From NCBI GenBank assembly GCA_013265495.1, contig MU057719.1, positions 994,001 to 1,058,000 of the forward strand: a DNA stretch of 64,000 nucleotides. Direction: 5' to 3'. A model generated the notes under the pieces. The model was given only the letters and a program-made list of their open reading frames with translations, did no database searches and was not told the origin of the DNA. Origin of the DNA: Vicugna vicugna (Eukaryota). The position numbers and the translations under genes are program-made. This document shows, piece after piece, positions 1-64,000 of this stretch. Each line of letters begins with the position of its first letter. Position 1 is the first letter of the stretch.

Positions 1-1449
1 TCCACTAAACATGCGTGCTCCCTGCGAGATGGTGGGGATACAGCAGTGAACCCACACACAAGGCCCTTGTCCCCACGGGGAGGGTGGCTGGGGGACTGAC
101 AATAACAAGTCAATAGATAAATAAACAAGCCAGTGAATTACGGTCCTGGTGAGGCAGTTGTAGGGGACTCTGGTCCAATTGCCAGGATCCGACATCCAGC
201 ACCACTTACTAGCAGAAGGGTTTGAGTGAGGACTTGGTTTCTCAGTGCCTCAGTTTCCCCTGCATCATAGGGTCCTTGTGATGACCAGATGAGTTAGTTC
301 ATCTGTGTAAAGCAGTTACTGTGGGAACTATTGCGAGTGAACACGGACAGGTAGAGGAGCTGGGGAAGGCCCCCCCCAGGGGGGCAGAGTGACCAGCGTC
401 TGGTTTGGGTCCCAGCAAGCCCACTGATGCTGCAGCTGTCCGGAGTTGGGTGGTCTCTGCATGATGGCTGCAGACCTTAAAGGCTTGTCTGAGCATTACT
501 AGTGTTGATGAAAGCTGGCGTTTATTTAGTGCTCACTTTGTTGTCAGGCCGAGCTGTGAGGCCCCTTGTGCCCGGTGCTGTTGAACCTTCCCGGGGCACC
601 ACTGCTCCCCCTCCACTGCAAGAGGAGGGGGCTGAGGCTCAGAAGGCACCACCGCTCTCCCCTCCACTTCCAGAGGAGGGGCTGAGGCTCAGAAGATCTA
701 GCAGCTTGCCCAAAGTCATTCTGCTAATAACTGGCACGGCTGAGATTTGAACCCAGGAAGTCTGGCTCCTAACTACGAAGGGGGCCGTGATCCCTGCCCC
801 TATTCTGGCCAAGCCACCGTGGAAACCCTGGCCTGGTGTGTGGGTTGGAGCAGTTCATAGCCTGGACCTCGGACAGTGGTTAGAAAGAGGACGACAGGCA
901 GTCCTGGCTCCTCCATTCACCATCTGAGACACCTTGAGTGCACCCTTCGGTCTGTCCCAGCCTCAGGTTTGTCCCCCTGGACAGTGATCCAGGCTTCCAT
1001 GAGAGTTTCCTAAGATAATGACGGTCCAGGGCATAACACAGTACCCGGCAACCAGGAGGTGCTCGGTAAATGGTCACTTAAAAAAAAACACATTGTCCTT
1101 TTATTCGTCTGGTCAGCAGCTCACTGAGCACCCGAGCTAGTGACACAGCCTGTCATGAACAGGGCTCCACGCCCCAGAAAGAATGTGACTGAGACCTCCT
1201 GCACCTGGGACAGCAGCCAGCGTCCTTAGGCCTCCACTGGGCCTGATGAAGGTGCCTGTGTCTCCTGAGAACAGAACCAGAGGGGTTAAGGTGACCGCTG
1301 CCTGAGGCTGGGTCAGCAGTGCCTGATGCGGAGGGCAAGACAGGCCAGAGGGTGTGGCGAGGGCGGGCGTGCTGCTGCCGCCGGGGCCTTACAGGCACTG
1401 GTGGGCCAGGGCACCTGATGATTCTTGGTTTTTTTTGTTTGCCCTCCAG

Positions 1450-1530
1450 ATTGAGGACGAGACACAGGTGTCGAGGGCCACCCAGGGCGAGCAGGACAAC
1501 TACGAGATGCACGTGCGAGCCGCCAACATC
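1450..1530 (+). CDS. MED22: MED22 internal coding exon (IEDETQVSRATQGEQDNYEMHVRAANI); the start-codon exon lies upstream of the window
   Basis: 81-nt exon with ...ccctccag acceptor and gtgagt donor, phase 0/0; the peptide matches recalled mammalian MED22/SURF5. Confidence 0.96.
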
Positions 1531-2286
1531 GTGAGTCACCAGGTGGAGGGCACAGCCCGGGCTCCAGGAGCCTTGTGGTCCCCACTGGGGTTTCCTGGGT
1601 GGGGAGGAGGAGGGCTGTCCACGGCAGCCGTGAGAGGGGCTGGCAGATAACGGGCCAGGTCCATCCTGTCCAACCACGGCCGGGCAGTGGTGAGAAAGAG
1701 GATGATTCTTTGTCAGTGCGGGAAGCGAACTGCCTGATGGAACAGGATGTGCAGTTGGGTCCTTTGATCAGGATATGCATCCCTTGATGTCACAGAACAA
1801 GCACAGCAGCTACGTATTTCCATAGCTCCGGGCCCACAGGTGAAAATGCAAAGGACAGGATCCTAAAGGAAGCCCCCCAGCTGGCAAGCGTGCTGTCCCT
1901 GAGGCAGGGCAGGCGGTTAAATGGGATCCCAGTTTTATCTGGGGTTTCAGGTTTTGAGAAGCAGAACCTGTACTTGAATAACACGTGTGATTAGAGATCA
2001 TCCCAGCAGGGGCACAAGCAGAGGCCAGGGGAGGGGAGAGGAGGGACCCGGGAAGGGATGGCGCTCGCCTTGGAAGCTTTTCCTTGGGCTGCGGGGGTTG
2101 CCAGGGATGCTGCCTCCTGTAGCTGACCTTCTAGTTCCCCCACGTCTCACGGCGACCCTGTGGAGGTCAGTACCGCAGCCCCACTTTGCAGGTGAGGGAA
2201 CTGAGGCCATTGCTCAGCCAGCGTCAGGCTCACGGAGGCTGGCTGCGGACACTCCCTCACCCTACCTGCCCCCGTTCCCACCCCAG

Positions 2287-2505
2287 GTCCGAGCCGGCGA
2301 GTCCCTGATGAAGCTGGTGTCCGACCTCAAGCAGTTCCTCATCCTCAACGACTTCCCGTCGGTGAACGAGGCCATCGACCAGCGCAACCAGCAGCTGCGA
2401 GCGCTGCAGGAGGAGTGTGACCGGAAGCTCGTCGCCCTGCGGGATGAGGTCTCCATCGACCTCTACGAGCTGGAGGAGGAGTATTACTCGTCCAGGTACA
2501 AATAG
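2287..2505 (+). CDS. MED22: MED22 exon [17 protein letters not shown]...LEEEYYSS. Read-through gives the short isoform ending RYK-stop (TAG 2503-2505); the internal donor after 2495 is used for the long isoform
   Basis: ccccag acceptor at 2281-2286; ORF 1987..2505 contains the MED22 core peptide; AG|gtacaa donor at 2495/2496. Confidence 0.96.
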
Positions 2506-4828
2506 GGCTGGACCCCGAGCTGAGTGGACCTGCAGTCCTGGGCCTGGCCAGCTGGGGTGGCCCAGCCCCACCTGGCAGCCCGAAGGTCTTGTTTTTCAAA
2601 TCCTTCCCTGTCTTGGCAGCAGAGCCCTGTGCCTGGGTTTCAGAGCAGACCTCATGGTCAGAGCATCTGATTGACAGACAATTTATACCATCTACCGGGG
2701 CCTGGGCATCAGGATGAAAATTGCAGAACCTCGAAGGTTGGGAGGGCCAAACCAGCCTTTCTGCCTGGGGTGATGGCTGCCTCTCTCTGGGCCTGTCTGC
2801 TCCTCTTAGCTGTCTCATCAGTGTTTAAACATTCTGGCCAAGGCTGGGCTAGCTCTTTTGGCCTCCCAGGCCCACGTCCAGGAAGGAGGAAGAAAGAACC
2901 CAGAGAACGGCCTTGACAGCCAGGCCTGGGGTCCTTGGACCCCTGAGTTCCCTTTCAACTCAACTTTGTTCAGACTGGAGCCAGCCGACATGCCAGGCCT
3001 GTGCTGGGCCCCAGGTATCTGGCAGTGGGCAAGACCTGTCTCCCTGGTCCTCACGTGACCGCTTAGAATCCTGAAACCTGAGGCTGGAGGGGTCCTGAAA
3101 AATCAGAGTCCAAGTGTAACTTATGCATGGGGAAACAGGCTGGAAACTGGGAGGTCTCAGCAGACGCAAAGTCTGTGCTCCCTCTCGCCCTCGCTGCACA
3201 GTTTTTTTTTTTCTGTCGTGGATTTTCAGTGCTTCTCTCTGTGCTGTGGAGGCCATGCTGGGGCCGCAGACACCCAGAGCCAGCACACCTTTGGTCTGAG
3301 GCTTGGCTTCCCTGCACTGGACTCAGTGCCCCCTTCAGGGTCCCTGCCCCTCCTGGCCTCTGTGGGAAGGGAGAGTCTCACTGCCCAGCTGGAGCGGTTT
3401 AGACCTTTCTGGAGGGTGGAGCCACGTCTCGTCCCTGATCCCATCGGCTCAGCAGACATGCAGCGAGCATTGCCTACACACCAGGCCTTCAGAGAGGGTC
3501 CAGAGCGGGTCTCACGGGGACTCAAACCTTGCTGGGACATTGCTCACAGCCCCGCTTGGTTTTGCAGAATCCCAGAATCCCTTACGTCCCTGTGTTTGTC
3601 CCTCTGCTGCCCCCAAGGGCCAGGCCCACAGTGAAACCCAGGGGTCCTGAGAGCTGAGCTTCCCACATCCTGGCTCCTGGTCCATCAGTCTCTGGTTCAC
3701 CTGGATGGTTTCTGGTCTGGCCTGGGAGCCCCTCCCACTATTCCTGGTACCTCCGGAGGCTGAGTTCGTCCCTCATCTGTAAATATATGTCAGTGGCTGG
3801 GGCTCAGCTGCGTCAGGACCAGCGGGCTGTGTATTCCCCTCCCCTGGCTTATCCCCCAACACGGGTTGCGTGTGCCCCAGCCCCCTGAGCCGCCGGCACT
3901 CCAGGTGCTTCCCCGCTGCCCACACACCCATCTCCACGCTCTCTGCTCTGCTTTCTGCTCACGATTTGCTCTTTTTCTTCCTCTCACCCTCCACTCTCCT
4001 TGGGACACTGCTCTGTGTCCAGGATGGTTTCGGAGACTAAACACTGAGGGCAGGAGCACGGGAGGAAGCGAGGGGCAGGGCAGGATTCGGGAGACAGCCA
4101 GCAAGATGACTGCAGGGACAGGACCGTGCTCTGTGCACCCTCTTGACCACCTTCCAGAGCCATGCTCTTCACCTGCATCTGCATCCCAAGTCTTCTCGCA
4201 GCCCCGAGAGGCCGGCCTGGCTGTGCCTGTACTAGAGATGGGAGACTGAGTTTAAGGGGCCTGTTTGAGGTCGCACAGCTGGTCAGTGGTGCGAGACAGA
4301 ATGCCAGGGCCTCTGCTTCTAACTGCTGCCCAGTTTAGGCTGAGGCCCAGCCAGGGGCAGACCCAGAAAGAAGACAGGGTCTGTGCCCTCAGGGGGCTTG
4401 CGAAGCATTAGGATCAGGGAAGGACTCTAGCAAGCTCTGGACACTGGTTCCTGCAGCTGTGAACAGAGTATGTGGCCAGGCTGGAGGAGGAAGGCAGCTG
4501 GAGCCAGGATAGGAAGTGACAGCGGGGGCTAGGAAGGCCATGTGGCAGAAAGGACATGGGTTGGTCAGTGGAAGGGACCTGCCGAGATCACACAGCCTGC
4601 TGGTGGCTGGTCCCAGTAGACTCCTTTTAGGAATCCCTGGGGGACCCTGAAGCAGGGGCAGCCCCCACAGGCCCCTCAGCCAGGCCTGCTTGTTGGAGGG
4701 GCCAGTACAGAGGAGAGGGCGGTCCGGGGTGTGGTCTGTTTCTTAACTCTGCTTCTATCTCGCTTTCCTTCCCCTGGCTTCCATCCTGCCTGCTCCTGTC
4801 TCTCCCTGGGTTTCTGGTGGTGGAAAAG

Positions 4829-5018
4829 CTCAAGTCTTTGCGAAGCTAATGATCTGCCTCTATGCGAAGCTTACTGGAGGCTGGACCTCGACACAGACCC
4901 TGCTGATGGCCTCTCAGCCCCTCTGCTGGCATCCCCGGAGCCCAGTGCCGGCCCCCTGCAGGCGGCAGCCCCTGCCCACTCCCACACCGGCGGCCCCGTA
5001 CCCACAGAGCACACCTGA
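4829..5018 (+). CDS. MED22: MED22 terminal exon of the long isoform (SSSLCEANDLPLCEAYWRLDLDTD...PTEHT-stop)
   Basis: AG at 4827-4828; the phase-2 join with the 2495 donor gives AG+C=Ser in frame; the peptide matches the recalled SURF5B C-terminus. Confidence 0.9.
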
Positions 5019-5532
5019 GCCTCCCAGGGCTCCCCTCCCTGGGCCTCTAGAACCTGCGGAATGAAATCCAGTGCCCCCTCTCTGGGCCCCCACAGCCTCA
5101 ACTCCCTTCAGCCTTCATTCCCCCTGGGGGAGCCACTATGGCCCTGTCAGCCCAGGGACAGTCCACCTAGGAGTGTTCCCCCAGCCATTCTGGGGTTGCT
5201 GTCTTCTGGCTGGCTGGGTAGAGGGAAGTTTCCAGGACAGTTTGTCCTGTTGGGCACCTAACAGTGGGGCAGGAAGGATGCCTAGTGTTGGGAGGCCCGA
5301 CCTGAGCTGTTTACCAGGGTGAGGGGAGGTAGTGCTCAGAGCGGACAGAACTAGCCAAGACCAGGTCTCCTACACAGAGCTCTGCCTGCTACTTCGCCTG
5401 GAAGCTCCCTGCGCTGACTGCCCCTGCAGGGCTATGGGTAAGCGGGACCACCTGCTCTTACAGAAGTCAGGCAGGATCCTTCCTGATTTTGCTGCTGCAC
5501 ACATTCTGGTTATTTTTGTAATGAGACTGTTG

Positions 5533-5538
5533 AATAAA
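5533..5538 (+). terminator. MED22: Polyadenylation signal AATAAA, likely for MED22
   Basis: Canonical hexamer about 515 nt after the long-isoform stop, followed by a U/GU-rich tract (ttttgcgttgattggttccttttcttgttt). Confidence 0.75.
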
Positions 5539-6199
5539 ACCAGCTCCACCCTTTTGCGTTGATTGGTTCCTTTTCTTGTTTGCCCCTGTCATTCTTGGAC
5601 CACCTTTGGTCTCCCAGTGGCTGTCAGAAAACAGCCCCTGGTCTCTGCCTGGACAACCTTGGGCTCCAAGTCAGCCTCCTCCCCTCGGGGACTCTGGGCA
5701 AGTGGGGGCTGTTAGTTTGGGGTCATGGCTGCATTCCCATTGCCTAGAAAGTAGTGTCTAGGACGTAGAAGGGCCTAAATGTCTGGTGGATACATGAAAA
5801 GCTGCCGCCATTACTGCACTCCACGTGGCCCGGGCGCCTGTACCTCTGGTTGCACCCTCAGTCGGTGCTGTTGTTACTGGCATCTCAGGGAAGGGCGGCC
5901 ACAGGCTTGGAAGGGGCTGAAGTGTGATGCCCATGGTCACGGAGCTGGGAAGTGAAGTGGCAGAACTCAGGACTCAGCCCAGAAAGAATGCCAGGCCCAA
6001 TGCCTGGTGCCAGGCTCACCGAGAAAGGGTGGGGGTTCGCCAGAGGAGCCTGGACTTCACCCCTGCGCCCTGTCACCGGCGTGCTTATCTCCTTCCCATG
6101 AGGGAGATCATCGCCCAGTGTATGGAGATGGCAAGCCACGATCCGCCACACCTACACTCGCCCGGCTTATCAGCAGTTTCCACTGAAACGGTGCAGACA

Positions 6200-6900
6200 C
6201 GTGGGCTTTCTTCGCCGCCTGTATCCCAGGGCGTAGAACCCGAGGCGCGCAGTCCTTTCCGAACGAACGCGGGCTCGCCAGCTTCCACCTGGGGTCTGAG
6301 CCCCCGAGGACTGAATTCCTGCCGGCCTGTTCTGTCGCCTTCCTGGGTACTGAACGCCTACTGCGCACCAGGCGCTGCGTCGGGGCCGCGCCCAGCCCCT
6401 ACCCGCGGCCCACAAGGCTTTGCGCCCCGCCCCGCGCGCCTCTTCCGGTGGAGCCAGGCCTGGCTAATCGAGCGCCGCGCGCCGGCGGCTCGGCATTCGG
6501 CCGGAGGCGCCTGCCCACGCGGTAGTTTCCGGTGAGCTCAGTCGGGTGGGTGAGAATCGCGCAAGTTGGGGCTGGTGTGTGTGTCGAGGGGCGGCCGGTG
6601 CGGGCATCGGACCCCACACCCCGACCCTCCTTCCCCGGAGTAGGACCCCGAGCGAGCCCCGCCCGACCCCCGAGGCTTCGGCCATGGCTTCTCTGCTCGC
6701 GAAGGATGCGTACTTGCAGAGCCTGGCCAGGAAGATCTGCTCCCAGCCCAGCCCCGATTCGCAGAAGCGCAAGTCGGGTAAAGCTCAGCCAGGGGCCGGG
6801 ATTTGGAGGGCTTCGGAAGGGGGCGCCCCTCCACCCACCAGCGGCGGGAGTCGGTGTCTACCCCACACCGCACCCGAGTAGCCTTCAGGTGGAGTAGACA
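6200..6900 (+). promoter_or_regulatory. SURF6: CpG-island, TATA-less promoter of SURF6
   Basis: Dense CpG; GC box ccccgccccg at ~6425-6434; ETS-type cttccgg at 6442-6448 and tttccggt at ~6526; overlaps coding exon 1. Confidence 0.8.
6684..6777 (+). CDS. SURF6: SURF6 coding exon 1 (MASLLAKDAYLQSLARKICSQPSPDSQKRKS)
   Basis: Kozak gccATGg at 6684; 94 nt, phase-1 donor gtaaag; N-terminus matches recalled SURF6. Confidence 0.95.
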
Positions 6901-8008
6901 CGTAGATGCGTGAGACAAGCCTGTGAAATACTAGAAGGAAGGATTGTAAGGGATGCTTAAAGGCAGCTTCATTTCCCTTGCTCCTTGGGGGAAGCAGTCT
7001 GGGTGGGGGTGGGGGGGTCGGAGGGATTCAGATGGGCGCCCCCCGGGCAGGAAGCTTGGAGGGGTGACCATGCGGAATGGGTGTTCTGCTGTTAGGGATC
7101 GTGAACAGGCTTGGCCAGCTCTCCACAATGGATGGAGGTGATGAGCGATGATGAAAAAAAATTTCAGCGCATTACTATGGGCCTGGTGCTGTATGGGGAG
7201 AAAGAAGAAGATGGCTCTTGCCAGTGGGGGTCTACATGGCAGGGGTGACAAGGCCACCCTCAGGAAGCAGATACACAAAACAGATGAAACAGACAAAAAC
7301 TGGCCTGCAGGGAGCTGGGGATTGTAAAGTACTGCCTGGGTCCACACGAGGGAGAGAGCAGCAGGGCCTGGCACGGTACCACCAGAGAACAAAAACGACT
7401 TTTTCTCTTTATATAAGGAAAATATAGTCGTTACAGAAATTAAGTGAATTTTCTCACCACTCAGTAATAAGTTAGATCTGTGTCTTTCTGGTCTTTTTTT
7501 TTTTTTTGAGTATTTCTCACTTCCTGAAACAATTCTCTTCCTACTTTCTGCATTCATTTTTTTCCTTTTAGATTGTAAACATTTTCTCCACCTATTAAAA
7601 TGAAAGCCTGTGTCATTATTTTTGATGGCTACATTGTAGTTTGTTGTATGGCAGTGCCATAATTGTCCCTGTAGATTTAGGGTTTAAGAAATTTAGGTTT
7701 TCCTTGTTTTTCACTTAAACAATGTTATGATGAGCATCCTTGAGGCCAAATCTTTGTGCATATCCAGAATGAATTCTCAGCAAGCAGACTGCTGGGTCAG
7801 CATGTGGATGTTTTCAGGGTTTGATAAGTGTGGCCAGTTTGCCCTCTAGGAAGTTTGTGGTTCTGAGCTCAGTGGATAAGGGTCTCCATATCCTCCATCC
7901 TGATTGGCTCTGGCATCCTTCTAGCACCAAAGCCTTTACAACACCTTCCTACCTATTGAATGGATCACAGATATTGGGATGGCAGCCCTTTCTCATTTTG
8001 TGTTTCAG

Positions 8009-8203
8009 CTGGCAAAGCTCGAGTCTCAGAAGCTGGTGGGCCCCCAAAGAAGAAGAGGAAGAAAGCCCAGAAGAAATCCCGGGAGCGGGATGAGAAGGCT
8101 GCAGAGCCCAAGGTTCACGCCCCTGCAGAGAAGCCTCAGGCCAGGAAGCCTGCGGCAGCCCTGGAGGAGGAAGAGGCCCCCAGCTCCCCCAGGGCACCTG
8201 CCG
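8009..8203 (+). CDS. SURF6: SURF6 coding exon 2 (AGKARVSEAGGPPKKKRKKAQKK...RAPA)
   Basis: tgtttcag acceptor and gtgagg donor, 195 nt, phase 1/1; contains the basic NLS-like PPKKKRKK. Confidence 0.92.
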
Positions 8204-8790
8204 GTGAGGGTCGGGTAGGGCCGACTGGGATCTAGGATCTAAGCAAATGTGGCCCTTCCTCTCTGGCCATGACAGCACCCTCAGGCACACTGAGACAGCA
8301 TGAGACTTCCCGAAGGATGGGTTTTCAGAGGTTACATCACAGGGGCTCTGTGCGTGGACGGGATTCCACAAGTGCACAGTAGTGCCAAGCCACATAGTAA
8401 CTGGGATGAAGAGGGGCAGGCCCGTGTTCCACAGAGCACCAGGAGTAGCTTGGCTTGACTGCTCTCAGGTCTCTGAAATGGTGTCCTGAGAGCTGCCTTG
8501 GGGGGCAAGGGGGCAGGGTGGGCGGCTGCAGAAGTTGGGAGGAATGGGAGATGGGTTTGGCTTGCACTGTGGGAAGAGTTTTTTCATACCACATGAGGAT
8601 GTCCTGGGGATGTCAATCCAGGTTGAAGAGGTGGAGTAGAATTACTGGAAATGTCCTGCAGATCCATGAGTGGCCACTGGGGGGGGTTGTCCGTGCACGG
8701 AGACTGGGGCTTTGAAGCTGGGCCCCAGGGGAGGACACAGAAAGGTCCGGGAGGGGGGCTTCTTTCAGTCTCCCGACCCTTCCTTTGCAG

Positions 8791-8879
8791 ATGGCCCAGC
8801 CAAAGAGCCTGAGTCTTTATTCGCCTTGGACGTTCTGCGGCAGCGCCTGCGCGAGAAGATACAGGAGGCCCGCGGCCAG
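8791..8879 (+). CDS. SURF6: SURF6 coding exon 3 (DGPAKEPESLFALDVLRQRLREKIQEARGQ)
   Basis: tcctttgcag acceptor and gtgggt donor, 89 nt, phase 1/0; conserved LRQRLxEKIQEARGQ motif. Confidence 0.95.
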
Positions 8880-9896
8880 GTGGGTGGGGAGACCTCCCTG
8901 GGTGCTGCCTGCAGGAGGAGACGCTGGGCTCCCTCTGAGGTCGGCTCCCAGCCCCGCCAGCCTTCGTGGGCCTGGTGGGCATTTCAGTGGAATGTGGGGC
9001 TGACAGGAGGGCCTCAGCCCTGTTCCTGCCCCTCCAGCGGGTCCTGCCAGGACCGCCGCAGCTCCATTCTGTGAGACATCAGGTGTGGTTCTCATCACCT
9101 TGGGGCTCTGGGTCCCCAGGGCCACCCGTCTTCAGCTGGCTCTGCTGTCCATGGCCTTGGAGGGAGACTCAGCTTCTTCTCTGGGGAAGCTGCGTCTGCT
9201 GAGACACCCACACCGGGCGGCCCTTCCTACAGGTTTTTCATCTAAATGTCACGACGGCCCTAGGAGGTAGGCGAGGGCTTGAGGCAAGGTGACCTCCCCC
9301 AAGTGACAGCCATGGGAGGCTCGGGCACCTGAGTCTACCTCAGCGCTTTCTGCTGAACGGCCTCACTTCCTTCCTTCTGCTGAACAGCCACCCCCTTCCG
9401 CGGGGAGCTGCCCCAGGCCTCTTGCTGTGTGGGAACAGTCCACAGCTGCTTTCTGCCCTGTCCTGGGACAGGCCCGAGGGCCAGTTTCTGAGAGGTGACC
9501 CCGGCTCTGGGCCCTGCTGTCCTGCAGAGGCCCAGGGCCCTCCTGTCTGCCTGGCTGAGCTCAGGACAGTGCCCTGGTCTGCACCGAAACCGGGGCGTTC
9601 CGATCCACTGCCAAGATCTGGATGGTGGCGTTGGCCCAGCCCCCTGCTCTTCTCTCGGAAATGACCGAGGACACGCCCCTTCTTGGGTCACTGGGGAGGT
9701 TTAGCGGCCCCGTGTTTGTGACCTGCCCTGGTGTGGGGCAGGTGCCTGGAAACCGCAGGCGGTTCTCGCGGGGTCCCCTTGTGTCTTTCGGGTGCGTTTT
9801 GGGTGCTCGGGCATCTCCGAGTGGAACGCTTGTCCTGCCAGACGGGGGGCCCGAGGTTGGGAGAACCTTAGGAGCCAGCGCCCGCTTTCCCCCCAG

Positions 9897-10081
9897 GGCG
9901 GCGCCGAGGAGCTGTCTGCCGCCGCTTTGGAGAAACGACGACGGAGGAAGCAGGAGCGGGACCGGAAGAAGAGGAAGCGCAAGGAGCTGAGAGCGAAGGA
10001 GAAGGCGGCCACGGCCCCGGCGGCGGCGGCGGCGGAGGAGGCCGCCGAGGAGCCCGGCGAGGAGGAGGCGGCGCAGTGTGA
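9897..10081 (+). CDS. SURF6: SURF6 exon-4-derived segment (GGAEELSAAALEKRRRRKQERDRKKRKRKELRAKEKA...). No 3' donor is seen, and this frame runs on to TGA at 10134-10136
   Basis: ccccag acceptor at 9891-9896, in frame with exon 3; the peptide matches SURF6. The 3' boundary is approximate. Confidence 0.85.
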
Positions 10082-10549
10082 GGGGCAGAGCCCGCCGGCG
10101 AGGCGGGGCGCCGCAAGGAGAAGAGGCGGAAGCTGAAGGGGAACCTGACGCCGCTGACGGGCAGGAACTACCGGCAGCTGCTGGAGCGCCTGCGGGCGCG
10201 GCGGGCCCGGCTGGAGGAGCTGCGGGAGCGGGACGCGGGCAGGGCGCGGGAGCTCGAGGCCAGGATGCGGTGGACCAACCTGCTGTACAAGGCGGAGGGC
10301 GTGCGCATCCGCGACGACGAGCAGCGGCTGCAGGACGCCCTGCGGCGCAAGGAGCGGCGGCGCGCGCGGCGCAGGCGCACATGGGAGAAGCGCACGGCGC
10401 ACGTGGTGGAGCAGATGCAGCAGCGGCAGGACCGGCGGCGGCAGAACCTGCGCAGGAAGAAGGCGGCCAAGGCGGAGCGGCGCCTGGAGAAGGCCCGCAA
10501 GAAGGGCCGGATCCTGCCCCAGGACCTGGAGCGGGCCGGCCTGGCGTGA
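10082..10549 (+). CDS. SURF6: SURF6 exon-5-derived C-terminal domain (EPAGEAGRRKEKRRKLKGNLTPLTGRNYRQLLERL...KKGRILPQDLERAGLA-stop), out of frame with the preceding segment in this sequence
   Basis: Frame open from 10082 to TGA 10547-10549; hallmark motifs KGNLTPLTGRNY, WTNLLYKAEGV and ARKKGRI. Confidence 0.88.
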   Translation, partial: GAEPAGEAGRRKEKRRKLKGNLTPLTGRNYRQLLERLRARRARLEELRERDAGRARELEARMRWTNLLYKAEGVRIRDDEQRLQDALRRKERRRARRRRTWEKRTAHVVEQMQQRQDRRRQNLRRKKAAKAERRLEKARKKGRILPQDLERAGLA

Positions 10550-11299
10550 GGGCCGTGGCCTCGCCGTCCGACCCCCACCCCGACCCGAGCAGGCGCGGGC
10601 CCCTGGCGGCAAATGGACCCTGGCCGCGCGCCCCTCGCCGACTTGGCGGGAGGGTTCAGGCGGGCGGGCGAAAGAGACTTCGGGCCCAGGGAAGGGGTGG
10701 CCAGGTCTGGGCTCCAGCTTCTTGTGAGGCCAGAGTGCTCCCTGGAAGTTGCTGGTGTGGGGCAGGGAGCAGTGAGGAGGGAGTGGGCGTCGGGGGCGTG
10801 GGGCTCTTCATTGGCCCCCTCCTCCTCTCCCGTGCTCAGAGGAGCAGGAACTCAGTGGCCCTTGTGACTGCCGAATCAGTCCAGAACTCCCTTGGAAGGG
10901 ACGAAAATCGGCCCCTGTAACCGGAGCTGCAGGTGGAATTGACGGGGTCAGGTAACTGGGGTCTGGATATAAATGATGCCAAATTTGTAAAAGGAGTAAA
11001 AATGAGAGTTTAAACGAAACACGCACATTTCAAGTCCTAAAATAACCACTAAAAGATGGAAACGGTGTTACTAACCTAGGAGGAAGGAAAATGAAGTGGG
11101 GTGGGTGATACCACTCTGGGAGGCAGCAGGAGAGAGGGAAAGAGGAAAACCTGGAACCAAGCAAGGTGGATGGAAGAGCCAGAGTAAGGGGGGGAGTCGG
11201 GTCCAAGCCCCCAGGCAGCTAGAATGAGTGCCCATCAACAAAATTCGGATGAATTTTATGGTATGTGGATTGTATTTAAGTGAAACTATTAATAATTCT

Positions 11300-11760
11300 T
11301 TTGACTGAACTCCAGTTAAGAAACAGTTGGTAACCAGAAGAAAGCTGGTGTGGCTGTAGTATTAGATGAAGTCGACATTAACGTAAAAAAATCCCTAAAG
11401 AGAAAGAACGTGACCACAAACTGAAGAGGGGCCCCGGTCACCTGGAAGGGCTGAACAGCTGCAGCAGGAGCACAGCCGCAGGGAGAAACCTGTTCACACA
11501 CCAGCGGGGGCGTCTGCCAGGTCTGAGGAACTGATAGACCAAGCGGACAAAGTCAGGTGGACACGAAGGACTTGAGTGGTAGCGTTTACAGGCTGCTCTG
11601 ATGGACGCACACTGAACAGTGTATGAGAAGACGACTGTACTTAGAGCACACCTGGCGTAGTGGTCCCTGACCGCGCGTTGGGCTGTGAGGCGCGTCTCAG
11701 ATGTCAGAGAATCGGCCTCATACAAAGACTGATAGCTAGCCAAGGGACAACTTAAAGCCT
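11300..11760 (+). mobile_element. Degraded LINE-1 ORF2 (endonuclease-region) fragment
   Basis: aaccagaagaaagctggtgtggctgtagtattagatgaagtcgac resembles L1 EN-coding sequence; no intact ORF. Confidence 0.5.
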
Positions 11761-14131
11761 TGAGGTGCTTGTTAAAGTTTAATGTTTGGAAGATGAGGAC
11801 TCTTCTCTTCTAAATTGCTCCTTCCCTTCTAAATTACCTGTGAGTCCAAGTGTAGCCCCCAGTGGGTGTGTAGTCCCCAGTATAAGCCCTGGTGGGGCAT
11901 CCTTAGGACTGAAAGACGAGTGGTATTTGTGGGAGACAGTCAAGGCAGTGCAAAAAGCAACTTTACAGCCTTAAAGGTGTGCTTAGGTGTGTTTACTCTT
12001 GGAGATGTATCTGAGGAATGCCTATGTGCCGCACAGTTTTCTGCCATCTCGCTTGACCTGGACCCTCGTGCCACGGCTCGTTGTCCCACTCCCTCTGTGT
12101 CCAGTAGGTCCACCCGAGTTATTTTTCACACGTTACAGTCAGGAGAGCTGTGAGGGTATAAGCCCCTGTGGAAATGGCAGGAACATCTCAAAAAGCCTGG
12201 CGGGCGGGTATCACTAGGTGCTCCCCTGAAGACAGGAGGCAGGGAGGCTCGCCCCTCCAGCTTGGAGTGCTGCTGTGCCCCGCCCCCGCCACTTCGTGGA
12301 GCTGATGTGTGGGGAGAGCAGATGGTGCACTTTTGTGGCAGGTGGCAGCAGGAGCACCCCATTTCTAGAAGCAGCAGTGGGCAGTAGGCGATACAGGGAA
12401 GAAATGCTGGGGAAATAAGGAGACGCCTGCATCTGGTCAGCCGTGGTGGGAGCTGGAGCCTAACCAACTCCAAGGGTAAAATGCCCCATCCTCCCCTCGC
12501 AGCCTCCCGGGGCTTGGCCACTCACACCCCTCCCTGGCCTAGGGCTGGGGGCTGATGCTGTGCAGAAGCAAGGATGGAGCATGTGATGGGTTTCAGTGGC
12601 AACGGAGGCATCTCACGTCCAGGGCGATAGTGGACACCGGAATACAGATGACAGGGAAGAAAAGGTTAGGAACATCACAGAATGCGTCTAGGGGCCGGTT
12701 CACAGCCCCTGGGTGTTGTGCGCCTCAGGTGCAGAAAACGTGATTCAGAGACCTCGGAGAGCACTTCCAGTCACCTACTGTCGGGAAGGTCTTCAGAACC
12801 AAATGGCAGGAGTGTCCAGGTCAGACAGTCCACCTCCTGCTGTCCAGTGAGTTGGACGGAAGTAGCCCTAACCAGGACGCATGGTCAGGAACGGGGGGTT
12901 CCAACAGTCCTGCAAGGCCAGGGTAGGCCTTACCGCTGGCCCCTCTGCGTGAGGCTGGGAAGAGGCTCCAGGACTTAAACTAATACAGGGTTAGAGATTC
13001 AGCAAGAGGCTCCGAACAGAAGCCTCTGTTCACCACAGCTGGTGTGGAGGTGCAGAGGGGCAGAGAGAGAGGACAGAGAGCTGTGACCCCAGGCCCTCAG
13101 CTCACTGCACTAGCCTGACCATTGCGGGAACCTTGCACACATGGCCCCGTGGAAGTGAGAGGTCACGGTGCGTGCGCTGCCGCCCTCAGGCCTCGGCATC
13201 TGCGGCATCTGCGCTGGGCCGGGGCGTGGTTCTACGGCTGACTCCCGGGGCCCTCCATGCAGCCTGCAGAGGGGAGCCGCCGCGGCGCTCTCCCACGATG
13301 TCTGTGCGCAGCTGCGGTGCTGTCCTCAGCAGCCCGGCAAAGGATAGGGCTTCCTTGCCCTCCCCGGACCACCTGCAGGATGGATGCGCAGGTAACAAGC
13401 TTACCTCTCTCCTGAGGTTTCTTACATCTGTGTTGTTCCAAGGGATTTCTGGAAGACTCACTTACCTTCGTGTGGGCCACTGTGGGTTCCCGGGTTTGGT
13501 TGAGCGACACAGTGAATTCTCCTCAGTCCCCCAGCGAGCCCACTGAGTCTGGACTTCCTGTGGAGCTCTGTCTGTGCACCCCTCCTTCCCTGGCCAAGCA
13601 TGTCTAGAATCAGTTCCCACGTATTTCCCTGACTTTTTTTTTTTTAAATATAGATCAGTAAATATTTGTTCGTTCAGTCAGACCTTCTGACTTTCACTTT
13701 GTAGTCGGCCACCTGGGACCTGCTGAGACCTGACTCACTGCTGCAGAGGCAGGTGAGACAGGAGACTGGCTTGTCCCTGAGAGGTACTTGCTCAGATAAG
13801 AGTCTTCAATCAAGGACAAATAGCCTTATCAGTCGGGGGGGAGGGGCTGGTTTCTCAAAGTGGACCTTGGTGAGGTTGGATATTCAAGGTACCTGAGCCA
13901 GCCAAGGGCACCCAATTATCCCCATTTCAGTCCTGAGGACCCCACTCTGCCGATCGGCGCTTTAGGTTTCCTACTCATGACAGGTCATGTTGTGTTGCGT
14001 TAACAAAAGTACCTTTTAATAATTAAAACCAGTGGTTTGAAACCAGATTGATCACTGGATTTGTCTTAACTAGGAATAGAGGAAAACTTCCTCAACCGGA
14101 TAAAGAATGTTTACCTAAAACCTACAGATAA

Positions 14132-14769
14132 TGTTGATGCAGGAAAACGGATGTGGGGCGTAAGGAGCGCAGTGTCCCAGGTCTCAGTTGAGCCCCTGGG
14201 ACGTGCCTCACCAAGTGTGGGTCCTTGGCTTCCGGCAGGAAAGAATTCAAGTGCGAGCCACCATTGGGTAAAGATAGATTTACTTAGAGAGACACACACT
14301 GCATAGAGTGTGAGGCAAGAGAAAGGCCAGGAAAGAGGTGTGGGAATCGGGTGCTCAGGTTAAAGTAGAAGTAGGCACACACTCCATAGACGGAACATGG
14401 GCCGTCTCCGAAGAGGGAGCGGAAAGGGCCGCCAAGCGTGGTGTTGCCAGTTTTTATGGGCTCAGTAGCTTCACACGCCTATGGGTGGGACCATTCCAAC
14501 TGCCCTGGGGAAGGGGCTGTGATTCCCAGGACTTGGGCCACCGCCCATTCTTCGGCCTTCTGCGGTTAGCCTTGGGACTGTCACAGCGCCTGCAGGCGTG
14601 TTATTTGATCACGCTGTTACAATGAGCATATGATGAGGCTCAAGGTCTACTAGGAGTCAAACCTCTTAATCCTAAGGCCAACTAGGAGGTGAATCCTCCA
14701 CCATTTTAGTGTTAAATGATGTCATTCCTCGAGTGGCTGTGCCCTGTCCCCTTCCATCTTGTCTCAACA
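14132..14769 (-). mobile_element. Solo LTR (ERV1-like) inserted into L1
   Basis: Inverted termini TGTTGA...TCAACA; L1 sequence resumes colinearly on both sides (cctacagataa / catcatgcttaatag). Confidence 0.65.
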
Positions 14770-15090
14770 TCATGCTTAATAGAAACTCGAAGTTCTCCTG
14801 CTAAGATCAGGAACAAGGCAAGAATGTCCCTTCTCATCACTGCGTTTAAATACCGTACTAGAAGTTGTAACACATGCAACCCGACAAGAAAAAGCAATAA
14901 ACTATGTGCAGATTGAAAGGAAGAAATCAAACTGTCTTTGCAAATGACGTGATTGTCTATGTAGAACATCCAAAAGAGTTGACAAAAAACTGGAACTAAC
15001 AAGTGACTGTAGCAAGGCTGCAGGAGGCAAGGAAAATGAACAAAAGCTGGTGGCTTTCCTGTAAACCAGTGATGAGCAAGTGGGCATTCA

Positions 15091-15638
15091 CACGCATACT
15101 TGATGGAGATTGTGGGTTTGGATCCAGACCACCATAATAAAGCGAATACGACATTGAAGTGAGTCACATGAATTTTTTGGTTTCCCAGTCCATATAAAAG
15201 TTACGTTTACACTACACTGTAGTCTACTAAGTGTGCAGTAGCATTATGTCTTTAAAAATACACATACCTTAATTAAAAAATACGTTACTGCTCAAAAATC
15301 CTAACCACCATCTGAGCCTTCAGCGCGTCGTGGTAGTAATGTCAAAGATCCCAGATCACAGGTTGTCATTACAAATACAATAATAACGAAAATTTTTTAT
15401 ATTGTGAGAATTACCAAAATATGACTCAGACGCAAAGTGAGTAAATGATGTCAGAAAAATGGTGCCAGCTGACTTGCTTGACGCAGGGTCACCACAAACC
15501 TTCAATTTGTAAAACAAAACAACAAAACCAGTATCAGAAAAGCCCAATAACAACACTGTAAAATGATTATGAATCAATAAAAAATGTAAAAAAAAAAAAG
15601 CCCAATAAACTGGAGTGCAATAAAAGGAGGTGTGCCCG
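15091..15638 (+). mobile_element. Internally deleted Tigger1-like DNA transposon (TcMar-Tigger)
   Basis: Starts cacgcatac...ccagaccaccataataaagcgaat...ttttttggtttcccagt and ends caataaaaggaggtgtgcccg, matching recalled Tigger1 ends. Confidence 0.85.
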
Positions 15639-15639
15639 C

Positions 15640-16075
15640 CACGAGAACCCTCACCAAAACGGAGTCGAGAGGCCGGAGGGGGTGCCCTCCTGTGTGTGCC
15701 CTTAGACGTCAGTACAGATGCAGACAGGGAGAGAGGTGCCTCGCATCTCAGGCAGCGCGTGGCTCTCCTTTACTCCCACCAGCAGGAGGAAGGAGGGGTT
15801 TCTCCTTGTCCAGCAAGCGCTCGGTCAGTGTCACAACTCAGCCAGGGGAAACCAGTATACTCCAAACTCCCAGTTTCCTCCCAAGGACTTTTTGTTTATA
15901 ACGATGCTTTCCAACGTCCCCTTCTGCTCTATGAAAGGCTCTCCCCTCCTTTACTTCACTAGGCTTGCGTGTGGTTTGCCGCTGTTGCACGTCCTGAATT
16001 GCAGTTCTTTGCTGCTCCTGAGTAAGCTTGTTTTCTTAACAAAATAGTAGGCTGTTTTATTGCTTTAGGTTAGCA
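15640..16075 (+). mobile_element. LTR fragment (MER34/ERV1-like)
   Basis: 3' end ...cctgaattgcagttctttgctgctcctgagtaagcttg...tttaggttagca resembles ERV1 LTR U5; it interrupts the L1. Confidence 0.5.
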
Positions 16076-19000
16076 ATTAATGAAGTAATTAGCTTTAAAT
16101 CTAACAAGCTAGGTATAAGATTTATAAGAGAAAAAGCTCAAAACCCTGATGAAAGATACCAAAGATGAATGAAATGAGTAGAGAGATACTCTATGTTCAT
16201 GGATAGGAAAGTCAATAATGTCAAGATGTCAGTTCTTCCCTACTTGATCTACAGATTCAGTGTGTTCCCAGCAAGTTAGTTTCTGGATAGTGACAAACTG
16301 ATTCTAAAGTGTATGTGGAGAGACCAAAGACACAAAATAGCTGAGTCACTATTAAAGGAGAACATAGTTGGAAGATTGACACTACCCAACTTCAAGACTA
16401 TAATAAACCTACTGTGATCAAAATATTGGTGAAAGAGCAGACAAATAGATCAACATAATAGCCCAGAAAAGGACCCATATAAGTGTGGTCTGCTAATCTC
16501 TGAAAAATGAGCAAAGGAAGTACAATGGAGAAGAGTCTTTTCAACAAATGGTGCTGGTGAAACTGGACATCCACCAGCAAACAAGCCTGGACACAGAAAC
16601 CCGACACCTTTCACTGAAATTAACTCACAGTGGATCGTAGATACAAATGTACAGTGCAAACCTGTAAAACTCCTAGGAAATAACATAGCTGAAAAGCTAA
16701 TGGCCTTGAGTGTGGTAATGATTTTTCAGAATCAGCACCAAAGTCATGATCCATGAAGGAAAAAATTGGTAAGCTGGACTTCATTTAAAACGTCTGCTCT
16801 GTGGAAGACAGTGTCAAGGGAATAAGAAGAGAAGCTGGAGACTGGGAGAAAATATTTGCAAAATAAACATCTGATAAAGGACTGTTACCCAAACTATACC
16901 AAAAAAAGCCTCTTAAAGCTCAACAATCACAAAATGAAAACCTGATTAAAAATGACCAAAGGACAGGAACAGATAGCTCTCCAGAGGTATTCTGGTGGCG
17001 AATAAGCACATGAAAAGATGCTCAACATCATGTGTCATTAGGGAAAAGCAAACTGAAACACAATGAGTTGTCCCTACCCGCCTATGAGAACGGCCGGCCG
17101 AGATGCAGAGCACTGACACCACCACAGGCTGGCCCGGGTGCGGAGCAGCGGGAGCTCTCGTTGACTGCTGGTGGGAGTGCCAAGCGGTGCAGCCACTTTG
17201 GAAGACAGTGTGGCAGTTTCTTACAAAACTAAACATACTCCTACCATATGACCCAGCGATCATACTCCCTAATATTTACCCAGATGAAGTGAAAACTTAT
17301 GTCCACACAAAATCCTACACGTAGATGTTTATCGCAGCTCTATTATTGCCAGCTATAAAGTGCTAAAGCTTCGGAGCAATCAGGATGTCCTTCAGCAGGT
17401 GAATGGGTGCATAAATGGTGGTACGTCAGCACTAAAAAGAAGTGAGCGGTCAGGTCACGAGGAGACACGGAGGAACCACATGTACAAAGTATTAAGTGAC
17501 AGGAGCCAATCTGGAAAGGCTACAGACTGAATGAGTCCAACTATTTACGACATTCTGGGAAAGGCACAGCTGTGCAGACTGTAAGAAGATCAGCGGTTGC
17601 CTGGGTCTAAGGGGAGATGGCGGGGTGAATGTTTAGAGCAGTGAAACAATTCTGCATGATACCATAATGGTGATACAAGTCGTTACACATTCGTCAAAAC
17701 CCACAGAATATACAGCACTGAGAGTGAATGTTAACGTAAATGGTGGACTTCATGTAACGATGACGTGTCAGTGTAGGCTCACTGACTGCACCCGGTGGCG
17801 CAGAATGTCAGTAGTGGGAGGTCAAGCGTGTGGAGATACGAGGTCTTATGGAAACTCCTTTTACTTTCTGTTAAATTTGGCTGTGAACCTAAAACTGCTC
17901 TAAAAAACAAAGCTTATTAATTAAAAAAACCAACAACCTGATCGTTGAATCTGAAGGCTTTTCTCTGGAGCTGTCACGTGTCACTTCACTCACATTTCAC
18001 TGCCCAAAACAAACCACACGTCTGCCCCTGGCTTCCAGCAGACACAGAAGTGCCTTCTACCGAGTGCCTGGAGAGAGCCGGATATCCAGCAGCTCCCTAA
18101 CGCCTCCTGGGCAGACCTTGCCTGCCGCCACCCTCGGTGCCACTCTCTGTATCAGCCGGGGCTCTTTGTTGCAAGCCACAGATGACAACTCTGTTGACTT
18201 CAGCAGAAAGGAGGTTTGTGAACGGGATGTTGCGGCACCTTCAGCTTGAAGCTCTCAGCCCAACACTGGCATTTCCTCTGTCCTCCTTTCAGAAAGCACA
18301 AAAAGCCAACGAGGAAAACAAGTTCAGAAAACAAACTCTTAGAGGTGACTAAGGAAGCATTTAACATCCTGGACCATACAATAGGTGGACAGGGTGCGCA
18401 GAAGAGCAGGGGCTGAGCAGAGGAGCCAAATGAAGAGTGAGGAGGGAATGTCCTGGTTACAGGTCTCTGGAAGCATCGATGAGTCCCCTTCTCCAAGGTG
18501 CAAACACAAAATCCTGTTCTAGCGATGAGGGTGTGGTGGGTCCTTTGGCACCCGGAGCCTGCCTGGGAGTCTGGTTCTGAGAAACAGAGGGTGTGGTGCT
18601 GGATTAAGACTCACAAAGTTGTGCTGTATTTGCAGGATTGTCTGTCTGTGTTGGGGGCTGGGATGAGAGAGACCTTGCTCCAGGAACATTCCTACAGCTT
18701 CTTTTTCTCTCTGACTCAGGGATGTAAAGGTTGAAGGAACTTCATGTATAACCCTGGGTCATAAGGAAAAACCTTGTTCCCCTAGTTATGACTGTACTTC
18801 CTCCCACAGTGCCGCTTGTGCAAATATCTGTGCCAGGAAATACCTGATTCATGGATGAATTTCAAAATGGGAATTAGCATGGGATCTATGTAATAATATT
18901 ACAAGAGAAAAAGAAGAAAAGAACAGGTGAAATTCATGGCAAATGAACTCATGCCAGAAATTTTATGCCATGGGACAGGCGAAATTTTTTCAAATATTTC

Positions 19001-19079
19001 TCCATGAATTAAAAAAAGAAGGTGGGGGGAGCAACCACCTCTACAAAACAAAACCCAAAGCAGAAAGACGAGCTTATGG

Positions 19080-21450
19080 AGGAAAGAGTGAGTCAACAGA
19101 AGGGCTGAAAAATGTAAGTTAGACAAACTCAGGGAAAGAGTGGAAGAAAAAGAAATCATACCAGAAATAAGAGTAGAAGCAGCATACTGAAGAATAAACA
19201 CTCCTCAAAACACATTAAGGGGCATAGAAAAAAGACATGATTATAGGGGTCCCAGAAAGAGAAGGGAGAGAGAAAGGGCCAGAGAACAAATCTGAAGACG
19301 TAATAGCTGAAAACTTGCGTAACCTGGGTATAAGGAAACACACATCCAGGTCCGGGAGGCACAGCCCCACATGGGACCAGCCCACAGAGGACCACACCAA
19401 GACACATTGTAGCTAACGTGGCAAGTATTAAAGATAATGAGAGATTATTACAAGCAGCGAGTTACAGACCAGGAAACTCCCATGAGACTCTCAGCTGACT
19501 TTTCAGCAGAAACTCCGCCAGCCAGAAGGGAGTGGCACCATGGATGTAAAGCGATGACAGGGGGAAGGTCTACAACCAAGAGTGGTCTGCCCGGCAGGAG
19601 TCTCATTCAGATTTCATGGAGAGATCAGAAGTTTCACAGACAAGCAGAAGCTAAAAGTCCAACATCACCATACCAGCTTTGCTGGAGGTGTTAAGGGAAC
19701 TTCTCCAAGCAAAAGAGACCACAGCTAGAAACGTGAAATTGACAGAAGGGGAGAGCTCGTTAGTAAAGGCAAGCGCACGGGAGCGGTAGTAAGCCAGTCA
19801 CGCGCGGAGCTGGCGGGAGGGCCGAAAGACAGGACGGTACGGTCCGTCTCTGCCCGCGCCAAGCAGTTAAGGGACACGCAAGACAAAAAGTCGCAAAACG
19901 CGGTGTCAAAATCCGTAAGTGCCGCGATGGGGGTTTAGTGAGAATGCAGGGTGGTTAAAACGCATTTGAACTTGAGAGATCAGCAACTTAAAATAAGTAC
20001 GTATTTATAACACACACACGTGCACACAGTGCGGGGAATTTAGTAAATAAGTGTGTGTTATCTTTGGATGGTGACATATTGTAGCTGGAACTATCATGAT
20101 GGTCACTGTGAGATGTACTGAAATACTAAATCACTATGTTGCGTAACAGGAGCCAACAGCGTTGTAGGTCAGTGATCCTTCAAACACCAGCAAACTTAAG
20201 GAAAAGGGGTCAGATCTGTGGTTACCAGAGGCAGGGCGCTGGGGACGGGGCACTGGATGAAGTCGGTTGAAAGGTACAAGCTTCTACTTACAGGATACAT
20301 AAGCACTAGTGATGTGAGCTGCAACATGATGGATTCGATTCACTCTGCTGTATGTTGTGTCTGTAAGTGGCTAAGAGAGGAAAGCCTGGGAGTTCTCATC
20401 GCAATGTTCGCCGGTAGTGCGACCCCTGCGTTAGGAGGCCCACCTAAGTGTGGATCCTTGCCTGCCGGCTGGAAAGAGTTCACAGCCGAGGCAAAGGGAC
20501 AGAGCGAAAACTGCTTTTATTTCTCAAAAGAGGACAAGGAAGGGAAGTGCTGGAGCAGGGTGAAGGGCGGAGGTGCTCGAGACAGCTCCTGCCCCGGGGG
20601 TGGGGGGGGCACGTGGACTTCCGTGGGAGGCTCCTGCCATCATTTCCTCCTCCTTCGGGCTGTGATGGAGCCAGTCAGTCCTAGTTCAAGGCTTTCCATC
20701 CTTCTGTGGGCTTTCCTAGCTGTTGTCATGGCAACCGTCAACTGCCATGGCGGGTGCACATGCCACTCAGCAGCTAGTGTGTTACGGTGAGGGTGCAATG
20801 AGGCTCGGGGTCCACCGGCAGCCAAAGCCTCCAACGCCCTGGACTCCGACGTCCTAACCAGCTCATGTTTCTTCTCCGCAGCTGCCTCCTGAGACTTAGA
20901 CAAGAGTAATTGGATTCTATTTGAGGGAGGGACAGGAGTGTGATCCTGGGGGCAACAGCCCCGGTAACAAAAAGGAAAGTTGCTTTTAATCAGAATGTCT
21001 GCAGTCTGGTGGGCCAGCTTCTAGCCCCCCAAAAAAGAAGCATCTCCGAAGAGTCTGTCCAGCCATGAAAGTCTTAGAGGGAAGTGAAGAAATGATCTCA
21101 GTTAATCCCTGAGAGAGGCGGTCAGAGGCGTCGGCACCCCCAGTGCCTGCAGACTTGTCCTGATCAACTGTGGGAGCCCGCTCTTCCGCGACCCAGGGAG
21201 GCGGGGAGCCCAGCTTTTCTAGAAACAAGAGGCAGGGGTTGGATGCGGGGAGCGGCCACAGGGTCCTGCTCGGTATTAACAAGAATTAAAATTCTTTTCC
21301 ATGTCTTTAATTTTGTATTTATATGGGATGATGAGTGTTCACTAAAACGTACAGCGATAATCATCTCATGAAGCACGTACGTAAACTCATTATGCTGCAC
21401 GTCTTACCCTTAGTGCTGCAATTACGTCTCAGAAAACTGGGAAAAAAGAC
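19080..21450 (+). mobile_element. LINE-1 remnant: ORF1-like segment (~19200-19700) and 3' UTR pieces (~20200-20400, ~21280-21450), split by LTR insertions
   Basis: attataggggtcccagaaagagaaggg...atagctgaaaactt (ORF1-like), ctcagctgacttttcagcagaaact, and an L1 3' end ...aaaactgggaaaaaa. Confidence 0.7.
20405..20969 (-). mobile_element. Solo LTR related to the 14132-14769 element
   Basis: TGTT...AACA termini; shares aagtgtgg(g/a)tccttg and ggaaaga(a/g)ttca with the 14.1-kb LTR; reverse polyA-like signal ttttatt. Confidence 0.55.
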
Positions 21451-22503
21451 CCCCAAAACATAAAGAAAGCTATAGATGCAAGTTATTAAGGTATGGATGC
21501 AAATTCTAGAATAATCAGGCATGAAGCTGAAGCTGTTTCCAGGGGTGGGAGCTGGAAGAGGTTTGGGGTAGGGTCTGACCATTCACTCTTATTGGCATTA
21601 TGGACCTGTTACAAGTATTTCCTTTATTTTAAAAATATCAAATAACTGGGTGCAGTGAGGGACTGCAAACCTACCAGCTGTTTAGGAGTTTGGCCGTGCC
21701 CAGCTAGAGGAGGAGCGGGAGCAAGGCTGGGAGGCAGGGGGAAGGTACAGCGGGAGCAGAGGGCAGGAGCTGCTGGCTGGGCTGGAGGGTTGATGCGGTG
21801 CTGGTGCAGGAGGTCAAGCGGGCAGTTGAGGAGGGTCCCAGAAATGCACTGGGGAGGGGGTCATCCACTGGGCATAATGTGAGCAGCAAAGATGAAGAAA
21901 CTGGGGGAGAAAGAGCAGGGACAAGGGACAAGGCTATGACCTAGGCTCCCTTGAGGATGGACCCCTGCCTTGGTACTAGAGCCACGTGGCCCAGCTGGGT
22001 GATTCTTCCCACAGTGCTCCTCTTGGTGGGACAGAGAATTTGGACATCTAGGGTGGGCAGCCAGGGAGGCGATGAGGCCACCAAGCTGGAGGCTGCTGCT
22101 CCAGGGGTGAGTCCGGGCATGGGAGAGGACAAGACTGGGGTGGGAGGGGAAGGGCCAGTCCAGGGAAAGAGTGCTGCTGGGGAGGGACCTTGTGGACCTC
22201 TCTTCCCTGTGCCTCCATCAGGGCCTGCCGTGTAGCAGGTCCCCAGCCACAGTCACTGAGTAAGCAAACACTGACTCACCAGGTCTTGTCCAGGACATGA
22301 TGACAAGATGTCTTGTCCCTTCCCATGGCCCTGGCATTCTAGAGGGAACAGGAAGCAAGCTCCGTGGTGCTGTCAGGGCTCCTGTGGGGCAGGCTAGGGG
22401 TGTCGGGAAAACCCGCGGGGGGCTGTGCAACAGGGGTGGAAGTGAGGGATGTCGAGACAGAGGCGGGGGTGGAGAGGGACCAAGGCATTCGGGGGGGTGG
22501 TCA

Positions 22504-22751
22504 CAGCAGCAGGTGAGGGAAGGTGGACTGGGGCGGGAGGGCTGGGGGGTGGCCAGTGTCAGAGGACCTGGCCTGGTCGAAGGGCGTTCACTTCTATGGT
22601 GATGTGGCCGCACAGGTGCTGGGCAGGTCCCAGCAGCAGGTGAGGGAAGGTGGGCTGGGGCGGGAGGGCTGGGGGGTGGCCAGTGTCAGAGGACCTGGCC
22701 TGGTCGAAGGGCGTTCACTTCTATGGTGATGTGGCCGCACAGGTGCTGGGC
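22504..22751. repeat. Tandem duplication, 127-bp period, about 1.95 copies
   Basis: cagcagcaggtgagggaagg...cacaggtgctgggc at 22504-22624 recurs at 22631-22751 with one mismatch (ggact/gggct). Confidence 0.95.
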
Positions 22752-23549
22752 GGCCTGAGGGGGGCCGGGAGGGAGGAAGAGGGGCTGACCGAGGTGGGAG
22801 TGGGGCAGATGTCTGACAGGTCAGGACATCACGGCATCACGGGGGCAGTAACACTGGGTTGAGCAGAGCAGTGCGGGGGCTGGCCGGTGGCCAGGGGAGC
22901 ACAGCCGGGGGCCCCTTGGGAAGGGGTGGAGGCAGCGAGCAGACTGGAGGGAGCTTCTCAAAAACGCAGAACAGAAGAAAGTGTGGAGGGAAGGACGAGA
23001 GCGGTGACTGGGCTGGGACCCGTCTGCACGGGCTCCCTGCCCGCTGGGCTCAGGCAATGGCACGCGTATCTTCCCTTGATTCCCGTTGGGTCCAGCTCTG
23101 CCCTGACTGTGCGCCTGGCATTTGGGAACTTGGCCCAATTTGAGTCGTTGCCACGAGTTACCAGGAGCGGTTCCTTCCTCTCTTGACCACACGATCACTG
23201 GTGTTCCTCCAGCCGCGTGGTGCCACACGGCGGTGCTCAGCCCTGACCTGGGGCTGGGCCTCTGGAGTGGGGTCCCCGCTCTGCTCCCCTGACCTCGGGC
23301 TCAGCATCCCGCCCCACAGGTGCTCACCCAGGGGCCCCCCAGCCGCCCCGCCATCCCAGGCTGGCTGTGCCCTGGAGACCGCCCTCTGCCTCACCTCCAG
23401 GACCCATCGAAGCCCGAGCTTCACCCCCGTACCCCGCCCCAGGCAAGAAGGGCCCAGTCTCGGGAATTGGGAGCCATGGTTTCGGGCACCTGAAAATATC
23501 CTTTATTTGTTCACTAGGAGCCAGTGGTGGAAACTACACCACCACTGAT

Positions 23550-24780
23550 TTTTTAAAAATTCTTAAGAGGAAATTCACATAACCTAAAATTAATCATTTT
23601 AAAGCATGTGATTCAGTGGCCTCTGGTCCACTCACCACATCGTGCAGCCATCATCTTAATTTTGCTTCAGAGCATTTCCATCGCCCCCTAAAAGGAACCA
23701 CTGCCCAGTAGGCAGTCCCTCCCCACGCCCTCCTCCCCGGCCCCGGCTGCCACCCATCTGTGTCCGTCTCTGCGGATGTCCCTGCTCTGGGTCCTTTATG
23801 AAAGTGGGTCTGTGCAGTATTGACCTGTGCTTCATCTCCTTCACTGATCACGTTGCTTCTGACATTCAGCCACGGTGGGCATGTGTCATTCCTATTTATG
23901 ACTGACAGCATTCCGCTGTATGGATGGACCACATTTTGTTTATCTGTTCATCCGTTGATGGACACTGGGGCTATTCCCACCTTCTGGCCTCTGTGGATGG
24001 TGCTGCCGTGAGCATTCGTGTACATGCACTTGCTTTGGTTTCTGTGTTCAGTTCCTTTGGATCTATACCTAGGAGTGGAAGTGCTGGGTCACATAGTAAT
24101 TCTGTGTTTTCATTTTGGGGGACTTGCCAAACTGTCTTCTACAGCAGCTGCATCATTTTACATTCCCGCCAGGAAAGTATGAGGGCTCCAAATTTTCTAC
24201 ATCCTCATAATACCTGTTATTTCCCTTTCTTCTCTTTTCTTTTTCTTTCTTTCTTTTCTTTCTTTCTTTCTTTCTTTCTTTTTTTTTTTTTTGATTTTAG
24301 CCATTCCAGTGGGTGTGAAGTGTTGTCTCCTTGTGGCTTTGATCTGCATCTCCTTAATGTCTAATGAGATTGAGCATCCTTTCATGTGCTTATTGGCTGT
24401 TTGTTTATCTGTTTTGGAGGAATGTCCATTTTTAAATTGGGTGTCTTCTGCTGAATTCTGAGAGTTTTTATATATCCTGGATACTAGACTCTTATCAGAT
24501 GTATGATCTACAAATGTCTTTTCCCATTCCGTAGGCTGTCCTTTCACGCTCTTGCCGGTGTCCTTTGACACACAAAAGTTTAAAATTCAGATGAAGCCCA
24601 ACTTCTCTTTTTTTCTTTTGTTGCTGATGCTTTTGGGGTCATAGCTAAGAGACCATCATGAAATCCAAGGTCAAAAAAGCTCTGTGTTTCCCCTAAGAGT
24701 TTTAAAGTTCAAGCTCTTATATTGAGGAGCACAAAAATTAACTCAAAATGGAGTTTGTTTTTGTGTATGGTGTGAGGTTG
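23550..24780 (-). mobile_element. LINE-1 3' region (L1M-type), antisense, with an internal (TTTC)n tract at ~24230-24292
   Basis: Reverse-strand L1 3' UTR/ORF2 strings (ggaccacattttgtttatc, atacctaggagtggaagtgctgggtca, gagcatcctttcatgtgcttattggc). Confidence 0.85.
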
Positions 24781-26851
24781 GGATGACAATTGACTTCTCA
24801 TTCAGCCTCTCTTGCTACTGTATGACCTTGACAAGGGGTCTCTGTGGACCCAGCTCTGCTCCCCCAGCTCCTAGTTTGGTACAGGCTGGGACATGCCCTT
24901 GGGATGCTGCCTGGAAGGACCCTCTCTTCCATCTCCAGTGGCTGGCACTGAGGGGTGGAGCCAGGTGGCTGGGAGCAAGGGGTGGAGACTGGAGAGCAGA
25001 AGAGAGTCTCCCAGGTGTAGGATGATTGGTCAGGACCACAGCTCAGGGCCTGTGGCTCCTCCCTGTCCAGCCTGACTCCCTCACCCGTCTCCCTGGGGCG
25101 GGGGGGGGGGGCTGGCACAGGGAGGATGAGCTGGAGCAGAAGGGCAGAGAGAGGGTCTTTGCCTCTCCCTCCCTCCGAGCCGTGCCGCTTTGAATTTTCG
25201 GATGGGGCTCATAGACCTGATGTTCCTGCCCCCCAGATGGGCCTCTCCTGAGACACAGGTGACAGCCTCTCAGCAGCAGCCTCTCCTGACACCTGCGTTT
25301 AAGTACCTCCTTATCCCCGTGTTTCAGAAACCTCTGGGACCAAGACCTTTCCTCTAGGAAGATGAGACCCAGGTGTCCATGGCCTCTGGGCTGTTGGGGC
25401 AGGCGACATGCCATGTGCGGTGAGAAAAGCAGCTCTCCATGTTGGACAGACAGCCAAGGAGAGGTGGGGGTGGGGTGGAATGCAGATCGGCCTTAGCTGG
25501 GGAGCTGAGCAGGGGCCAGACCCTCAGGGCTTCAGGGCCAGAGCAAGGGGCAGGGCTTGGTCCTGACAGCAGGGCAAAATCACCAACTAGGCCCCTCCAG
25601 GATCTGAGATGTGGGCAAGATACTGCCCCCGAGCAGGGACAGTGGCTTTGGGCACCCAGCTGAGAAGTCTGATTTCTGTCATGGGACTGATCTGGCTGGC
25701 GGGCCCCGGCCAGATCTGGGCAAACTGGAAACCTGCTGAAGCTCCTCCCACCCGGAACGGTTAGACGGGGCGCCCCGAGGAAGGGGCTGGGCTTTATTTC
25801 TCTGGTAGATCTGGCTCGGAGCCGGAGGTCTGAGCCGTGCTCACCTTCTGCCAGGCTGACCTCCACCACCCTTCCCCGGCCTCTGCCCCCAGGCTCCTCG
25901 CCTGTGGGTCCTCCCAGGAGCCATGAACCCCAGAGGTGAGTGGGGAGGGACAAAGACTCCAGGAATGGGGCCGTGGGCACCTCTTTGGGTATCTGAGAAC
26001 CTGGCCAAGGCTTCCCAGCTGCACCAGAACCAGCCAGCCTTGGGGGGGACAGCTGGGCGGAGGGGAGCCGGGAAGGTCTGGGGAGCTGTGTGTGTGTGTG
26101 TGGTGGGTGATCCTGGGCAGGGGCGATGACTGGTGTCTGGGGAACTAAGACAGGCCGGACATGGCTAAGGTGTTGGAGGGCGGAGGGCAGGCCCTTGGGG
26201 AGCTGTCCTGATTTGACAGGCAAAGCTGGTGCCCGGGTCTCCCGCAGGCAGAAGCACCCCCACCTGCCCCTCTCCGGGGCTCTCTCTCCCCTCCACTTGT
26301 CTGGGCCCCAGAGGAGAGAGCCGGTGGTGGAGGAGCTGTTTCCTCCTGTTGTAAAGACTGCCTGTGACAGAGCAAGCTGAAGTCCTCCCAGGAGCCTGGA
26401 CGCAGCCTTTTGCTGGGGGTGGGGCGGGGCGGGGGGAGCCCAGCGCACCTGCAGGGGAGAGGTTGGAGAGGAGGCAGGGAGGGAGAAAGAGGGTGGGAGG
26501 AAAGGGCCAGGGGAGAGGAGCTTCCTGCCTGTCGGTAACCCTGCCCTAATCTGGCCCAATGTACTTTGTGAGGCTGAGGGTCAAAATCAGAGAGAGGATG
26601 AAAAGCAGAGGGGAGGAAGGGAGAGAGTGGGGAGGAGATGCGAGACGGAGGAGGAAAAGGAGGGGGCAGGGCACCGCTAGGCTCCCCAGGATGGTCTATG
26701 CCTTGCACCTCCGTGGCTGAGGGGTGGAGGCTCTGTCCAGTCCCCCTCCCAGCCCCTCCTTGCTGTTGCCTGGCAACCACTCAGGCCCTACTCGTCAGAA
26801 CTGCCCCCACCCCAGCCTCCATGTCCCCCAGCCCAGCCCCTGAGTCTGCAG

Positions 26852-26954
26852 ATGGGGAAACCCTGGCTCTCCCGGCAGATGGAGCCTGGGCATCTGGACT
26901 CCCCAGGACCCTGCACAGGGGCACTCGTGGGCCCCCTTCAGAGGGCCCAGTGCG
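26852..26954 (+). CDS. Candidate first coding exon of the ABO-family gene (MGKPWLSRQMEPGHLDSPGPCTGALVGPLQRAQC); the start could instead be the ATG at 26879
   Basis: Perfect gtaagt donor at 26955-26960 in phase 1, compatible with the 36774 exon (G+AC=Asp); GC boxes at ~26421-26436. No recognisable sequence homology, so tentative. Confidence 0.45.
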
Positions 26955-28157
26955 GTAAGTGTCTGCACGTGAGGCCCGGTGGTCCCCTGCCCAGAACTCC
27001 TGCCCAGGTCCACCCTGCACACAGCCACCTCTCCTCAGAGTGACCAGGACACAGGGACCTGACCCTTGTGTTTGTGGATTCCCAATACGGCCCTGTGGGT
27101 GGAACCAGGCACTGTTAATTCACCTCATCCGTGACCCTTTGTGATGAACCTTCAGAACTGCAGAGTGAGGCAGGTGCTCAGCTTAATGGATTGGTTCTGT
27201 GGGCCCCGATCCCCCAGGTACCACGCACAGCCGTGGTCAAGCCCCAGCCCCTGGCGGCTCCCTTGATCGGCTGAGGGACCAAGGCAGGGGAGCAGCCCAG
27301 GGGGCTCTAGGAAAGCTCCCGGGCCTCTGCTCAGCCCGACCCCCTGAGAGCAGGAGGAAGTGGCCCTGCTGAGAAGCTGCGAGAGTCCAGGGAGGCTACA
27401 AAGCTCCAAGCACCGCAGGCCCGTCTCTCATTCCCTCCTGGCTCCTGGGACCGGCACTGGCTGTGGGGGCCCTGCCAGAGCCGGGAAGGGCGGTGGAGGG
27501 GGAAGGGCGTCTGTGGTCCTTCCGGGCATCAGGGCTCGGCGTGGGCAGGACCCAGGCCCCGGTCTGCTAACCGGTCCCTGCTAACCGGGGGCCCCGCGGC
27601 GTGCACATATCCTTGGAAGAGCAGAGCAGAAGCCATGACCACTTCTTTTTTGGATGTTTAGCAAAAAAATTCTCCTTCATCATGGGAGGCGACCAGACTG
27701 ACCTGGCTTAAGCCAGGCCTGGGGCGGGGCTCCCTGAAGCAACCCTGTTCCCACACAGGCCTGGAATGATGCACTGGGTGTTCCCCGGTCCAGTTTGTAC
27801 TGGGTCCCTAAAGCCCTGTGTTACATGAGTCAGAGGGGCCCTTGTGAGGGCAGGGTTGGCGGAAAGGGCTACCAGCAGCAGAGCTGGCGAATCCCAAGGG
27901 CCTGAAGGCACAAGAAACTGAATTGGGTCCAGGGCGCTCCTGCCGGGGTGCAGCTCCCCAAATGGACATCTGAGGCTCAGGGTCTCCTGGTCCCTTGGAA
28001 GGTGATGACCACTGCTCCGAGGACGGTCATGATTCAGTGGGGTCCACCGGGGTGGTGTGGGTTCTGATGCCAGCATACCACAGAGGCCAAGGCTGACAGC
28101 CCTTCTGTTTAGTCTCACGGGCAGCAACAGCCCTGGTCCAAGGGTTGGGGACCTGGT

Positions 28158-28270
28158 AGGGTGACCTTTCATCTCAGTTTGTGTAAGTCTTTCCTGGTTT
28201 TAGCATGTTAGTCTCGGGTCCTAAACAGGTACTCCATTGGTCCCCTGCAAACCAGGCAGGGGATCACCCC
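28158..28270. mobile_element. MER81-like hAT-Blackjack MITE
   Basis: tagggtgacc...cctggttttagca...aaaccaggcaggggatcacccc with imperfect TIRs. Confidence 0.55.
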
Positions 28271-29608
28271 GGACCTGGTTTTGAGCCCTAACATTGCCAT
28301 GAGTTCTAGGTGACCTTGGACAAGTTCCCCCTCCCCTCCCCCGCCCGGCTGCCTGTGACGAATGCGCAGTGCAGTGATTACCCTAGAACTCTCCTTTTCA
28401 AAACCCTTTATTCCCTCTCCCTCTCCTGAACATTAATCAGATGGTTTCAAGGGAGAAGTTCAAGGTAGCCTAGGGATGCCTGAGGCCCTTTGGATATTTA
28501 AGATAAATAATGAAAAAAACCCATCCATTTAAATCGCTTCCTTGATTAATGGATCACTAATTCTCTGTTCTTTTGACTTAATCTTTGTTGACTTAATCTG
28601 CCAGCAGCAGCACTTTGGGTGTGGTTTGGCTGCCAGCGCACACAGCCTCAGGAGCCCGCCCAGGAGGTGCAGCCTAGAGAACCCCCTCCCAGCAGCCCAC
28701 ACCCTCCCGCTTCCCCTCTCTGTGCCCCAGTCTCAAGCAAACATCGTGGCACCACTTTAGCCACCCAGGGGCCTGGCGGCCCAGCTCCCTGTCTCTGGCT
28801 CCTCTGACACCGGGAGCTTTCCTGCTGCTGTTGTTTCCCGTCCCTTCTCCCTCCTCCTCTCCCTCCTGTCATGCCTCTGGTCCAGCCTCACCGCCGCCCC
28901 CTCCCTCCCTGGGCTCCCTTCCCTGTCCAGACCCCATGCCCTGCACGTTGGACCTGGGCGCACAGGAGAGCTCCTTGCACATTGCCAACTAAACAGTGAG
29001 CTGATGGAGCCTTCAGGTTGTCCTGGGCCAGCCCACTCTGTTTCAGATGTGGGTGAGGAGTCGGGGGCTCAGAAAGTCAGCTGGAAAGTGCCAGAACCCA
29101 GAGCAGCCCCAGCCCTGAACTACGGGGTGGCTGTGCAGTACAAGGCGCAGGCTGAGCGGATTCCATTCATAGGTGTCCACTGAGCTCCAGACACCGTCTA
29201 GAGAGGGGACCAGAAAAGCATCAGAACACAGGTCACCGGTGTCCCCGGGCGGGGCGGACACCACTCAGGATGTCGGAAGAAACTTACAAGTAGAGAAATA
29301 GTTGAGCTGGCACGTGATAACCCGACGTTCAGCACCTCGCAGGGGAGGCCGGGGGAAGGCAGGTTACGGACACCAGCCATCCTGCATGGGGGAGGTGGGA
29401 ACAAAGTGGGGGTTTCTGAGGTCGGAAGTGGCCTTACTGGGCCGGGGCCACCTTCAGCCCATTTTCCGTTAGCTAGCTCAGGCCACCGAACCCCACGAGG
29501 GACAGGAAATGAACCTCTATGTCCAACCCATTTGTCTGCCTGCTCTTAAAGAAAAAAGATTATTGGGGCAAAATATACATAATAAGAAACAATATTTTAA
29601 CAATTTTT

Positions 29609-29714
29609 GGGTGGGGTAATTAGGCTTATTTCTTTATTTTTGATGGAGGTGTGGGGGAGGCACCAGGACCCCGTGCATGCTAAGCACACACTCTCCCACC
29701 GAGCTGTACCCCCC
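29609..29714 (-). mobile_element. tRNA-derived SINE (camelid Vic-1-like)
   Basis: Reverse complement reads ggggggtacagctcggtgggagagtgtgtgcttagcatgcacggggtcctgg...cctaattacccc; imperfect TSDs aatattttaacaattttt / aacatttgaacaattttt. Confidence 0.8.
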
Positions 29715-31425
29715 TAACATTTGAACAATTTTTAAGTGTACATTTCTGTGGCATTAAGTGACCAGGCGACTCGCGCTCTGCTGTGTGCACACCCGCATCC
29801 ACTGCCTCCGTCCTCCGTCGGTGGCCGGGTGGTTGCCTCCTCTTTCTGGCTCTCGGGAATAACGCTGCTGTGCGCGTGGGTGAGCGATACCTGTTGAGTC
29901 TCTGCTCTTACTGCTCCTGGATGGACGCTCACGCGAGGAGCTGCGGGACTGCGTGCGAAGTCTGTGTTTAATTTTTTGAGAAACTGTCGTACTTCTCCCC
30001 ACACCACGGTACGGGGACGCCTTTTGAAGGTGGAGCTGACAGCGCGTGCCGGTGAACTGGAGTGGGGGCGGGAGGGAAAGGAAGGATTAAAGATGCTTCT
30101 TTAAGGGGTTGTGATGCCCTGTGGTCCGCTATCATGAGACAGGAAGCGTGCCCCCCTGGGGGGTGTGGGGAGGGGGACCTGGAGTCCTGTGTGGCGGTGA
30201 CAAGGCTGAAGTGCTTCAGGGGGGTGGCTGTGAGCGGCTATGTTTCCTAGCTCACAGATCCACAGATGAAGGCTGCGGACAGGAGCGGGGAAGGGGCGAG
30301 GAGCCAGCCGCGCACACACGACATCCAATGCTCGGGTACAAGGTAGGGCCCCCAGGCGGTGAGCGCACGTTCAGAAGGGAGCTTGGGACCGAGCCTGGAG
30401 CGCCAACATTTGTGCTGCGGGACGTGGAAGCGCGGAGGCAGCTGGGCGGGTGTGGCCCAGGAAACGGACCACGGAGTGCACGGTTCACCTGCGGCTGACA
30501 GGTTAACTCAGAGAGGACAGAGGAGAGAACGCGGGTGAGGGCTGCGGAGGCGCCCGGAGCCTAAGGGAAGTCCCAGGGGCGCAGTCGGGGTAAAAGGCTG
30601 GTTAGCGACTGTGAAGAAAGATGAGGAAAAGGGCTGGAGGGCTCCGGTCTAGGAGACCGTCCTTTCCAAGTTTTTCTGTGAAAGGAAGGTGAGAATTGGA
30701 ATGGAGCTGAAGGGGGAAATGTCACAAGAAAAACATGAATAATGTGCAGACGTCACATTCTGCTGTGTCCCCCTCCTTCGTACTGACCAGATCGTGCCGT
30801 TTCTTCCTGCTCACCGGGCCCAGCACGCACCTTGCCCGGCCAGGGCGTGGCCAGCACCCCGCTGCTCACCGGATGGGTGAGAACTGGTCTGCTGCAATCT
30901 TCATTTGCTTGGCTCTTCCCCTAGGGAGGTGGAGTGCCTTCTGACCGGAGCTGTCATTGCATAGCCTTTGCCCTTAAAGAAAAATTCAACTGTTGGTCTG
31001 ATTGATTAAATTGTAGGAAGTAATATTGAGGGAATGAAGGCTTTTTGTGATACGAGTTGCAAACTTTTTTTTCTCTGAATTTGTTTCTTTTGGTTTTGTT
31101 TGTGGCTTTTCTTTTTTAAAGAAAACTTCATTTGAGCCAAATTTGAGGATTATAACCAGGAAAGTGCACCTCGCGAGCCTTGAGAACTAACCGGTCCCTG
31201 TGGCCGCTTTCACTCATGCGTAAACTTTTCATCTTCCTTGACTCATATTTATTTGTCCTCATTTAGGCATATTAAAAAAAAACTTTTGTCAAGCTTCGAC
31301 TTTTCCCTCTCCAAAATTTAAAAAGTAACACCTCTGTCTGTTATCCTGGTTTATTTATATTATATTTCATTTTAGTTGAACAGCTAGTACATTTATATGT
31401 TTCAAAACTAAAAGTGATACTTCAG

Positions 31426-31543
31426 CGGGGAGGGTCTAGCTCAGCGGTAGAGCAGGTGCGTGCACGAGGTCCGGGGTTCAATCCCCAGTACCTCCATTAA
31501 AAAAAAATCAGCCTAATTACCTCCCCCCCAAAAAAACCCACAA
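31426..31543 (+). mobile_element. tRNA-derived SINE (camelid Vic-1-like) with 17-bp TSD
   Basis: A box tagctcagcgg, B box ggttcaatcc, tail cctaattacctcccccc; TSD taaaagtgata(c/t)ttcag at 31409-31425 and 31544-31560. Confidence 0.88.
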
Positions 31544-32449
31544 TAAAAGTGATATTTCAGTTTATACCCTGAGAAGTGTCGCTTCCACCTGGTCTCTGCC
31601 AGCACCTCTCCCAGCTGCCTGCTCTTTATAGATAACCATTTTTATTCTTTCTTTGTGCGCTGCTTTTTTTATCTAAAGGCTTTTTTTACGTAAAGATAAG
31701 CGCAGGTGGCTCTGTAGGCTTTCTTACACAACAGGCAGAACATTGTTCGTTGTGCTGTCCCGTACTTGCTGCACACGCCCCGTGCATCCCAGCGGCTTCC
31801 CTATTCTTCCTGGCAGCCGCCTAGCACCCCTTGTTGGAAGCACCACGGTTAATTTAATGGGCCCCTTTACTGATCAACACTTGGGTCGTTTCCAGTCTTC
31901 CCCTCTGACGTACAAAACGTTCTCCGTAAATAGCAGCCATCTACACGCCTGCCGGTTTCTCTGCCGCGTGGATTCCCAGAAGTGGGTTCGCGGGGTCGGA
32001 TGCTAAGTGGGTCTGCTTCTGGGTGGGTATCGTCTGATCTCTCTTCTTGTGGGGTCCAGCCTTTCCTACTTTCTGCAGCAGTGTTTCTCAGCAGATCTGC
32101 GCACACACACTCAGTTATGGCACTATAAGGAGAAAAATTTAATTGTATTTAAATTGTCCCTAAAGAGAAAATTTTGGTATGAAGGAATAAGATTTTGTTG
32201 GGTAGGGTTAAGCTTTGGAAGGCCACAGATCATTAATGTCTAAGATTTTGTGTGCTCCCAGGGACAAATTGTCACCTTCCTGGGGTGATGTGCCTACGCG
32301 CCCCCTCCCTGCTCCTACCCCTGCATCAAGGAAGCACTACACCAAGTGTGAGCAGGCTCAGTTCCCATGGTCCCACCGGGGAGCAGCCGGTCACACTTGG
32401 TACTTTTGCCATCTGATGGTGAGAAATGAGATCTCACTGCGGCTTGATT

Positions 32450-34680
32450 TCTTTTTAAAAGGGCTTCAGGAGTAATTGACACAGAATAAACTACACATAT
32501 TTGAAGTGTGCTGTTAGATACATTCCAGTATCTGTGTACATCCAGGAAGCCATCACCACAATCAAGATAAGGAACACATCCATCACCCGCAGAGGTCCCA
32601 CCTGACCCAGGCCTGGGTCGCGCACAGCACCCGCTGGCCTGCTTTTTGTCACTATAGGCCAGCCTGCATTTTCTAGAGTTTCATATAAAAGGAGTTGTAC
32701 AGTCACCCTCCTTTTCCTCTGGCTTCTCTCTCAGGGTAATTCCTTTGCGATTCCTCCAGTCCGGTTGTTGTTGTTGTTGTTGTTGTTGTGTGGACACACC
32801 TCAATCTGTTAATCCACTCATCTGCTGTTGGGCATTTGGGTTGTTCTCAGTTCCTGACTGTGGCAGAGAAAGCTGCTGCAACAGTGCGGCACCGGCCTTT
32901 GTGTGGACATGCTGCCGTTTCTCTTGGACCAACTGAGTCATACGGTAGAAATGCCAGACTCTTCCAAAGTGGTTGTATAATTCTGGGTTCCCACCTCAAG
33001 CATATGCAAATTCCGATTGCTCCATAGCCTCACCATCATTTGTTAAGGCTGGTCTTTTAATTCAAATAGCTATATGAGGGTATCCTATTGTGGTTTTAAT
33101 GTCCATTTCCCTAACGAGTATAGCGTTGAACATTTTTCATGAACCCTTTTTTGCCATCTCTGTCTCCTTTGGTGAGTGAAGTGTGCTCAGATCTCATGCA
33201 TGGATCGATAGACAAGCTTGTTTTCATATGATTGGGTTTTAGACTCAGCTCCTTTAGCAGGAGTGATTTAGAAATCTCTTTTTCCTGGCCTGACTTGCCT
33301 TTTTATTCTCTTAACTGTGTCATTCACAGAGCAGAAGTCCTTAATTTTGAAGAAGTCCAATTTATGAATTTTTTCTTCTATGGATTTTGCTTTTGATGTT
33401 GTATCTAAGAAGTCTTTGCCTAAGCCAAGGCCGTAAAGTTGTATTCTGTTTTCTTCTAAATGTTTTATAGTTTCAGCTCTTATATTTTTGTCTTTGACCC
33501 ATTGGGGTTAATTTTTGTACATGGAATGAAGTTTGCCATTTTTGTGTACAAACTGACAGTTATTCCACCATTATTTGTTGAAAAGACTCTTCTTTCTCCA
33601 CCAAATTGCCTTGGCACTTTGTCAGAAACGAACTGACCGTGTGTGCGCGTGTGTACGCGCGCGCGTGTGTGTCTGTTTCTGGGCTGTATTCTGCTCCACT
33701 GGCTGGTTTCTCTCGATGCGGTTCACATGGCCTTGATCACGCTAACTTTCTAGCAGGACGGGATTTAAGATTGGGTCGTCCTTCAAATTTATTTATATTT
33801 TTCAAGGCTATTTCAATTGTTACAGGTCCTTTGCATTTCCATATACATTTTAGAATTCAGCTTGTCACCTTCTACACAAAATCCTGCTGGGATTTTGATT
33901 GGAATTATATTCATTCTATAAATTAAACTGGGGAGGTTTGACATTTTAACAACACTTAGTCTCCTGACTCATGATCATGGTGGACCTCACCGTTTTTACA
34001 GACTGCCTTAGTGTTTCGCAGCCATGTTTTGCAGTATCCCCTGCACACATTTTGTACATTTTGGGGGTCAGAGTTATCTAAGTATTTCATGTTTTTTATA
34101 CTATTGTGAATGGTGTTGTGTTACTAATTTCCATTTCTGAATATCCATTGTCAGCATATAAAGTAACAGTAGATTTGTGGATGTTGATCATGTATCCTGA
34201 GGTTTTGGTAAACCCACCAACTCACGTGTTAAGCCTAATGCTTTTTTAAACAGACGCCATCAGATTTCCTCTATAGATGAACATGCTGTATGAAAATAAA
34301 GACAGGTCTGCTTTTTCCTTCCCAATCTGAGTGCATCTTTTTCTTTCTTTTTAAAAAAGCACCTTATAGAGGTAAAATGGACATGGAATAAACTGCGTGT
34401 TTACTTAAAGTGTAGAATTTGGTAATTCGATGTGTTTACACAGACAAAACCTTCACCACAGTTATAAAAGTGAATGTAACCATCACCCTCCAAGCTGCTG
34501 TGCTCATCCGTCCTCCGTCCTGGCCCCGCCCCACTTACCTGCCCACTCCGTCCCCAGGCAACCACTGTTCTCTTTTCTAGCATTAAGATTCGTTTGCATT
34601 TCCTAGAATTATACAGACGAAATCCTACATTAAGTACTTGCTTTCATCTGGATTTTTCCCACCTAGCATAATTTGTTTTA
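32450..34680 (-). mobile_element. Fragmented antisense LINE-1 (L1M-type) in ABO intron 1, including (TTG)n at ~32765-32790
   Basis: Reverse-L1 strings (ccatcaccacaatcaagata, gagcagaagtccttaattttga, atttgttgaaaagact, ggtcctttgcatttccatatacattttagaatt). Confidence 0.75.
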
Positions 34681-35377
34681 AATTGTGACTCTGCGCCTAA
34701 TTGATCTGATTCTCTCAGGCACAAAAGATTTGGGACAGAACAGACTCTTAAATGTGACAAAAACTTACTATGCACTTAAAAACCTTGTCGGTCTATTAAA
34801 CACAAATTGGGCATATCAAAGTCCCTTAACATTTAAAATAGAGGAAACAGTTTATATAAAATGATACGATGTTATCAAATTCATTGTAAACTTGTATACG
34901 AACATGTTTCTGGATACACCCCAGAGTTTACAGACCCCTGGGTTTTCACATGTTCACATTCAGTCAAAGGGGGCTGAGGTGTGTCTCCCAGACCAGATGA
35001 GATTCTTTGGCAAATGTTTCTGGGTCGCACCCAGGTATGCATGGTTTTCTTATCCAGCACCTGGGACCCCCACGTATTTTTGATCACCGAGATCTGGCTG
35101 CTGGGACATCAGACTTGGGCCTCTGACACCCAGTGACACGGTTCTAGGAGGGGTGGGAGAGTCTTTGTCCAGCGGAGTTGTTCATCACATGCCCTGGAAG
35201 TGCGGCGCTCCCGCAGCGGCGTCCCGCGCCTGACTGGTTTTGCTGTGTGTGACTCGGGTGTTAGAGCTGGCAGGGGGCTAGACGTGAGCAGAGAAAGTGG
35301 GGCACGGGCCACATGGCAGGAAACCTCACATCATGTGAACAAGGGGGTCCCTGGCAGACAGAGGAAAGCAGGAAAAT

Positions 35378-35994
35378 TGTTGCAGCGATTTGGTTCTTGT
35401 CTCCTTGAATTCAGAGACGGGACTCAGAGGTTAGGAAAGCAAAGTGGGGATTTATTAAGGGGTAGATGGGATGCTGTCAAGGGGAGGGCGGGCAGGCTCG
35501 GGCGGGCAGCTGCGCCGAGTTGCCTTGGTAAGTTGCTTCCATGGGGTGTGGAAGTGAATGGGCGGCGGGATTGTCTCTGGGGAGGGAGGACTTTGGGGTC
35601 GTGTTTCCTGATTTCCACCCCAGTTCCACCTTCCCGAGGGGAGCAAGGATTTTTGTCCTTGATCTGTTACGGAAACGATAGGCCAGCCAAGAATCAAGGA
35701 CCGCTCGGAGGGTTGGAGCACTCAGGTTTCTCACGCCGGCGGGCTCAGAGGGGCTTCTGCTCCGGAGCCCTGAGCACCTTCAAGACCTGTGTGCAAGGCT
35801 TTACAGGGTGCATTACAAGCTTGGGATTTTTAGCCAATAGGGCGCAAACGGCTCAGCAATATCACTAAACAGAAGCAGGGAATCAGTAAACTAGAGCTTC
35901 TCTAATAAGAACAGATCAGTTACCAGCACTAATTAAACTCAGACTTACGAGTTAGCCCAGCAGAACTCAGGTCAGCAACCCGACGCTTGTCACA
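35378..35994 (-). mobile_element. Probable solo LTR
   Basis: TG...CA termini and a reverse polyA signal (tttatt) about 75 nt from the left end; layout typical of an antisense ERV LTR. Confidence 0.5.
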
Positions 35995-36773
35995 CTGAGA
36001 TTTACGAGCAGGCCCAGCCCGGCTTTTCCGGCGCAGTTCAGCCTGGGTCGGAAGTGCCGCGACATCCGTGCCTGCCGGCTAGTTCTAATCTGCAAGGCTG
36101 ATGTTATCGTGATGAGGGCGTGATGAGCACAAGTTACACTCGGACGCCGCAGATTCCTGCCTTTCCCCACCTTTCTGTGTCGGCCTCCAGGCCACTTGTT
36201 ACCCCCAGATTTGTGACCTCTCACCAGTCCTGGGGCTCCTGCTTCCCTCTGTCTGCCCGGGGACCCCCCTTGCCCACATGATGCGCGGTTTCCTGCCGTT
36301 AGGCCTGTGCCCCTTCTCTGCTCACAGCTGGCTACCTGCCTGCTCCAACTGCGTGAGCTCCCACAGCCTTAGGGCTTCAGGGCTCTGGGGGCTTGGAGTC
36401 CCCTCGTGAGCTGGGTCTGTGCCCCTTTGTGCCTCACAGTCCTCCTGCATCTCTTTATCGACCTGGAGGTCAGCTCAGGGCCACATTCCACTGCACCCCC
36501 TCCTTTGGAGCAGAGGCCTGGTCCCGGCCCCCAGGGGCCTGCCCACAAGCAGGGGCACCCAGGCCGGGGCTCAGGGGCTGCAGGGAGAGGCTCACGGGAC
36601 GATGCCTCCAGGAGAGGTATAACCCACCCCCCCTGCGAGCACAGGAAGGGGAGAGGGCTTTTGGCTGGAGCCAGCAGGAGGCGGTCCCTGGCTGGTGCCC
36701 ATTGGCCTCAACAAGATGATTCAAGGACCAGATAACTCAGCTCCCAGTAACCCAGCCTTCCTCCTCTCCACAG

Positions 36774-36846
36774 ACTTCCGGGGAGGGAGCTCCAAGTCCT
36801 GGCTGTGCCTGGTCCTGCTCTTGGCTGCGTGTCTGGGCTTCTACAG
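36774..36846 (+). CDS. ABO: ABO-family exon 2, transmembrane anchor (DFRGGSSKSWLCLVLLLAACLGFY)
   Basis: cctcctctccacag acceptor and gtatga donor; phase 1/2 as in human ABO exon 2; hydrophobic type II Golgi anchor. Confidence 0.75.
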
Positions 36847-38659
36847 GTATGAAGGTTGGGAAGGGCCCTTGGGCCCTGTGGCAGGTGGGGATTTATGACT
36901 CAGCTGGCTTTATGGGATGGGACCTGGTAGGTTTTCTTTGGCCCACGACAATGAACCTGGACAAGCCGTGAAGGGCACTGTCATGCCCATTTTGTAGATC
37001 AGGGTACTCCCAGCCTCTGGTCACGCCACCTGCCAGGGCGGGGCTGAGACTCGGGCTCCCAGGCAGCCTTCACTCCGATTAGCTGATTCACCAATTACCG
37101 GGAACCTGTGGGTGACAGGCTCACCTGGGGGCAGGGTAAACACGACTGCTGTTGCTTTATAGCCTTTTACCAACACCCATCACGTCAACATACAGAGCTC
37201 ACGTCACACTTTAAATACATTTATGAAGAACAGGTAACATCTTTCACTGCCTTTTATTATTCTAGCTTATGTTTGAAAACAAACTTGGTAGCTGTGAAAC
37301 AGCGTCCCCTTCAGAAGGAGAACCTGGTCAGCGCTGGTCAGCACCCAGTGCTCACGGCGCAAGAGGGCGGAACTGCCCCTGGGCTGGGCAATAGCGCTCC
37401 AGAGCACAGAAGGAGGGCAGTTTGGCTGCGACTCGTAGAGACACACACGTCGCCCGATGGCTTTCACAAAGACGTTTGTTAGACGGAGCTTCCTTTTGTT
37501 GGATGTTTATTCTGCGCTAGGCACGGAGGGAAATGCTGGACAGGCATTCTGGTGCTGCTCTCAACAGCCTGTCAGATGTACATTATTACCCACTTACACC
37601 TGAGGAAACGGAGGCTCCAGAGGTGAAGAAACGTGACCCAGGTTATGAGGCACAACGTGGCAAGGCCAGGACACAAGCCCTCCACCTGACTCCAAACCCA
37701 GGCTCCCAGGTGCCGGAGGGAGCGTCTCTGACTGACGGAAGTCTGGTCTGGGGTCAGCGCCCTGTCTTAGGGCTGAGGGTGCAGCCGACGCAGGTGCTGT
37801 AAACTTGGCACATGCGCCGAGGGACGCATTGCACATTCACCCCCGTGAGAGTTTACGAGCACCTGTTAGAGCCTGGTGGTTTAGAAGGCACAGGAATGCC
37901 TCGTCGGTGGGGCAGCCCCAGTCCTGAAGGATGTCAGGTCTGTGAGCAGGAGTAGACGGGTGACAGGCAGTTACAGGCGAGGGGATGTCACGAGAGTGGG
38001 TTCAGGATTCCCCGGCAGTCCTGGGAGGAAGACCACCCCTCCTTGATCTGGTAGAGCTGGACATGCCAGGGCTTCCTGGAGCCAAGTCTGGTCTAAGCAG
38101 CAAATGGAACTAATTACAGGCGGTCCCGGTATGGGAAAGGGTGTGACACTCATGGTGTGGGGGCTGTTGACCGGCAAAGGGCACCCCCTGGACTGCTGCA
38201 GGGCCCTTCTGGGGCCGAATCTCCATCTCAGAGCTGCCTCTGTTGTACTGTGGGCCAAATCCCGCCCCGGGAGCCCACCGTGCAGGGAGGGGCCACTTCA
38301 CAGGGACACACAGCAGCTCCCAGGAGGACGGGGCGCAGCTTCTGGGACCACTGGTGCTTGGATGTGGGGAGTCACAGCGGGGGAGAGGAGGGCAGAGAGG
38401 GGGCGGGGCTAAGAGTGGGATTCCAGCCTTCCATCATAGGACCCCGCCTAGCCCCACGTGTGGGGTGTGGGTCTCCCAGAGCCCTTGTCCCAGCCCAGCC
38501 TGGGGCGGCTGGAAAGGCTGCGATCGCCTCCCAGCTCTGACTTAGCTAGGGAGCTGCTGACCCTGTGAGCCGCAGCAACCCCCCACCCCGGGACCCCCGT
38601 GTTGGGCTTCTAGTGCTGTCTGCGGCAAGGTTGTTGCAAGACAGAAAGGAGGCATGGCT

Positions 38660-38835
38660 CTCCACTTTAGAGTGTGCACAGATCACTCAGGGAGCCTGTT
38701 AAAACGAGAGATTTCTGTATACACACCCCCTTCCCATCTGCTCAGGGCTCGAGTCAGGGAGTCTGGAATTGCATCTAAAAACCACCCCTCGGATGGGATG
38801 ATTCTCATGCAGGGGTCCCTGACCCACAGAGAGGA
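38660..38835. mobile_element. MER5A-like hAT-Charlie element
   Basis: gtgtgcacagatcactcagggagcctgttaaaa...gattctcatgcaggggtcc resembles MER5. Confidence 0.5.
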
Positions 38836-40071
38836 AGGTCGGGAGCACTTACAAGCTCTTAGTTATGGTAATGAGATTGTGTTAAAGTAGGGTGTGTAGG
38901 GGGTGGCAGGCAGCAGGACACTGTTTGGGGGGGTCTGCCTGCACACCCCGTTCTCTCCTCCCACCCCAGTGAGATGTCCCACTCGCTCTGTTCTGCTTGC
39001 GCTTCGTATCTGTTTCCTCAGGGGCCAGAGACCGAAAGGGTCAGCAGCAGAGTGTTGAAATCTCAGCCTCAAAACCACAGCATGTCTGCTCTCCCCTGCT
39101 GAGTGAGGACTCCACTTCACCCTCTTTTTTTGTCCCCCCAGCAATATTTTCAACCTGATTCCCAGATGGGAGCAGAGAGAAGAGTCTCAAAGGTAATGAA
39201 GGGGTCTTTGGAGTCAAGGTGGTTCCTTCTCGAAAGATCTAGGCCAGAAATAAAAATACGAGTATGTATTGAATTGGAGGTAACTGTAACCCAAGAAGCA
39301 CTCAGTATCCAGCTGAATCCAAGTTCCTCTCTCTACCAAGTTTTCTCAAACCCTAAAATAGAAGAGAGACAGAGTTGTGATTTCTGTTGGAGAGGACGCA
39401 GTTACAGCTGGCTGCAGCTCCAGGCCGGAGTTTGGGGAGGAATAGTGACCCGGGTTAATGGCAGTAAAGTCATTCCCTTCTGCTGCTCCGCTGGGGCCTC
39501 CCTGTGATGGGCGCCCATCAGCACGGAGTGGTAAGGGCTCATGTTTGCTCTCAGAGCTAATTTCTTCGGGGCCATCACTCTCCAGCTGATGGAGAACAGA
39601 TCAGGTGAAAGGCGCTAACCAGGCCGGGTCATGAGCCCAAGGGATCGGCCCTCAGAGCCAGACCTGGTCCAGCTCCCTCCCTCTGTCCAGCAGCAGGGGC
39701 GCCCAGCAAATGCTTGTTGGACAGAAGGGTGGATGAATGGGCTCAGCTGACCGGACTTTTCTCTCCCAACAGCCCGGAGGCCCATCACCTGCAGGACCAA
39801 CCTGACAGCCTGCCATTGAAGTAATGACTTTCACCTCCCTTTCACCCACAAAAGTTGGCATTCCTGAGCCTCACACAGCGCCTGGAGCCTTGTTAGGATG
39901 GGGACGACCCCACCAAGCTTCATCTGAGCTCCCCTCCCTGGTGGTCAGGGAAGTTCACCTGGGCTCAGCTGGGGGGTGAAGGGCGGAGGCAGGGGAGGAC
40001 GGTGAAGGGGGTACTTTGTTAACAAGATGCTACTTCGTTGTGACATGACTCGGAACCTTTCTTCTCTGCAG

Positions 40072-40128
40072 CCAGGATAAACACACCGTGGTTCTGCACC
40101 GGCTGCTGCTGGAGAAGACGGAGGTCAG
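40072..40128 (+). CDS. ABO: ABO-family exon 3 (SQDKHTVVLHRLLLEKTEV)
   Basis: cttctctgcag acceptor and gtaggg donor; 57 nt, phase 2/2, the same size as recalled human ABO exon 3; open in frame. Confidence 0.78.
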
Positions 40129-40511
40129 GTAGGGTGGGAGCTGGGCTTCCAGGGGTGAGGGGGGCATTGCCAGAGCTGCTTTTGGGATTTCAGGGCCCCT
40201 GGTCCTACCTCCCACATCGCCCCTCTCCCCGCCCCCGCCCCCAGGAGCAGGGCTGGCCTCAGGCCAGTTTATCACCATGGGGTGGAATCCCTTTGGGCAG
40301 AGCTGAGCACCAAGCTCCCAGAGGTTTCCTGGCCCGGCTTACCATCATTGGTCCCCTCACCTGGCCACAGGGCCCAAGCTTTGCAGCCATGGGGAGCTTT
40401 CCTCGGGAGAGACTGTTGCCTGCTGGCCCTCAGGAGTCCTGGCTGGTCTGGCACAGCAGTGCCTCTCCCAGGCCCCTGCCCTCGGCTCTAAGTGCTGTTT
40501 TCCTCCCTCAG

Positions 40512-40559
40512 TGAGGGCGACTGCCACATGGACACCTGCAAGATACCTGAAGTGCCCAG
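40512..40559 (+). CDS. ABO: ABO-family exon 4 (SEGDCHMDTCKIPEVP)
   Basis: tcctccctcag acceptor and gtatgg donor; 48 nt, phase 2/2, the same size as human exon 4; ends VPR (human LPR). Confidence 0.8.
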
Positions 40560-41364
40560 GTATGGAGACCACACCTGTGGGCTGTATCCGTGCCTGCTTC
40601 CAAGCAAGTCAACCGGTGCTCCCCCTTCATCCTCCTCCTTCACCCTCCTCTCCTCCCTCAGAGCCTGACTCCTGGGGAAGGAAGACACAAGGGAAGGGGG
40701 GAGGGTGGTCATGACAACGGGAGCGGGAGGAACAACCTGGAGCGGGCATTCCATGGTGGGACTCACAGGTGAGTCCAGTTGATCTTGGGCCTCGTGGCTG
40801 CCCCCGCCCAGCTGCCTTTCCTGGGGTGACTCAGCCCCAGTGACTCAGCCCCCAGCTCTGCTGAAAACTGACAGTGTGGTCAGTGGGGCGTGGAGGGAAG
40901 GAGACAGCAGGGAGGCAGTGGGGCGGGTGGTGAGGTGGTTCCCGTGGGAGGAGGAAGGGGGATGGAGTTGGGGTGGGCCAGCCCGGCGCTCCCCATTCCC
41001 TGAATAAAAGCAGGACTTGAAGACTTTAGTCATAATGAGTGAGATCACAGGAAGGACTTACAAGGAGAGGAGAGACATGGGGTGGGGGCGGTGTCTCTAA
41101 CCGAAGCAACTATCATAACACACTTAGCGAAATCCTCCTTTCCTTTCCTCGTATTTCAGCCCCATTAGTTTATCACTGGGGAGGCGCGTGTATTCTCAGG
41201 GCTGGGCGGGCAGGACTGAAGGAAAGATGGAAGAAGGAAGTCCCTATGGCTGAGTGCCACCTCCTGGCACAGCTGGCAGGCTGATCCGGGAAGGGGCGCC
41301 TTGCAGCTCTGGGGCGTCTGGGATGTGGGTGGGCTCTCCTCATGCTGTCTTGTCCTGTCCGCAG

Positions 41365-41400
41365 GTTGGTTTACCCCAAGGCTCAGGTCCTCCAGCCCAC
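41365..41400 (+). CDS. ABO: ABO-family exon 5 (RLVYPKAQVLQP)
   Basis: ccgcag acceptor and gtaagt donor; 36 nt; similar to human RMVYPQPKVLTP. Confidence 0.92.
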
Positions 41401-41969
41401 GTAAGTAGGCGCGTCCCCACCGGCACCGCTTACTTTGTGTTTCCCTCTCTCGTGCTCCTCTGCCTGGCTCCAACCTCCCTGTCACTGCTGTAGGAGGCTG
41501 GGTCAGTTTTTCATGGGCTTGGTACAAAGGAGCAGTGGAAGGTGCCTTTGAGTCTTGGTCACTAGGAGCCAGGTGGGCCAGGCGTGGAACTGTCTCTTGT
41601 TTCTTCTTAGGGAAGAACGCCAGGGGCCTGGGCTGGGCTCTCCCTGAGGTCTTTCCACTGGTGTAAACGTCTGGGGGACAATGGTTCCACACGCAGTTGC
41701 CTGGCCCCAAATCCACCCCTCCTTAGCCAGGGCCCACTCCTCCTGCCTTCAGTGCCCAGGAGAGAGGGCGGGCAGCCTGTCGCCCTGGCACCGGATCCCA
41801 GAGCTTCGGGGCAGGAAGGTAGCCCAGAGACCCTTCTGATCGGTCCTTGCTTTATAAGCAGGGAAACTGAGGCTCGGAGAAGGGGAGGAACTTGCCTGGG
41901 GCCCTGCAATAGCTGAGGGGCAGGGCAGGATGCAAGCCCAGCGGCTTCCGTGGTGGCATGCCACCCCCT

Positions 41970-42310
41970 TCCAGGAGCGCTGGAAATGCTCACTGTCCTT
42001 CGTGAAACCTACGCCCGTATCTCCGTGGATTTATACAGCCACCATCTGCCTGTGGTCATGGACACTTGAGATGGGAGCGTTCTCGAATGAGAGGTGCTGT
42101 CAGTGCGAAATACACACCAGATTTCAAGCACTTAGCACACGACAAATGTCAAACATCTCATTTCAATATTGATGACATACTGAAATGGTACTTTGGACAC
42201 ACTGGGTTAAACAAAATATACCAAGTTAACGTAATTTTCCCTGATTCCTTTCACTTTTCTGAGGCTCCTGGACAATCTTTAGTTCTGTCTGTCTCCAGTG
42301 GACAGTGCAG
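41970..42310. mobile_element. MER33-like hAT-Charlie element
   Basis: gagaggtgctgtcagtgcgaaatacacaccagatttcaa...ttggacacactgggttaaacaaaatat resembles MER33. Confidence 0.6.
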
Positions 42311-42509
42311 ATCCGGAGGGACAAGTTGGCAGGAGCCCTGTTGGTGTATCCTGATGGTGTGCTATCACAGGGACCACGAGTGAGAGATACTCGTGAAGTA
42401 AGAGTCGGGGAGAGGTGAGAGGCGTCTGTGCAGGCTGGAGGGAAAGAGGTCGGGGCATGGAGGACACAGGACAGGAGGAGCCCCGGAGGCGGGAGGGGGC
42501 TTGAAGCTC

Positions 42510-43190
42510 AGCTTTGCCCCTAAAAACTCTTGTTTCCTCTACTCTCAGCAAGCGTGTGGGTTTCCCACCCGAGCAATCCTGGCGCTCCCCGCAGTCAGCA
42601 CGGACCCCACGGGGGGAGGACTCAGCCTGGCAGACTGGCCCCGTTTCACCTGCTGGTCACAAGTACAGGGTTGTCACCTGTGCTTCTGACAGAGTGGGTG
42701 TAAATCAGGGTCCCACCACCCCCTCCTTGGGTTTGATCATTTGCTGGAATGCTCACGGAACCCAAGAAAGCAGCTTGCTTACTGGAATCTTGGTTTGTTA
42801 TAAATGATCAGCTCAGGGACCGGCCGATGGAGGAGGTAAATTGGCAAGGAGTGGGGGCGGGGCTTCCACGCCCTCCCCCGGTGCCTCTTCCTCCCAGCAG
42901 CTCCATCTGCCCACCAGCCCAGAAGCTCTCCAAACCCCACCGTTTCGGGATTTTTATGGAGGCTTCATCACGTTGGCACGACTGGTTATTAGCTCAATCT
43001 CCAGCCCCCTCCCTTCCCAGGAGGATGGGATATGGGCTTAGTTTATCCAGAGACCAGCCCCCCATCTTGCATTACCCAGGAGCCCACCCAGAGTCACCTC
43101 ATTAGAACAAAAGATGCTTCTATGACCTTAAAGCTCTGGTCAGGTAAGGGGAGGGGAGTGGCAGAGACCAAACATACTCTTCCTCTCATG
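42510..43190. mobile_element. MER21-like LTR
   Basis: gttgtcacctgtgcttctgac...ccccctccttgggtttgatcatttgctgga...gatttttatggaggcttcatcac is characteristic of MER21. Confidence 0.7.
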
Positions 43191-43531
43191 GCAAAGTCCC
43201 GAGTGCTGGAGAGGGCTCAGCCTTGCCCTCACTGAGACCCAGCTCCTCCTGGAGACAGGACTGGGAGGCCTCAGAGGAGCGTCCCGTGGGACCCAGCACG
43301 TGGCTGGTGCTCGGGAGACCCTCCCAGGTAGGGCCCAGAGGGGACAGGAGTGTTAAGTGTTGAGTGCTGAGCTTATGGTGCAAAGGAAGAGCGCTGGGTT
43401 GGGAGTCTGGAGTCCAGTCTGCTCCTAGCTCTGCTGCTCACGGGCTGTGTGACTTTGGACCAATCCTTCCTTCCCCTTTGTGGCCAATATCGCTGTGCCC
43501 TGCTCTAACCCACTGTCTCTCCTCTCCCCAG

Positions 43532-43660
43532 GAGAACGGATGTGCTGGTCATGACCCCGTGGTTTGCTCTCATCGTCTGGGATGGGACCTTTGACTCTGC
43601 CATCCTGGACGCCCAATTTAGAAACACCACCATTGGGCTGACCATATTTGCCATCAAAAA
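43532..43660 (+). CDS. ABO: ABO-family exon 6 ([43 protein letters not shown])
   Basis: ctctccccag acceptor and gtaagt donor; 129 nt, phase 2/2; GT6 motifs TPW..IVWxGTF and NTTIGLTxFAIK. Confidence 0.95.
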
Positions 43661-43984
43661 GTAAGTGAGGAAGCTTGCCCAGGGTCAGCGAGGAAGCCAG
43701 CCTGGCAGCAGAGGGGCCCTCCTCTCTTGGTGTCCCTTCTTTCCAGGACAAGGGGCTCAGCTTACAGTGTGGGCGAGGGGTGCAGAGGCATGAGTGTCTC
43801 TGGGTGCAGGTGAACTTAGTGGGTTCTGCAGGGGGACCTTGCGGCAGTCCCACGCCTCAGAGTCATCTGCTCCAGAGGTCCCTTTCAGAGACAGGTAGCT
43901 GACGCTGACCACTTCCAAGTGCCAGGGGCTTATCGCCGCCGCAGCCCGCAGGCACGGCTGCTGAGTCTGTTGCCCGGGGAAGTT

Positions 43985-46900
43985 GATTATATCTAACAGT
44001 TTTATGGTGGAGCTTTTAGGATTTTCTCTGTATAAAATCATGTCATGTACAAACAGAGACCATTTTACTTCTTCCTTTCTGATTCAGGTGCCTTCCATTT
44101 CTTTTTCTTGCCTGATTGCTCTGGCTAGGACTCTCAGTACTCTGTTGAACAGGGGTGGCAAGAGTGGGCATCCTCGTCCTGTTCCTGATCTTAGGGGAAA
44201 AGCTTTCAGCCTTTCACCACTGAGTATGATGTCAGCTGTGGGCGTGTCGTACGTGGCTTTACTATGTTGAGGTACATTCCTTCTATACCCAAATGTGTTG
44301 AGAGTTTTTACGATGAAAGCATGTTGAATTTTGTCACATGCTTTTTCTGCGTCTCTTGAGATGATCTTATGATTTTTCCCTTCACTCTGTAAATGTGGAG
44401 CATCATTTATTGATTTGCGTCTGTTGAGCCATCCTTGCATCCGATGGTTAATCCACTTGATCGTGGTGTGTAATCATTTGAATGTGCTTTTGAATTTGAT
44501 ATGCATATGTTTTGTTGAGAATTTTTGCATCTGTATTCACCAAAGATATTTGCCTATAGTTTTCTTTTCTTGTGATGTTCTTTATCTGGCTTTAATGTCA
44601 GGGTGACTCTGGCCAGGTAAAATGAGTTTGGGAATATTCCCTTCTCTTCAGTTTTTTGGAAGAGTTTGAGAAACACTGGCATTGATTCTTCTTTAAATAA
44701 CTGGTAAAATTCAGTGAAACCATCTGTCCCTGGGCTTTACTTTCATGAGAGATTTTTGATTACTGATTAAATCTCCTTTCTCATTATTGCTCTGTTCAGA
44801 TCTTGTTTCTTCATGATCCAGTCTTGGTAGGGTGTATGTTTCTAGGAATTGATCCACTTCGAGGTTGTCCAGTTTGTGATGGTTGGTTGTTCCTAGCAGT
44901 CTTTCACAGTCCTTTGTATTTCTGTGGTATCGGTTGCAATGTTTCCTCTTTCATTTATACTTTTATTTATTTGTGTCTTCTCTGTTTTTTTCCTTGATTA
45001 GTCTAGCTACATGCTTGTCCATCTTGTTTATCTTTCCAAAGAGCCAGTTCCTGGTTTCTTTTTAAATTGCTTTCCTGTTCTCCGTTTCATTTATTTCTGA
45101 CTTAACCTTTATTAGTTCTTTCCTTCTGCTGACTTTAGGCTCTGTTCTTCTTTTTCTTGTCCCATGAGGTGTAGAGTTGGTTGCTTATTTGAGATCTTCC
45201 CTTTTTTAAAAAAATGCGTGTATCACTATAGACTTCCCTCTTGGGACCGCTTTGGCTCCACAGGCACGCTTTGGGATCTTGTGACTTCACTTCCATTTGT
45301 CTCGAGGTGCTTTCTGATTCCCCTCTTGATTCCTTCTTGAACCCGTTGGTTGCGCAGGAGTGTGCTGTTTGATTTCCCTGCGTCTGGGGCTTTTCCAGCT
45401 TTCCTCCCGTTATGATTTCCAGTTTCACACCGCGTGGTCAGAAAAGATGCTGGGTGTGGTTTCAGTATTTTTGAGCTACACCCTCCCCCCTTTATGGTTT
45501 CAGTATTTTTAAGTTTGCTAAGACTTGTTTTGTGGCCCAGCGTGGGATACAGTCTAGAGAACGTCCATGTGCACTGGAGAAGAACGTGCATTCTGCTGCT
45601 GGATGGGCCATTCCTTAAACGTTTGTCAGGTTCGTTTGGGTCTATAGTGTTGTCAGATCTGCTGATAACTTACGCTTCTCTTCTGGATGCTCTATCCATT
45701 TTTGCAAGTGGGATATTAAAGTCCCCAACTAATATTCTATTGCTGTTTGTTTCTCCTTTTCATTCTGTTAGTTTTTGCTGTATACGGCTAGGTACATAAA
45801 TACTTACAATTGCTATACCTCCTTGATGGATTGACCCTTTCATCATTATATAACGACTTCTTTGTCTCTTTTGACCATTTTTAGCTTAAAGTCTGTTTTG
45901 TCTGATATAAATATAGCTACTCCTTCCTTCTTCTGGTTACCATTTGCTTGAAATACCTTTTTCTACCCCTTCACTGTCAGTCTGTGAGTGTCTTTAAAGC
46001 CAAAATGAATCTCTTGTAGGGAGCTTTCTGTTGGATCTTGTGTTTAAAAATATTTTATCCGTTCAGCCATCTTGTGTCTTTTGACTGGACAGTTCAATCC
46101 TTTTATGTTAAAAATAGTTTAAAGTAACTATTGATAGGCAAGAACTTGGTTTTGCCATGTGAGTAATTGTCTTCTGACTGTTTTGCAGACCCTTGTAGCT
46201 TGCTTTGTTCTCTGGCTGTCTTCTGAGGCTTGATAACTTTTTGTAGTAGTGGTTTTGTCTCCTTTATCAGAGTATTCTGTGTCTCTAATACAGGGTTTTC
46301 CTTTGCCATTACTATGAGCTTACATAAAACATCTTATATTTATACCTGCCTATTTTAAGCGGAGAGCAGTCTAACTTTGATGGTGTACATAAACTGTATA
46401 TTTTAATTTCTCCCTCTCTCACATTTTAGGTTATATAATTTATATATTGTTGTACTGTGTATACACTAAACATATTGTAGTTATGGTTATTTTTAATACG
46501 TTTGTTTTTCAGCTTTTAAACTAGAATTGTAAGTGAAATACATACCACTATTACAATATTATGGAACCTAACTTTATATATTTACTATTACCAGCGAATT
46601 TATTTATATATTAATATGTTTTTATGGTATCAATTAACATCCTTTGCTTTCTGCTTAAGGAATGGAGTGCTCCAGCATTTCTCATAAGGAAGGGCCAGTG
46701 GTGATGAATTCCCTCAGCTTTTGTTTGGGAAAGTCTTTATCTTCCCTTCCTTCCTGAAGGAGAGTTTTGCTGTGTAGTATTCTCGGCTGAGAGCTTTTTC
46801 TTTCAATTTTTTGAATATATCATCCCACTCTCTCTTGGCCTGCAAAATTTCTTTTAAGAAATCTACCCATAGGTATGGCGGTTCCCTGGTTTGTGATGAC

Positions 46901-47330
46901 TCACTTTTCTCTTGCTGCTTTCAAAATTGTCTCTGTGTGTTTGACTTTTGACAAAGTAATGATAATGTGACTCGGGGTAGCCCTTTTCAGGTTCAATCTT
47001 TTTGGTGTCCTTTGGGCATCATGAACCTGGATGTCCATTCTGTCATTTGGGTAGTTTTCAGTAATTATTACTTTAAATATACTTTCTGTCCCTTTTTCTT
47101 TCTCTTTTTCTGGGATTCCCATAATGAGTATATTATTTCTTTCTGTGGTGTCTTATCAGTCCCACAGACTTCACAATAAATATTGTATTGTACACGCTTC
47201 ATCACTAATCTATTCATCTGTTCATCCTTTTGTCCTCCCAGCAGTCCACATTGACTCTGATATAAGTGCAATTCAATTTTGGACATCACAATCCCTCGAC
47301 CCAATACTTCTCCATGCGTATCACTAGCTA
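43985..47330 (-). mobile_element. About 3.3-kb antisense LINE-1 (ORF1, EN and RT remnants) in ABO intron 6
   Basis: Minus-strand ORF fragments with L1 peptides: [68 protein letters not shown]. Confidence 0.92.
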
Positions 47331-49018
47331 GAGTTCACTGTGTGTTTACAGATTTTCTCTCTTCTAGGTAAAATGCACATACAATGAAGTGAACATACTG
47401 TCATTGCGTTCTTGCCGAATGTTGACAAATACACGTAACTGTGTAACCAAAATCCTCTTCTACTCATATAGCATTGCCATCATCCCTGAAAGTTCCCTCA
47501 TGCCCCTTCCCAGTCAACACCCATTGCTGCTTTCTCACTGGCAATGCCTGTTCTGATTTATATCTGCTATAAGATTATTTTTGCCTGCTGCAATTATAAA
47601 GTATGTGCTCTTTTCTGTTGCCTTTTCCAACTAAGAATAATTATTTTCCGATTTATCCACGATTTTGAATGGCTCAGTAGCTCTGTCCTCTTTGCTGGTG
47701 AGCAGTATTTAATCACATGTATTTATTATAGTTGGTTTATTAATACTCCTTTGGATGGACACCTGGGGTGTTTCCAGGTTTTGTCTATTATGAGTTAGTA
47801 TTAATGTCATTGGGTAAATCCTTTGTGGACACTGGGTTTAACTGAACATCTAGGAGCAGAAATGTTCAGTCCTAGGTTACATATGTGTTTAGTTTTGTAA
47901 AAAATTCCAGGCACTTCTCCAAATTGACTGTAGCATTTTATGTCCCCACCCACAACACACAGAAATTCTGGCTGCTCGACATGCTTACCAGCATTTGATG
48001 ACATGATTTGCCAAAAAGTTTTATACCTGAATCTTTGTAGATGCTTGTGAGTAGGTCTGTTGGGTAGATTCCTGGAAGTGGAATTGGGGGAAGGATATCC
48101 ACATGTAAAATCTTGATATATTTTTTCATATGCCCTCTGGAAGGATTAAAAAAATTGATCTTTTCATTAGTGGCATATGAGTGTATTTGTCTCCTCTTAT
48201 CCTCAACCATATTGAATTATTCACTTATTCATTTGTTCAAAAGATCTTTACTAAACACCAGGGTATTCCAGGAGCCACCCTGCCCAGAACAGAGGAAGGA
48301 GGAGAGACAGGAAGGAGACAAGGTCAGGGCAGGTCTTGTAGGACCTGGTAGACCACTGAGGGCCATGGATTGCTTTTTTTTTTAAAAAGACAGTAAGTCT
48401 CTGGAGCATCCTGAGCTGGGAGATATCCATCATATGGGTATTATCTGTCCTTTGAACCATTGGCAACCTTGTTGATTAATAAAATGTCTTATGGTTGAAA
48501 ATATTTGCTCAACCCCAAGCAATCCGAATCTCTCCTCTTACTATCCAGTCAGGGTACCTTGTCTTTAGCTAGTGGAATGGCAATAATTTTTATTTTTATT
48601 TTTTGATTTTTAATTGTGGTAAAATGCACATAACAAAATCAACCATCTTGCCTATTTTTAAGTATACTATTCAGTAGTGTTGGGTATTCACGTTGTTGTA
48701 CAGCCATCACCACTGTCCATCGCCAGAACTGTTCTCATCTTGCGAAACTGAATGTCTGTGCCCCCTAAGCAATAGCTCCCCTCCCCCTCCCCCAGTCTCT
48801 GGCAACGGCCGTCCTACTTTCTGTCTCTATGAATGTGCCTATTCTAGGCACTTCGTGTAAGTGGGATCACATAGTACCTGCCTTTTTGTGATTGGCTTGT
48901 TTCACTTGGCGGAATGTCCTCAAGGTGTGCCTAAGGCCTTAAGAACTAAGCCTATTCTTTTGCCGCTGCTTTGGTCCTAAGTAACTGCCTCTCGTTCCGG
49001 GGTGCTTACTGGTTTCAG

Positions 49019-49709
49019 ATACACGGTCTTCCTGCAGCTGTTCCTGGAGACGGCGGAGAAGTACTTCATGGTGGGACACAAGGTCAACTACTACGTCTTC
49101 ACTGACCGGCCGGCGGATGTGCCCCAGGTCCCACTGCGGCAGGGGAGGCAGGTGGTGGTCCTCGAGGTCCGAAACTACAGGCGCTGGCAGGACGTATGCA
49201 TGCACCGCATGGAGATGCTCAGCAACTTCTCTCGGCAGCGCTTCCTCCACGAGGTCGACTACCTCGTGTGCGCGGACGTGGACATGAAGTTCAGCGACCG
49301 CGTGGGCGTGGAGATCCTGGCCCCGCTCTTCGGGACCCTCCACCCTGGTTTCTACGCAGCAGATCGCGGGTCCTTCACCTACGAACGCCGCGCGTTGTCT
49401 CAGGCTTACATTCCGAGGGATGAGGGTGATTTTTACTATGCAGGAGGCTTTTTCGGGGGGTCGGTCCTTGAAGTCCACCGGCTCACCGCGGCCTGTCACC
49501 AGGCGATGATGGCCGACTGGGCCCGTGGCCTCGAGGCCGTGTGGCACGATGAGAGCCACCTGAACAGGTACCTGCTCTACCACAAGCCCAGCAAGGTGCT
49601 GTCCCCGGAGTACCTGTGGGACGAGCGGATGCTGCGGAGGCCGCCTTACCTGCGGAAGCTGCGGTACGTGGCGGTGCCCAAGAACCACGCACAGATTCGG
49701 AACCGGTGA
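49019..49709 (+). CDS. ABO: ABO-family exon 7, GT6 catalytic domain ([20 protein letters not shown]...DVD...LHPGFY...[11 protein letters not shown]...WHDESHLN...[15 protein letters not shown])
   Basis: ggtttcag acceptor; 691 nt to TGA with no interruption; DXD motif, the Glu303 equivalent and the C-terminal Lys/Arg are intact; position after SURF6 is syntenic with human ABO. Confidence 0.97.
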
Positions 49710-50279
49710 GCTCTTCTTCTGAGCGCCCAGGCGCCAGGCTGCGGCGCGTGTCGGGGGTCGTCCTGCTTGGGGAAGGCACTGGCGGAAGACTTGAGAAGTG
49801 GCTGAGTGCACCTCCCTCCGTTTGCTCTTCTGGCGTGGCTCCCACCACTGGTCAAACCAACTCAGCTCTGGGTTTCCATTCCCCTCTTGTCCCGCGTTCT
49901 GTGTAAACGCTGCCCATCCTTCAAGGTCCGACAAGGTCACCTTCCCATGAAGCTTTCTTTGCGTCTCTTCTTCCTGCGGCTGAAGTGCATTGCCGCTCCC
50001 TCTGCATCTCCCTAAGGCGCTAGGTGTCCCCCTTTGGCTGAGTCCGCCATTCTGCCTGAATTTCCCACCCGTCTTGCTCATTATCGCGTGAGCTCCTGAG
50101 GGCAGAGGCCAACACTTGTTCGTCTTTCTATCCATCAGTACCTACCTCAGTGCCTTACGCCCAGAAGCTCTCAAGTCACGTTCACATTCGAATTTAAGGG
50201 CCCCTTCAAAGCCTAGTTTCCCAAGTCATCGGGCAACTGGAGAGGCCCAGCCTGAATTCACTGCCTTGCTTTGGTTTGC

Positions 50280-52417
50280 TGGTGTTGGCAACTTGTTGCT
50301 TTCAATTGCTTGTCGTTTTCTTGTTGATTTGTGGGAGTCTGCTACATATTTTGGATGCTAGTACTTTTATTAGACACATGTTAAAAATAAAAACACGTTC
50401 CAGTTTTTATGCTGCCATTTTGACTCTTTTGATGCAGGTAAATTTAGGAAGTCATCCCCTCCTTTGAAATCATGCATTCAGCCTCCTATGTTATCCTCCA
50501 AAAGCTTTAGGCTTTTGCCTCACACTTAGGTCTTTAATCTATTGGAATTGACTTGTGTGTGGTTTTAATGTAAGGGACCAATTTCATTTTTCTTCCTCCG
50601 GACAGCCATTATCTGAGCACCATTTATTGAAAATGTATTTGGAAACTTATTGAAAAGTTCTTCCCCTTGCTGACTTGTAATATCTTCGGTCGCAGAGAAC
50701 CAGTGTCCCCATGTGCCTGGGTTTATTTTGGGCTCTCTAGTCTGTGTTCCATTTGGTCTATTTCTCTATCCTTATGACAATAACACACCATCTTAGTTAC
50801 TCTAGATTTGTAAATAAATCTTGGGATCTGATTGGGCAAGGCCTCCCACCTGCTTTGTCAAGAGTATCTTGACTGCCCTTGGCCTGTTGCATTTCCATCT
50901 AACTTTAAAACTCTTTCAAATTGCTCAAAGGAGGTTTCTGCTGTTTGTTTTTTTTTTAAATCAGAATCGTGTTGAAGATGTCTGGCATCTTTTTAATATT
51001 GGATATCCCAAACCATGAGCACATTTACTTAGGCTTTCTTTAATGTCTTTCAATAGAATCTTATCATTTTTCCCATAAAGATCATGCAAATGTTTTTTAA
51101 AAAGATTTAAAAATCTTTAAAGACTAAAAAAAATTTAATCTGTCTTTCTCAACATTTTATTTTGAAAAAGTTAAGACATACACAAATTTTAAGGAATTGT
51201 ACGGCAAATATTCACGTATCTATCACCCAGGTGGTACCACTAACATTTTGCTACGCGCTACGATTCTTCCACTCACACGTGTCATCCGTCTACCCTAGCA
51301 CGTCTCCATCCCTCCCTCCCTCCCTCAACTCATCTAAGTTTTGTCTGCATTTCAGAACAAGTTACAGGTTTCTGTGTGCTTGAAATACTTCAGCATACAT
51401 ACTGTGAACTCGAGTTCAATATTTATTTAGAGTTCTTTTTCTTTTCCAGATAAAATTTGCACAAAGTGAACGTAAATTCACCGCACAGATCTGAAATGTA
51501 CTGTTCGGTGAGTTTGACAAGTGCATACTCCTGTGTACCACAAACTCAACTGAAATACAGAGCATCAGTATCATCGCCCCCGGAAGTTCCCTTTCCAGTC
51601 AATTCCTGCTCCTAGCCCCCAGAGACAGCCACTGGTCTGACTTTTTTTCACCATAGATTCGTTTTGCCTTTTCTGTAACTTTACAAAAACAGTGTCGCAG
51701 AATTCTGTTTGCCTTCTCCTGTTGGCATTTTAGCGACACTTTTTGCATGTTTTTAGTGGTGGTTCTAGGGATGAGCTCATGCATTCTGAACTTTTCACGT
51801 CTTACTTGAGTTCAGGTTATACCATTTCATGGATGATGTAAGAACCTTGCAGTCACATATGTCCATTTACCGCCTCCCTATCCTACATTGTCATTTGTGC
51901 TACATCCCTGTACATTACGCAACCCAGACTACAGTGTCGCCATTCCCATTTGAAACACTCATATTTATTCTTAAGACATTAAGAGTAAAAATTGTCCTTT
52001 TAAATGTCTCAGATATTTACCATTTTTGGTGCTCTTCCTTCCTTCCTTCCTTCCTAAATGTCCGAGTTTCAATCTAGCACCATGTTCCTTCAGCCTGAAG
52101 AGTTTCCTTTAGCAGCCCTTGGCAGGCTGGTTTGCTGGCAACAAATTCTCTTAATTTCCCCTTATCTGGATGTGTCTGTATTTCACCTTTATTCACGAGG
52201 ATAGTTTCACTAGTGCTAGATTCTGGCAGTGTTTTCTTTCATCGCTTTAAAGATGCCAATGCCCTGTCTTCTAACCTCCATTGCTTCTGATAATAATGCG
52301 TTAATGCTTTGTTTTTGTTTTTCTTTGTTCTTCTCTTGTAATAATAGGTTCTTCCCCCTTTGACTGTTTTTAAGACTTAAAAAAAAAAAGCCTCTGGATT
52401 CATCAGTTTGATGGCAC

Positions 52418-52490
<73 letters not shown>

Positions 52491-53200
52491 CTGGCTAGTT
52501 ACACACGTATGTTTTGATTCTGCTTGTGGTTAGCTGAACTTCTGGAACCTGTAAAGTTGTTTTCATCCACATTTGGGAAGATCTCAGCCATTATTTCTTT
52601 AAATGCATTTTCTGCCCAGTTTCCCTTCCCTCTGTCTCTGTGATTCTGATCACTTGTGAGTTAGATCTCTTGATATTGTCCGACTGGTCTCTAAGGTTTT
52701 GTTCATTTTCTTCCCCCAGTTTTGTCACTCTGTTTTTCACATTAGAGAAGTTTTAAATGTACCTTCGGGTTTTCTTACATTTTGTTCTGCCATCTTCAAT
52801 CTACTGTTAAGCCTTTCTGATGAGCTTTTAAATGTTCAGATACTATATTTTTCAACACTAGAATCTCCATTGGGCTCTTTTTCACAGTCACTTTCTTCAC
52901 TGAGGTTCATATTTTTTCTTTCATTATGAGCATATTTTTCTTTACATCCTTGAACATAATTATATTGGTGCCTTTAAAATCCTTGTCCACCAAGTCCAGC
53001 ATCTGGGTCATCTCAGTGTTGGTCTTCACTGATTGCCTTGTTTCCCTGAGTATGGGGGCCACCAACTCAAGAAAACACATTTCCTGTTTCTTCATATGTC
53101 TCCTCATTGTGCATTGTCCTGTAGAAATCGTGATGATTCATTGTGGAGACAGATTCTGTTATATTCTTTAGGAAAATTGTAATTCTTTTGTTTTAGGAGG
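50280..53200 (-). mobile_element. Degraded antisense LINE-1 fragments
   Basis: Reverse-L1 strings and an ORF1-like peptide (EMTQMLDLVDKDFK...IIMFKDVKKNM) at 52907-53107. Confidence 0.65.
52420..52490. repeat. Interrupted (GT)n microsatellite
   Basis: Read directly from the sequence. Confidence 0.97.
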
Positions 53201-53816
53201 CAGTAACTTGGCTAGCTTCAAAATTTCAAAGTCTGTGTCTTCTGTGGTGGGTCAGAGCTAAATTGTCTCTTATTCTTTCAGGATCCGCTTGGTGGCTGGA
53301 AGTCTGTCCCCCACATGGGTAGTTCACAGCTCCGCCAAAGACATGGGCTGAGTTTATACACAAAACTCAGGGCTTCTCCTCTCTGAGTCTCTCATCTTTG
53401 GTATTTCCCCCTGCAGTTTTCAGCCACTGTGATTGCTGCAAGCATGTCCTCTTGTTCTTCAAACCAGTAAGATGTGATTTTTTAAAAAACTGAATTTTAG
53501 CTGCATGTTGCTGATGGGCACCTAGTCTCAGACTAACAGCTGTAAACAAAAGAAATCTCTTCTGGTGTTGATCTCTTCTTCCAAGTGAAGGTTCCCTTCC
53601 AAATCTTCACCTTTGATCACTTGCCAGAGTCTCCAGGGAATTCTGTAGAATTGTAAACAGCTCTTATACGCAAGAGGGTGGGTTCACTACGAGCTACTCC
53701 TCCATTACTAAAAGCAGAAGCTCTTAATTTTCTTCCGTACACATTGCACATGGTTAGTAAGTTCACTTCTTGGCGTTTAATGGTTTCTATGGCTAGCGGA
53801 TGTTTTATTCCTATTA

Positions 53817-54038
53817 CAAGGGATCAGCAAACTTTTTCTGTAAAGGGCCAAATAGTGAATGTTTTCGGACTAGCGGGCAGGTAGTCCCTGTCACAGCTGC
53901 TCAAGTCTGCCACAATCGTGCAAAAGCAACTGTAAGTAAAACAAACAGAGGAGTGCAGGTGTGTTCAAATTAAAATTTATTTCGGAAAACAGGCAGTGAG
54001 CTCGATTCGGCCCACAGGCCGTAGTTTGCCGATTCCTG
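53817..54038. mobile_element. MER58A-like hAT-Charlie MITE
   Basis: caagggatcagcaaactttttctgtaaagggccaaatagtgaatg...ggcccacaggccgtagtttgccgattcctg with imperfect TIRs. Confidence 0.85.
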
Positions 54039-55094
54039 TTGTCACACCAACGAATTAGTTGCTGCTGACCCGTGGTGTGTGGGAAAGCTCCTTATTGTAC
54101 ACTGCGCGGATCATGCGTCTGGCTAGCTTCTTGAAATCTTTTATAAGTCTCAGCTGACTTCTTTCTAATTGATTCTCTTGAAATTTCTAAATAGATGATC
54201 CCATTGATGGTTAATTGTAATATAAACAATAATACTTTTCTTTTTTTTTTCTAATAGTCCTGTTGACTTTCTCTTTTTATTCCCGCCTGAGACCTGTCCG
54301 GCTCTCAGGGTGACGGTGAACAGGGAGGCGAGTCCACACTGTCGGGGTCTCGGTGACCCCAGGCCAGCTCCTCTGGGGCACGTGGCGAGTGAGCTTCTCC
54401 CTCCACTCAGCAATGCTGACAACTTGGTAGACATGTGTCCATGGCTTAGCTCTTCTCCAGAAGTTCTCCTGCATGAATTTGGATTTATGTAGCCCCACAA
54501 ATCACTCTTCTTTGGATTCCATCCACATTTCCACACAGGACGTCTACTCAGGGGTCTGTGCCATTCTGAGTGGTCCCACCGTGTTGTCCCCTCCAAGACC
54601 CCCCTAGGCACGAACACCTCCTGTGGGGCCGCTGCGTCATCACGCCATGGGGAAGGGGCTCGGTGTCCTGGGTTCACATTACCACTCGTTTCTAGCTAGT
54701 CTGGGTTTATTTCCTCTTTGACCCAAAGGTATTTAGAAGAGTATTTCTCCCCATGGTTAGTTTAGTTTATTTTTTGTGCAATGCTTTAGTTGTTCATTTC
54801 TGGATTCACCGTTTTTTTAGTCAAAGGGTATGACCTATGCTTGCTTGGCATCATTTGCCCTCATGCTAGCTGGCTCCTTCCCAGGTGTGTATGCACAACA
54901 ATGTGCCTCTGTAACCCAAATTGTGAAAAGAACCGTGTGTTTACTTTGGTAACATCTCCTGCCAACCAGTGGGTGATAAACAGATTTATCTACTTATTCA
55001 TTGTCCTTGCCTTGTTGATTCGGGCTTGTAGGCGGTGCGTGTATAAGCCTGATTTTATTCACAGGAAGTCTACGTATCTCTAAGTCTAACTGTC

Positions 55095-55255
55095 ACTGGG
55101 TTCAATCCTGACTCTCCTGTTCTTTAGGGCACAGAGGTGGGAAAGTCTCTTTAAGACTCAGTTTCCTCATCAGTGAAATGGGGACAATAATCTTATTTGG
55201 TCCATGGACTTGTCAGGAGGATTTGATGAGATAACTCACGTGGAGAACAGCAGCC
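55095..55255 (+). mobile_element. MIR SINE remnant (similar MIR cores at ~200-330, ~56090-56230 and ~60410-60520)
   Basis: MIR core ctcagtttcctcatcagtgaaatggggacaataat. Confidence 0.7.
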
Positions 55256-57152
55256 CTGGAAGATCTCCGGCACCATGAGTTCTTCCTGCTGATGTCACCT
55301 TGCTGAGAGCCCCTGCTGCCATCGGCCCCTGCCCCTCCCACGCTGCTCCCTGCCATGCATGCCCCTCGCGCTCGGACTCCACTGGCCCTCCAGAATGCCT
55401 TTCTTCACTGCAGTCTGGTTGGGTGTCCCTCAGTGGGGGTCCTTGGCACTGGGGCTCCCACCATCAAGCCCAGGCTGGCACTGGGCTGGACTGAACCCAG
55501 GGCTCACTGCCTGTGCTGTCCTTAGTGTTGACCCCTGTACTCAGAGGCACCCTGATGTGTCATCTGCTTCTCAAGAGAAATGTGTGGGGCCCCAGTGATA
55601 GGGCTTCCACCATCCCAAAGTGGCCAAACTGAGCTGCCCTGTCTTCCCTGTCAAGAACCCTTCCCACCCTGTCTCTCTACTCATGAGACAGACAGCATCT
55701 TGGCTCCCGTGGGTACCAGCAAGCACAGAGCAGCTTTGGTGATGGTGGTCAGTGGTATTTCATGGAGGACAGTCTTGCCTTGGACGGTGGCTTTGGTGGA
55801 TGTGACTTCCAGCCACTTCCCACAAACATACAGTCGTGTAAAATTCTCGTGGGCGTGGATTCATCATTCACCATCCATCCACCATCCGTGGTGAAAAATA
55901 CTTACCAATTATTTTTTAAAAATGATCTTGGCTTTAAATGACTTAACATAAAACCCCTCCAGTACACTGAACTGTATGTAGCCTTCTTCAAATTCTCTCT
56001 TCTGTATATCCGTGCTGTTTGAATCCTTGTGGACAACAGACCTAGGTTCTGGGTGCAGAGGGAACGCCACCCAGGAGTCAGTCAGATCTGGACCCTGAGA
56101 AAGTTGCTTCCCTTTAGGGGCTCAGTTTCCTCATCTGTAAGCGGGGGTGACAACAGTATTTTTCTCATGGATAAGAAGTTGTGCCAAAACTCTGACTTGC
56201 TGCCTGGCATGTAGTTGCAGCTCAGAAATGGGGGTTCTTAGCATCTTGTGTGTGATCAAGTGAGTTTCATCATTTCTAGCTAAGACCAGCCATCCCCACG
56301 GCACCAGGGCCTTCTGCCACCAGGGAGGGATTCAAAGACCCTGGTCCATTTCTCTTCCTGCACTGTTGAGGTCTTAGTGTGTGCAGGGACTCTCCAAGTG
56401 CAAAGTCATTGAACTTTTCTTCATGCCACCAGGTAAGGTTGGCTGTTAATCCCATTTCACAGATGAGGAAACTGAGGTTCGAGTGGTAATACCTTTCCAC
56501 GGTCACCAGGGGTCTCTCCCTCCTCCCACTGAGCAGAGCCTCCTCCCTTCCAGAAGCTCAAAGTGCTGGATGTGTGGGCTGGGGGCTGGCACAGGGCCAG
56601 CCCAGGGGTTACTGCTGGAGGACTCCCAGACGTCATTTGGGAGCTGTGGCCTGCTCCAAAGCCCCCAGCCGGATGCTTTGACCTTCTGGCTCCTTCCATG
56701 AGGTCCCTCTTCTGCTCACACAAGCCCCAAAGGGTCCTGCTCTTTGAGAACTTGACGTGGAAGGAGCACATTCAAGGCGGTCCCTAGTATGCTGAGCTGC
56801 CCTAGGTGTGCTCTCCTGACTGAGAGGAAGGCGCTCCGTGATTGGAGGGAGAGGGAACAGGCAAGAGATTCCAGGCTCCCCCTCTTCAGTCCTGGATGGC
56901 AGGTCAGGCTGCTCGGCTCAGGTGAGTCTTGGAGCTGGAAGACGGGGTGGGTGGGGACAGGGACGGCCTGGGAGCTGGGTGGGGGAGGAGCGCTGCTCGA
57001 GGTGGGCGGGAGATGGGCGTGGCCAGGGCCTGGACTAGGCAGGGCGGGGCGGGGCCGGGCCTTGCGCCCGGATGGGTCCCTCCCAAGGACCTTCAACACC
57101 AGCACTCCCAGCGCTTCCTCCCCCTCCTTCCCTGGGGTCTCAGCCTCAGGGT

Positions 57153-57450
57153 CTGTGACGCACCCCCGACCCCAAACAAGGCACAGAGACTCCGAGGTTT
57201 GCAGTAGAGAAGGGTTTAGTCAGGAAGCAGCCAAGCGAGGAGACGGGAGAACACGTCTCGTATCTGCCCCTGCCTCCCCGAAGGTGAGCGGCTGGGATGT
57301 TACGGGGCAACGAAGCAGGGTGGGCAGGGTGTGGGCAGGTGGGGGAAGGGGGCTGGGGATAAGAAAGAGGTGGGGTTATCGTGGCTCTGCAAAGCTGAAA
57401 GTAAGCTACACTCTTCTTCATGGGACGGACGTTCACTGGATCCAAGGGTG
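57153..57450 (-). mobile_element. LTR fragment (ERV1-like)
   Basis: tgtgacgcacccccgacc...ggtttgcagtagagaagggtttagtcaggaagcagccaagcgaggagacgggagaaca resembles an antisense ERV1 LTR end. Confidence 0.45.
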
Positions 57451-57582
57451 GAGTTTGTGGGCCCCGTGTGGTCGGACACGCGCATGCCCAGATGCAGGGT
57501 TGCTTCATGGCGGAGCCGCCTACAGCCTCTTTCTTCTCACCTCCTTTCACCTCCCCCGTGTGCACCTCCCATCCAGCTGGGC

Positions 57583-57623
57583 AGTGTGTGTGTGTGTGTG
57601 TGTGCGCGTGCGCGCGCGCGCGC
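57583..57623. repeat. (GT)n-(GC)n alternating purine-pyrimidine tract
   Basis: Read directly from the sequence. Confidence 0.95.
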
Positions 57624-59139
57624 CTGTGTCCATGTGGGGATGCCCAGAGGAAAGGGTCCTACATAGAAAGGGGTAGATCGGGTCCCCCAAGGCCACAGGA
57701 GGCTCTAAATTCCAGAGCAAACTCCCTGGTCTAGGGGGCCATAGCCCTCCCCACTCTTCTGGACTCTGCCCACCTTCTGTGCCCCCAGCCAGTCCCTGCC
57801 TCTCTTGGCCTCAGCTTCCCAACTATCCCATGTGCGGTTGGCATGGAATTACGAGTCTAGCTCAGCGGGGACATGGTCTGGGTTCTGCATGCTGGGTGGG
57901 TGTGGCGGAACTCGCTCAGAGGCACGTGGGCTCCCTCCTGCCGGGCAGCCAGGTCTCGGGTCCCAGTGGACAGTGCTTGCATGTGACCCTGCCCCGCAGC
58001 GCCCGTGACACCACCGGCTCTCCACGCTGTTGGTCCTGCGTGTCCACCCCCGCAGCTGCTCTGTGACTCCCACATCCCCTGAGCCCTGGGATCACCTCCG
58101 CCCCACCCAGATGGGCTGCAGGGTGATGGCCGGGTGGGTTGCCATCTGTGGACAGGGAAGTTGCTGTCCTGGACCCCAGACTCCATCCTAGGGTCCAGTT
58201 CAGTTCATGACTGGGTCATGGGGACCTGTAGGCAGCCGTGGACATCTACTCCAGACAGAAAGGACAGGCCACCCACCCCCTCTTCCCCTACACCCCTCTC
58301 CTTGTCTTCTTGGCAGGGCCCTGGGACATGAAGTCCAGCCTGTCCCTGACTGCAGCCCTGGTTGGTAAAAGAGGGACTGCAGTTGCCCATGCCAGAGGAG
58401 TGAGGGTTGGGGGTACTGACTGTCATTAACAAGCCCTCTGGGCACTCAGTGATTTCACTCCACTTTGTAGATGAACTGTGGCCTCAGCTCTCAAGGTCAC
58501 TCAGCTCTGAGTGCCCAAGTCCAGCCGTGAACAGGAGACTCACAGTCACTGCTCTTCACCATCACTGAGCCCCGCCCAGACCATCAGAGCCTTGTCCTGT
58601 GCTGGACTCCCTGGCCAGGTGACCTCCTGAGTCTAAGCACTTTGGGAAACTTTGTCTCCCAAACTTAATCCCCGCAAAACCCTCTGAGGCCTGAGCCGCT
58701 GACCCCATTTCCAGCAGAGGAGACTGAGGCTCTGAGAGTTGGCGATGGAGTTAATGGCACTGAGCACATCGAGGCTGTCGGGTCTTCCGCTCCGGTGGGG
58801 CAGGGGCAGAGGGAGAGTCAGCTGTGCTCTGTAGGGGCCACAGGCCCAGGAGAGGGAAGCGCACAGGAAGGAGCCTATGGTTGGCTGGGATGGGGCAGAG
58901 GAGACAGGCGAGTCTGCTCAGTGGGCACAAGATTCCTGGTGTCATGACGAAGATATTCTCAAACTTGACAGTGGTGATGGAGCACACTCCAGAGGATGCA
59001 GTTAACGCCCCTGGAGTGTACAACTTAAGTGATGGACGATTGACTTATACTGGAGCTAACCTTAACATATAAAATATAGAAAAACACAACATATAAAAGA
59101 GAAACAAAATGTGGCCGCCACAGACATGTGCGGTGAAGG

Positions 59140-60290
59140 AGGGCTCTGGGGTTGTAGCTGGCACTGGCTGGAGCTTAGGGGATGGCGCTGAGGGAGGAGC
59201 TGTGGCTGATGCTAGGGGCACCGCTGGCTCCAGGTGTGGAAAAGGCCCGGGAGCTGGTGTCCCAGGCGAGGCCGGAAGGAGGCTGTCCCAGGTGATGGCT
59301 CTGGAGCCGGCTCTAGGACTGGCTCTCGTCTGAGACTGACTTTCATGCTGGCATTGTTGCCAGATTTGATGAAAAACTAGTGACTGAAATGGCTTTACCT
59401 TGAGCTGGTCCTGGCATTTGAGCTGGGGTTGGCTCTAGTCTGCACCTTGCCCTCGTTCTAGCCGGTGGCTGGTACCAGAGTGAGCACTAGTCCATGTCTG
59501 GTGGCAGATCTGGCACTTCAGGCGACTCTACTTGGCAGGTCAAGGTACCTCTAGCTCTGCAGCTGGCACCAGGCGCTGCCCTGGCTCCACAGGCGGCAAA
59601 CAGTCCTGTGATGGCACCGCGTCTCCTGAGCCTCATCCAGAGCTGCCTAGCTCCAGAGCTGCTGCTGGGCCGATGGTGGCTCTGGCCCTGCCCTGGAGCT
59701 GTGGCTGAAGGCGGCACCACAGTCAGTGAAGAAGCTGGCTTGGCTCCAGCACCAGGTGTGGGTCCGTAGCCGTGTCTGCAGCTGGATCTGGCTCTTCAGG
59801 TTGTAGTAGGCCCGGTGCTGCAGCCAGTTCTGGAGCTGGAGATGGTACTGAGGCAGCAAGAGAAGCAAAGATCACCGACCAGACCGCCCTTCCATGTGCC
59901 TTCTCAAAGAAAGAAAACCTGAGCTGCTGTCCACCGTCATGCCGGCCCAGGATTGGCTGCAGAGCTGGGCTGGCTCTCGCTCTGGCAGTTGTGCCCCAAG
60001 TGATGCCAGAACTGGCGACAGAGAGGGGGATGGCTCAGCACAGGAGTCGAAGGCAGAGCTGGGACCACGTGGAGGTAGCTCCAGTCTGCGCCTGGCACGA
60101 GCCCTGGATCATAGCCTGTCTCAGAGCGGGCACTGGACCACAGCGGCTGCAGGTTCTGCGCCGCACGTGGCTCTGGCTCTGACTCTTACGCCAGAGCGAA
60201 CTCTGGCTCTGCAGCTTGTGCCGGACACGCTGAGCCTTGCAGCCCCCACGCAGTGGCCGTGGGTGGGATGCCGCCCCACCTGTTAGGCTG
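59140..60290. repeat. Degenerate low-complexity tract rich in CTGG/GGCT/GAGCT hexamer-like units
   Basis: Recurrent ctggct, gagctg, gctctg and gctcca; ORF fragments read Gly/Ala/Ser-rich or Leu/Ala/Pro-rich depending on frame. Confidence 0.55.
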
Positions 60291-61839
60291 GGAGCTCCGA
60301 GGGCAGCAGTGGCGTCTGGGGCTCTCCGTAGTACTCCAGGTACCCGCACACTGCAGGGACCGGACACAGATGCTGAACACGTGAATGAGTGAATGAACAC
60401 AAGAATCTTTATCTCAGGTTTCTCATCTGTGAAGTAGCAACGCCCACCTCTGAGGCCCGCTGGGAGGATTACATTGGTTCCATAAAATTGAACTGCTTAC
60501 TGTGGACCAGGCACTGTTCTGCAGGCTGAGAACACAGAACTGAAGAAGCACGTTGCTGACTGGAGCAGGACTTGGATGAGGAATTGGGGTCACAGGCACG
60601 TGTCCCAGCTCAGTGAGAACAGGTGCTGGGAGCGAAAGGTCCCCAGGCATCCCTGTCCAGTGGCTCCGGACCAGCCCAGGTGGGGCCTGTGGTGAGGGAG
60701 GTGTGAGATCCTTGGTCTGAACACCCAGGCTGCCCCCATCCCCACATACCTGTTCCCTTCACTGTCCCCAGTTTTGCCGTCCATGAAATAGAGCTGTGAG
60801 GATATCCATTCCCAGGTTCCTCCATGAAGTTGGTCTCGATCTTTTGAGACATTCAAAAAAGAACTACCCATGTTCTGTCTTCCCACCGGTAAACCCGGAG
60901 GGCAGGGCTTGAGTTCACCGGGGCACCAGCCAGTGCTCCCAGGGGATTGGCTGGAGTCCTCCTTCTGGTCAGTGGATGAGTTGGGCCGGAAGTCCTGGAC
61001 TCTGACCCCAGTGGCCATAAAAGTCAGGGTTTTGAGGACACACAGGTCAAGCCACTTCTGGGATTACTTGGAAATGGCAGCCTGAAGTCAGAGGGACCGT
61101 CCAGTGAGGGTCAGTCCTGCCAGCCGTCAGGACCGGGGGGAGATCTTTCCAGATGGCCACATAAAGGTCTTCCTCCATTCTTTCTTCTTCTTTCCTTCCC
61201 CAGCTACCTTGTATTTTATCGTGTGCATGGTCACCATCTATTCACTCCCCTGCTGGAGGAAACTGGAGTATTTCCAGTCTTCTGAAGAAAGTGCAGTGAA
61301 TAACATGTGCACATGTCCGGTGTAGACGAGTTTCTACGGGATGGGCCCCTGACGGGGCTGCTGAGCCAGAGGGTGGTGGCTGCACTGTAATTTTGATGGA
61401 CACACTCCAAGTGCCTCCACTGGAAAAGACTTGTATTCCCATCAAAAATGAATAAACACTCCCGTTTCTACACAGTCCCAGGGTGTGTTGTCAAACTGTA
61501 GGGGGTTTAGGTTAAATCATAACTCAGACTGAACATGTTATATTTAAAACTATTCTGATTTTTTGTCAAGTGTCTGATAATGACTTTGGTGCATTGTTCT
61601 CTGTGTGGCTACTTACCTTCTCAATTTCTCAGCACTCTTTACATAAGAGGATGAGAGCTGCTTTGACCCGTGGTGGAAATATTTGTTCCAGTTGATTACT
61701 CCTTCTTTTTCAATCCATGTGCTTTCCCCTCGTGTGCTGCCAGGATGGACTGGTTCTGAGACTGACTCTGACCCTGGCGTTGTTAAGACCCTGCTCCGGT
61801 TTATCTACTGATTTAACACACACTCTATAAAACACCTTA

Positions 61840-63760
61840 GCTGGTATCTCATTGTGGAAACTGATGAGCTAATTCGGAAAAGTCTGTAAGAATACAGAGG
61901 CCAAGAACACTCAGGACAGCCTGGAAGAGGACACGGCGGGGAACGTCACTGCCGGACGCTCAGACTGCCTGCAGAGCTACAGTAACCGGGCAGCGAGCAG
62001 TGGCCAAGGACAGACGCGCAGCAGCAGACGCAGGCGGAGCCCAGCCGGACTCCCGAAGGTGGGCGTCCAGGGCTTTTACAAGCTTGATGAAGGACTCAGA
62101 CGTAGAGCCCGCACCCCGTATCCTTCCATCTAAATCCAGTCCACGCAGACTCACACAGGGAGGCGTCTTATTTGTAACTAAGAGGCGCTGCAGAGCAGCG
62201 GGGAGGCTGCTTCTCAGCAAAAGGCCCGGGCCCCCTGGTAGCCATCGGGGAGAAGGTGTTCATTCTGACTCTTACCTCGCACCAGAAACGTGAATCAACT
62301 CCAGCTGGGTATTAGGTCTGAATGCGAAAGTTAAAAACAATAAAACTTCTAGTAGACACCATAGGAGTATATTTTCATGAGCTTGGAAGACGCAAAGATT
62401 TCTTAGAACACATACACTAACAATGCAGAAAAATTGATAAAGTGGGTCTTTTAAAATTAACTCTCCATCAAGTGACATTACTATGAGTATACGAAAGGCA
62501 GGCACGGAGAGAGGATAAACACTTGCTGTATATTTATCTGAAAAAAGACTCTTAAGATGTGTAGCTAACTCCCTTTCATTATTAAGAGAAAGATGCGTAA
62601 TCTATCAGAAAGCCGTCAAAGATTCGCACAAGCATTTCACAACGAAGGCAACCACGCGGGAGCGGACACGAGTAGGCTCCCCGCACCGTTACTTGGGAGG
62701 AAAACGCAGGTTAAAGCCACAGGGAGGCACCACCCCGCGCGCGCCGCAGTGGTGAAAACACAGCCCGTGACGCAGCGCGTGTCGGTGAGGACGCGGGGCC
62801 CTGGGATGCCCGACCGCGGCTGGGAGGGCAAACCTAAAGCCGCTTAGAGCAACGCCTGCGTAGCACCTCCTAACGGTGGACACACACCTGCTGTACGACC
62901 CAGCAGTTCCGCTCCCAGGTAAACACCAGACACACGCACACGTCTGTTCACCAAAAGCCTCCTTCCAGAATGTTCAGAGCAACGTAAGTTGATGTATCTC
63001 CAAATCAGAAACAACCCACAGACGTACCAGCAGGGGAATGGATAATCAAAATCGGTTATGATAGTTCAGTTCAGTTCAGTTTAGTGAAGTAAAAAGGTCC
63101 TTTTGGATGGACCTCGAGGACACTGTAGTCAAGCCAGTCCTTGCGGGGCAGGTTCTGGAGGACTCCACTCGGACGAGGGGCTGAGGGCAGCCGGAGTCAC
63201 AGAGACCAGGAGGGCGGCGGGGGCTGTGAAAGGAGGCAGCGCGGGGTCGGCATCGCAGAGGGAGCTCTCCGAGGGGGGACCGGGGACTCAGGCACACCCC
63301 AGCCTGGGTGGAATCTAGCCTTTTGACCTGATGAAGCCTCGGGAACATCGGCCAGAAACTGTGGCAGCCTAGCAACTTCTCCGACCCTCACCCTGAAACA
63401 GCTGTGATTCCTTAAGGACGGGAATTTCCTGCCTCCCGTTAAGGGCCGATCACAGTTCTACCCGGGCAACCTTCAACCTCCTCGTGGCTTTTTGTCTTTG
63501 TAAAGACGCTCTTTCAGGGTTACCCGAATCTGTCTCCCAAACTACAATTCTTAAGACCTCAGACAAGCTCCTTGCTTACTTGCAGCCCCCTGCACATGGG
63601 TTGATAGTGCCAGGGTCTGGGGCGGGAGCTAGTGTTCAGTGGGTGGAGTTTTGGTTTGGGAGGAGGAAGAAGTCCTGGAGACGCATGGAGGTGATAGCTG
63701 CAGAACCGTGAGTGTACTGACTGCACCGAACTCCACTCTTAAACGTGGATAAAGTGGCGA
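61840..63760 (+). mobile_element. Degraded LINE-1 3' region with a nested LTR-like insert (~63085-63606)
   Basis: L1 strings (aaaacttctagtagacaccataggag, gacccagcagttccgctcccaggta, ttcagtgggtggagttttggtttgggagga); the LTR-like segment ends ...caattcttaagacctcagacaagctc...gggttgata. Confidence 0.6.
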
Positions 63761-64000
63761 ATGTCACCTACACCCTAGTGCAACAAAAAGCAGTGAATAG
63801 GAGGAAGGGGCCACCGCTGCGTCCCAGGAGGGTGCAGGAGCAGGAGCCTGTGTGTTTTTCACCTCCATCTGCACTGCTCTAGTTGGGCACCTGAGCACAC
63901 AGTAGGCACTCAATAAACACCTGCTAAGATGTAGCGCTGGGAGCCGGTTCCAGAGGGAGGGCACCAGTGCAGCTCCGTCAGTGAGCTCCGAGGAATCCCA

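Follow-up and report, generated by a model that had tools for sequence, protein, structure and literature searches.

SURF6 exons 4 and 5 fused out of frame at a GC peak in a camelid contig: a probable assembly artefact

SURF6 gives its name to the SURF6/Rrp14 family (PF04935) of nucleolar pre-rRNA processing factors, whose depletion is described as lethal in yeast (PMC10348582). As a camelid reference for this family we used the alpaca SURF6 RefSeq protein (P0122; XP_072816567.1; 353 aa), in which Pfam places PF04935 at residues 135-333 (E 1.5e-38). The gene compared with it here lies in a 64-kb stretch of camelid DNA, referred to below as the window; P0122 possibly comes from a sister species of the animal from which the window was obtained.

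Vertebrate assemblies are documented to contain false indels, to miss exons and to lose genes falsely where exons are GC-rich (Kim et al. 2022, PMC9516821). The SURF6 gene of the window resembles the false gene losses of that study in combining a frameshift with a missing part of an exon at extreme GC, a defect that improved assemblies of this species or a sister species do not show. However, that study stresses 5′ exons and confirmed its errors by read mapping, whereas the defect in the window affects the last exon junction and is judged from sequence comparison.

A SURF6 orthologue divided between two reading frames

The window carries, on its + strand, the SURF6 gene of a llama/alpaca-type camelid, of the four-intron type. 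Exon boundaries were set by a script that sought GT-AG pairs reproducing residues 1-165 of P0122 and returned a single solution. Exon 1 (CDS 6684..6777, with the ATG at 6684 and a GT donor after it) equals residues 1-31 of P0122 exactly in tblastn, exon 2 (8009..8203, with AG and GT boundaries from the script) matches residues 31-96 at 66 of 66 positions, and exon 3 (8791..8879, bounded in the same way) equals residues ~96-126 (ADGPAKEPES...EARGQ). Behind an acceptor of the form ccccccag/G at 9896/9897, the part of exon 4 that is present extends from 9897 to 10076 and matches residues 126-185 at 58 of 61 positions, its last codon (10074-10076) being the Gln that corresponds to Q185. The CDS of exon 5 (10082..10549) runs from Gly199 to the stop in a frame that differs from that of exon 4; its 155 open codons (10082-10546) match residues 199-353 at 155 of 155 positions and are followed by the stop at 10547-10549. 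Introns 1-3 are all present with GT-AG ends, and exons 1-3 together with the last 155 codons are 100% identical to P0122 (tblastn). The coding part of exon 5 (10082-10546) is, moreover, 99% identical to Camelus ferus SURF6, and the C. ferus and C. dromedarius proteins (P0001 and P0121) count with P0122 among the closest known sequences.

By identity and synteny, the gene is the SURF6 orthologue. Its C-terminal domain matches SURF6 proteins, and it occupies a genomic, non-retrocopy locus with introns 1-3 and with conserved neighbours, namely MED22 exons and an ABO-like exon. A single unbroken reading frame through the domain was not found, the frame switching at 10077-10081. The window holds the SURF6 member of the SURF6/Rrp14 family, but, as assembled, its domain is divided between two frames, and the exon-4-frame product (window 9897-10133) has no Pfam match. 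A first-pass annotation of the same DNA had placed the C-terminal domain in another frame, bounded upstream by the TGA at 10079-10081 and open for 155 codons, and this description proved correct (10082-10546).

DNA and protein searches of the assembly found no second SURF6 copy, whether haplotig or retrocopy. The DNA search returned the SURF6 locus itself and one 86-nt match elsewhere at 77% identity, while the protein search returned five exon matches only, all of them at the SURF6 locus. A processed pseudogene, or loss of the intron by retro-conversion, was considered and rejected: a precise removal of the intron would have spared the coding sequence, whereas here 39 nt of CDS gave way to 5 nt, and introns 1-3 are still in place.

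The exon 4/5 junction in the window and in other mammals

In the window, exon 4 runs directly into exon-5 sequence without an intervening intron. Joining exons 1-3 to 9897-10136 yields a predicted product of 205 aa that ends at a premature TGA in the exon-4 frame (10134..10136, +), in agreement with the first-pass annotation, which had described an exon-4 frame entering exon-5 sequence and closing at this stop after about 205 aa. At the junction, the bases TGTGA (10077..10081, +) stand in place of the expected intron and of residues 186-198 of P0122 (APPGLLFSKVEVC; 13 residues, 39 nt). With 5 nt in place of 39, the net loss of coding sequence is 34 nt, and therefore the frame changes between exon 4 and exon 5, with the TGA at 10079-10081 forming the upstream limit of the exon-5 frame. 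The TGT at the junction may represent the codon of Cys198, in which case two superfluous bases come after it, or else a splice donor may have left GTGAGG (10078-10083) as its remnant. That the end of exon 4, the intron and the start of exon 5 are missing, as had also been proposed, is supported by the absence of residues 186-198 and with the lack of room for an intron.

The break falls in a stretch of extreme base composition. The GC content reaches 83% at 10000-10099, the highest of the eight 100-nt intervals between 9800 and 10599; taken in steps of 200 nt from 6000 to 12000, it peaks at 10000-10199 (0.775). Just upstream of the break, Tandem Repeats Finder reports (CGG)6 together with 2.6 copies of a 12-nt GAGGAGGCCGCC repeat (10018..10065, +), the former at 10018-10035 and the latter at 10035-10065; the junction itself lies at 10076/10077. 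Among mammals, conservation of the protein is lowest in the Ala/Glu-rich segment that precedes the break (alignment A1), and the three differences between exon 4 and P0122 (one extra Ala, one A->E and one R->G) all occur within ~60 nt upstream of the break.

Among other mammals, the motif L[LIM]F[NS]K-[VM]EV is kept in 24 of the 24 aligned full-length orthologues, including those of alpaca and two camels (alignment A1). The string GLIFNK/VEVSEDEPA, which the first-pass annotation had given for human SURF6 at this junction, is indeed present in the database proteins P0075 and P0106. A further protein, P0130, has a short intron retained between ...LLFNK and VEV..., where 102 nt of additional sequence add 34 codons in frame, and its exon-4 part is identical to the minke-whale protein P0021 (alignment A1). 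In addition, five genomic-type fragments (P0129, P0132, P0133, P0139 and P0148) have an unrelated start and match the family from VEV exactly. The intron position is supported because of the extra codons of P0130 and the five fragments that join at VEV, and, as read from these proteins, two exons do meet at the FNK/VEV position in other mammals. In the window there is no space for the intron that those mammals have between F[NS]K and VEV, and the total loss is therefore probably ~135 nt, which would represent the 34 nt of CDS and an intron of ~100 nt, a size taken from the whale-like sequence.

No usable intron separates the two frames, as the first-pass annotation had also stated. Only three GT dinucleotides occur between 9897 and 10133 (9914, 10076 and 10078). 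All 13 GT-AG pairs that restore the frame were rejected, either for removing at least 15 conserved codons or for being 5 nt long; the residues lost in such pairs include the invariant RR..R and the nearly invariant KGNLTPLTG block. A wider listing that admits GC and AT donors holds 522 pairs and is uninformative in DNA of 77% GC.

The same Ala/Glu-rich, GC-rich stretch is defective in three older camelid RefSeq models, which derive from other assemblies. Alpaca P0123 (200 aa) departs from the gene after ...AAAAEEA and skips the whole exon-5 CDS; its last 26 residues match the 3′UTR of the window at ~10840-10917 in 25 of 26 positions, with one S/P difference (by comparison with the window's ORF listing), so that the window differs from the assembly behind the older alpaca model. 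Bactrian camel P0124 (191 aa) ends abruptly after ...APAAAA, while dromedary P0125 (216 aa) has small frameshifts, keeps LFSKVEVC and ends in ...AARRRGGS, a wrong-frame tail (...RRRGGS) common to it and the window. Although the same stretch is broken in these three models and in the window, the details of the errors differ, and the window keeps exon 5 from Gly199 on. The newer models are intact (alpaca P0122, 353 aa; dromedary P0121, 358 aa), and the gene has the full segment in P0122, P0001 and P0121, i.e. in assemblies of the same or a sister species. Compared with P0122, the window is identical in exons 1-3 and in the last 155 residues, and is without residues 186-198.

Searches of the protein collection yielded no read-derived SURF6 fragments of camelids: the camelid entries that they returned come from NCBI/UniRef, as do all 10 members of the two Camelus clusters. 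Apart from these two clusters, no match exceeded 86% identity among the best 120 of the 227 matches of the C-terminal query to longer proteins (8000 candidates), among its 44 matches to near-length proteins, or among the 39 matches of P0122 residues 130-240 to shorter proteins. No metagenome contig matched a 36-nt exon-4 pattern exactly, and a protein-alignment scan of such contigs matched 597 pattern stretches, with 0 confirmed. A search of sequencing runs returned 24, among which 14 DNA-like runs hold 0.81-0.92 of 169 sampled words, shares that do not resolve the junction, and six RNA or guessed-RNA runs hold 0.39-0.43 of the 169 sampled words, shares that are silent on the junction; two of the four same-sample runs hold 0.26 and 0.33 of the words, and the other two next to none. 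Literature searches found no paper on the gene structure of SURF6 when directed at its exon structure, and nothing relevant when directed at gaps in alpaca assemblies.

Competing explanations of the break

Comparison with related sequences makes it likely that the break is a local assembly artefact and not a feature of the animal's gene. This explanation is favoured because the gene is intact outside the break (exons 1-3, 155 C-terminal codons and three introns with GT-AG ends), because the missing motif is present in all 24 full-length mammalian orthologues, because the break sits in the GC peak (83% at 10000-10099), because three older camelid models fail at the same place while newer versions are intact, and because all three small differences from P0122 are confined to the ~60 nt upstream of the break. 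It is favoured further because errors in GC-rich coding sequence are a known class (PMC9516821). The loss would have taken out the last part of exon 4, the initial codons of exon 5 and, between them, a short GC-rich intron 4, and would have left a few incorrect bases at the junction; it would probably have taken place at consensus building or polishing. If so, the animal most likely has a normal SURF6 gene whose protein, at ~353 aa, resembles that of the alpaca RefSeq entry; the properly spliced exon 4-exon 5 product would encode ...EEEAAQAPPGLLFSKVEVCGAEPA..., and the reads of this animal should contain the missing sequence.

The first-pass annotation had favoured an assembly collapse in the context of GCG repeats. 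The assembly fault is the best supported reading and a quite probable one, given the GC peak, the intact newer models and the failures at the same site. A simple collapse of the GCG repeats, by contrast, is not supported: the repeats end at 10065, the junction lies at 10076/10077, and TGTGA is not what a clean repeat collapse leaves behind.

Several observations nevertheless count against an artefact. No N occurs in the 64-kb window, nor in 60 kb sampled at six other places of the 1.07-Mb contig, and a contig this free of gaps suggests a long-read assembly. Errors in long-read assemblies are usually indels of 1-2 nt, and losses of ~135 nt would be unusual there. The three nearby differences from P0122, lying in a variable segment, may be natural variation, P0122 itself may belong to a sister species, and the few odd bases at the junction would also fit a real deletion repaired by end joining. 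In a rival reading, the window records a real germline deletion allele, probably heterozygous, in which the exon-4 donor, intron 4 and the exon-5 acceptor were removed and the exons fused out of frame. The sequence as assembled states exactly such a fusion; the downstream frame is untouched (155/155), as would be expected of a very young allele, and the contig is otherwise clean, with the neighbouring MED22 exons and ABO-like exon intact. The Pfam SURF6 domain, which spans residues 135-333 of P0122, would be kept only to residue 185, and its loss from the exon-4-frame product as a Pfam match would fit a truncating allele. We nonetheless consider such an allele improbable. Mouse NIH/3T3 cells reportedly need SURF6 for viability, to go by the title of one paper, and SURF6/Rrp14 is reported as needed for viability in yeast as well (PMC10348582). 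Since the factor is reported to be essential, a real null could exist only in the heterozygous state. A priori, an assembly fault at 83% GC is much more likely than a real deletion that removes exon sequence from any particular essential gene. Three further camelid assemblies are defective at this spot, and the assembly behind the window offers no alternative haplotype copy for comparison.

In its full form, this reading would have one chromosome carry a real ~135 bp deletion, with a transcript that escapes NMD and a 205-aa fragment that lacks three quarters of the Rrp14/SURF6 domain, which we hold to be rather improbable. Escape from NMD, which had been raised in the first-pass annotation, would in principle follow from the position of the stop in the last exon, and would be relevant only if the allele were real. 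In that event, a 205-aa N-terminal fragment with about a quarter of the SURF6 domain would be predicted, and the allele would be a natural heterozygous null, possibly dominant-negative, of a ribosome-biogenesis gene reported to be essential; as a natural truncating variant of a ribosome-assembly factor, it would be of moderate interest.

Alternatively, the change could be fixed in the species, either as a young pseudogene or with an unusual splicing rescue, e.g. from GT 10076 to AG 10164, an in-frame removal of 89 nt. On paper, the 13 GT-AG pairs restore an open frame, but every one of them deletes conserved residues or spans 5 nt, and no further copy of SURF6 could take its place. That a whole species should have lost a gene reported to be essential is implausible, the P0122 protein of the closest relative is intact, and zero changes in 155 downstream codons argue against an old pseudogene; a fixed change is therefore very improbable.

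If the break is an assembly artefact, as we favour, SURF6 will appear as truncated or "low quality" when this assembly is annotated, and comparative screens might wrongly score a loss of SURF6 in this camelid. The site is worth flagging, since four camelid assemblies (the one behind the window and three older ones) failed in the same GC-rich stretch.

Neighbouring genes and overlapping reading frames

Upstream of SURF6, and on the same strand, the window contains MED22 (Surf5) exons at 1417-1533 and 2287-2502 (+; Pfam PF06179, E 4.8e-18). A glycosyltransferase family 6 (ABO-like) exon at 48981-49706 (+) is intact and open over 242 aa, and matches PF03414 (E 2.1e-119) at profile positions 86-313 of 313. 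This arrangement fits the order MED22-SURF6-ABO, which we take to be that of the human genes. The protein collection also includes fused MED22-SURF6 proteins of the read-through type (P0082 and P0106), both with the two Pfam domains. The window ends 14.7 kb short of the end of its contig (1,072,671 nt), in an assembly of 12,405 contigs and 2.03 Gb.

On the opposite strand, SURF6 exons 4-5 are overlapped by two Ala/Pro/Arg-rich ORFs (9561-10807, -; 364 and 368 aa), which look like a side effect of the very high GC content rather than genes. At the other end of the gene, read-through of the exon-1 donor (window 6468-6881, +) gives ...QKRKSGKAQPGAGIWRASEGGAPPP..., which is nearly the sequence with which 'isoform X1' of Camelus ferus (P0002) has its N-terminal part; this isoform therefore looks like a model that retains intron 1 or uses an alternative frame, rather than a separate protein.
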